A DNA stretch of 64,000 nucleotides from Octopus vulgaris (Eukaryota). This document shows positions 1 through 64,000 of the stretch, in pieces (position 1 is the stretch's first letter; every line of letters starts with the position of its first letter). Below the pieces are notes generated by a model. It was given only the letters and a program-made list of their open reading frames with translations. It made no database searches and was not told the origin of the DNA. A program made the position numbers and the translations under genes. The stretch covers positions 115,134,001 through 115,198,000 of the forward strand of contig OX597817.1 of NCBI GenBank assembly GCA_951406725.2, read 5' to 3'.

Positions 1-1065
1 CATATACTTTTATTAAAAAATAAGTTTTAAATAATTGCTTACTGTACATTGAATATAAGCAGATCATTGCACTCTCTCATAAATTTATCCTCTTTTATTA
101 GTCAGAAAATATTTCTTTCACCAAAGTTATCTGAAAAAAAAAACTGAAAGAAGAAAACACATTACAAAGATTACCAATATAATTTTTATCAATAATTTTA
201 CATTTAATTCTCAGTCTGACAAGACATACTTTAAGGCATCTTTGGTATTTGAATAAAACCTGTATTCTGTTCCGTTGCAATAAAATGGTATGGAAACAAT
301 TTGAAAGGAACTTTCTTCAATATTTATTACTACTTTTTATTTTCACTCAGGAAAAAAAAAAAAAAACACTTCTCGTAGAAATGTTGTTTATACCTTACTT
401 TCGTTCAAGTAATTTTTAACATTTACAATCTTTTTCTTTGTATCTCCAACATTTTCAGTCTGAAAAATAATGTGATTTTTTTCAGTGTTCTGCGATAAAT
501 CTAAAAGGGTAAAGAAATAAGCAGTTGATAACAGGTATCTATTATATGTTGCAAACTTATAAAAAGAAATTAGATCGTGTTAAGAAAAGAGCAAACATTC
601 TTTAAAATAGCTGCAGTATCGTTACCAATATTCACTTGATAATTTAGAATTGGTTTGAACAAGTTAAAAGTGTAATAATAGTGTGTTTGATTCAGCGGTT
701 ATACACTACCATATCTGCAATAATTTTCAATTTCCTGCTATGCAGACGCAGCTTCGTGAACTTTAGAGCAATGACAAACAAATATATATTCTAAAATACA
801 TATATTTTAGAATAAAATTCGAGCTTAAAATGGCCTGGCGAATAAAGCATAAGGCAGACAACAGATAGAGTCGAATTAAGATCTTTGAGGTTCTTGGGCT
901 ATATACAGTGTAGAGCCTGCAGGAATATTTTCAATGGGAATGATGTTTTCTTCTTTGTGTGATTCATGCATGCATGCATGCATACATACATACATACATA
1001 CATACATACATACATACATGCAGACATGCATGCATGCATACATACATGCATACATACGTACACAC

Positions 1066-1650
1066 GTGAATGCAACAAAAAAGAAAATACGTACACTGAA
1101 CTATTAAGGAATCTACAGCTACTCTATCCGGATCACAAGTTCATGTTTATACCTGTAATTATTGGAGAACTGGGATATGTAACCCACTGTCTAAATACCA
1201 ATCTTCAGAAATTAGGCTTCTCAAAATCAGAAAGGAGAAAGCTGATTCGAAGGCTATAGATCCAAGCCATCACTGTGAAACTTCTCCAGAGTTTATCATT
1301 TAAGTGTATATGAATATGTCTAGACATGCAACTCTATCCATGAGAATACATACAAATCACCACATGCATAAAGTCTGAATGCTGCACACATGCACACATA
1401 CATCCAAAAATACCCTGTTGATGTTGAAATTCCAGTAAAGGAACCTTGAAACTAGGTTATCAACTGATTCTTTCTCTATTGGCAAGGAGCCTTGAAATAT
1501 AACTAAATAAAGACATACATACATGCATACAAAAATACCCTGTTGATGTTGGAATTCCAATAAAGTAGCCTTGGATCTAGGTTAGAGACCGGCTTTTCTC
1601 CATTAGCAAGAAATCTAGAAGTAAAAGGGAATAATGAAATACATACATGC
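1066..1650 (+). mobile_element. 3' fragment of a restriction-like-endonuclease non-LTR retrotransposon (R4/Dong-like) with 3' UTR
   Basis: Translation KKENTYTELLRNLQLLYPDHKFMFIPVIIGELGYV resembles the K..KY..L...(I/V)P(I/V)(V/I)IGALG C-terminus of RLE elements; UTR has a duplicated block (about 1405-1500 and 1530-1625); TACA/CATA repeats on both sides. Confidence 0.65.
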
Positions 1651-1747
1651 ATATGTGACTAACGTCCTACTGTTAGCCCAGAGTAATCGTTCGAATTTCT
1701 TTATTCGTTTTAGAAACTATATTCTTACCAGCGAGAATTCTAGGTTG

Positions 1748-1972
1748 TTGACGTCATAAGAATTTAGAAACGTCGAGAGAATGTGAAAGGATTCGTTTAT
1801 TTTTTAACTGTTGAAGTCGCAGCGTTAAGATTTTGGGTTCGAATTTTTTTCTATCCATAGTGATTTAACCCAATTTTACACGCTTATTGTATACAACCTT
1901 CTACTTTGTGTTCAGCCGTTAAAAACGAATTGCCGCACGCTCTCTCAAAGTTTTTTATTCTTATGACATCAA
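1748..1972. repeat. Degenerate fold-back element, arms about 1748-1815 and 1911-1972
   Basis: ttgacgtcataagaat...cgagaga...attcgttt...aactgttgaa versus ttcagccgttaaaaacgaatt...tctctc...attcttatgacatcaa; spacer holds B-box-like GGTTCGAATT. Confidence 0.55.
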
Positions 1973-2147
1973 TATGTACACACACACGTACACACATACA
2001 CACATACACATAATATAAATACATGCATACATACACACACATACACACATAATATATATGGTTGAAATTCAAATAAAAACAAAAGAAGACAGGTGTATGA
2101 ACATCAAGCAGGTATATTAGTTTGACGCTCGAGAAAGGGAAAAATGA

Positions 2148-2183
2148 CTTTTACATTTCGAGCCTACGCTCTTCAATAGAAAG
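2148..2183 (-). ncRNA. Decayed minimal type-I hammerhead motif in a PLE-type terminal repeat (about 2066-2340)
   Basis: Minus strand: CTTT-CTATTGA-A-GAGC-GTAG-GCTC-GAAAT-GTA-AAAG; stems I and II pair, core mutated; same layout as 61145-61179. Confidence 0.55.
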
Positions 2184-2348
2184 GAATAAGAGAACATAAC
2201 CAATAAAGAGAGCAGGTGCAAAGGAGTGGAGAGATGAAGCATGTGTCAGAAACCAATAGCAGCCTTAATTCACACACACACATATAGAAAGAGGCAATTA
2301 TGCGGATAAACAAATTAGATGTATTAGATATAACAGTTTGGGTATGAA

Positions 2349-2379
<31 letters not shown>

Positions 2380-2689
2380 CATGCAAACTGAGAAAAAGCA
2401 AAAGGTGGAGACTTTTAGACGGTGAATATTTATCTATACGTATATAGATATTTATATTAATAGGTCCAACTTACACGGAGAACAAATGACAGAAAATTAA
2501 AGAAGAAAGGTGTTTTAAGTCCAAGTTTGAGCACTGCTAAGTGTCTTCTATACTGAGACTCTCTGGATCTCATCTGTTGACTGTATACATGTTTTATATA
2601 GTCAAGTATTATACCATTGGTTATGGCATACAGGCGGTCAGGGAGTTATCATTGATTTCAAGTACTCTAGTACACATCGTCACGTATCA

Positions 2690-2955
2690 TACGCACGCAG
2701 CGCATTGTTGACACTATAACGAAGGTCTTCCTGATTAAGCACGAGTTCTCCAGCTGCCTTGTCACACTTTTCCGAACAGCTCCTGATATTGTCAATGTAT
2801 TGCATTCTTTGCCTGTTTCTTGATTTAATGCCTTCTACTCTACTTTCCATGATAACGTTTCCCAAACTTCTCAAACTTCTGCTTCTTCGAATATAGCCAA
2901 AATGAATGAGATTTTATTTTTTACAATATTCAGGAGTTGTCGTCTTTCACTTAAT
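2690..2955 (-). mobile_element. RTE-clade LINE 3' fragment
   Basis: Minus translation HFGYIRRSRSLRSLGNVIMESRVEGIKSRNRQRMQYIDNI matches the RTE C-terminal pattern FGHI.R...IMEG.VEG.R.RGR.R..Y.D.I. Confidence 0.7.
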
Positions 2956-4749
2956 TGTTGTGTCATCCAATCATTAATCCGATGGACTTCGTAACATACT
3001 CCTATAATCTTACATTTCATATCGGACTTGCTGACTGGAAGTACATTATTTCTTTACTGATGGAGTTACTATATAGGCTCGGTCAGCTAGGTAGTGAAGA
3101 ACAAAAAACGAAACAAAAAATGCGAGACGGAAGGAAGAGTTTTCCCCCCGCCATATACGATTCCAGCTTGTTCGTCATGTAGCGGAAGGAGTGTGACTTG
3201 ATAATTACTTTTGAAACTTAGAGTATAGAAAAACTTGCAGTCATATAACAAATCCGATAAATAAGTTTCTTCCAATTTTTCACAACCGAAGATTTGCTAA
3301 AGTTGAAACATGATTTGTTAGATCAGACACAGTTACTGTTTTTCCATTTATGCATGTACATTTCAGTGCTGAAAAGTTCGTGTCAGCAAAAAGTGAACCT
3401 ATTTCAATAAAATTAAAATTTGATTTACTTCTAGTTCTCCTCGCGTGGAATTATTATTTCGAGCAGGGCAATGTCTTTTGAGAACATTGGCATTTTCAAA
3501 CTTTATTGATATAATTTAGAAATATTTTATTTTAGCAATTATCTTTCCTATTCTATTATTTACGGAAATACCTTTCACTTGACATCTCACACTTTATGAG
3601 TCAGATTGAGTCAGGTAAATGTATCTTGTCCAAAACCCTAAAGCTGTAGAAATTCACTGAATTGCTATCTTATCTATTCAACTATAGACCATTTGTAGCT
3701 TGTGATAGGTCTTCTTTAATATCTCTATTTGTAGTGCTCATTGGTTCTCGTTATCATTAATCCTTTCAACAAATATACTGATATCACTCAAAACATTGGC
3801 CCCAATGTTTATTTCATATTAGGTCCCATTTGATTGATTACATGAAAGTCTGTTCCGTAATTTCAGAAACTACGGAAAATAAATAAAACTAAAGTCCAGA
3901 TTATACATCAAGATAAATTTGCTTATATTTCCTCACCGAAGCTTTGAATTGCCGGTTAGTTGGATATAAGGTATATTATTGAAGAGAATTCAACATATAA
4001 TTGGAAAAGCTGGGTACGCACTCGAATATTCATGCCTTTTTCACCACATCTTTCTTGTTCCCTTTCGTTTGAGAGATTAGTTCCTCGTCTGCGATAAAGA
4101 TGAGTGATAAGATGTGAGAAGCGCACAAAGCTATCCATAGAATTCGTATAAAATGATATCTAATTGTGATTATATAAAGGCATATATAGCGTTAATATCA
4201 AAACCTGATTCTAAAGATTTTTCATGACTTGGCCTATTTGTGCATTTTGGAATTTAAAATACACACGACTTTTTCAAATGTAATAGAAGTCAAATTATTC
4301 TAAGATTCTTAAGAATTGGGCATGGAATTATTTCGCTAAGTGTCATCTTTATTCTTAATACTTAAGTTATTTGCCTTTCAGTTTTGATAATCAGATATCA
4401 TAATATCCATTATACTTCTTTAATAACACTCCCAGGGTCTTATAGATAAAACCGTTCATTGCAAATCTATAAATAAATCTTTAAGTTAATATTTTCTTCC
4501 AACTATTTTCAAACACCAACGCAATAGTGAAAGAAATAATGCAATAAATATTCATAAATACTGATTCGAATGTTATTCGTTTCTTAATTTTTTTCTTTAT
4601 GTAGGAATATGTCTCAACTATTTAATTTAATTATCAATTTTATTTGAGCTCCCTTTTGTAATGCAAATTTTCTTCACCTATTCATATCAAACTTTCTATA
4701 AATGTGGATGTCATTTTCTATCAGTTTCAAATTATAATAAGGACATTTT

Positions 4750-6550
4750 CTCATTGCATACTGTTGGGAAAATGAACTTATTCAAAAACTATTCGAAAAG
4801 AAAAAAGACTTAATAAAAATCAAAATGCACAACGTATTAAAAATATTCAATAAATTGTATATTGGAATATACATTAACCATGTAAAAATTTGAGAAAGAT
4901 TATATTACAGGACTGGTTTACGAATAATAGGTAGTTAAATATTAACTGAGTTATATCCTGTAAATAAAAATATCTTTTAAAAACCTCTCTCACTAATGTT
5001 CTATTGGATTTATAAACAATTTGGTGTATCTCTGGATAGAACTCTTAAATAATATCTGTAATGTAGTGATACCTGATCTTTTGAAACAAACTATATATGA
5101 TGCAGTGTTTCTTGAATTATCGGTATATATACAAATATAGTTTAGTTACATAAAAGTACTTTTGATGGCTTTAATATTTTATTGCAGAACTATCATTTTA
5201 TATGTGCCAGATTGTGTGGTGTGTTTGTAAATGTATTCTGCCGGTCTTGTGACTTTGGAAAGAAAGATATACCGTAAATGGTACTTCCTGTATTTATCGT
5301 TGCTATGGCTTGCGCCAGTGTTATTTTTTCGAGTCGTTAATTTTCATGGAGTACTTGTAAACCGATTCAAGCTGATTCATGACTTCTGCTGTTGTTTGAT
5401 GGCGCCCGCACCTTTCGACCGACTTTTGAATTTTTCATATATACATTTCTTTTGTAGCTTGTTTAACTTATTTAAGTCGATGGGGAGAGTAATTTGGGCT
5501 GATTTTATTTGAATTTCTTGTAAGTCCAGTACAAACACATACAAGCATTTTCTTGCTTAGTAAGTTAAATTTAACTTATGAATACTTATTTATGAATAAT
5601 AATTTTGATTCGTAATCCGCACGAAGAGGCCAGTCCCTACATTATTAAAGATTTGGCTCAAAAGACAATATATATACATATATAAAGAAAATTCCCCAAA
5701 ATATGTCACATTAGGCGCCCACACAAAACATCTATAGGAACTTAGGTTTTTTAGAGATTAGATCCATTAACCAGTTCAGAAGAAGGTATTCTATTTTAGT
5801 CGAAAATTTTTTCTTTAGAAGAATGTTGATTATCCCGCTAACTCAAATGAAAAGCAAAATAATAATTACTAAGAAGAAATAAAATCACAAAAAGGATTGC
5901 TAGTTAATCGTTTCCTGTCTATTTATGTTGTGATGTCAGTAGCTAATAGAAACTGGCATATTTCTATTAAGGAAAGACCTGCAAAAAGGGGCATACAAGC
6001 GTAACTTCATTATTACTTAATAATTGCTATAAGTTATTCGGTGATTTTCCCTGAAAATCTTTTTGCAAGCTTATTGAATATTGTTGGAGAATTTTGATTG
6101 GATTTGATAGCTTTTTTTCTTACATAATGGTGAATATTGCTGTTTTGATTTTATTAAATATTTCACTGGCCTCCATTATTTAATAAAAGAATCTTTTATA
6201 CTGCTAATTGTCTTTTTGAATTATTAATCTATTATAATTTCTTTTCATTTTTTGTTGAATAAAGCAATTAATAATTCATTCGATTTAAAATTATAGCCTC
6301 CACCTTTATAATACAATGAATTATCATATTTTCTTAAAGATTTGATTTTGGTTTATTACTTCCAGCATATTCCTCTGATAATAGAATACTATCAGCCTTT
6401 CAGAAATGTCATTTTTACATCAAGGTTACTTGTCATAAAGAGTGAAAGATGTTTACGATATTTTAATTATATTCTTAATTAAAAAGGTTCTACCAAAATT
6501 TATTATAATCAATCATTTTACAAGAATGTTGAGAACTGATTTGTAGCTAT
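4750..6550 (-). pseudogene. Very old, heavily decayed PLE-like RT/GIY-YIG remnant
   Basis: Weak motifs in the expected order on minus: NLDVKM (about 6420), LYYKGG (about 6305), KSNQNSPTIFNKLAKRFS (about 6080), IYT...SYIVCFKR (about 5100). Confidence 0.3.
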
Positions 6551-7595
6551 ATTTTATACATAACACATAAGGAAATATGTATACATGTGTGTGTATGTGT
6601 GTAGTGATAAAATAATTAAATGACATTTAATTAAGATTATCGCAAGTATTGCATTATGCATCTATTTTAATTGTCTAAATCGACCGAATTCTAGAAAGTG
6701 GCACTGATTTCTCAATCTTGAAGAGTTTCATTGGAACGTATGGAAAATAAAAGTACATTGCATTCAAGAGTTAGCTATGCGACATACGACAAGGGATACA
6801 TGTACCCTATAATTTTCTCTGTGGATGTCTGTGGAAATTTTACTTGTGTGCAAATTTGGTTTTTCTTTGCTAAGTATGTGGGCACCCATGCAAGCAACCT
6901 TTTTAAGAAATTCAGTTTCATCATAAAAGTTTTGTGTGTGTCCAGTTTTTCCACTTAGCTAATTGTAAAACGTAAGCGTGTGCATAAATGCAAAGCTTAG
7001 AGAAAACATCGCGAATCATATGAAATAAATAACGGAAGCTAAAAAAACAATGCTACGGTGCCTAACAACAAATAAAATTTCCCTCCATATCGCAAATAGA
7101 TTCTCTATATTATAAGTGTCAAAATTATCAATTTTATTGTTATTGTTTGGTCGATAGATGTCATTTATTCTATTAAAATGATTCATGATTCAGGACAGTA
7201 TATTAATTTCGTACATTGGATCAACGTTACAACTTTGATAGGAAATTAACCGAGTGCATAATCCTTGGAATATTAGAACTACTTTTAATCTCCCCGTTTT
7301 TATTGAGGGATTAATACCAGAGCTGACTTTCTGTAGTATTCTAATTCAGAATGCGTAACGACGAAACTCATTGCTATGAGGCACATAGCCAATTCTTGAC
7401 AACTCTGCCACGTACCTTCTCAACATTATATTCAGACATATAAACGGGAGCATAGACCTGCAAGAAATAGCAGCCAAATCTATTTTAAGTTGTACCCTGT
7501 CTTGATAGGAGAGATACAAATTTCATGTTTGAAAGAAAAACGGAGTGAACATGACTAGAAGGGATTACATTTGATTGTATATATGTGTTCAGTGA

Positions 7596-7915
7596 AAGCG
7601 CGTGGCTTAGTGGTTAGGGTATTCAGCTCACGATCGTAAGGTCGTGAGTTCAATTCCTGGTGACGAGTTTTGTCCTTGAACAAAACTCTTTATTTCATGT
7701 TGCTTCAGTCCACTTAGCTGGCAAAAATGAGTAGTACCTGTATTTCAAAGGACCAGCCTTGTCACACTCTGTGTCACGCTGAATATCTCTGAGAACTACG
7801 CTAAAAGTACACGTGTCTTAGGAGTGCTCAGCCACTTGGACATTAATTTTACGAGCAGGCTGTTCCGTTGATCGGATCAACTTGAACCCTCTCCGTCGTA
7901 AGCGACGGAGTAGCA
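7596..7915 (+). mobile_element. tRNA-derived SINE, family C
   Basis: A box TGGCTTAGTGG, B-box-like GAGTTCAATTCC, body similar to the copy at 60237. Confidence 0.85.
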
Positions 7916-7952
7916 CTTTAGTTTTTTGTTCAGTCATATACTACGCCGAGCT

Positions 7953-8143
<191 letters not shown>

Positions 8144-8596
8144 TATTGAGACCGTCGGTTCTGATGCACAAATGAACGAAGCTAGAGTATTGACTATAGA
8201 TTACGTGCTCTCGGTAAAATGTTGGAAGGAAATCCAGTTGTATCTCAAAATGTGATCCTTACTTTGTTCGCAGGAAGTAAGTTAATCACTCAAAAATATG
8301 AAACACTTCACCAGCTGTGATGTCATAAATTATTGGAGCTCATTCCAGACATTGATTTCTCAATGTAAAGTGTGAAAACCGACTTTATATATGCATTCTT
8401 TGTTCGACACTCTAGCCGTAGAGAAGCATGCTTTTCTCATCTAACAGATCTGGTATGTTGTTCGTGTCTTAGTTTTAGGAACGAAATTTGAAAATTGGCA
8501 CACGCTGCGTAGAGAATGCACGGGGCCTGGATTTATTTGTGGAAAAGGACATATAATTTAGTAGAGTTTATAGTATTGCTCAAATAAGTAATATGA

Positions 8597-8819
8597 TATT
8601 GGTTTCAAACTTTGGCACAAGGCCAGCAATTTCGGGGTGTGTGTAAGTTGTAAGTCAATTACTACAAAATCAATGTCCAACTGGTACTTATCTTTATCGA
8701 GCCCGGAAGTATGAAAGGCAAAGTCTACCTCGGTGGGATTCGAACTCACAACGTAAAGACAGAAGGAATACCGCTAGGCATCTTGCCTGGCATACTAATG
8801 ATTCTGTCAGCTCGCCGCC

Positions 8820-8822
<3 letters not shown>
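8597..8822 (-). mobile_element. tRNA-derived SINE, family A
   Basis: Reverse complement gives ggcggcgagctgacagaatc...gagttcgaatcccaccgaggtagactttgcctttcat...gataagtacc. Confidence 0.85.
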
Positions 8823-8885
<63 letters not shown>

Positions 8886-9464
8886 TTGACAAGTGGGACC
8901 CCTGAATATTTCACAGAATTAATGCTAAACTTATTGAGTTATTTCTGAAAACTTTACCTCCTCTCCAAAAAAAAAACAAAAAAACTTAAAATGTAACCTG
9001 TGCTGTGTCTGTACCAAATGATAGTCACTCATCTGCTAATCATAGAATAATTAAGGAAATTGGAATACAATAATTACTTAATGCACTTTATATATACACT
9101 TAATATATTTCCTTCACAATTTTATAGACTTAATACATTGTATTCTCCCTCTTTCTCTTTCACTCTTCATCTTATCCTCTTTTTCGCTCTCTTTTTTTCT
9201 TTTGCTCTTCGCCTTTCCCTTCAACTAATCACTTGAAAGCGTTACAGCCAAAGTAAGTAACGGAGGAAAAACTTAGTTCAGAAAAAATCACATATTTCAC
9301 TCACCACCACCTCTCACTCCCCATCCATTTCAACCTATCCCCCTCTTACCTACCCCTCCCATCTATACCCCTCCCACCTATCCCTCACCCACCTCTCCAT
9401 ACTTCTCCCCCTCCCCGTCCTCCCCCACCACTCACCTTTCCTATGATGCAAAGGCACACACACA

Positions 9465-9627
9465 CACACGACAGGCTTCTTTCAGTTTCCGTCAACCAAA
9501 TCCACTTACAAGGCTTTGGCCAACCCGATGCTATACTAGAAGACACTTGCCTAAGGTGCCACGCAGTGGGACCGAACCTGGAACTACGTGGTTGGAAAGC
9601 AAGCTTGTTACCACACAACCATGCCTG
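9465..9627 (-). mobile_element. SINE family B, 5' half
   Basis: Matches the head of the full copy at 45115-45520. Confidence 0.85.
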
Positions 9628-9699
9628 ATGTTTAAAATGTAGGGAGGTAACTCCCTATAAAATCAGATGATTGAAATCCTTAGACAGTATTCTGTCTAT

Positions 9700-10188
9700 T
9701 ATAGGCACAAGGCCCGAAATTATGGTGGAGAGGACTAGTCGATTTCATCGACCCCAGTTGAGTAATAGTTCTTATTTTATCGACGCCAAAGGATGAACTT
9801 GGGTCCCTTGGTAGCATTTCAACTTAGAACGTAAAAACGGTGTGGTACATGCGGAAGATTTGAAATAAAGACACCTACCTTCTCTTCGTCGACGCAGACC
9901 TCCCCGGCGGTAACGAGCCCTTCAACGTGGCCCGACCGGAAAACTAAAAATAGTAACTGCTTTTCCCCTACCTTGACAAAGCGCTCACACGTCCAGCTCA
10001 CTCGGTTACCCAAATCGAAAAGGCCCAATGCCCCCCTGCCTGCGCGCGCGTCACTCCTGCCCCTTCCTCTTCCTGTCAGCCTCAAGTTCCAGTCAGCTCC
10101 CCAGCTGCTGTCGTCATCCCACAGACGGGTGAAATGCTGCAAAACATTTTTGCCTTCGTGCTAATGATTCTGTCAGTTTGCTGTCTTA
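9700..10188 (-). mobile_element. SINE family A split by an insertion at 9841-10123
   Basis: Halves 9700-9840 and 10124-10188 join into a continuous family A sequence. Confidence 0.75.
9841..10123. mobile_element. Probable solo LTR, 283 bp, GC-rich
   Basis: TGTGG...CCACA termini; flanking AACGG / GACGG (5-bp TSD with one mismatch); clean insertion in a SINE. Confidence 0.65.
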
Positions 10189-10763
10189 AATAAACAGTAG
10201 CAGTTATTGCTTTCAGCATTTAATTTAACCAATTCTACCATCAACTGCTCTTGAATCCTTAGACAATGTCGACAATGCAGATTAGAGTAATTGAATATAA
10301 GTATGTTTGGATAGCGACTATTAAGATTCTTAGACGAGGGACAACTCTAGTGATATGGTTATTGCAAAAGAACATCTCTCCATGAGTAATAAATGGTTGG
10401 GAGATGGTAACAGGCAATTGAAGGCATGCAGACATTCCGAAAATAACTTGGAATGAAATCAATAAATATTAGGTAATTAAGTCACATGTTACAATGCAAA
10501 CTGGACATACAGAGAAATATACAAACAAACTTTTATAGACTATGTCACCACGAAAAACAAATATTGAGATAACGATTGTATATGTGAGTAATTCTGCGTA
10601 TGTTAGAATAACACGCATACGCACACAAGCACACATATATACATAATACACACACACATATTCATAAGTTTGTGTATGCGTGCGTATTGGTTTATATATA
10701 TAATATATATATATATATATATGCATACGAACACACATTATACACTAATATATATTATACCTT

Positions 10764-10817
<54 letters not shown>

Positions 10818-10818
10818 C

Positions 10819-10867
<49 letters not shown>

Positions 10868-11766
10868 GACAGAGAGAGAGAGAGAGGCATCCATAAATAT
10901 ATATGTACACATGCATACACTCATACATATAGACATATACATAGATTTATATTTATATTTATATACAGACAAACGCATATCATTTGAACTTATTCATACA
11001 TTTCGCCTGAAAAGTAATCTTTATGTCTTCCTTTGACAATATATCAAACAAGTTTGGCAAAGGAAAAAATAAAAAATAAATAAATAAGAAGAAAAATCAT
11101 TCGAGAAAATGTAATCTCGTACAAATCCCAAATGGTTGGAATTTGGCTACAGCTTCGCGATACTACAAATAAATCTTTGCTACCATTGATGGGGATAAGC
11201 AGAAAAATGATCGAATACCATTAGATATTTTGTCTGAGTGTAGAATCTCCTCTTTCTCTACTCAAGTGCTTATGAATATTTATGGCAATCTTTTGCACTT
11301 TAAACCAATAAAGTTATGATTTTATTAATAAGAATAATTTCCATGTCCAATATAAGTTCTGGTTTTATACGAAAGTAATAGCGACTGAATGTTTTATCTA
11401 GCTACGTTATCAGAGGCATAATGACAAGAAGGCAGGATAATCCTATTACGTATAAACCATGGATAGTTAGAATGAATTGACTCAGTTACAATAATCTTAT
11501 CTTTCATTTAATTAAAAAGCTCAAGAATTCAATACGGTTGCCGTTGTTATTTATTTATCTTAAGCGCGTCCGTAAATACTCGTCAAATCAAGATTGTTAC
11601 TTGATTTGAATCCTTAATTCAAACAGCTTTCTTTACAATTCTAGCGTTGTCTTTCAAGAAAGATTGGTTATTACCATTTCCTATTAAAGTTGTAGGCTTC
11701 TTGTTCATTTAAGAAGAAGTGAAATAAAGAAATAAAGAGAGACATTGAGAGAAAGAGAGAGGGAGG

Positions 11767-11804
<38 letters not shown>

Positions 11805-13028
11805 CATTCCCGAAGTATTAAAACCTGCCTCTTTTGTTGATTCGAAGTAATTTTTCTAAAACCTTAGTATGCCTCGATGCTTTTTACATTGTGCAGCTGG
11901 CAAACACACTGGAATTGCTTTTAGAATTTACCAGAATAGCTACGTGCAATGAAGACTCTAAGGCGACAAATTAACTTAGGCTTTTGAGCATCGTTATTTG
12001 CTTCAGCTCCCTGCGCTATGAGTTCAAATACCAACGTTTCTATTAATAAACTTCCAGTCCATGACGGTGGACTGGCGGAGATGTCAGAGCGTAGGCGAGG
12101 TGCCTTGCAAAATTTGCTCCAGTTATTTTGTTTCTCTGAGTTCGAATGTTCGTCCTCAGTGGAATCGCATTAATAGTAAGGCTATTCCAAAACACTGGCA
12201 TTAAGCCCAATGTTTCAAAAAAATAAATAAAAATGAGTTTGACTATGTCTACAAGACGCCAGTGAACTTTCAAAATTAATTTGAAGTCATTATATTGGAC
12301 AATGCAGCAGGATTTTCTTTTTAAAAAAATGTTTAACTATACATCTTATCAGTAATGTAATAAAGCATACAACTGATAGAAAATTAGCGTTGTTAAGGAC
12401 AAAATAGCATTCATTTTACAACCACTGTATTTTCAATTGTTTTATCGCCATTACTAGAGTTTATAAAAATAAAGGGAATATTTAACAAAAATAATTGTTT
12501 ATTCGTAACAGCAACAGCATCAACGCACATTCCGAAGTGGTGGTATCTATGTTTCACAAAAGCTGCTAGAAATAGAAACAAAAAATCTCTTAAATCACAC
12601 TCTAATCTTCACAAAGGAAAGAAAGTATTGGTTGGTGTAGTCCGAGAATACTCACACAAAACTGTGATGGCCAAGGCTGGAATGCATTTGTTCGTAAGCA
12701 TATACAATTATATTTTCTACATGAGATAACATGTGTATCCCTTCGTGGTTGTATGGGTTTGTAGATTTAGCAGCCAAATCGCCCTCACGTCACACCCTAC
12801 TGACTTAGAAAAAGAAGCACATTGGGTAATGTAGCCTATCACTTTTATAAAAAAAAGTGGGCAGAACACCTTTCTTCATGGGTCTACTCGTCGTTGTCAT
12901 CGTACTCAACGAAAACTACAAAGTTTATAAAGATTCCCGTCAAACCGATGTTGTATAACAAGCTTTTACAAAACCGGGCAGTCACTTTAAAATTTATATG
13001 GACCAATTTACACACAGACACACACACA

Positions 13029-13144
<116 letters not shown>

Positions 13145-13179
13145 TACATATATACATATATACATATATATATATATAT

Positions 13180-15175
13180 AACGTTGTATTTCGGGATGTT
13201 CATTTAACAATTTTTTGCCAGATAAACACACGCACAATATATTTTTTCTTCACTCGTTTATTGCTGTTCTTACTTTATTATTTTAACTCATGTCCATAGT
13301 CACATATCTGTGACCTCTTCAGTGACACTTTTCGTTTCGTGTGTGTTCTAGATCCACTTAGACCATTTTGTTCTTCTAAGATGTGTATCCTTATGTGCGC
13401 ATGCGTTTATGTCTTTGCGTGTGCGTGTGCGCGCGCGCGTGTGTATGTGCGTATGTGTGTGTATGCTTGTGTGAGTGTCACATTTTTTAGCAGTAGTGTG
13501 GCTTTCCCTTCAACCTCAACTTCTCACCCCATTGTACTGCTGCTGTCTTAAGGAATATGGTAAGTTCCTGTATTCATCTGTGTACGTGTGTTCGCCACGG
13601 TGTTGCCATCGTGGTAGTTGCTGTTGTTACAGCCATCGTCGTCACGGCCGCTGCTGTCGTTGTTAATTGTGTTGTTGGCATTGTTATGGCCGTCCATGAA
13701 ATTTCTTGTGTGTGTATGAATTCGCTTTGTATGTTGTATGTATCTATGTCCTTTATATACCTTCATTTATTTATTATATGTCTCTCTATTTTTTTTATAT
13801 TTATCACAGGTATGTAACAAATATATATCTCTATATATTTATTTATCTATTTATCTATTTATTATTTTTTATACATCTATCTCTATTTCTCATAAGTAAC
13901 ACAAGTAAATGCATATATGTCTATTGTGTGTGCATTATCCTGTATGTTTCTGTATATTATTTACGATTTTTGTCCCTCTCTCTTCTCATCCGTTCGGTCT
14001 TTAGCCATGTGGTGTAATGGTGGGTGTTACTGTTCCATTCGTGATTTCTATTTAGGCACGGTCTGTCTACTGTTATATGTGTATCCTTTGTGATCTGTCT
14101 AAGTGTCGTGTCACTTCTATGTGTCAATAGTACTTTAATCTCTATGCTATTAATTGGGCCTCCATGTTCTGCCTGAGTATGTTGGTAGAGCACTAACGAG
14201 CTTTTCCCTTCTTTGAGCTCTCGCCAATGTTCACCTATACACTCTCCTATGCTGTGTGCAGTCTCCCCAATATAGATAGTTGTCATGTTTCTACAACCGT
14301 CCCTCAGTACATCGTAAGCTAATACTATATTCCTAAACTTAGTTAACCCGTGGTTTCATCCTACATAGAACACAATTGTACTCCGTACATGGGGACTTAT
14401 CAAAGGGACAGGTATTGCAGATTAGGGTTTTAAAGGGGCGCTAGGCCTCTCTACTACTTTAATTTGTCGATTAGCCTTACTTAACGTTTTCCTAAAAAGA
14501 TATGACACTGGTATTTTTTGTTGTCATACCAAGTGTTGGCATTATTTATATTATTACTGGTCCTTTCTGTGCTGGTTCAGGAATTGCTCCTGTACAGCGG
14601 GCAGATCGCTTTAGCATCACTATCTATGATGGCTTTGGACTTAGTCCTGGCTCCTTTGTACACTCTAATCCTGTCCCTCTGGTTGTAACCAGAGAAGTGC
14701 ATGTAACCAGAGAAGTGTTGTATGTGCCTTATTAATTCCACAGGGTCGCACATGCGATACACATTCATCATCAGTATCACGAAGTCCCTTATGAGAATGT
14801 TTCTTTTTTTGAGGTCTTAGGACAGCAGCAGCACAATGGGGTGAGAGAATGGGGCTGAGGAGAAGGCCTCATTGGTGCTAAAAACTATGACACACACACA
14901 CACACAAGCATACACACAACGCACACAAACACACACGCACGCACACACACCACACACGCATACATACACACAAACAAGGACACAAACACATGTGCACATA
15001 AGGATACATATCTTAGAAGAAGAGAATGGAGTAAGTGGAGCAAGAACACACACGAAAACGAAAAGAGTCATTGAAGAGCTCACAGATGTGTGACGAAAGT
15101 GAATAATAAACATATAGTGCGTGTGTTTATTTGGCAAAAAAAGAAATAAATACCATCCTGAAATACAACAATATA
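13180..15175 (-). mobile_element. 5'-truncated Penelope-like element with inverted pseudo-LTR
   Basis: Coding remnant 13957-14815; terminal repeat 13180-13552 recurs inverted at 14815-15175; both carry HHR remnants ((C/T)TGAAGA-G-(G/C)TCACA-GATR-TGTGAC, with GAAA kept at 15095). Confidence 0.85.
13957..14815 (-). pseudogene. PLE RT thumb, Cys-rich linker and GIY-YIG endonuclease (frameshifted)
   Basis: IYIGETAHSIGECIGEH...LYQH...EH...LRQIT...PCLNRNHEW; upstream IKVVERP...CPFDKSPCTEYNCVLC and SGYNQRDRIRVY. Confidence 0.85.
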
Positions 15176-15227
15176 TGTTTCAACACACGATTTCACATCA
15201 AGAATCTTGCAAAACGAATTAATAAAC

Positions 15228-15277
<50 letters not shown>

Positions 15278-15284
15278 CAAAAGA

Positions 15285-16502
15285 GGGGGTGTATTTCCTC
15301 GCAGGAAAAAAATAGGCAAATTTGTTGTTAAAAATGCACCTAAATCTGAAAAACTTGTAATTGTATAAATTAAATTTATTTACATATATACCAAACTAGT
15401 TCAACAGTATTTTTTGTTTATCAATGGTAAAAATTTGAATTATAAATTTGAAAAGCATCTTTAAAAGTTTCGATGTTGACAAATTGAAATGTTCATAACA
15501 GGCAAATTTAGCATTATGAATTAGTAAGACATGTTTACAAATTTCAATGTTTATAAGTTTAAACGTTCATATTAAAACTGTGCATCAATTTGTTTAAATG
15601 TACAAAGGTCAGTAGTGTTAGTAGAGATCGACAAGAAATGAATATCATCAAAGTTTAAGTCATTCTGAGTTAAGAAGGAAATAAACAAGGGAGAAATGAA
15701 GATAGTAAGAAAAGGGATGTGGTTTACAATTTCTCTGATTCTCTTTCCGTCGTGTGTTGGAACGTTCGCTCGTAGTGGTGTACTTTGGAATCCGGTGTAT
15801 TTATATTTTTTTCCGGGAGCGGAAAAGTACTGGTGACGTGTTGTTTTTCCGGTGTTCAACTTTGTGGTTCTGACTTGTTGGCAGCCCTGTGATGAACGGT
15901 TACATGTCGTTCCGGTTGGTTGATTCTCTTAAAGAGTCATCTTGTATTTGCTGAAGTGCGGTTTTGATTTACAACTGGTGTTTGTAAAATTTCATTGGTA
16001 TAGAAATAGGTGACTAGTGTTTGTATGGTGATTTGGAATTGCGATTTCGAAACCCGGGTGGAAGACTGTTACTTAAGTTTTTAAAATTGTTTGTAGCTCC
16101 TGGTTGTTTTTGGTGGAGAACTTGAGTCTTTTTTCTCTTCGGTGCTTTTTCTTTCTAAAGGATATTCAGCTGTAGATTATATTTTTAATGAGTACGTTTT
16201 CCTTATTTAAGCGGAATTGGGTTAAGTGTTTCCGGGGCGTTGATAGAGAGGGAAGATTTAGTATTTAGTCTACGAGGCATTGATGTTTTTGCTTACAGGA
16301 ATTTTCCTAGTCGTGTGTTCCTGGATTTGCTTGCTCATATATTTGGACTTCCAAGTATGCCATGGCAAGGTTGGCAAAAGTAGGGGCTACCTTCGTTCCC
16401 ATCGCCGTGCCCGATTTTTGTCTAGAAGTGTTCCCCTTGAAATTGAAAAGCAATTACAAGCTTTTCAAATTTAGATGCATTTTCAGCAGCAAATTTGCTT
16501 AT
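15285..16502 (-). mobile_element. Second decayed PLE: RT fragment with inverted terminal repeat
   Basis: Minus 16448-16330 translates FNFKGNTSRQKSGTAMGTKVAPTFANLAMAYLEVQIYEQ (PLE RT motif); TCNRSSQGCQ linker near 15900; inverted repeats 15312-15363 and 16451-16502. Confidence 0.8.
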
Positions 16503-16512
16503 AAATAAATAA

Positions 16513-16554
<42 letters not shown>

Positions 16555-16589
16555 ACACATATATATATATATAGATAGATAGATAGATA

Positions 16590-16769
16590 GGTATGGCTGT
16601 GAGATAAGAAGCTAGATTCTCAACCACAGGGTTCTAGGTTCAGTCCCACTGCGTGGCACATTGGGCAATTGTCTTCTGATATAGCTTTGGGCCGACCAAA
16701 GCCTTGTGAGTGGATTTGGTAGACGGAAACTGAAAGAAACCCGTCGTGTATATATATATATATATATAT

Positions 16770-16854
<85 letters not shown>

Positions 16855-16970
16855 TTATGTTTGTCTGCCCACCATCACTTGACCACCGATGCTAGTGTAT
16901 TTATGTGTCCGTAAGTTAACAGATCTGCAAAAGAGACCGATAGAATAAGTACTAGGCTTACAAACAATAA
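16590..16970 (+). mobile_element. SINE family B with internal (AT)n
   Basis: ggttcagtcccactgcgtggcac...ggaaactgaaagaa head and gagaccgatagaataagtact tail; cut off by a family D insertion. Confidence 0.85.
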
Positions 16971-17170
16971 TTATTTACATTATTTAGATTTGACGGATTT
17001 TTGTCCTCATCTTGTTTGTTGTTAACACAACGTTTCGGCTGATATACTCTCCAGCGTTCATCAGGTGTCTTGGGGAAATTTCGAACTTGGGTTCTTATTC
17101 CTAAGGTATTTCTCGATGTTGTTGTTGTTGTTGTTGTTCTTCTTCTTCTTCTTCTTCTTCTTCTTCTTCA

Positions 17171-17201
<31 letters not shown>

Positions 17202-17255
17202 CTTCTTCTTCTTCTTCTTCTTCTTCTTCTTCTTCTTCTTCTTCTTCTTCTTCAA
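16971..17255 (-). mobile_element. PLE family D terminal repeat with (GAA)n/(AAC)n and hammerhead
   Basis: Same sequence family as 22570-22830, 23230-23417 and 26385-26590. Confidence 0.85.
17024..17069 (-). ncRNA. Minimal type-I hammerhead ribozyme motif
   Basis: GACAC-CTGATGA-A-cGCTG-gagagtatat-CAGCc-GAAAC-GTT-GTGTT: intact core, stem I GACAC/GTGTT, palindromic ACGT stem III typical of PLE hammerheads. Confidence 0.8.
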
Positions 17256-17689
17256 TAAAAACGAAAATAATTATGCATGTAATTTCAAATTATGTTTGAA
17301 GTAATTATATTTACAAAGTAGCTAGCTTTTATTGTGGAACAAGGAACGTTAACATTGAAAGAGATAACGATAGAAAAGAGGGAAACGAGGGGAAAAAGAT
17401 AATTTAAAGATACCAATTACGAAATATGTTGTCCCCTCTTAACTTTATTTTAGTTTCCTTTCATTTTGAGTTTTCGCTCTTTTTTTTGTTGTTAATGTAA
17501 AGTAATGTCTTACTTTGCCTACCAGCATGCTATTTTTTCCATCCTCTTTTCGTTAATTTTGTCTTTTATTGAATGTAGTGAATGATAATTTTTCCCGTAA
17601 GGTTTTTTGTTCGAGTTTATCTTTCATATTAATATCTATCCATCAGTTTGTATATCCGCCTGTCTGTTTGTCTGTCTGTCTGTCCGTCT

Positions 17690-17884
<195 letters not shown>

Positions 17885-18332
17885 TTTCTCCTTTATTTCT
17901 TTCGTTCTCTAATATATTATTGTAGTTTAATACTGCTTGTGAGTTGATTTGTCCTATTCAAACGACAGTATCGTCTACTGAAGCCACTTAATTGACTTTC
18001 AAGGTAGCCTCCACTCACAGTTATATTAGTATAAGTGCTTGCATGCGTATAGATCTGTAAATGTCAATATTAATGATGACATTTTTAATTGATAATTGAT
18101 AATTGTAATATATCCACGGGTTTGAACATTGGGAAATAGCAGCAATTTTTAAGAAACTGCTCCACTCAAAGCCTTAATAGACTGACTCATACATAAATAT
18201 ATTTCTAGTTAAAAATTTGATGTTGTGAAGCATACATTAAACTTGACTGAATAAATGAGTCATCAACAGTTTTCCTATATGTTTTCAAGTATATATATAT
18301 GTGTGTGTGTGGGGTGTATATATATATATATA

Positions 18333-18530
18333 AAGGCAGCGACATGGCATAATCGTTAAGCATATCGGGCAAAATGCTTATCGGCATTTCGTTCATTTTT
18401 ATGTTCTGAGTTCAAATTCCGCCGGGGTCGACTTTGCCTTAAATAAGTACGAATTGAGTACTGGGATCGATGTAATTGACTTATCCCCCTCCCACCGAGC
18501 ATGCTGGCCTTATGCCAAAATTTGAAACCT
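18333..18530 (+). mobile_element. SINE family A
   Basis: ttctgagttcaaattccgccggggtcgactttgcc core; an oppositely oriented older copy follows at about 18590-18790. Confidence 0.8.
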
Positions 18531-19027
18531 ATATCAATATATAGATGTCTCCTCGTAGGTATTAATATGTAATTTTTTGCTCTTAAATTTTGGTACGGGA
18601 CCAGTTATTTCAGGGGAGGAGCTCCCAATTACACCGACTCCAGTGTTCAACTGGTACTTATTTTATCGATCTCGAAAAGATGAAATGGAAATCGACGTCG
18701 GCGCAATTTGAAATCAGAAGGTATAAATGGACAAAATGCTGCTAAGCATATTTCCCTGGGTGCTTACGATTTTGCCAGCTCACCACCTTCTTTACACTTG
18801 TATTTTTTAATTCGGATACTAGCGCCCCCTTGCAAGTGTTGTGAGCTCAAAGTGTGTTATCGGTGGTGAATCTTTACTGTAGTCGTAACTTTTATTAGAA
18901 ATAAAAATACTTATACTTCAAAAATATAAATGAAAGCCCTTCTCGTTGAGTTATCAGTGAGTTTGTTATGACGAATTTCGATGGTGTAATATATTTTCGA
19001 TCTCTGAGTCTTTGGTTTATTTAATGA

Positions 19028-19576
19028 CTAGCAGCATAGCCCGGCGTTGCCCGGGTATGTAAGAGCCCCTAGTAGGCAACGACTAATCCCAATCTAGTCC
19101 TTTCCCTCTAGGGAACGAAGGCGCATGTGTAGGTTGCAATGTCTTCTGTGTATACGATGTTCCTAGCTGTTCCTTTGTGCGAAAACGCGATTTCCCAAAA
19201 TGGCATGATTTTATCGATTTTTTCTGATGGTAAGGTATTGCATGGAAAACTAACGTCAGAATTAAGTTTCTTAGGGTAACATTAAGCTTCACCATGAGTT
19301 TGGTGAAAATCGATTGCAAGTTGCGAAAACTACCACAGAAAATGTGTTGCATATAAAAAGCTGAGATTCTCAACCCCATGTCGAATTTATTGATTTTTTT
19401 TCAAAACTTGGGGAACTTTTCAAAATTTTCGTTGCGTTAGTTTTGAATTATGACATTGGGCTATGTGTGTGTTTAGTTTCATCAGAATCGGTTGAAAGCC
19501 GTGGTCAGGGTGAGGGTACAACCTGACAGACACACAGACACACAGACAGACAAACTGCCGTTTATATAGAGAGAGA
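19028..19576 (-). mobile_element. Non-autonomous Helitron
   Basis: Minus 5' TCTCTCTCTATATAAAA, 3' hairpin CCCGGGCAACGCCGGG then CTAG; inserted between A and T with no TSD. Confidence 0.9.
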
Positions 19577-21630
19577 TTTTCACCAAAACTTAACACAGGA
19601 GAGGAACATAGTGGAAGAGATGCCATTATAAAATATAAATAATAAACTCCTCCGCTAAATTATCTTATGCTTGATTGAAATAACTGTTTCATTTTGAAAA
19701 ACAAGAAGCACGGTCTTTTATAAAATGTTGTTCTCAAGAAAGCTGTGCAGAGCTACAATAGGTTGAAGATCTTTACTTTAGATGGAGGTTAAAATCATAG
19801 CTTGTTTCTAGATTTAAATTACACGAGCATTACTATTTGAATAAGAATAAATAATTTAACAACGAATTAATTTAGCTCTTAAGAAACGTTAGCAATGTTT
19901 ATATTATTAATCAATGATATGTTAATTTTGTCTCAAAATGAAAATATAACTTAATTAGCTACTATACATTTTAATCCGTTATATATTAACAATTTAAAAC
20001 TGAAGTATACGGAATTTTACTTTGGTAAAGAATACTGTAAATAATGACATGCCTTTGTTAAGTATAAAAAATAGTTCTATAAGCTTTTGACATATCATGG
20101 CACAATTTGAGCGCCTCGACTATCTAAGTCATCTTAACCTGTCGGAGCATATTACACTTCAAGCGTAATCCAGCAGAGGAACTTTAATTTCGTTAACTCA
20201 AGCCACGGGAACATCATAAATATTGCAGCTGTTTGCAATATTGCAAGCTAGCAAAGACAGGATACTATCCGAACTTTCTTACCATAAGTGTTGTGTTTAA
20301 ATTAAATGCAGGACTTGCGTTGTTTTATTGTATGTCTTTCTCTGGTTCACTTACTTGTTGGCTGTTGGTAAAAGACCTAATGAGAAAAATTGTATGTGGT
20401 AATATGGCTTGCTAAAATAGCTATTAAATCTCCCTGAATTAACACTCTGTTGTGAAATAAAGGAATGATGCGCCAGATAACATAGATTTGAATATCATTA
20501 ACAAAACGAGTCATCACTGATACATCTTTAATAAACAATGTGCTCGTTGACGGCTGATCAGGGTTAAAGAATAAACAAAGCGTACCAAATGAAGGAAATC
20601 TCACTTGCGATACTACCAATTCTTGTATTTTCCATGCATAAAAGACCTACATTTTCTAGAGCGTTTTGGTTGAAGTCATCAAAGCTTAGGTGACTTGATC
20701 TTTTTGTCGGATATGAACCCTGCACCATTCAATCAATGATTACGGATTTGATTAGATATGAATTCACGCACACACGCATAGACGTAAACAATACACACAT
20801 GCACACACGCTCGCATACACACATGTACATAAGCGTTTTGTTACATTTTTCTATTAAAAAAATTTCCTATTAACGCATTTTTTTCCTTTTTCACTCTCAC
20901 TCTCTGTCTCTTTCTTTATAAATATTCAGACGGTTATACATGCATAGATTCATAGTACTGTTTTAAAAAGATCCGTAAATGTGGTCTATGGAAACATATG
21001 TATTACAAATGTGTAATGACTTTTATAACGATCTTTGAGTAAGCAGTATGACTTCCTCATACGTAAAGCTTGACAACTGCATTCATCTATGAGTCTAAAA
21101 TGATAAAATGTTCACAAGAAAGTCGATTGCACAAAATGCTTTTTGAACGAGAAAATAATCGTTTTCCAGGCCTGTTTCCACGTACGTACATACATATATA
21201 CATACGTACGTACGTACCTACCCATCTGCACATACACACGTACATGCATACGTACATACATACATACATACATACATACATACATACATACATACACACA
21301 TACATACGTACATACATACATACATACATACATGCGTACATACATGCATGCATAAGCAAACACATGTTCAAGCATATACGAATGTGTGTATATACTGCAT
21401 GAACGGGCATAAACATATCTCCATATATACGCATATGTCCGTGTACACACGAGATAATATAGCGCATGCTATACACAATCACAAATATCGACATATCTAT
21501 ATACGCGCACACACACACATATATATGTATGTATGTGTATATATATATATATATATATATCCTAATTCATAAATAAAGATATAAACATCATTATACATAT
21601 ATCAACCTAAACATTTCTCTCTCACACACA

Positions 21631-21683
<53 letters not shown>

Positions 21684-22569
21684 TACACGCACACACGTGT
21701 GTATGTGTATGTGAATGTGTGTGTATGTGTGTGTGTTTGCGTTTATGCACGCCGAGAAAAACAAATACATACTTAAAGGATACTTTGCGTTTATTATGAT
21801 TTTTCTTTAATTATATTTGTTTAAAAAGCAATAAACACTAGAAAAATGTACAATATTTAGAAAAATTCTGTTTTTATTCATTGATTTTAATGACATAAAC
21901 ATGCATTTTATGTAAGAAATCATAGAAATGCATTATATTTGTGTAAGTGCACTACTTTTTAAATGTAGTCTTGACGTTACTGCTACGACATGCAACATTT
22001 CCTTTGAAAGGGAGAAAACATTTGTTATTACATTGAGATGGAAATTTGTCCGTTTTATTAAATTACACTCGTCTCTCGTTCTCTTCTCTCTTTGTCTAAG
22101 CAATAATCCCATCAGTTCTGCCTCTGAAGCCGCTATGTTTGCTAAAGTGGTTGTGACAGTTTGTTTGGGATGTAATTAGACTTGCGATCTTTAAGACAAT
22201 ACACTCAGACTCATTCACATAAAAACATCACACGTTCAAGCCAAAGCTATTTCCCCTTACTCATCAGGCTGTCAAAATCCAACACTTAAAGTGCGATCAA
22301 CGCTAAAACTACTTTCGCCATTGTCACTGCTACCACCACCACCACCACCACCACCACCACATTATTTACAAAAAGTCCCCATCAATGACAAAGCTATTGT
22401 TAATAACTAACTGCTGACCTTCAGAATAACTAGCAAGGATGCCCATCACCACAACTACTAACATTTCAATATTTTAATTCATACATACACACACATAAAC
22501 ACTCACACACACACACATATATACGTACAAATACACATACATACGTACATACTTACAAATACATATCTA

Positions 22570-22723
22570 CATTATTTACAATTGACGGATATTTGTCCTC
22601 AACTTTCTTGTTGTTAACACAACCTTTCGCCTTCATCAAGTGTCTTGGGGAAATTTCGAACCTGGCTATTTCAAACCTGGGTATTCCTAAGGTATTTTTC
22701 GATGTTATTATTATTATTATTAA

Positions 22724-22820
<97 letters not shown>

Positions 22821-23090
22821 TTTATTATCGAACTCGTAATCTTAGGATTAATAGCCCGCGTTCTTAACCACTACGCCATATCCCCGTGGGCAATTATGGA
22901 GTGAAGCTTAGGGCTTATAAATCTAATATTCTCCTATCCATCCTTCATACCGGTTCCCATATGCTGTTCATATCTGCACTCGGTCTGCTTAGGAGATTGT
23001 TGTGTCCCGGCATAGGTGCTGCTTCTTTTAGTTTTCGTATTTTCCAGTGATGTTCTCTGTCTATTATAAATAATAATGATAATAATAATA

Positions 23091-23144
<54 letters not shown>

Positions 23145-23163
23145 GTGATGGTGATGGTGATGG

Positions 23164-23206
<43 letters not shown>

Positions 23207-23417
23207 AACAACAACAACAACAACAACAACAGCACCGAAAAATACCTTAGGAATGAGAACCCAGGTTCGAAATTTCCCCAGGACACCTAATGAAGTCTGG
23301 AGGGTATATCAGCCGAAAAGTTGTGTTAACAATAAACAAGAAGAGGACAAATATCCGCCAATTGAAAATAATGTAAATAATGTACATAATTCATCATCTC
23401 TTAAATATAGAACTGTA
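22570..23417 (-). mobile_element. PLE family D: GIY-YIG C-terminus, tRNA-like module, SSR and HHR repeat, plus inverted copy
   Basis: Minus 23068-22945 IIDREHHWKIRKLKEAA...LLSRPS...IWEP; tRNA-like 22885-22826; (AAT)n; HHR with stem II deleted at 22616-22654; inverted plus-strand repeat 23070-23417 with mutated HHR at 23282-23327. Confidence 0.8.
22826..22920 (-). promoter_or_regulatory. Putative Pol III promoter (TATA, A box, B box) inside the PLE
   Basis: A box TGGCGTAGTGG (22878-22868), B box GAGTTCGAT (about 22838-22830), TTATAA at 22915-22920, about 30-35 nt upstream of the predicted tRNA +1. Confidence 0.55.
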
Positions 23418-23898
23418 AATACATATCTATATATATATGTATTTGAGCGTTTATAAAGCTAAACACATACACACACACCAATACGAAAATGTTAATTTAT
23501 TTTTCGGGTTGTGTGCGATTCTATTCGAAATCTGTTTCTATGCTCATGTTATAGTGTTCATCGTTCTTTTCCTTTTTCTGTTCTAATTAAGCAAACCTCA
23601 GATGAAAGGCAGCCCATTTGTCTTAATCTCAGATCTCATATTTTGAACTACATTATACAATGTTCCTTTTACCGTTTAAGATGGCAAAAGTTGGCCAATA
23701 TTTCTAACAAGATGGACTGAGGCCCTTCATTGCTTATCTCAGCTAATAGAGTATGATACTTCCTTTTTGTAATTTTCTCACCCACCAAAAAAGGATCAAA
23801 ATTTCTTCCCGAGCCTTAGGTACTTTAGGCTAGTTTCCAGGATTCTGTGGTACATATAGAAATCGGAATCTTATGATCATGAGTGCAACACACTAACC

Positions 23899-24120
23899 TA
23901 TTTCTTTACTATCCAAAAGGGGCTAAACACAGAAGGGACAAACAAGGACAGACAAACGGTTTAAGTCGATTACATCAACACCAGTGCGTAACTGGTACTT
24001 AATTTATCGATCCCGAAAGGATGAAACGCAAAGTCGACCTCGGCGGAATTTGAACTCAGAACGTAACGGCAGACGAAATACGGCTACGCATTTCGCCCGG
24101 CGTGCTAACGTTTTTGCCAC
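23899..24120 (-). mobile_element. SINE family A
   Basis: Near full-length reverse complement of the 53402-53630 copy. Confidence 0.9.
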
Positions 24121-24389
24121 AGGTGAATTATCGTACTCTAGTTTTTATCATACTATAGTGGAATTGATTTTTATATCTCTGGTTTTCTTTCTATACAAGG
24201 ACTCCTTTGTGACCTTGGAGATTATGGGTTTGTCTTATATACAATTCTTGCAAAATATCGTTGTGTTATCTGGATTGTATGCTTGAATAATATTATGACT
24301 ATGTCGGAGCTGTATACTTGTGTACTCATTATAGAATCTTCGATGGCACTGAAGAGATTTATATCAAAATCATATAACTGACTATATAT

Positions 24390-24552
24390 AGGCATTGACG
24401 TGACTGTATAGTTGAAAAGCTTTCTTATTAACCATGTGGTCTTGGGTTCAGCCCCACTGAGCTGTACCTTGGGCAAGTGTCTTCCACTCTAGCTCCGGAC
24501 GACAAAACATTTTGAGTGAATTTGGTACACGGAAATTAAAGAAGCCAGTCAT
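24390..24552 (+). mobile_element. SINE family B head; matching tail at about 27870-28080
   Basis: Head ends in (AT)n and a family B tail resumes after 3.3 kb of nested inserts. Confidence 0.7.
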
Positions 24553-24617
24553 ATATATATATATACGAGTAGCTCAAATCATTTAGAATTATTTAATTAG
24601 GGTAAGCTGAATTTGAA

Positions 24618-24693
24618 GTCTTACAGCCGTTTCTTGGATAACCCAAGAGGTAGGTTAGTGTGTCCACGCACTGAGTATTTCGTCATCAGAGAC
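24618..24693 (-). ncRNA. Type-I hammerhead motif with extended stem II
   Basis: GTCT-CTGATGA-[49 nt]-GAAAC-GGCT-GTA-AGAC; stem I GTCT/AGAC, GUA cleavage triplet. Confidence 0.7.
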
Positions 24694-25336
24694 AAAGTGG
24701 GAATATTTACAAGGAATAAAATTCACAGTTTATAAGGAATAAGATATTGTAAATGTGCATATAAAGCGAGGAAGTAAGATAGACATAAATGGGTTTTGTG
24801 AGTGGGTGTATACAGGAGAGAGAGGAGAAAGAAAGAGGAGAGAGAGAGAGAAAGGAGAAATAAATAAAAATAAGATAGGGTAAAAGAGTAAAAATAAGAA
24901 TAATAAAATAAAATAAAATAAACGTAAATGTAATGATAGAGATATCATAAACGGGTGTGTGACAGAGAGGAGAAAGAGACCGGAGAAAGGAGTAAAAATA
25001 ATATAGGGTAAAAGGGTAAAATAAGAATAAAAATAAAATTAAATTAAATGAAGGGTAATGATAGAGATATGTCAGTATTGCATTGGGGTGAGAGGTCAAA
25101 TGTTAAAGTTTCAGTAAAGTTGGGGTGGAAAGCCAATCTAGGTAAGGTTGCAAAGGACAATAATATAGTGGTTAGTACGGATATTTAAAATTATATTTGA
25201 AGCTTAATAGCAATTAAATTATACGGGATAAATGATTAAGAATTAAAATTAAAATTTTAAATTAACAAATATGACTTAAAATCTAGAATCAAAAACTAAG
25301 AAAAATTAGAACTAGAAATAAAAAAAAATTATTATT

Positions 25337-26066
25337 CTGGAAGAATAGTTTGCACGCCGGGCGAAATGCGTAGCCGTATTTCGCCTGCCGTTACGTTCTG
25401 AGTTCAAATTCCACCGAGGTCGACTTTGCCTTTCATCCTTTCGGGGTTGATTAAATAAGCACCAGTTACGCACTGGGGTCGATATAATCGACTTGATCCC
25501 TTTGTCTGTCCCTGTTTGTCTCCTCTATGTTTAACCCCTTGTGGGTAATAAAGAAATAGGTATTTCGTTTGCCGCTACGTGCTGAGTTCAAGTTCCGCCG
25601 TGGTCGACTTTGCCTTTCATCCTTTCGGGGTCGATAAATTAAGTACCAGTTACACACTGGTGTCGATATAATCGACTTAATCCGTTTGTCTGTCCTTGTT
25701 TGTCCTCTCTGTGTTTAATCCCTTGTGGTTAGTAAATAAATAGAAATAGGTATTTCGTCTGCCGCTACGTTCTGAGTTCGAATTCCGCCGTGGTCGACTT
25801 TGCCTTTCATCCTTTCGGGGTCGATTAAATAAGTACCATTTACGCACTGGGGTCGATATAATCGACTTAATCCGTTTGTCTGTCGTTGTTTGTCCTCTCT
25901 GTGTTTAACTCCTTGTGGGTAGTAAAGAAATAGAAATAGGTATTTTGTCTGTCTTTACATTCTGAGTTCAAATTCCGCCGAGGTCGACTTCGCCTTTCAT
26001 CCTTTCGGGGTCAATAAATTAAGTACCAGTTGCGTATGGAGGTCGATCTAATCGACTGGTCCCCCT
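25337..26066 (+). mobile_element. Head-to-tail array of four SINE family A units
   Basis: Units restart at GTATTT at 25560, 25750 and 25940, each directly after a GAAATAG tail. Confidence 0.92.
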
Positions 26067-26384
26067 AAAGGCAGTGCAACAGCATGGCTGTAGTCAAATA
26101 ACTCGAACAAATAAATAAAAGAGTAGCTTCAGAGATAACTTATGTTGATAAAGAGGTAGAAGAAAAGGAAATCTAGCTAGCTTCCAAGATATTTATGTTG
26201 ATAAATTAGAGGAAAAAAGAAAGTGTACACACACACACAAACACAAACACACACACACATAAATACATACATATACATACATACACATATATACATACAT
26301 GTACTCATACATACACACGCATAAGCGCACATATATACACACACAAATATACATACATATATCTTGTAACGACCATGAATGGAT

Positions 26385-26523
26385 GTACATTATTTACATT
26401 TGACGGATATTTGTCTTCATCTTTGTTGTTAACACAACGTTTCGGCTAATATTCCCTCTAGCCTTCATCAGGGGTCTTGGGGAAATTTCGAACCTGGGTT
26501 CTCATTCCTAAGGTATTTTTCGA

Positions 26524-26595
<72 letters not shown>

Positions 26596-26685
26596 GAGAG
26601 CACGCTACTAACCCCAAGATTCCGAGTTTGATTCCAGGCAGTGACCTGAATAATAATAATAATAATGATGATGATGATAATAATT

Positions 26686-26734
<49 letters not shown>

Positions 26735-26813
26735 TAATAACAACCAGATGAGGACAAATATCCGTCAAATGTAAATAATGTACATAATTCCTCATCTCTT
26801 AAATATAGAACTA
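26385..26813. mobile_element. PLE family D inverted pair
   Basis: Minus repeat 26385-26591 with HHR; plus copy 26592-26813 with tRNA-like 3' half, (AAT)n, HHR segment deleted, and shared tail gatgaggacaaatatccgtcaaatg. Confidence 0.85.
26431..26475 (-). ncRNA. Minimal type-I hammerhead ribozyme motif
   Basis: GACCC-CTGATGA-A-GGCTA-gagggaatat-TAGCC-GAAAC-GTT-GTGTT; perfect 5-bp stem II, one stem I mismatch. Confidence 0.8.
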
Positions 26814-27795
26814 TGGATGTATGTGTTATGGGTGTTGATTTTGTTTGCATTTGGACCTATGGCAGAATTTAAAGGTGTGATAGAATCTATGACATGTAGA
26901 AAAATCTTCGTGTTGTTTATTTAGTGATTGCGGTGAATTATGCATAATATTTAGAAGGCTGCTTTCAGGCATAGCCCACAAGAGAATAGCTGGCCTTTTT
27001 ATTTTTATTTTTATTATCTTATCACATTTTAATTTTTACTTCTTTCTCTTTTACTCTGCTTTCTCACAAAAAAAACATTTATCATATAACTATCATTACA
27101 TTTACTTTCATTATATCTTTATTTTTTATTCTTATTTTTACTCTTTTACCTCTTGTCTTATTTTTATTTCTTTCTCCTATCCTTTATACACCCACTCACA
27201 AAACCCATTTATGTCTATCTTACTTTCTCGCTCTGTATACACATTTACAATATGAATACATAATTCAAAATACTGCCAAAATATCGCCTGAATTTATCTA
27301 GAATTTTAATTAAGAATCTATACCTTCATGGGAGTACCGGCCAATATCCATATCGTGTGGGAAAGGGAGGTTTGTGAACATTATTCTCCTGCCTATATTC
27401 TTCTAACTACTTTTACTCTTTATTCTTCTATTTTATTCCTAAGCTGAATTTTATTCCTTGTAAACTGCAAATTTTCCCTGTCTAAAGTATTCATATCTTG
27501 TTTCTTACAACGGAATACCCAGTGCGTGGACATACTAACCTACCGCTTGGGTTATCCCAAAAACGGCTGTAAGACTTTAAATTCAGCTTACCCTAATAGA
27601 ATTATTCTAAATGACTTGAGATACTCATTCTGCTTGGGTTATAATGTTTCCTCTACCTGCTATACCAGAACCCTAATACAGATCCCTAGCAACTGCCTTA
27701 GCTGGGATCTTGGAACCTAAGGGTCGACCAGCTATAGCTCTTACACAACGTACCTATTCGTTTACATCACAATTGAACTAAACCCTCATATTCTT

Positions 27796-27876
<81 letters not shown>

Positions 27877-28934
27877 TTGTGTGTCATTGTATTTGTATGT
27901 GTACCCTATCGCGGCTTGATAATCGGTATTGACTTCGGCAAAAGGGACTAATAGAACAAGTAAAAGGCTTAAAAACTTAAGTACTGGACTCGATTTGTTC
28001 CAATAAACCCTTCATGGCAGTGCCCCAGCATCACTGCAGTCCAATGAGTGAAGCAGATAAAAAAGTAACGATAAAAGATAATCTGATCAACTGCCGAAGA
28101 CACGAAGGTTTATGACCTCGATACTGACCAAGAGAACTTTGAAAATAACTGCCTTGTTTGTCAATATATTGTGACCATTTGATATTTAAAGGTTTCACGT
28201 AGGAATGTTGAAGCCATATGATATTAGATGAAGTACGTTCTATACTTTTGATCTTCAACGATAGCCTAATAACTAACTATATATTATAGTTTCACTATGT
28301 GTTAGGTGAGAGCTAAAAATAACTCCCAAGGCCTATGAAAGTAAAAAAAAAAAAAAAAACGTTGATTTTAACAAAAGGTTACCAACAATAATTCGAAGAA
28401 GAACCATTAGTGGCATGTTTTGAGATTGACAACCGGCCTTAAGACGCAGGAGACTTAAGGTTGTTAGATTCTATTTGCGACAGGGGGAGCTTATGTGAGA
28501 ATTCAACAAGTTCGAACACAAGGACGATATACAATCACATACATTAATTCAGGAAAAATATCATTCACAGCAACAGAAAGTAAATGACGCACATAGTCAC
28601 GCAAGCTCAAACGCACATATATTTACGTACATACACACACACCCACAATCCATACATATGTACACACTCAAGCACGTGTACATGAACATACTTGCACAAA
28701 CACGCTATATACAAGCACACACTCATTCCATCACATACGGCCGCAAGCTTGCGTTAGTCACAAAATATTGACTGTTTTGCTTAAATTTATGTCAGTCATC
28801 AAAATTTATTGCTTATCAAAGCAAAAACAGAATAAGGTATTAAATCAGATTTTAAAAGAAGAAAGTCAGACCAGAAAAGATAGAAATAAAAAGAGAGGGA
28901 GAGTGATTGAAAGAGTGAAAGAGAAAGATCGAAT

Positions 28935-29019
<85 letters not shown>

Positions 29020-29199
29020 TGACAGAAAATGGAAAAAGGAGAAACGTAAAATAAGATATGATGGAGAGAAAGAGAAAAATCTAGTGCACAAAAACCCAGG
29101 AAATGCTTAAATATTTGATCAACTTTTAACACGATACTCTTGATTTTTTAATCTAAAACCAAATTAGTAATGCATGCATGAATATTATTATGAGGGTTA

Positions 29200-29318
<119 letters not shown>

Positions 29319-29859
29319 TTCACCACTCTTCTGGCTGTATCTCAACTAATCTGTCTGTATGTCAGTCTCTGATCTTTTTTTGTTTTTCATTATCTGTCTG
29401 AAAATTTATCTTGCTATCACACTCTCCTTTTATATGCGTGTATGTGTGTATGTATGTATGTATGTATGTATGTATGTATGTATGTATGTATGTATGTATG
29501 TATGTATGTATGTATGTATGTATGAATGTATGTATGTATGTATGTATGTATGTATGCATTGATGTACTGATTCATCTATATATGTATATGTATTTATCTG
29601 TATACATGTGTTCATGTGTGTATGCGTGTGTGTGTTTATGTATATATGTGTGTGGTTGGTGGTAAGAAGCTTGCTTCCCAACCACATGGTCTACTATCGT
29701 CTCGGGTCGACCAAAGCCTTGTGAGTGGATTTGGTGGACCGAAACTGAAAGAAGCCGTCGTATATATATATATATATATATGTAGGTCCCGGGTTGAGTC
29801 GAGGTTAACCACAGTAAATAAGGTACTCAATACATAGCAGAGTAAATTAATTTATTTTT

Positions 29860-29950
29860 TAGAAGGAGCTTCTACAGGACTAGAACTGTTTCATTCAAAC
29901 GAAATCATCATTTGAATGAAACAGTTCTAGTCCTGTAGAAGCTCCTTCTA
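29860..29950. repeat. Perfect 40-bp inverted repeat with 11-nt loop (PLE-type fold-back)
   Basis: Arms 29860-29899 and 29911-29950; minus strand from the loop reads TGATGA...GAAAC...GTC. Confidence 0.9.
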
Positions 29951-30066
29951 TAAAATATATATATATATATATATATATTCAATTATAATATATTATCTTA
30001 TAATATATCATTATAAGATTGTAAATAAAACGTGAAAATCAGACAAGGTTGGAATTCTTTTTATTA

Positions 30067-30165
<99 letters not shown>

Positions 30166-30331
30166 GATAGATATGTGTATGCATCTTTGTGTTTATTTTT
30201 GCCACCTTTCCATCATTTGAGAACCAGTATTGGTGTGTTTACTTAGCGGATCCGCAGCAGAGATCGATAGAATAAATACCAGGTTTAAAAGAAAAATATG
30301 CTTCGGAGTCGATTCATTCGACTAAAAATTC

Positions 30332-31155
30332 GGATGTATTCAATTTGACGGACAGATTGTTTAATTAATTATTTTTTTAACTAAACACTTTGAAACTTCG
30401 GATACCAGTAGAATGTGTCATGGCTATTTTTTCTAGCAGATCATCCAACGACATACAGGCAACAACGTGGTTGGTCTGTCTCAGTAATAATTTTGTTGTT
30501 ATTTAGCCTCAAATCAACCCTGATACAGCAAACCTATCTTCAAAGTCATTTCAGCCTTCAGAAAACCGTCTTTTTAGGGATAATCTAGGACATTACGTAC
30601 AGTGGGCGAGTGATTTAGGGCGGGGGATACTTTGGCTGCTATTTTTAGCGTGTCAATAGACAAGATAGAAGCTCTTTCATTGGTTCGATTGTGTGATGAG
30701 ATATATGTATGCATATATGTCATCGGCAGAAGCTAGAGAGTTAATCAAAAGCTGAGAGTTTCGTGTATTGGCGCTTATCAAACACGAATAGATAGATAGA
30801 CAGAAATGTTTTATTATTAGCCACACAGGGGACAAAGTAGAGCTTTTCTTTTTGGGGAGAAAAAATAAAATAAATTAAAAAATAAAAAATAATAAGGGGG
30901 TAGGCTTTCGATCAAAAGGGATCGTAAAATGAGAGAGAAAAAGAAAACGATCAATAGGGATCGTGTATCACAGAAATGTCATGATGTAAAGTGTAAAGTG
31001 GGAAGCATATAAGGTTTATCTGTGGAAAGAAAAGCCTACGGAAAACACCACGGTAACCTCGGTCAATAATGTCACATGTTAACACATTTATTTTCAAGTA
31101 AGAAACTCTCTGTTTTAAATTTTTCCGGGTTCATAGGATTATGCTCAAGGTGGCT

Positions 31156-31249
<94 letters not shown>

Positions 31250-31612
31250 GGACACATCTCCATATATGTTACTATAAAAACATCTCTGGTTATTAAAGAA
31301 GGGTAATGTTTGGGGTGATTTTCAGCTTAAATTTTTCTGTTATCGGAGAATCATCGTTTTGTGAATGGACCTGGACGTTGATCGCAAACAGCAGCAGTAA
31401 TTTTCTGCAGCTGAATACACGTCATTGATTGGTTAAACTTTCCCAAATACGACAACTTTAACACGAAATAACTTCTAGAATACAAAATTTTGTCAAAAAC
31501 GTTAAGAGTAAATCATGTTCTACCATGACGCATTCTACCAGTATCCGAAGTTTCAAAGTGTTTAGTTTAAAAAAAGTAATTTAAAAATCTGTAAGTCAAA
31601 CTGAATAGATCC
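30332..31612. mobile_element. Non-autonomous TIR DNA transposon (Merlin- or Mutator-like)
   Basis: Imperfect TIRs of about 90 bp, GGATGTATTC.../...GAATAGATCC; exact 8-bp TSD AAAAATTC at 30324-30331 and 31613-31620. Confidence 0.85.
30800..31155 (-). mobile_element. Probable LINE 3' UTR fragment in (GATA)n
   Basis: Minus end ...tttgtcccctgtgtggctaataataaaacatttc with AATAAA; GATA repeats on both sides. Confidence 0.45.
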
Positions 31613-31712
31613 AAAAATTCTTCAAGGTGGTGTTACAATATGGCTGCAGTCTAATGACTGAAACAAATAAAAGATGAAAGATAAAAGATATATATTTATA
31701 TATATATATATA

Positions 31713-33132
31713 CTAGCAGTATTGCCCGGCGTTGCTCGGGTTTGTAAGAGAAATAACTATATTGAGCATTTTTAGAGAGTTATAGCCAAAAATAGCAAAA
31801 ATATGCATTAAAAATGAAAAAAAGTGATGGTAATTTTTTTTTAAATCGTTGACTCATCGTAGACAATTTTAGAGAGTTACTTCCCTTATATAATGGCGAA
31901 AAAATGCATTAAAATGGAAAAAATGATGGTAAATTGTTTTTAAAATCGTAGACTCATCGTAGATGCGCGCTAATACCCAGAAGGGCTCGATATGAATCAC
32001 GACTATAAGATACCCGGTTTTGGTTAAACTGCACCGCAAAATGTGGGAGTAGTTAGGAATCTAATTCGTAGGAGACAGACACACAACCTTACTTTTATAT
32101 ATAAAGACTAGCAGTATCGCCCGGCGTTGCTCGGGTTTGTAAGAGAAATAACTATATAAGCATTTTCTAGAGAGTTACTTCCCTTATAGATGCCAATTCG
32201 GGCTTTCTTAGCCATTTCTGTTTTGGTGTATTCAAGCCATGAAGTCGTTGTTCTAAAAGAACGCTGGTCTCCTTGACAACGCTTTACGACGTTGATTTCC
32301 TTACGCTCACTTCCCCACATCTTCACGAGGGAGGGAAGAAGGGGGAAAAGCAACACAGGTGCAGGTGTGACCATGGACGCCAACTCCGCCGCCATCGACA
32401 CACGAAAAAATATGCATTAAAATGGAATAAAAAATGATGTTAAATTATTTTTAAAATCGTAGACTCATCCTAGACGCGCGCTAATACCCAGAAGGGCTCG
32501 ATATGAATCACGACTATAAGATACCCGGTTTTGGTTAAACTGCATCGCAAAATGTGGGAGTAGTTAGGAATCTAAATCGTAGGAGACAGACACACAACCT
32601 TACTTTTATATATAAAGACTAGCAGTATCGCCCGGCGTTGCTGGGGTTTGTAAGGGAAATAACTATATAAGCATTTTTAGAGAGTTACTTCCCTTATAGA
32701 TGCCAATTCGGACTTTCTTAGCCATTTCTGTTTTGGTGTCTTCAAGCCATGAAGTCGTTGTTCTAAAAGAACGCTGGTCTCCTTGACAACGCTTTACGAC
32801 GTTGATTTCCTTACACTCACTTCCCCACAGCTTCACGAGGGAGGGAAGAAGGGGGAAAAGCAACACAGGTGCAGGTGTGACCATGGACGCCAACTCCGCC
32901 GCCATCGACACACGAAAAAATATGCATTAAAATAGAATAAAAAATAATGTTAAATTATTTTTAAAATCGTAGACTCATTGTAGACGCGCGCTAATACGCA
33001 GACGGGCTCGATATGAATCACGACTATAAGATACCCGGTTTTGGTTAAACTGCACCACAAAATGTGGGAGTAGTTAGGAATCTAAATCGAAGGGGACAGA
33101 CACTCACACAACTACAGTTTTATATATATAGA
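31713..33132 (-). mobile_element. Tandem trimer of non-autonomous Helitrons
   Basis: Units 31713-32107, 32108-32618 and 32619-33132; each has 5' TC, a 3' hairpin and CTAG; direct CTAG|TC junctions. Confidence 0.92.
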
Positions 33133-33139
33133 TATATAC

Positions 33140-33172
<33 letters not shown>

Positions 33173-33211
33173 TTGTGTGTGCCTGTATATATACATATAT
33201 ATATATGTATA

Positions 33212-33247
<36 letters not shown>

Positions 33248-33250
<3 letters not shown>

Positions 33251-34534
33251 GGTGGAGAAGCAAAATTTACAATATTTTGAGGCAGGGATTGAAAGACATT
33301 GTAGGACCAATTAGTTTATTGAAAGTCATGAGAATTATTTGCCACAAGAAAATTTACATAACAGAAAATTTTTTTTATTCTATGTGTCTCCCTTCTTTCT
33401 GAATAACTGCCTTCACAGGCTTCCTGAAACTTGCGCAAGTGTTCCTCAAATATTCGGGAGACAAAGTCTCCCATTCTTCTTTAATAGTATCTTGAAGAGA
33501 GTCGACATTAATGTGTGATGTTCTATTAGTGGCATGATCTAAAACGCCCCAAATAGCATAATCCAGAGGGTTTAGATCTGGGCTAGAAGGTGGCCATAAA
33601 CATGATTCCAAAAAATTGCTAAAGTTAGATTTGCAGAAATCTTATATTTTTCTAGCTGTGTGTGCTGGAGCACCATCCTGTGTCCATACATAATTACCAT
33701 CTGGGTAGTTTGCTTTAAGCCATGGCAATACCTGGTATCTCAGAGTCTTGTAGTAAGTATTAACATTGATCTTTTATTCGGATTTGTAGAATTTTATACG
33801 CACTTTCTTTCTATCGGAAGCCACAACACCAAAAGCCATAACTTGAGCAGGATGTTTTGTTTTGAATGTCCCCTTAACTTCTGCTGTTGATTTTGCAATA
33901 AATCTGTCATTTCTGCAGTTCAGAACATAATCTACACTGAAGATCTTTTCATCTGAAAAGATCGTTACAATGGAGGACTCTTTTTTGAACCATGTAATAA
34001 TTTTCTTGCACCTTTCCTATCTCTTTTCCTTCATAGCTGTTGTCAAGAAGTATTTTGGTGTTCTCGTGTAAGATTTTAACCTCAAATCCTATTTTACTGC
34101 ATTTCTAATGGTCTTGTTGACTTCCTCAATTTCAATTGCCATTTTTCTCATGGATTTGGTTGGATCCTATAGGATTTGGGATTTGAGAACTTTAATAAAA
34201 GCTTCGGTAAGTTTTTGTTAATTCCTCCACTTCCAGACCTCCTCATAATAGTTTTGCTCATAGTCATTCTATTCTTTTCCATTATAAACATTCTTTATGG
34301 ACACTCCAACTATTCTTGAAATTTCCTTTGGTGTCACGAGAGCATTCAGCAAATCACACACTCTTTGACATTTGCCTTCCTGATTACTTATAGGGGCAAA
34401 AGTTTCTGAAAAGGTAAGGATAATAGTGTTAGGTATGATTACGACATCAATATATGCTAGGTTTCAAAACAATTGACTTAGTGCCTGCTGAGAAAAAATA
34501 ACTTAACGTTCATTGTAAACTTTGCTTCCCCACC

Positions 34535-34537
<3 letters not shown>
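33248..34537 (-). mobile_element. Full-length decayed maT (DD37D) Tc1/mariner transposon
   Basis: 26-bp TIRs CAGGGTGG(A/G)GAAGCAAA(A/G)TTTACAAT in TA context; IFSDEKIF, QDGAPAH, WPPSSPDLNPLDY with 37 residues between the second and third Asp; stops and frameshifts. Confidence 0.95.
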
Positions 34538-34614
<77 letters not shown>

Positions 34615-34616
<2 letters not shown>

Positions 34617-35110
34617 GGGGTTATTCAAAAGGAATGAAGCGATTTCATTATGCAGTATTTTAATAAGGAAATGCATTAGAAAACTCCAGCTAAGTCACAA
34701 GTATTTACTCACAATCAGATTTTATGTTCTGTCTTACAATTGTTCAATGTGGCCACCACCTACAACACAGGCAACATCAATGCGATAAGAGAATTCCTCC
34801 CAGACGCGTATCAGCATATCACTATCCACTGAGTTGATCTCTGTTGTATGATTTTTTTCTTGTGGGTATATGTAAAAGATTGCGTTTATGTTGCACCGCT
34901 ACTCACTAATCTCGATGAACTTAAGCATCGAATAACAATAGCGATCAACATAGTGGATCGTGATATGTTGATACGCGTCTAGGAGGAATTCTCTTATCGC
35001 ACTGATGTCGCACGTGCTGCAGGTGGTGGCCACATTGAACACTTGTAAGACAGGAAATAAAAGTTGGTTGTGAGTATATACTTGTGACTTGGCTGGAGCT
35101 TTCTATTGCT
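34615..35110 (+). mobile_element. Palindromic derivative of a rosa-like (DD41D) Tc1/mariner 3' end
   Basis: FFLWVYVKDCVY...NLDELKHRI...RV*EEFSYRTDVARAAGGGHIEHL* at about 34850-35047; inverted arms about 34670-34838 and 34943-35110. Confidence 0.8.
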
Positions 35111-35203
35111 TATATATATATATATAAATATATATATATAATATATAATATATAATATATAATATATATATATTGCTTATATATATATAATATATATAAT
35201 ATG

Positions 35204-35244
<41 letters not shown>

Positions 35245-37311
35245 AAGGGAGAGAGAGACAGACAGAGGGAGGGAGAAGGAGAGATAGATAACCCTGCAAA
35301 CTCACGATAGCTTTTCTTTTAAATTCTTGAAGCTTTCCAAGTTTGCAGATTATAATATTATCATTTTAATGCTGAAGAATAATTGTTCCTAACGTCCATG
35401 TTTCAACCATTCATCACTTCTTAATCGAAACATAATTTCCAAATTCCTTGTACATTTTATACGCTTTGTCAAAAGAAATGCATATATGTAGTTTTGCTCG
35501 TCTTCTGTCTGACGTAAAAATTTTACATGACCAGAATATGTCAAAGTTCATAGTTGAGCTTATTGTAATATTTCAGCTGTTGTATTCTGTCTGTTAAGAA
35601 AAGGAAAGCATTTGTGCTCTGTATAAAAATAGCATCCACAAACTTCCTGCACTAATGTGTTTATAATTGTATGGAATATTTTAATGCTATATTTTAATAG
35701 TTTATAGCTGCAATTTTCGTAGTTCTGAAAAATGTAGAAGCATTGTCAATCAACTTACTAAAAAGCGTACGTAGTTTGCAAATTCAGGATATTGTTTCGA
35801 CGATTACAACAACCGTTTGAGACAGATCTTGAATTATTTATACTCGCAACAGTTCCATTGTCTGTTGTGTTAACAAATGTACAATTCGGTCATTTACTTA
35901 GTGATAATATATTCTCTACTTTGACAAATATGGTGAAGGCAGTCCTTCTCTGATAATACTTAAAAAATCGAAACATCTGGGATTTTATCCCTTTGTTTCT
36001 TGCACAATTGATAGAGACATTTCTCGTCGCCTAAATTTGCGTTTCCTTACCACATAATTATTTGTAGTTAATATTTTTAGTTCTCCACGCATTAAATATA
36101 TTACAGAGATCTAATCTACAACAGACTATATTGGTTATTGTTATGATATGTGAAATCTCTGGTCAAAGCATCAGATGTTGGATGTGACAGTGGTTACTGC
36201 TCTACATTTTCTTGTATTAAAGTGTTTTCAGATGGTTTGGCTGGACATTACCTTTCATTATTGAATTACTCATCTCTTTCAAGTGGAAACAAGTTTTGGA
36301 CTATTTCAAAATTGTTCCCTTCTCGTATTTATAAACATATCCGAGAAGATTAAAGGAACTTACGACCGACAAGTAAAGCCAACTGAAGGTGACACACAAT
36401 TTATCTTCTGCAATAAAAGTCTCATACAACATGATGGCAAGATTAAGAATACTTGTCAAAAAGCTTCCTTTTTGTAAACAACAGCTTGAACAATCAAATT
36501 TAGTAATATAACTCCTTGAAACATTAGTCACTTATTCAGAAACATTAATCAGTGTTTTCTTCTAAGATCATAAAATTGAGACGATGGTCTGGTTCTGAAC
36601 TCAACTGGAATCAATAGATTTAAGCTGAATAAAGAACTTTTAAGTACACGGAGTTTTGCTTGTGGCACTTCGAAAAAATGCTGCTGCTATGATTAATAGG
36701 ATTATAAATGTAAAAAGATAATCTTATCTGGAATAGTGATAATTAAATGTGAGATATAAATAATTTCATATAATGAAAATGTCCGAATACAACAAAAGGT
36801 TAATTTTCACTAATACTGAGCCTTTTGTGAAGAAATAGTAAAGAACGTTTGATGTGTAGACTTATATGTTTATATGTACAACTATATATTTACAAATACG
36901 TTTTCACAAAATGCTGGCCTATTTCTGCAGAAACAGAGAATATATCAACCCCTAACAAATGCTAACCTCTTAAAAAGTTCAAGTGCAACCTACAAAGCAA
37001 TACTGCCCCCACATCTAGAACAGTGCCATTTTGGTACGTGCCAGACCGCACGCGCACACACACAAACGCGCGCTCGCGCGCTCATACGACATAGTTTAAT
37101 GCAGATGCATCATGCACCATGAATTCTTGATTTATCAAAATAATCTTCGCCCCAAGAGGACCTATGATAGTTAAGGATGCATCATAATTGTCAAATAGTA
37201 CTTACGACAAGCTTCACTCGACGAGGGGAGATAATCTCAAGATCCAGGCATTTGCCAAAGATAGCCAGGCATTATGGAAAAAGACTGGTTTATTGTATGT
37301 GTGTGTGTATA

Positions 37312-37364
<53 letters not shown>

Positions 37365-37498
37365 TGTTGGTAATATTTTCCCTCTCTACTTTTCCGTTTT
37401 CTTTTCTGATGAAGAGCAATGTTTGAACTAATACATTCCATGTGCGCGTCCTCCTGTTGTTTTGTTATTCTTACATTTGATGTTCGATTATATATACA

Positions 37499-37565
<67 letters not shown>

Positions 37566-37582
37566 GTATATATATATGTATA

Positions 37583-37661
<79 letters not shown>

Positions 37662-38836
37662 TTTACGTATACTTGAAAGTCTATGAAAATTACTTATTAC
37701 AGTTTTTCAAGTGGAAAACTGATTTTTCTAAACAAATTATTTTAAAAATGTTATGAAAAGGAGGATGTTATTAATCTTTTTCCGGAATAAATTTTCTTCT
37801 AGTGTGTCGGGATTTCCTTCAAAATTCTGTCACTTGAGTTAAAAATCTCTCGTTGATTTCGATCTGGTCAGTGCCATCTTGGACGTGTATCAATATTTTA
37901 AATATCTGCGTGTCTGTGAATGCATGTGTGGAAATTTCAAAGAAAGAAATCTTCATACATATACGTATTTTGTGTGTATCTGCACCTTATGTATATCTTT
38001 TACAAATATGTGGTACTGTGTGTATCTGTGTGTTTGTGTGTGAAAAATATTATATTTACTATGAAATGTTTTATCCATTGGCGTTTTTAGTGTGCATCTT
38101 CTTATGATTTATTGAAATTAATACGCATACATGTACACAAAATAGTGCGTTCTCGCACATGCACCGATATAACCTATACATATACACGTTCCCATATTCC
38201 TGTACATACTCATGCATTTCTATATGTATAAGGGCGATCATACATATTCATATAACAACATTCATACATATTCATATGAGTAATGAGATGTATGCTAATG
38301 TAAAATATTAGCGGGGGTTGGACAACAATGTACATCACTAAAATAACTTGGTGTGTACGTCTGTCACGTTTTGAGTCGAACTTCAAAAATAACTTGCACT
38401 GAGATATGACGGGTTAGAGGAATAATTCCTTGAAATCAAAGGATATACTATCACATTATCTAGCAATCTGTATTGCTAAAATAACAATATATGTATTTAG
38501 TACTCTTTCACATGAACTAGAAAATAATTTGAACTAAAATAACGGGTCAGATCACCTAAAAATCAAATGATATACACTTCCTTGTGCAATTATCAATATA
38601 TCTGTCTATCTCCGTATGATTCTATCAGCATGGTTATCTGTAACAAAATACCATATTTTATTCGCTCTTTGTGCGTATATAAATAAATATGTGGGTGTAT
38701 ATGAATAAATATAAATAAATAAGTATATATATATATATATATATATGTTTATGTGTGTATAGTTATATATATTTCTTTCTATACATATGTCTGAATGTTT
38801 GAATCTATCAGTCTGTTTGTGTATGTCTCTATCTCT

Positions 38837-38875
<39 letters not shown>

Positions 38876-39012
38876 CGGACAAATATATATATATATATAT
38901 GGGTACATCAACACACCTACACATTCAAACACAGCCTTACATGTCACTGCACTGTACATCTACTCTATATCTATGCGATCTTTATATTTATATAAATATC
39001 TCTGCTTTTATG

Positions 39013-39065
<53 letters not shown>

Positions 39066-41219
39066 GCACACATGCACACACAGACGCATACACATATTTA
39101 GGAAAGTGTATATGAGTTAAATGAAAAGCTAAAGCTATTAATACAAAACTGAATATAATATAATAAATATTTACAGTCTTTCTATGTATTGTATATTATT
39201 TCCTCTGGTTTACAAACTTGAACGTGCATTCAAACACATCCAATATGTGTCTCTCTTATCTCTGTCTACCTATCTATCTATCTGTCTGTTTGCCTGTCTG
39301 TCTGTTTGTCCGGTCAGCCGGCTGTCTACTTCCCTGTCTATCTGTCTCTCTAATATGCAGATTAATATGATATGCTCATACATCAGTTGAAAATATTTCG
39401 AATTGGGTTGATGATAATTTCTATTTGAATTTGTGTACGAATATATTTGTATATGCATTCACATGCGTGCAGAAACAACTTATTTTCATATCAGTCCTTG
39501 TTTATGGATTTGAGCGTACATATGTCTATTTGTTTCTAAGTCTCTTTACGTTCTTATAGATATATGTGTACATGCGTATATGTGTGCGTATTGATGTAAT
39601 ATTTCGTAACAAAGGCACACAAACATATATACACAATGTATGTGTTAATGTTTGCAGTTTGCATGTAGATGTGTATTTATGCGTGAGGAAGCGTGTACGT
39701 AAATATTTGTGTCTGTTCTATGGCCTTATTGCTTTTATTTCTACCGTTGTTGTTATTACCAGATTGAAAATCACTAAATTTAAAGGTCATCCACTCGTTA
39801 CTATGCTGTCTTTTCCTTTCTAAACAAAATCCTCGAAGTGGGAGAGTCATCAGAGCATTGGACAGAGTTCTTTGCAGTATTTGTTTTGCATTCTTAGTTC
39901 AAATTCCTCCGAGGTAAACTTAATCTTGCTTCCTGAAGGTATCAATGAATAAAGTACCAGATCACGGCAGTATTTAAGGAATTGTGGAAGTGTCGAATAG
40001 AATGGCTTGCGATATCTGTTCTGGTTGTTTCTTTTCTTAGTTAAATTTCCGTTAAACTTCCACCCCAAATTTTCGAATAGTCTTCGTGGTAGGAAACGGT
40101 TTCTAGATTCTGAAAGTAAGTTGAAGAGACTTGTCGATTTCCGAAACATCTCCGTCAGATTTAGACAAAATATTTATCACTACCTACGTCATTGAATTTC
40201 TCTTTTGTTCACAATGTAGGGGGTTGTTTGAGAGAATATGAATCCTCTTTCTCCAAGAGCACGTGTGCAAAGAACCTAGCGTGTCTGCACACTGTTATAG
40301 CTACTTTTATTTTAGGAAGAATCTTGTAATCGTTAGTGTGTTTGTTCCTCACTAGTAATCGCCGTAGATGTAAGAATTCTTCTCATAATCAAGAAAGGTA
40401 TTGATATTGAAGTATATTGTGTGTTTGTTTTGACTGAAGTCAATGTTACTGAAGTAGACAGGATCCTTTGAGCAGGGATCGTTCGGACAACATCAGTAAT
40501 GAATATGCCTAAATTATCTAATTTCATCTGTCATTAATTAAGTGCTAAAACAATGTAACGAGTGCTAAAGCTTTTAATAGTCACAATTTGTAGTTGCATC
40601 AAAGTGGGGGCAAACACTGTAGATCAATGCTTAAATCACACCAAACAAAGAAAAGTGTGGTAACTGAAAGCCTTAAAAAAAAGAAATATAACTAGGGAAG
40701 ATGTTTGTATCATTATAGCAAACCGATGTGGAAAACCTATTTTGTTCTTACAATGTGCTGTACTTATGTAGCTTCAATGACCAGTATAGTATACCAAACA
40801 CTCATGCATTCAAGTAATGCATTCTTTCTTCTTTTGTTTTGTCTTTTGCTTTGTAAATATGTTGAAAATGCTTCTTCTACTGTAGAAGCATGACCAGCTG
40901 GCGAGAAAATGTGATAGTTTCGTATTCAATTAGCTTTTCAAAGTTTACACATTTCCTGTCAGATATCTGAATTTGTAAATACACGCTAATCACGTGAAGT
41001 ATACTGAGCAGTTTTCAGGCTTGTCGTTTCCTGTTGCCAAGGAGATGTCAATTGTTTTTGTATTCGTTATATGCAATTCGTGCGAGTAAATAATTGCATG
41101 TCATGTAAAATAATTTAAAACCACTGCACCATACATGTATACATTCTTGCCTCCACATATATATATATATATATATATGTATGAATGTGTGTGTGTGTGT
41201 GAGTATGTATATATATGTA

Positions 41220-41263
<44 letters not shown>

Positions 41264-41349
41264 AGTAGGTGCACTTATGTAAATCTGTGGGTAAATATTT
41301 TTCATATATGCATATAATATTCATATATCACATATATGAATATATATAC

Positions 41350-41404
<55 letters not shown>

Positions 41405-42687
41405 TACATAAGTATGCGGACGTAAGCACACGCGAGCACTCACATACAGACGCTTCTACTATAAAGAATATTCACTAACCAATGTAATTTTATGTATGAT
41501 TCAAGCCATTTCCTCCTCTTGGGCCACCGAACACCAAATATTGATTGTCCAACAACATAAAAGTTAAAGATAGTCAATGCAACGGTGACATATCATGTGA
41601 ACTTTGTATACATGAGTCTAGTGTTCTTTAGGGTTTATCAGGGATTGTTTGGGAACAAGCACAACATTCATTCTTAAAAAGGAAATTGATTTTGCTGCTA
41701 GTTCAGGAATCATACTTGACATATATTCTTATTGATCAGATGGAAAAGACGAATAACTTTGAAAAGTATTGTAGTAATATTCCAGTTATGTTTATAGTGT
41801 ATGTACATCGCTAAGCGATTAGACAACTGTCTCTGTAATAGTTAGACTGTGCAACATTGAATTTAAGATGTTATTCTGTAGCTAATTTAATGATATTAAC
41901 ATAACATTTGTCAGATAATCTTACTTAACTCCTCTAGGAATGCTTCCGTTCATTAGAATAGATTAATTAAGAGTTGTTTACAAAAATTAACATTTAACAC
42001 TATGTTTAGTTCATATTCAAATAATATCTCAAGATTAAATCTTATAATATGCAAATTTTGACTTTAGCTTTCTCTAATATAGCAACAAAATTCCGAAAGG
42101 ATTTGAAAAACAAGTTGCATGCAAACGCCTATGCATACAAACATATAAACAAATACGCACATATAAGGTGTGTGAAGTTGTATGCATGTCTATAAAATCT
42201 ATCTCTCTATCTATCTATTTATCAATAGATAGATAGTTATAGATATAGTTAGATGTGTAGATATATATCGGTGCATGTCACCAATGTATGTGTTTCATAA
42301 TTCTATATCAATTATATCAAGACGGCTAAGACACCATTGTTAAGACATTCCTAAGATAATATGGTCAGTATTTTCTCGTTTTCTTTAATCTTGTCCCATC
42401 TATATCTATCTCTATCACTCGTAAGTAGAAAATATACGAACAGACGCACATGTACGGTATAAAGTTAATCTTAAGAAACATCAACTAAATTCAAGTTAAT
42501 GTTTTGCTTTTCTGTTCAATCTCTCCCATTCCCTCTCTCTCTTTCTCTCTCTCTCTCTATCTATCTATCTCTTCGTCCGTCTATCCGTCTGTCTGGCTGT
42601 CCGTCCGTCTGTCTGTTCGTCCGTCCGTCCATCCATTTGTCTATCTATTTATCTATCTATTTATCTATCTATTTATCTATCTATTAC

Positions 42688-42735
<48 letters not shown>

Positions 42736-42770
42736 TCTCATAGATAAATAGGTAGATAGATATACACACA

Positions 42771-42817
<47 letters not shown>

Positions 42818-43588
42818 GCACACTCGCACACACACACATACAAACAAACACACACTCTCATACGCACGCTCACACTCACATACAGTCAACACTTTTACTT
42901 TTGACCAGGGAAATATTTTCACTATTCTGAAACCCTGCAAACGAGGAAGTGAAGACATTTAAACAGAAATAGGGTTTATTTATTTACATTTTAGCAATAT
43001 AACGGGCGAGTTTTGGATGAATGAGAAAGATCACTGTCGTTTTCAAATCTGTTTGTCGCTAAATGTTGAAGATAAAACACGACAATTCCAATAAAAGAAA
43101 ACGGTGTAACATCGGATAATGAGATTAATGCTGTAGTTTGATCCTGTAATATAATATTGCTTTCACATTACTTACTTACTTGGACATAGTGTACGACTAC
43201 CTTGATGGGAGAGATTTCAAATGAATGCTTGTCTATTGACGTTTTTGGATTAATTTGGTCGTTCAATCCCTCGGTAGTCAACGATTGATGCGGCTCATTA
43301 TTACCCTCATTTCTTTCTCTGTAGCTGAATCTCTTTCTCTTCTGTCTGTCATGAAGGTTTAACTGTCTATGTGTCCTTTGATCCTCTTTTATGAGCTGAG
43401 CTAAGGTTAATCAAATCCTCATTGATTTGCAATAAACAACTTTTGATTAGTCAGAGTTTTTGTTGAAATCAGTTAATGAATTTGATGTATTGCTGTCCAC
43501 CGTCATTGATCTGTTTGTTCATGACATTATCATACAATCTGTAATATCTGTTCTTGTTAACGAACATTTCTAATTGGAAAGAAAACTG

Positions 43589-43760
43589 TCAGGTTTCAAA
43601 TTGAGGGACCCTGCTACAACGTTTACAGAAGATAGAAATAAAAATGATAAATAAACTTCTGTAGCAGGTCCCTCAAATCGAAAACTACCAGGTTTCAAAT
43701 TGGGGGACCTGCTACATTTACGGAAGATAAAAATAAAATGATAGATAAACCTCTTTCTAG
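43589..43760. repeat. About 100-bp hairpin unit, 1.7 tandem copies
   Basis: caggtttcaaattg(a/g)gggacc(c)tgctaca starts near 43589 and 43688; inverted tgtagcaggtccctcaaatcgaaaac at about 43659-43685. Confidence 0.75.
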
Positions 43761-43814
43761 CTAAAAATCTCTCAAACTATTTACACTGCATATCTCTCAA
43801 ACAATTCACACTGA

Positions 43815-43884
<70 letters not shown>

Positions 43885-44212
43885 TCACGCACACACGCGT
43901 GCAGAAACATACGCATAACAGGTGCACAAACACACGCACATTCACAGACACATTAAGAAACGCATACACACGTGTGCGTATGAATGTATAGATAGATCCA
44001 TATATGAATAGATTCATGCACACGTTTTCGCCAATATTTTTCTCTTCTGAAAACTTTCTCGACAAAAAAATCCCAGGTTTTCATAAAATGGAAACGCACA
44101 CTTCTTCACGAACAAAACCACATATATCGCGATAGTAATATCACACGTACGCACACATACATACTCAATCACATATAGTTACTCATGCGCAGACATTGTA
44201 TGTCTGCACATA

Positions 44213-44273
<61 letters not shown>

Positions 44274-44277
44274 ACAC

Positions 44278-44363
<86 letters not shown>

Positions 44364-44405
44364 GTGTGTGTGTATAGAAATATGCGATGATTTTAAAATT
44401 CTGTA

Positions 44406-44689
44406 AATGATAATATTTTATGAGCTGAAAGCTTATAAGCGTTCACCGTGTATTGACTAAAGAAAATAGTGTGATATTAGGGCATTTAAGCCATCGACGA
44501 AAGAATGTGGGTTTTCCGTACGCATAGCACTCGAACTCACAATACTATATTTCCGTGATAAGTGTGCTACCATTTACACCAACGTACTCACTCACTTTTT
44601 CCATCGAGGGCTTATAAGCTCCAATATTATACTATTTGTTTTAGTCAATACACGATGATCGGTTATTAGCTTTAAGCTCATAAAGTAAC

Positions 44690-44692
<3 letters not shown>
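44406..44692 (-). mobile_element. Fold-back element enclosing a tRNA-like sequence
   Basis: Imperfect arms about 44406-44505 and 44595-44692; centre 44588-44515 on minus has A box TGGTGTAAATGG, B-box-like GAGTTCGAGTG and acceptor stem GTACGT/GCGTAC. Confidence 0.7.
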
Positions 44693-44735
<43 letters not shown>

Positions 44736-45114
44736 CGAGGGTATGAGAGATATTAGTATCTAGAAGACCCAAAGAGTGGCAGGTAACGCTAAGTAAGTGC
44801 TATGGAGAGACCGTAGTTAACTCTTGGTTCGATAGAGATACAAGAGAGGAGTCTAATGTGGGTTTGTATTTGCATGCGTATGTATATTAGACAAAATGGG
44901 ATAACAAAGCCAAGGCTGTGGGGTGTTTTCAGGACATTTATAAGGAAAAAGATATATATATTGTCTTACATCTGTTTCTGTGATATTATGGATATGCCTT
45001 CATCAAAGACGATGTGAGATGGTTAAACAGAGGTAAATATTTGAGTTCGAAATAAGGAATTATTATGGAAAATGAGGAGATAGGGAATATAGAGGGAAAT
45101 GAGACAATGAATAC

Positions 45115-45520
45115 TATTTACTCTTTTACTTGTTTCAGTCATTTGACTGAGGCCATGCTGGAGCACCGCCTTTAATCGAGCAACTCGACCCCGGGACTTA
45201 TTCTTTTGTAAGCCCAGTACTTATTCTATCGGTATCTTTTGCCGAACCGCTAAGTAACGGGAACATAAACACACCAGCATCGGTTGTCAATCAATGCTAG
45301 GGGGACAAACACAGACACACAAACACACACACGCATATATATATATACATATATACGATGGGCTTCTTTCAGTTTCCGTCTACCAAATCCACTCACAAGG
45401 CTTTGGTCGGCCCGAGGCTATAGTAAAAGACACTTGCCCAAGGTGCCACGCAGTGGGACTGAATCCGGAACCCTGTGGTTGGTAAACAAGCTACTTACCA
45501 CACAGCCACTCCTGCGCCTG
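45115..45520 (-). mobile_element. Full-length SINE family B
   Basis: Minus ggcgcaggagtggctgtgtggtaag head, ccttgggcaagtgtct core, tgactgaaacaagtaaaagagta tail. Confidence 0.92.
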
Positions 45521-45737
45521 TAGAAATGTAGAAATAAAATATAAAATATATAAAGATATTGTAGTTGTAGTTCCATTATTCATGGAAAATCGTGTTTAGA
45601 AGTGGTAAGAAAGTTTCGTGTACATTTTATATTTTATTTCTACTTTCATTCTCTCATTTCTCTCTATATTCCTCATTTTCCATAATAATTCTTTATTTCG
45701 AACTCAAATATTTACCTCTATTTAACCATCTCACATC

Positions 45738-45785
45738 GTCTCTGATGACGGGATATCCATAATATCGCAGAAATAGCTGTAAGAT
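45738..45785 (+). ncRNA. Type-I hammerhead motif
   Basis: GTCT-CTGATGA-cgg-GATAT-ccata-ATATC-gca-GAAAT-AGCT-GTA-AGAT; the sister copy supplies GAAAC and AGAC. Confidence 0.65.
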
Positions 45786-46163
45786 TATATCTATATTTTT
45801 TTCCTTATAGATGTCCTGAAAACTACTCACAGCCTTGTCTTTTTTTTAAATCTCATTTTGTCATATATATATATATATATATATAAGGTGTATGGGTGTA
45901 TATATATATTAATTACACGACGGGCTTTTGCACATTTCCTTCTACCAAATTCACTCACAAGATTTACGATGAGCTATACTAGACTACACTTACTCTGGGT
46001 GTCGGGCAGCGGGACTGAATTGGAACCCATGTGGCCTCAAAGTGACGTGAATTTCTTAACCACAGTCATGCTTGCCTAGGCTATGTCTGCTCCTGTGCTC
46101 CTGTACACCGCGGCCACATTACTGAAATATGAAAGAAATACACACACATACATACATACAATG

Positions 46164-46210
<47 letters not shown>

Positions 46211-46417
46211 ATTTATGCATGCATCGCGTTATGTTTTGTTTGTGCTCTGAGAAACAGATTTTAAAACAATTCTGTTACAAATTATACAAACATTGAAATA
46301 TCAATTTCATGCTGAATAACCACGGTTCGAATTCAACTAACTGACTCATAAATCAGTATCTTGTTTCATGAGCGAAGCCGATTATTCGTTTAGTATCCAT
46401 TATTACTTGTTTGAAAT

Positions 46418-46715
46418 AAGGTGGCAAACTGGCAGAATCGTTATCACGCCGGACAAAATGTTTATATGCTCTGAGTTCGGTTCGATGAAATAAGCACTAA
46501 ACGAGCGCCACGGATCGATGTAGTTGACTAGTCAAATTTCGCCTTTCATCATTTCGGGGTCGATAAATTAAGTACCAGTTGCGTACTGGGGTCGATCTAA
46601 TCGACTGGCACCCTCCCCCAAAATTCTGGGCCTTATGCCTAGAATAGAACAGGATGTAGCTGACTAGTTTTCTCCCGCCAAAATGTCGGGCTTTGTGCCT
46701 ATAGAGGAAAAGGTT
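46418..46715 (+). mobile_element. Nested or rearranged SINE family A
   Basis: ggtggcaaactggcagaatcg head, cctttcatcatttcggggtcgataaattaagtacc core, duplicated tail. Confidence 0.75.
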
Positions 46716-46756
46716 ATTAGCTAGAAGTACTTGAATTCGCGAAACATTGTATTAAA

Positions 46757-47058
46757 TTTTGTTCCTTCTCGAGCCACGCCTGGCTCATAAGAGCCGGTTT
46801 CCCGTTTTCCTTGGCGTATATGTTCCCCACCTGGACGGGACGCCGGTCCGTCGCAGGTCAGCTGCAAGATGCAGGAGGAAAGAGTGAGAGAAAGTTGTGG
46901 CGAAAGAATCAGCAGAAGTTCGCCATTACCTTCTGCCCGAGGCGCGTTGAGCTTAGGTGTTTCGCTCATAAACACACACATCGCCCGGTCTGAGATTCGA
47001 ACCCGCGATCCCTCCACCGCGAATCCGCTGCTCTAACCACTAGGCCATGTGCTTCCAC
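46757..47058 (-). mobile_element. tRNA(Arg)-like SINE related to family C
   Basis: Minus TGGCCTAGTGG A box, TTCGC loop and GGTTCGAATCTC B box; tail motif shared with the 60237 copy. Confidence 0.85.
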
Positions 47059-47767
47059 ATTGTATTAAATACCTTTACTTAATTCTTGTGATCAGGAGAA
47101 TTTGTTTTTGTCTGAAACAATTTACCACAAATATTTAATGAACTCAAATTTAGTCATGACACTTCTTCTATTCCTCGTTGTTTGCATACATGAAATTGCT
47201 GCAGTTTTATTACGGCCTATGTTCCTTACAGTTCCACGCACTACATTATATTTTACGAAGTCAAGCTGTTTTATTTTCAATTTCCGATCCGAATAGCTCA
47301 TTCTAATATTTTACGACTTCTAAGTAATCATATGGAATTGACCCTCTCCTCCATTTTTAAGTATTCTAACTTACCTCATTTATATTTCTATTATGGATAG
47401 TTATTGAGGTGAGTTTAGCTATAATATTTTCGTGGTTAATGCCCTGTTAATTGAAACTGGACACCATTTTAGACAGAATGAGTTATATAAAGCAAACGGC
47501 GAGAAATTACAATTCATATGGAAACCAAATACCGTAAACAACTACTGCAAAATACATTACTTTGATTGGTTGTTTTGAACACATGATCTTTGTTATGAGA
47601 TTTGCCACACATACGCTTTGTGCATATAAGATATTGTATCTGTTTGTAAATAGCATTAATTCGACAAGTGAGAGAATAAGAGCCGTGTTAACGGGAGAGA
47701 TTTTATACATACATACATACATACATACATACATACATACATACATACATACATGCATACATACATA

Positions 47768-47830
<63 letters not shown>

Positions 47831-48353
47831 GCATCTAGATTCGCTTATTGTGCGACAATTAGTCCATCCGGATTTCGGCTCTTATTGTCAATCTCGTTAA
47901 GCTCCCACCGTTGCTTATTCACATGGGGCCCTGCACACTCTGGAGTGGGCTGTAACGTGGTATAAGGGCACATCAATAACGAGGAAGAATATGTTCTGTG
48001 TTTTTTAAATTATGTGTGTATATATATATATATTATATGTAGAAAAATACAAACTGGGACAAGAACGTAAAACATTTGGAAGACGATACAAAAAAAATTC
48101 GAAGCCTTCAATCTTCAGTCAAGAACCGGATCATCCTAGCAATTTCGGCTGATTAATCTTGAGATCGCTCCGATCCGGCCAGCCCCAAGGAAAAACTAAG
48201 CTACGAGCATTAGATTTCTTGGAAAAAGGATCGAATGTATACGAAACAACGACAGAAAAACGGACGATGCCACACGAATATAAATACAAAAAACAATAAT
48301 GGTAATAACAGGACAAAAACAGCGGGTGTCTTACGACTAAAGACAGTCCAACT

Positions 48354-48394
<41 letters not shown>

Positions 48395-48424
48395 GCAAAG
48401 TAATTTATTTTACTAAGCCCTAAT

Positions 48425-48485
<61 letters not shown>

Positions 48486-48555
48486 TAAAACGGTAAGATA
48501 ACAAAAGAAAGAAAGAGACCTCAATATTATGTAAATAGAGGAAATTTATCTATAC

Positions 48556-48722
48556 AATAATATGTTACATTACTCGATAGACAAGATAAAACTCTGAGTT
48601 TCAGATGCCGAAGTGGAAATCCACAACACCATCTCTTCGGTTATCTGGCTATTGTGGATTTCCACTTCGGCATCTGAAACTCAGAGTTTTATCTTGTCTA
48701 TCGAGTAATGTAACATATTATT
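48556..48722. repeat. Perfect 71-bp inverted repeat with 25-nt loop
   Basis: Arms 48556-48626 and 48652-48722, between (AT)n tracts. Confidence 0.92.
48584..48646 (-). ncRNA. Variant type-I hammerhead-like motif
   Basis: AGATAA-CCGAAGA-GATG...GTGGA-TT-TCCAC...CATC-T-GAAAC-TCAGA-GTT-TTATCT; 6-bp stem I, palindromic stem III ACTC/GAGT, U4C core change. Confidence 0.6.
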
Positions 48723-48888
48723 TTGTATATATATATATATATATATGTATCTTTTTCATTTTTTCTTTCTTTCTATCCATTTCAGCTCACGAGCTGCGGC
48801 CATTTTGGGGCACCGCCATATATATATATATATACATATACACACATAAATTTATGTAAATATATACACACACAAACACACACACATG

Positions 48889-48934
<46 letters not shown>

Positions 48935-49316
48935 CACGCGCCTATTTACACGTGCATATGTGCACACGCGCCTATCTACGATACACATGATACATACATA
49001 CTCGCGCATATATATGTATGTATGTATGTATGTATGATGTGTATATATATATATATATATATACGATATATAAAAAATATTTCTGTGTATATATATATAA
49101 GTTTGTATGTGCATATATATATATATATATACATATATATATACGAATATCTATATACATATTAATGCAACTCGTGTAAAGTGAGGACAATGTGAGAAGG
49201 TAGAAAGTAAACTACAAGAGGAAAGGAAAACCTAAACAAAGTAAAACTGCAATCTATTTAAAGTTATACAAAACAATGCTTCACCAAATCCACTTCATTT
49301 TGACACACACACACAC

Positions 49317-49351
<35 letters not shown>

Positions 49352-49401
49352 TGTATGTATGTATGTATGTATGTATGTATGTATGTATGTATGTATGTGT
49401 G

Positions 49402-49450
<49 letters not shown>

Positions 49451-52400
49451 ACGTTTAGTTTTCTCCTCCAACATTCTGGGTTTGTAATCTGTACGGAAGA
49501 GTCATGGTTCTCCATTCTTCGAAAGTGAATACAGTATGTTGCAGAGCATATAATGAAGTCCAATCAACCGACGAAACCTAATCCCAGCCGAGAGTGATAC
49601 GGTGCTTAATAGAACAAAAATCAAACAAAATCAATATTATTGATTTCTTTCGTGATTACACGATCTTATATTTACTCTTTCATGAGAACATTGTTGCAGT
49701 AAATGAAGTGAAAAGCCTTCAAAACTCCACATTAAACATAGAGCACCCTCTTCGTTTACACAATATAGCCTTACCGTAATTCAAAAGATGTTAGGATTAC
49801 TAATTTAGATGATTCTGTATCAAGGTTAGATTGCAAGTAATACATTTTTTAATTGTATAAAGTATTCCCCCGGGGAAACAAGAGCCTTGATTGTTAGAAC
49901 AAATTCCTTTATCGAATAAAAAAAGCATTAAATACGGTTGTGGTAGCTCTATAAACATGGGGTCTTGCGTACAATTCTTAACCAGAATCTAATATTTGAG
50001 AAAGTGTATTGTTAAGCTGTTGATTAATCCTTATTCAGTCGGAATTATATACCCAATTTTGAACAGAAAATTGCCACTTATGGCCCTGAACCGTTCAAGG
50101 ATGGAAAAGCCCCCACAAAATTGAAGGCCCTTTAGAAAACTAAAATCTATTGATATCACTCAAAAGTACTAGGTGAAAAAATATTTTGTTTTACTGCTTA
50201 ACGTAATTATTGTAATTATTGCTTACTTAAAACGGTTTCCCAGATATTATTTTTTACTCACTACTAGATTTCTTTTTGTAAATACTAGGTAGCTCTCATC
50301 CCAAACATTTTCCACTCAATTAGATTCACCACTACGCACACGTACATTTTAAGCACGAAAGTACTTCTGGTCTTTTCAAACAAACAAGACCGGGGATCCT
50401 AACAATGCACCTCAGACTTTGCACCATTGAGCTAATTTCTGGTCTTACAACACTTTTCAATCACTTCCTTCATGCTTAAATCCAACTTAGGAAAATACAC
50501 ATTAGTGATTACATTCTCAAGAAGAGCAGCCCTTCTTATCCTGCACATTTCCATCCAATTGCAATCACTTCATAAGCTCATAAGCTGAAGAACCTGTGGT
50601 TGACGGGAACCTTTAACAACACCTAAGAATCTTGCTTCGTTTTTAATTACAAGGAATGTTTTCAAAGCAGTATCAAAAGTTTGCAATACCATTAATGCAT
50701 ACACGTCGTCCTGTCAAAGACCAAATTTCAAACACGAAAACAAAATAGATGGTTTTTACTAGATCTCTTTCAGTTAACTACATGGCCATTACGTGAAAGA
50801 AAAGGGGATATGGTCGAGCAGAGCAAGCTGGCTACAACCGTTCACTAGATCTATTAACTAAGAAATATTCATTAGTTTAAGACGTTAATTTAGAGCGGGA
50901 AACGAAGGAATTGATACCTAGTTCCAAGTTACGCATTTCAAGGTAATTATTTAGCTGACTTGCAATGTCATGGATTTAACACTACTAAGTAACATTTATG
51001 CAACAAAGCGAAATAATTTTTAGACAACATTGATTTTCATTCCAGTAATAGACGTAAGTTCATATCAATGTTTTTAGAAGTGTTAATACCTTCTTAAAGC
51101 ATTGGTGGTGTACTTAGCACGAAGAATCTGTGAAAATCCCTTTAAAAATGGACAGTGATAACTGCAGATATAATTCATTGTAAAGGGAAGAAATCTTACT
51201 ATCGATCTCATTTAAAAGTAACACTGTATCTGCTTGATTATTATTCGTTTGGAGAATGTAAATATTCTCTAACAAGCTACATCTGGAGTAGGTGGATAAC
51301 GATTCTAATTAATTTTTCTCCGCTGTTGCAGTGTCGAATCAATGACAAAAATATTGATGCAGAGCAAGAACAAGCAATTGTAAATTGCTTTTGTTGATAT
51401 AAAGAAGTATCTGATAGAGTGAAAATTACAGATGTCCGGGTTGATAAAATGTCAGGCAAACAAGCCAACAGGTTGATGGTTCCCAGTCAATCACCAGCAG
51501 TGTAGTGTTTATGTCTAAGATAATTAACTGTCGCTGGTTCAGGATACTTGTTGTAAATAGTTGTCGTGAGTTAGATACAACTTACTACTTCGAACACGGA
51601 ATAGAATATGACAAATATTTTGTTAGCTGGTATTGATAACTCAAGTTTTCCGTTTCGTTTGCTTGGAGAAGATAACGGAGATCTTGAGGATAATGTTGTT
51701 GTTTATATTGATGTTGTTGGCGATGCTGACAACGACAATGATGACGAAGACGACGACAACGATGAGGATGATGATGATGACGATAATGTTGACGAAAAAA
51801 CTTTTGACGATACCGATGGTGATGATGTTAATTATGATGATGATGATAATGAGGATCCTGATGCTGATGACGATATCAATGCTAATGATAGCTTTGATGA
51901 CTATAACGACGATTATAATAATGAGGATAATGATGTTTATGATAAGAAGCACTAATTATGTTGGTGACGCTGACAACCATACTTCTGAGATCGAAGATAC
52001 TGATAATGAGATTACTATGAAGTAATATGAATTTATGGCAATGAAGACAACGTTGCCGACGATGATGAATATGTGACAATAAGGACGTGAATAAAGATTA
52101 TTAAACAACATTGATAATATAGTGTCTTTTTAGAAAGAAATTAAATATACACTACGTTAAACTTGATACCGTGGCTTAAATAATAATAAAAAAAAACTTT
52201 CACATTCAGTGAGTTTTCTACCACTTCCTCGTGACACTACTTCCTCGTGACTTTTTCGTTTTATGATTTCAGTTATACATCTGGGTGATGTATTGCGACG
52301 GACATAATGGCTTGTGGTACTAAGTATTGACTTCTTAGCTAAAATTCTATCATGATGGATATTACCTTTTACTTTCTGGTCCCGATAGCAAAAGGTACTG

Positions 52401-53401
52401 ATTAAATACTAGATTCAATTTTACTGATTTAATCCCCATCCAAATTTCTGAGATTGGGTCCTTGTTAGAATGTATTATTTACATTATAATATAATTGTGT
52501 GTTATTAAGAAAAAATAATTTCTTATACAAACACTAGGATAAATTGTAGAGGGGAATAAACTGTATTAAATTGACTGGTCTTAAATTTAAGACCAGTCAA
52601 ATAAGACCTGTTATACTTAACAAGTCTTATTTTATCGAATTAGAGGAAAGACGAAAGAAAAAAGTTTACGTAGGTGAAATTTTGAATTTAGAACGTAAAG
52701 AGACATATCTAAACTTTAGAAATTGCATTTTTCATGTCTGGCGCGTTGCCAAATCTGCCATCTACAGCGATAATGAAGCAAACATTAAAAGTTACAAAAT
52801 TAGAAATAAAACTCTAAACGACGGAGATTTTTTTGGCAAGTACTTAATACTCATGACTGATTGTAGACATTTATCTTCCCAGCAGGCCTGCTAACATGAC
52901 ACTTTGCAGAATTTGTAAATTAACCGCACTATAAAAATATGTAAATAAAATATGAAAATAAGATTAGAAAATAAATAAATAAATAGATACCAAATCAGAA
53001 ACGAAACACTTAAATTTTCTTTATTGAATTATTTCAAAGTTAAAAGCATGGGCAAGAATTAGTGATACCATAAACTGTTTTATTTATTTTTAAGAAAAGA
53101 CATATATGTTCTATTTTGTTAACCTAATAGCATTTCTAGAAAGCTCTGCATAGGCAAAAATGATAGGAACTATGTTATAAGATGTTAGGTTCGTTCCCGA
53201 AATATCTGAGCTCCTGAGTTCAAATTTCATTGTGGTCATCTTAGATATTCATTCTATAATATTGGATAATACACTAAAGAACACTTCGACTTATTTCTCA
53301 TCAGCTGTAAATGACTAATGTACATAACTTTCCAGTGAACCACAAACATGGCAATGCAAATCACGGTTTGTAGTTGGCATAATTTATATAAATTATAGTT
53401 T

Positions 53402-53630
53402 AAGCGGCGAGCTGGCAGAGACATTAGCACGCCGGTCGAAATTCTTATCGGTATTTCATTTGCCGTTAAGTTCTGAGTTCGAATTCCGCGCAAGTTCGAC
53501 TTTGCCTTTCATCCTTTGGGGTCGATTAAATAAGTACCAGTTACGTACCGGGGTCAATGTAATCGAATGAATCCCCTTGTCCTTGTTTGTCCCCTCTATG
53601 TTTAGCCCCCTGTGGGCAATAAAGAAATAA
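53402..53630 (+). mobile_element. Full-length SINE family A
   Basis: gcggcgagctggcaga...GAGTTCGAATTCC...ctttgcctttcatcc...gtgggcaataaagaaata. Confidence 0.92.
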
Positions 53631-54480
53631 ATTATAGCTATAAACGAATAGAATATTTCAGTTTGCTAAGAGGTTGCAAAGTAAGTAGTAGCGCAATCTA
53701 CATCAAATGACTGCCTGCATTTCACCTTTTCGGGATCTATAAAAATATGTACCTGTTGAGCTCTGGGTTGATATAATTGACTTACTCTCTCCCAAGATAT
53801 TTCAGGCCTTACTTAAATCCTATGAAACTCTATCTCGCGCAAATTGCCAAAAATATAGCATTTTGGGTAGGTATGAAACTGATAATGTGCTGTAGTGTTT
53901 CCTAATATAAAAATTGTGACGATATGAAAAATAAAAACGAAACTAATCGAAACAAAGCTAAATACACTAAAAATACAGAAACGAAACAAAAATATGTAAT
54001 AGAATAAAGGAAAAAAGAACAAAAAATAAATAAAAGAAGATGATGAAAAATTTCTATTCTTCGGAAGCGAAAACAACATATTTTATATTTACAATTTTGA
54101 ACCGCTCACTCACATTACTGAAAAGTAAACATGACTCATTACATTCATATGAGAAAACAAGACAGCTGTTCGTGGTTAACTTTCTCATTTCCTGCTAATA
54201 ATATATTTTCTTTGCAGGAAAAAAAAAACCCAGCCTAATAATCAAAATAATTTTAGAAGAAACAAGAAGTGATCCATAAGAAAGCTAACTCACACACACA
54301 TGCATTTTCTCTCACACAAATAAAAACTCTCATATATACGTGTTTGCAATATATATATAGAGATAGATAGACAGATAGATATATAGATGCATATATACGT
54401 ATGCATACACATTTATGTATATATATATATATATATACAAATGTATATATGTATGTTTGTGTGTGTGTTTGTATATACAT

Positions 54481-54539
<59 letters not shown>

Positions 54540-55467
54540 CATACATACATATAGATACATTCATATGTATATACGTATACATATATGCCTGTGGATGTGA
54601 GTGTGTGTGTGCGCGCCTGAGTGAAGATATGAAAATGTATTTTCCTAGAGAAACTAAGAAACTACACGGAAAGAAAAAATATGCATAATCAGATATTTCA
54701 CCACAGTATACTCATATCTTGTATGAAGCAGCAAAAAACGCAACCACGGTAAAGAAGTTTATTATTACATGAGTCCCCCTGACAAACTGACATTTATCCA
54801 CTCCCAACGATAAAACACCACGTATAAGATTTATATTTTTAGTCGGACAAAATCGGTCGTAATTTTAAATGATATGATAATGTCGAAATTAGTTGAATTA
54901 CCCAAGGAGTGATGATAATCCATGAACAAGCACACATTTTGCAGTTTGAATAATGCCATTGAATAGCAGCATATGCTTTTATTTAGAGTTACGATATTAT
55001 TTATTATATTTAAGTATATCTGACAGGAATTTGGAGGGTATACTATTTATATGTTACCAATCTTCGGGGAGAATTGGGTCATGGCAGTTGCTATAGCTTA
55101 CACTAGCTGCACATCATCGACTAAATATTTTAATGTAGACTGTGTTTCAAACGATTCTCTTTGATATGAAAACCCGTTATTGACGCACCAGCTGCACTTC
55201 GAATGATACGTTACTATTTCACAAAATAAGTTGATTTTTCTCACAATGGATTACTCACTCTGAAATCAGAGTTGCGAAGTAAAGCTTTTTTAGTTACAAT
55301 CTAAGAGGTTGGGCTGAGGATACAGCTAATTATATTGGTTAAGGGCCAGCTTGATGGCAGAAGCACGGTTTTTTGCCATGGTGATAGTTCTGTATATACA
55401 TATATTTGAATATATTTCTGTTTGGAACCCTTTTGAGCCAATTAGACTACGCGCACGCGCTCACACA

Positions 55468-55520
<53 letters not shown>

Positions 55521-55522
<2 letters not shown>

Positions 55523-55622
55523 TGTAAAAAAGAAGTTTGAAAACGCCACTATATTAGATAAATTTTTATTTTCTTATGAATTTATCTAATATAGTGGCGT
55601 TTTCAAACTTCTTTTTTACAAA
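55521..55622. repeat. Perfect 44-bp inverted repeat in (AT)n
   Basis: Arms 55521-55564 and 55579-55622; a short unique tail 55625-55655 follows. Confidence 0.9.
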
Positions 55623-55654
55623 TATATACCCACTCGTATACGAACTACTCTTAT

Positions 55655-55693
<39 letters not shown>

Positions 55694-56020
55694 TACGTAG
55701 CCAGGGTTATAATCCAATCTGTGTCCTTTCTGAAGCACATCTGCATATTCCTGTACTCCAAAATTGTGCTAGATATTATAATTAAGGCGGGCACATGAGC
55801 TGAAAAGTTCTGGAAAATAGTATCATCTGCAGGGTTATTACATATCAAAACAGAAGATTGGAAAATTTTTGGGGTATTATTTGCTCACCATTATACGTGT
55901 TTCATTTGCTAATAGAACTTATAAAGCAGTACATGTAGTATGCATGTATGTATGTATGTATGTATGTATGTATGTATGTATGTATGTATGTATGTATGTA
56001 TGCATGTATGTATGTATGTA

Positions 56021-56600
56021 TCTATTATATAAAGTCCGTTCTGTCTGTCTGTGTGTGTCTTCTAGGATCTCGGGCATACTCCATCCGATTGCGCTCAAGT
56101 TTGATATGTAGATACCTACGGTATCAGGGCATGTATGAGTCTTGAAAACATTACAAAAATCGATTCCAGGTGAGAATGCGATCGATAAAGCCGTGAGAGC
56201 GTGCATTTTTACGCGCAAGTAAATCAGCTGTTGCGATCGCTACTACGCGTACGCGAGAAAAACGCACGTGCAGTTTGCGCAGAGGTTCTCGAGGCAAAAG
56301 TTATCACGGGTCCAGGAGTAGGGGATGTTGTTGTTATTTCCCGCATGCCATTGATTCCGTCAGACTGTGTTTACCCGATGAAACACGTTCAATTCCCTAT
56401 TCGCCTGAGCTTCGCGATGACCATCAACAAAGCACAGAGGCAGTCATTGAAAGTCGTGGGGTTGGATCTTAGCACTCCCTGATTTTCGCACGGACAACTG
56501 TATGAGGGCTGTTCGAGGGTTGGCTATTCGACAAACCTTTTCTACTACGCTCCAGACAGAGTAGCATGGAATGGGGTTTACAAGGCTGCGCTCCACTAGC
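56021..56600 (+). mobile_element. Internally deleted Helitron retaining the PIF1 helicase C-terminus
   Basis: 5' A|TCTATTATATAAAG; QFPIRLSFAMTINKAQRQSL...P*FSHGQLYEGCSRV (helicase motifs V and VI); 3' hairpin not found. Confidence 0.85.
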
Positions 56601-57186
56601 TTTTCCATGCCCTTGAACATCCCGTAAAGTAAGTTAGCTTAAAATTAGTTACTTAGTTCCCCATGTTGTTGCTTTTCATCAAAAATCGCCCCAAGTTGAT
56701 TTCCTACATGTTTTATCGGATAAACGTATTATTATCGCAGGTATGTTCTCGTACATTCATCATACTTTTCCATCTAGATTTACCTCCAGCTAACCCATTT
56801 GTATGCATCGTTTTGTCCTGCTTTTCGTCCGTCAACCAGTACCTAACTGCACCTTCCATTTTTGTTGTTTTTGTACTGCTTAAAGACACGTTTCTTTCCT
56901 GCCAAGCTTACTGTTTAAACCATGTTTGTGTTCTCCCAGTCAACAGCCTTATCATTACTGGTATTTTAAACTCTTCGGTTGTATATTTGTGTGAGTAAAA
57001 TCGTTTTTCTTTGGAATAGACAAAAAGTCTATCTTTATTTCTTCTTTTGCTGGTGTCTCAAGTTTATGTTACTTCAGTGTTTCTCAAAGGGGAGGTCTAT
57101 GGGACGGTCGGACAAGTTGTTTTGAGAAAATTTGGTTTAGATGTTTGACAACTCAGCATCGTCCATTGGACGGGGGCGTTTTGCTC

Positions 57187-57231
<45 letters not shown>

Positions 57232-58223
57232 TATGTATATATGTATGTGTGTATGTATGTATGCATGTATGTATATATGTATGTATAGTGTAAGTGATAG
57301 AGGAACAGAAAGAGAATATACGATTGGGGAACATAACGTCTACATTAATATGAACACAAACGCACATATTCGTAAGGTTACAAATCTTTGTGATCATGCA
57401 GACAGATAACACACGCACACACACAAACACACACACACTCACTCACACACACACACACAAACAAACACACACACACGCACAGACACAGACACACACACAC
57501 ACAGATTTGTGCGCGGCGGTTGGTATCTATGTACTTTTTTACTTTTGTTTCTCTCTTCCTTATTTAGTAAAGAAACCGAAACATTTGTAAGTGAATTGAA
57601 AATGAAAAAAAAATCTATTACCAAGACGTCTAATTTATCATGTTGATCTGCTGCTGTTTCATTTAGCTTTTAACTAAAGTTCCAGATTCTTTTTCAAGCC
57701 GTCCTACCAATCAAAAATATGTTACAACTACCAAAACACGTCAGTCACTCGTGATATTAGATCGAGTACTGATTGTGAAGAAGAAAATATATTGGAGATA
57801 AATATATTTATATTTTAAGACACAGTAACCGAGCCAGTTTCTTTAAATTAAAGTAATATAATTAACTTGAAAAATATACATGTGAATGAATACAAATGTA
57901 TGCATTCGGGTTTATGATCTTTATAATTTGATTTCTATATTTAGCACTGTGAAACATAATTTAATTTTATAACTAGTCGAAGAGTCTAGCATATCTGCTT
58001 TTGCTAGGTAATTGATGTATGTCGCAGGTACTTTTCTCTGACATGAAGTTTCGATCCTCAGTTAAGAGAAAGACCATGGCTATTGACTCAATAGAATGTC
58101 GATGAAATAAGATTTTCGCATCTTGCATTTTCTTGATAATACTTCTGGTGTTAGGTCTCTAGCTATCCTTCAATAACATACTGCAATCTCACACAAGTGC
58201 ATACGCAGTAGGATATACAACTA

Positions 58224-59459
58224 TCAGGTCATCCCATAAGTTCTGTCCGATTTTACCTTTTATAAAATTGAATGAAATTTAATAGTATTTTAAAATGTCT
58301 AATGGAATTAAAAGTTATTTTTATGCATTTGTATACATTTAAACTAATTAAATATTATTTTACAGAATATCAGAATTAAACTTTCCTTGATTAAAACTCT
58401 TTCTAACATGGAAGTATTTAAAAAGCATTTGAGGCACATAATGCTTTATGAGTACAAAAAAGGAAACTCTGCTGCCAAAATGACTCGAAACATACAATCA
58501 GTTTATGGGAAGAATGCTTGAATGAAAGAACTTGCAGAAGATGATTTGCAAAATTCAGAAGTGGAGATGTCAGCCTTGAAGATAAAGGTCGAACAGGACG
58601 TCCAGTTGAGTTTGATGATATTCTCCTTGAGGCATTACTTGAAGAAAATCCTGCATTATTATTTGAAGAATTGGCAATGAAGCTTAGTTCAAACCATACA
58701 ACTGTTCATCGTCATCTTCAACAATGTGGAAAGATTCCTAAACTTGGAAAATGGGTGCCTCATGAATTGTTCGAAAGCAACTACAAATCCCGAGTTGACA
58801 TCTGCTCTTCTTTCCATTCTCGCGAACTCATTTCACCCTTTTTGGATAGACTTGTGACTGGTGACAAAAATGGATCTTCTATTGAAGTGTTAAACGTCGT
58901 AAACAGTGGCTTGGTAAAAGGGAAAAGGCTCACCCACAACCGACACGGGAACTTCATGGAAAAAAAGGTTCTTCTCTCTATTTGGTGGGATTGCAAAAGA
59001 GTAATTAACTTTGAATTGTTACCACCTAATGCAACAATCAGTGCTCAAGTCTACTGTCAGCAATTAGAGCATTTTAACGAAGCTTTGAAGAAAAAAGACC
59101 CACTTTAGGGAATCGAAAAGGAGTGATGTTAAATCAGGACAATGCGCGACCCCATACTGCAAAGATCACATCAAAGAAGATCGACCTTGCGCCTTCAGAC
59201 TACCATTTGTTTCGAAGTTTACAGAATCATTTGGGGGACATAACTTTCGCAAGCCAGGAGGAGGTCGAAACTGACATTTCAAAGTTCTTCGCTTTGAAAC
59301 CAAAAGAGTTTTACATTGATGGGATTAAATGGCTTGTAAATAGATGGAAGTCATAGATAATCAGGGAAAGTACATTGATGATTAAATTTCAATTAAACAT
59401 AACATTTGATCACTTGTTTTCTTTATTCAAAATCGAACAGAACTTATAGGATGACCTGA
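58224..59459 (+). mobile_element. Decayed mariner (DD34D) transposon
   Basis: 31-bp TIRs TCAGGTCATCC(C/T)ATAAGTTCTGT(C/T)CGATTTT; ATG at 58408; WVPHEL, VTGD, QDNARPH and DLAPSDYHLF motifs; frameshifts and loss of the HPPYSP segment near 59182. Confidence 0.95.
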
Positions 59460-59567
59460 TTATATACACATACAAAATCAATTTTAGTATTAGTTTACTT
59501 GCTCGTAGTGCTTGAGTTCAATTGAAGTCAAATGCTACTATCATTTCCTCATATTTGGTTCCATATT

Positions 59568-59703
59568 CTGGCACAAGGCCAGTAAGTTCGGGGGAGGTGG
59601 CAAACCAATTACATCAACCCTAATTTCCAAGTTGTACTTGTTTTATCGCCCCCCAGAAGATGAAAGGTAAAGTGAATCTTGGCGGAATTTGAACTCAGAA
59701 GTA
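59568..59703 (-). mobile_element. SINE family A fragment
   Basis: ggcacaaggcc...ggcggaatttgaactcagaa on plus. Confidence 0.7.
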
Positions 59704-60236
59704 AGTTTAATAATTTCTTCTCTTTAACGGCATGGTGTGTAAATATATCAGCAAGAGATCCACTCCAACAAATTGTAAAGAAGCTATACAGAATATTTAA
59801 AGTCGAGCTTTTAGATTTAGTCGAGTTTAATGAATTTTATAATATGTGCCATTTTACCACGATCCCCTTTCATTTGATCTACATATTCTAATTTTTTGTT
59901 GCATTTCTGATCTTTCTATCAATGTGTAGAAACCTTTTTTCAACTGTAATTCTGGGGAATTGAAGAGGCAGATTTAGTTTGTGTTACTCATTTTGCCATA
60001 GCTAAATTTGTCGTTTGCATGCTGAAAGGGACCGGAGATAATTTTCTGAAATAATGTTCTGAATATGTTACAGTATAGTGTGTTTAATGGATTTATAGAA
60101 GGTCGTTTGCTTAGCTGACAGTTTCTGAAAGTTACAGAACATTTGTAAAAATATATTATTGCTCAAAGTATATTCTTACTCAAAATGCAGTAATATATGT
60201 AATTAAATAAATTGGAACCAACAAGACGGAGTAGGT

Positions 60237-60465
60237 GGAGGCGCATGGCCTAGTGGTTAGGGTATCAGCACTCTGATCGTAAGATTGTGGTTTCGATTCC
60301 TGGACCGGGCGACGCGTTGTGTTCTTGAGCAAAACACTTCATTTCACGTTGCTCAAGTCCACTCAGCTGGCAAAAATGAGTAACGCTGCGATAGACTGGT
60401 GTCCCGTCCAGCTGGGGAACACATACGCCATAGAAAGCCTGGTTAGGCTTTAAAAGGGCGCAGAG
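60237..60465 (+). mobile_element. SINE family C
   Basis: TGGCCTAGTGG A box, GTTTCGATTCC B box, body as at 7596. Confidence 0.88.
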
Positions 60466-60896
60466 AGATTACAGAAGGAGGAGTAGAGAGGAACTTTTCT
60501 TTGTAATCACTAAAATTGATTTCACGCAACTTAGTTCTTCAGGTTCGCAGGTATTTACTTATATAACCATTTCCCTGCATTATGAGATCTTGTGTTTCAT
60601 CAGATGATATAGAAATATTGCTTCTGTGTTCTATAAATACAAGATCTCATAATGCAGAGAAACGGTTACATAGCCTAATACCTGGAGAACTGCACTGCGT
60701 GGAAACAATTGTAGTAATTACAAATAAATGTTCCTTTGTAGTCCTTCATGTTGACTCCAACTTATTCAATTATACATTCACGCTCTACAAAAGACACAAC
60801 GCAAATATGGCAGTAGGTATAATAGCAGGTTGGGTTAAATCTGAAGGTGGACGAGCTTTATACTGTACTCTACGTTCTTAACAGAATATAACTTAG

Positions 60897-60949
<53 letters not shown>

Positions 60950-60959
60950 CATACATACA

Positions 60960-61045
<86 letters not shown>

Positions 61046-61144
61046 TAATCCAAACATGAAAACACAAAGAGAAAACACAACAACGTGAGGATGTGGAACA
61101 AATATAGTATTATTGGACGCTCAGAAAGGAAGGGAAGAAGGAGG

Positions 61145-61179
61145 GTTTTACGTTTCGAGCGGAGCTCTTCGGCAGAAAC
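61145..61179 (-). ncRNA. Minimal type-I hammerhead motif, CUGCCGA variant, in a PLE-type repeat (about 61040-61250)
   Basis: GTTT-CTGCCGA-A-GAGC-TCC-GCTC-GAAAC-GTA-AAAC; all stems pair. Confidence 0.7.
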
Positions 61180-62939
61180 ATAGGAAAGGGAAAGATCCAG
61201 AGAAGAGAAGACGGAGGAAAAAAATCGCCAACTGTACACACGCGGTCATGTATGTATGTGATATATATATAATTTAGTAGTAACCATAACAAAGAGAGTA
61301 AAGTGATAGTGGGCAACCCGGAGTCACCAGAAATATCTCATTGAGATCGAACACGGGATACTACGATAACGAAATGAACTCCTTAACCATTCAGCCAAAA
61401 CCTGTGTCCACATGTAATAAAATGTCAGTTTAATTAACATACTCATATGCACACATATTACGACTTTAGTTTTAAACACCAACACACACACATACAGAAC
61501 AAAATGTATTGATATATGTTAGAATCACCATTTTTTTCCTGCAGCGTTGTGAATATTTCAAGTGGACTGAGCCAATTCGTTCAAATATAGTCGTCCTTTT
61601 GGCGCTCCTGATAATGTATTTATACCCAGAGTGATAATGGAATGCCACAATAAACTATTTATCCAAAACAAAGTCGTAATTGCAAGACGTCCGATCTCCG
61701 GAAGTCTTCTTCAACTGAGTGACAAAGATCCTTTCATTGTACAGGTAACTACTTTAAATATCATTGAACACCTGACCATCAGGTTGAGTCACATGAAATA
61801 GTAAGCATATAAATCGTGTGAAATATGCAACACTACCTCATGAATGTTATAGTCAGCTTTGCTTTACGAAACCCACGGCTAGCATTGTTCCAACCGTGGC
61901 AGTCCTATTTCATTTTTAAACATAGTAAATTAACTAGGATCACATCTAATATGTTATATGCGGCCTGAGAAATACTTTTTACTACTTTTAACAGATTGAT
62001 CAATTATATACAGCCTTTCTCGCTTTCTGTGTATTCATATAGATTCTGGTTACTGAAAATTTATAAGAGACGAGCAATGTTTCGGAACTGGAGAGTTGCT
62101 GCTACACTGCACTTTCCACCATTAGTGTGCATGCGAATACTATGTTGGAACTGTAAACCTTGTAGTTTGTTGCGACAAAAAACTATATCTTTACATATAC
62201 AGTTGGTCTTCCGTTTTGAAATTTCGCTTTTGTTGAACAGATTATCTGTAATTGTTGAACGTATGGAAACTGCATCGATAAAACTTTTTCGTGGCATTTA
62301 TAGTATGCTTATACTGGATGGAAAAAGACTGGTGACCCAGAGAGAATTTATATCGTCCAGGAGAGAACTGATATATGATTCACGTAATAATGTTGCTGTT
62401 TATTTCCGGTATTAGGTGACGACATTTAGTATGATGTTACCAAATATATGAAAAATTGTAAACGAATTAAACTGAATGTGGCTAAGGCGGAAAAACCTCT
62501 AATCTTCATAAAGAAGCTGTGTAGCAGCTACGGACACAATTCGGGCTTGAACGGAACAGATCATCTTAAATTATCTTTGTGCTGTGATTTGATTTTGTAG
62601 CTATATCGTCTACGTTTGCTGCAAAATCTGTACAATGTGCAACAACCACAGTGACCACAACAACAGCAGCATCACCAACAACGACAACAACAGTCACTAC
62701 GACAACAGCACCGCCACCACCAACAACAGAAATAATATCAACAACGAAGGAAGGAAAGAAAAAAGAAAGAAAGAAACGGAGAACTAATGAATGGGTATAC
62801 GTTAACCTTCCATACTAAGAAGAGAAAATAGAAAACAAGATAAGGAATGGCATCAAAAGGCCTGGTCTCCCTGTCAGAATCACGAGATGAGGCCACACCC
62901 TTAGATACTACCCCACACAAACAACACACTGGATACATG

Positions 62940-63360
62940 CTGTTTGAACCAATGCCCTATCAAAGAAAACTAGTCGACGAACAGCGTCCGACTGTCTTAA
63001 ATTTCATGTTGCGTACGAAATGATGTGTTCTTGCAGCGAAACATGTAACGGATCTATAAAGCGAGAACTTCGCGTCAGAGTAAAGGAACACATCCACAAG
63101 ACCACACCACCCAGCGTCGTATTCTAACACCACCAACATTGTAATGGGGATTTCTCTACCCGCATTCTAGTAAAGGGAACGGATGCAGTCAATCTCCGAA
63201 TAAAGGAGGCAGATTTCATTAAAAAGATGTTCAACCTTAACCGCCGGAATGAAGTAGACGGATAGAGATTCATATACTGCTTTGACAAACGCCCACAATA
63301 GCCACTACATAAAACACAGAACGTCTGATGAAGTATCCTTGATCCGAATGCGCTAATGAA
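62940..63360 (+). pseudogene. PLE GIY-YIG endonuclease remnant followed by a decayed hammerhead
   Basis: 62993-63265: HVAYEMMCSCSETCNGSIKRELRVRVKEH...SVVF*H...NLRIKEADFI...LNRRNE; CTGATGA-A-GTATC-CTT-GATCC-GAA at 63325-63348. Confidence 0.75.
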
Positions 63361-63435
63361 TGTAAATTTAAATTTAAATTTAAACGAACATCTAGCAACA
63401 CAGGTATATGCATATCACACGTCACTAGTAGGCGG

Positions 63436-63544
<109 letters not shown>

Positions 63545-64000
63545 GAATGTCTGTCTGTCTGTCCGTCCGTCTGTCTATCTGCCTTAAACCATTAGACATT
63601 ACTACTTTAAAACTTTAAAACCATAAAACTTTGAAATTCTATAACTTCATGACTGAAGATTTAATAAAAGATTTCAGAGATTCGTGGGAAATTCTGGAGA
63701 ATTTTCTGCGAAATTTTTGGAAATCTTTGTAAATTTTTGAAACTTTTTCGTGTTGTCTGCATTTTTCCAAATACTTCGAGTAATTTGAGGTTTGTGTAAT
63801 CTAGTAAAAACTCTTACCTTTCCACACTGTCTCATGTTTTCATTTTTTCATTTTCTGTTTCTCAATTTTTCCTTTTTAATTTCCTTCTGTCTTGTCCATA
63901 AGTGCCTTTGGCGTCTATTAACTTCTCTTAATTTTTTAAAATTTCGCTTGGTGTCCTCTACTTTTATTCTGATGCAATACTTCACTCTCCTCTTTTCCCT

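Follow-up and report, generated by a model that had tools for sequence, protein, structure and literature searches.

A tRNA-Arg-derived head, likely an internal Pol III promoter, in the pseudo-LTR of a decayed Penelope/Poseidon-type element of Octopus vulgaris

A decayed element of the Penelope/Poseidon type in Octopus vulgaris carries in its pseudo-LTR a head derived from tRNA-Arg, which is likely, as judged from sequence, to be an internal promoter for RNA polymerase III (Pol III) with its start at the first base of a 6-nt leader (position -6). The head is an integral part of the Penelope-type element (PLE). The locus was analyzed within a 64-kb stretch of DNA (the window, to which all unlabelled coordinates refer), and copies of the family were searched for in the genome (2.8 Gb, 227 contigs).

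On the minus strand of 22570..23417, the end of the PLE ORF is followed by a TATA-like motif, the head, an (AAT)n tract, a hammerhead repeat and a tail. The ORF 3' end (22915..23062, minus; about 90% identity to copies encoding RT and EN) is the end of a GIY-YIG endonuclease region, as proposed in the first-pass annotation; a 38-aa piece of it, searched by itself, gave no match in Pfam. The stop placed at 22945 had to be given up: this TGA (22947-22945, minus) is a decay stop private to the window copy, and the family frame runs past it to a TAA at 22917-22915 (minus), read as TTA TAA. The TATA-like motif TTTATAAG reported downstream of the ORF was confirmed (22914..22921, minus); its first and last bases lie 30 and 23 nt above the 5' edge mapped for the copies, and it overlaps the Leu-stop pair and contains the family stop codon. 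The tRNA-like sequence with A and B boxes was also found on the minus strand (22891-22827 with its leader). The leader, GCCCAC (22886..22891, minus), begins with G22891, the putative RNA start, and forms a small palindrome with the first head bases (22880-22892). The head itself (22827..22885, minus) aligns to host tRNA-Arg(ACG) genes, is truncated at its 3' end (the last ~17 nt are gone) and has its A box at 22878-22868 and its B box at 22835-22827 (both minus).

The (AAT)n tract, of variable length, is the spacer between head and AUG (22706..22826, minus). It is followed by the rearranged ORF-start and hammerhead region (22601..22705, minus), with a broken minimal type I hammerhead in the sense arm (22644-22616, minus), and by the tail (22568..22600, minus), which ends in the first of two 3'-end clusters, a presumed RT start. 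A mixed trinucleotide repeat (23063..23232, unstranded) separates this arm from an inverted, 5'-truncated arm (23233..23417, plus) with an AUG at 23253 (plus), a broken hammerhead (23282-23327, plus) and a long tail to the second 3'-end cluster. All of the parts listed earlier, from the (AAT)n tract to the inverted copy, are therefore present, and both hammerheads of the locus have a broken core: the sense one reads TTGATGA, with a collapsed stem II and GAAAGGTT, and that of the inverted arm reads CTAATGA and GAAAAGTT. A second insertion comprises an inverted arm with an intact hammerhead core (26383..26526, minus; core at ~26431-26476) and a 5'-truncated head with (AAT)n and tail, from which the hammerhead part is deleted (26592..26813, plus); the link of head, (AAT)n and tail noted at the latter site does exist. 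A third hammerhead-tail copy lies at 16970..17119 (minus). Only the copies at ~26431-26476 and ~17.0 kb have an intact hammerhead core in the window.

The family was assigned by structure to the decayed Penelope/Poseidon-type PLEs. Its unit runs from the ORF stop with the TATA-like motif through leader, head, (AAT)n, AUG, in-frame hammerhead and tail to the rest of the ORF, and one copy (L049) is a full tandem of ORF end, head, (AAT)n, hammerhead, whole ORF and head. The single ORF encodes an RT and then a C-terminal GIY-YIG EN with a CCHH motif. Family copies are ~90% alike. Of 150 scored matches, L240 has the longest open frame (569 aa); this frame matched RVT_1 with E 2.7e-6, below the curated cut-off, and ended in a CVYSIPxSCGRLYKGET..H region; homologues of the ORF carry PF00078, PF28514 and PF26215. 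The Cys-rich linker between RT and EN, which marks Neptune/Nematis (PMC8557442), is absent from L240 and present in the control family L235. Traits of the Penelope/Poseidon type were found in the pseudo-LTR tandem (L049), the inverted 5'-truncated arm (49/90 copies) and the 30-40-bp tail. The start codon of the ORF is the AUG that lies past (AAT)n and ahead of the hammerhead; a peptide translated through the hammerhead aligns to the N-terminus of an 847-aa relative, P0003 (39%, 193 aa, E 1e-33); the ribozyme therefore lies inside the ORF, as in the anole element PAc. No younger sister family was seen among the 150 scored matches in each of two protein searches. Close relatives have 53-68% identity (P0001-P0013), and barnacle proteins belong to the cluster of P0006. 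The family also occurs in DNA contigs of two further organisms; no relative was found in viral contigs and no match in the PDB. A second PLE family, of the Neptune type and with young copies (13957-14355, minus; L233-L239), was used as a control for T runs; its open frames span 687-882 aa, with a Cys linker before the endonuclease.

That the head belongs to the element was established with samples drawn in different ways. A 24-nt head motif had 4327 exact genome matches against 0 for its reversed control, and the head is therefore not a chance sequence. Thirty loci were picked by RT protein alone (two overlap earlier loci); 22 of them reach the stop, and in 20 of these the head follows it, through the B box in one alignment. 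Flank and head were in register in 30/30 loci of an earlier set, for which the query contained the head. The head-copy sample comprised 90 of the 100 matches listed (of 4327), all on contig C1. The sample omits two inverted partners and the last eight matches, and it contains a few duplicates or neighbours. Copies with intact boxes occur both with the flank (L011, L006) and without it (L105). The PLE hammerhead or tail lay within 600 nt of the head in 78/90, and the other 12 shared no common body, save one duplicated pair. The earlier statement that the tRNA-like part is no chance SINE thus holds: the 20/22 RT-selected copies and the 78/90 heads rule out a chance SINE insertion into one copy. 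Solo and ORF-linked heads carry the same variants. As in SINE2 elements, dispersed short copies start with a tRNA-related head (74/90 begin at -8 or within the head); a non-autonomous lineage separate from its partner and sharing the 3' tail alone was not found.

The tRNA identity of the head rests on alignment to host tRNA genes, and that of the hammerhead on the minimal-hammerhead motif pattern. The head aligned to host tRNA-Arg(ACG) with a local score of 71 (maximum 45 in 2000 shuffles); of 30 further host tRNA genes, which represent few isotypes, the best reached 64. The comparison drew on 36 host tRNA loci with a small range of isotypes, Ser and Asn not among them; within that set Arg(ACG) scored best, and derivation from tRNA-Thr, -Ser or -Asn was set aside. 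At least 23 tRNA-Arg(ACG) motif matches are clustered within 20 kb elsewhere in the genome (G000:C2:211887730-211907126). The B box GTTCGATTC occupies tRNA positions 53-61, and both boxes are kept at tRNA spacing; the cloverleaf fold is lost, and the T and acceptor stems are poorly paired. Neither ARAGORN nor Rfam called a tRNA or a hammerhead, at this locus or in a well-kept copy. A functional tRNA was ruled out on these grounds (cloverleaf unrecognised by either program, fold not a cloverleaf). No A/B-box head was found in 79 distant relatives with a pattern that matches L105 and misses L006. A scan of 60 of these 79 with ARAGORN gave 0 genes and is uninformative, as this program misses the head of the present family too; inspection of L286 and L328 revealed none. 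There is therefore no cross-family correlation.

The 5' boundaries of the 90 head copies, scored with gaps, fell at +9..+22 (14), +1..+8 (30), -8..-1 (30), -20..-9 (1) and further upstream (15); 60/90 thus begin at -8..+8, and ten lie at +1. The rate of ends was 0.10/nt at -8..-1; immediately above this interval it fell to 0.005 and beyond that to 0.003, and over the hammerhead region it was 0.0015-0.003. In contigs of run X1, 100 loose ends at L049:2555 mapped to about -7; the leader palindrome blurs -7 versus -6 and adds to the +1 class. In three copies (L257, L270, L282), which carry unrelated ORF pieces in front, the start is precisely G-6. Among the copies anchored on the tail (n=70, partly the same loci), the head is present in 38, and three of those extend above it. 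Exact genome counts with 20 fixed letters each were 1027 for the flank (a 20-nt motif), 4327 for the head, 7341 for the hammerhead and 9662 for the tail. The template RNA very probably starts at -6, and the proposal of an RNA starting at the head is supported by this edge. L049 and L261 reach upstream of the start; therefore longer RNAs or template jumps exist.

At four loci (L257:1744, L270:2196, L282:1618 and L258:1928), ORF 5' fragments are joined to the head at -6/-5 and are followed by hammerhead and tail; such joins suggest that the RT, on completing a short RNA, switched to another template. The tail-to-ORF junction had 118 genome matches with up to one mismatch, and many other copies with this junction are ORF fragments plus a second pseudo-LTR. 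One candidate head-to-ORF copy, L242, was dropped as an inverted structure.

An edge of this kind might also be left by an RNase P-type cut, an RT stall or hairpin fold-back on a longer RNA. The inverted arm adjoins the head in 49/90 copies and is centred on the leader palindrome in 16/90; this palindrome could sharpen the 5' edge by fold-back, and the boundary is at +1 in 10/90. The arms centred on the palindrome suggest snap-back second-strand priming at the cDNA 3' end. Yet the edge lies at -6, not +1, and the +1 class is partly the reversed palindrome loop; non-inverted copies begin in the same 5' window as inverted ones, the three ORF-to-head junctions show the same edge, and the T and acceptor stems are poorly paired. 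Processing or stalling was accordingly rated very improbable as the origin of the edge. In L031, the element 5' end and its flank form a 934-bp inverted duplication (3238-4169 and 4849-5782) with 99% identity, which looks far younger than the ~90% identity among family copies.

If the edge is a transcription start, its position bears on the polymerase. From G-6 it is 13 nt to the A box TGGCGTAGTGG downstream and 30 nt back to the first T of the TATA-like motif, and in a type-2 Pol III promoter initiation is expected at such a distance before the A box. Most copies begin at the tRNA-derived head, and the RNA was therefore likely started by Pol III; the RNA from -6 is, on the sequence, probably a Pol III product. 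Alternatively, the TATA-like motif would drive a capped Pol II RNA from G-6, with the head as a captured SINE remnant or a downstream element. The 30-nt distance from TATA to start and the pyrimidine-purine start fit this reading, a capped RNA would solve translation, and T4-free ORFs occur without a head; for characterised PLEs, H3K4me3 or introns point to Pol II starts within the pseudo-LTR (PMC8557442). Against it, the tRNA stems are lost but the A and B boxes still stand at type-2 spacing downstream of the start, and the T-rich spacer of 15/17 relatives is missing here. An extra G before GCCCAC is absent in the three clean junctions, which is a weak point, since PLE RTs are not known to copy caps. 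Against the Pol III reading, the TATA-like motif may be a mere Leu-stop, and such motifs were found at only 11/30 host tRNA genes (background 14%). A Pol II promoter at this site was considered improbable.

The 3' ends of the copies could be scored in 48 of the 90; 25 lay at +30..43 and 20 at +61..76 nt into the tail. Two internal RT starts are reported for anole PAc (PMC11167929), and the two clusters match them, a pattern typical of priming by PLE RTs. Internal RT priming explains the short copies without the need for any terminator. Some copies that begin at the head (L059, L259, L278) run past the tail into the ORF. The earlier description of the RNA as short is therefore incomplete: its start at the head stands, no terminator follows the head, the ends coincide with the RT-priming clusters, and some head-started copies enter the ORF.

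The minimal type I hammerhead of the family is predicted to consist of CTGATGA, stem II and GAAACGTT, with stem I GACAC/GTGTT and a palindromic stem III; in relatives the core is shared but stem II differs. A short Pol III RNA, cut by this ribozyme and circularised like a retrozyme, could be proposed as the mobile template, given the minimal type I fold, the palindromic stem III and the intact core in 14/90 copies (L105 has an intact hammerhead), and schistosome SINE-like repeats work in this way (PMC6765202). But among the 70 tail-anchored copies a single one, itself an internal deletion, has its start no more than 12 nt from the predicted cut, whereas 57/70 run through the cut site to the (AAT)n tract. 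Copies cross the cut site uninterrupted; the RNA had therefore not been cut when it was copied, which agrees with PAc; insertion of the anole PLE does not need cleavage (PMC11167929). Head-to-tail monomer arrays were not noted in the sampled loci (informal count), and units bounded by hammerhead cleavage, as in non-LTR retrozymes, were not found. A retrozyme-like template was rated highly improbable, and the idea of a ribozyme-processed RNA found no support. A second 5' edge at the hammerhead cut, hinted at by 30 ORF-junction loci, was not borne out by the 70 tail-anchored copies. Cleavage would part the AUG from the ORF, and the hammerhead may have a regulatory role.

Pol III terminators (T4) were compared between host genes, the family and its relatives. 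Host tRNA genes end in T4 in 23/30 cases, against a background of 18%. The scan of the family covered 178 aligned pieces from 86 loci (132 kb); on the sense strand of the ~2.7-kb unit no position had a T4 conserved in at least 15% of copies, and 59 runs were observed versus 162 expected from dinucleotide shuffles. The Neptune-type family of the same genome, with similar T content, has 4-14 T4 runs per frame (7 loci), and related frames of at least 300 aa (n=58) have a median of 4.9 T4/kb, or 3.4/kb for the 26 with 20-25% T. A T4 lies between stop and hammerhead in 15/17 hand-picked relatives and is not conserved in the head-bearing family, of which two long natural copies (L031, L246) have no T4. 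Among 79 head-less relatives, four lack T4 in the matched span, including the closest, L286, and absence of T4 is therefore not diagnostic of a Pol III unit. Synonymous-codon shuffles of natural open frames gave no significant deficit (L240, 3 vs 3.1; L241, 1 vs 2.8, P=0.135), and G4 runs are scarce in the family as well. Pol III read-through of the whole unit would thus be permitted and modestly favoured. The closest relative fetched (L286:2610-4745) has an ORF of ~2 kb without T4, a T-rich spacer and no head; by comparison with it, the T4-free ORF may predate promoter capture. L328:4608-4800 resembles the head-bearing family in its spacer, rich in A and poor in T, and in a hammerhead that can be read as coding sequence; no head was found there.

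The following mechanism is proposed. TFIIIC would bind the A and B boxes, aided in tandem copies by the TATA-like motif, and Pol III would start at G-6 with no terminator ahead. The RT of the element would prime internally at the tail, as demonstrated in vitro for the anole PLE (PMC11167929), and would make a SINE-like solo copy of ~270 nt from any RNA with a -6 start. Such priming would account for the roughly fourfold excess of heads over the flank immediately upstream, and Pol III RNA combined with it would give rise to thousands of SINE-like solo copies. RNA that continues through the ORF into the next pseudo-LTR would yield ORF-bearing and tandem copies, and Pol III would make at least part of it; that Pol III makes the full-length template RNA is a possibility held with slightly less than even confidence. 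Protein would come from the uncapped long RNA or from Pol II read-through, the latter being an easy alternative source; uncapped RNAs of the retroelements R2 and L1Tc are translated (PMC6765202). It is rather unlikely that the Pol III full-length RNA doubles as mRNA. Equally tentative is the complete scheme, in which the captured tRNA promoter replaced the Pol II promoter and a ~2.7-kb Pol III RNA serves as template, as uncapped mRNA and as source of the SINE-like copies. The hammerhead would cut within the ORF, and only as a dimer or with the aid of a protein; it is therefore more likely to limit translation than to mature the mobile RNA. The head was likely donated by a tRNA-Arg SINE head or a tRNA retrocopy with an (AAT)n tail, captured in the spacer of a PLE whose ORF was likely already without T4.

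The element resembles Penelope/Poseidon PLEs such as anole PAc in its single ORF with RT and C-terminal GIY-YIG and no Neptune linker, its pseudo-LTR tandems, inverted 5'-truncated arm and tail ends ~35 nt apart, and its hammerhead inside the ORF start in an AT/ATT-rich context (PMC11167929, PMC8557442). It differs from its Penelope/Poseidon relatives in the first segment of the pseudo-LTR, a tRNA-derived A/B-box head in place of their T-rich spacer. TRIMp3 elements (Cassandra, Helenus, Ajax) likewise carry a Pol III promoter derived from a small RNA in the terminal repeat; they are, however, non-autonomous, non-coding LTR elements of 0.3-1.3 kb, whereas the octopus head sits in a protein-coding PLE, and the likeness is limited to promoter placement (PMC10886601). 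Sm-alpha and Sj-alpha of Schistosoma share the order of Pol III-type promoter and hammerhead in a short repeat, but are non-coding tandem repeats freed by cleavage, with no promoter-sharing autonomous partner named in the available text (PMC6765202); the solo units of the octopus do not differ from the 5' part of an autonomous PLE, and they are copied without being cut. Animal non-LTR retrozymes have a type I hammerhead from PLE pseudo-LTRs in common with it; they are tandem units cut at both ends and circularised, and the accessible portions of their descriptions mention no Pol III promoter (PMC7229834; bioRxiv 10.64898/2026.07.22.740005). R2 and L1Tc offer the precedent for translation noted above, are released from host co-transcripts by an HDV-like ribozyme and, in the same partial source, have no Pol III promoter of their own (PMC6765202).

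Octopus tRNA-derived SINEs, which would share a tRNA-Arg head and a SINE-like length with the present unit, are a possible donor of the head. These SINEs, OR1 and OR2, were reportedly described with a tRNA-Arg head by Ohshima and Okada in 1994. OR2 and OR1 are called CORE-SINEs (PMC4758252 and PMC4824008, respectively); in the present unit, by contrast, the head is followed by (AAT)n and then by PLE coding sequence, which leaves no space for a central domain. A PLE with a tRNA-derived promoter was not found in the literature searched. None is mentioned in the available parts of PMC8557442, PMC4209133, PMC7229834, PMC13282606, PMC8967140, PMC4758252, PMC3531059, PMC9223172, PMC4824008 and bioRxiv 10.64898/2026.07.22.740005. 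The short unit or the family may be catalogued under another name in Repbase, Dfam, SINEBase, the 1994 octopus SINE paper or the repeat library of PMC13282606.

Pol III promoters are known from non-autonomous retroelements. A coding PLE with a Pol III head in its own pseudo-LTR would challenge the rule, argued by the author for TRIMp3, that autonomous partners must use Pol II (PMC10886601). It would provide a concrete origin for tRNA-headed, hammerhead-bearing SINE-like repeats, for which an internally priming PLE need only capture a tRNA head. Pol III is not known to serve genomic parasites other than non-coding ones, e.g. SINEs. If the proposal is true, SINE and partner would be united in one sequence, with a route from PLEs to Pol III hammerhead repeats such as Sm-alpha, and Pol III transcription of a multi-kilobase natural ORF becomes testable. 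In practical terms, thousands of copies that annotators would take for SINEs are PLE ends.

Two further features were recorded in the window. A 187-aa frame at 58545-59108 (plus) presumably resembles a mariner/Tc1 transposase. Another abundant family of dispersed short repeats, unrelated to the head, occurs at 8594-8830, 23962-24119, 25342-26032 and 53392-53566.
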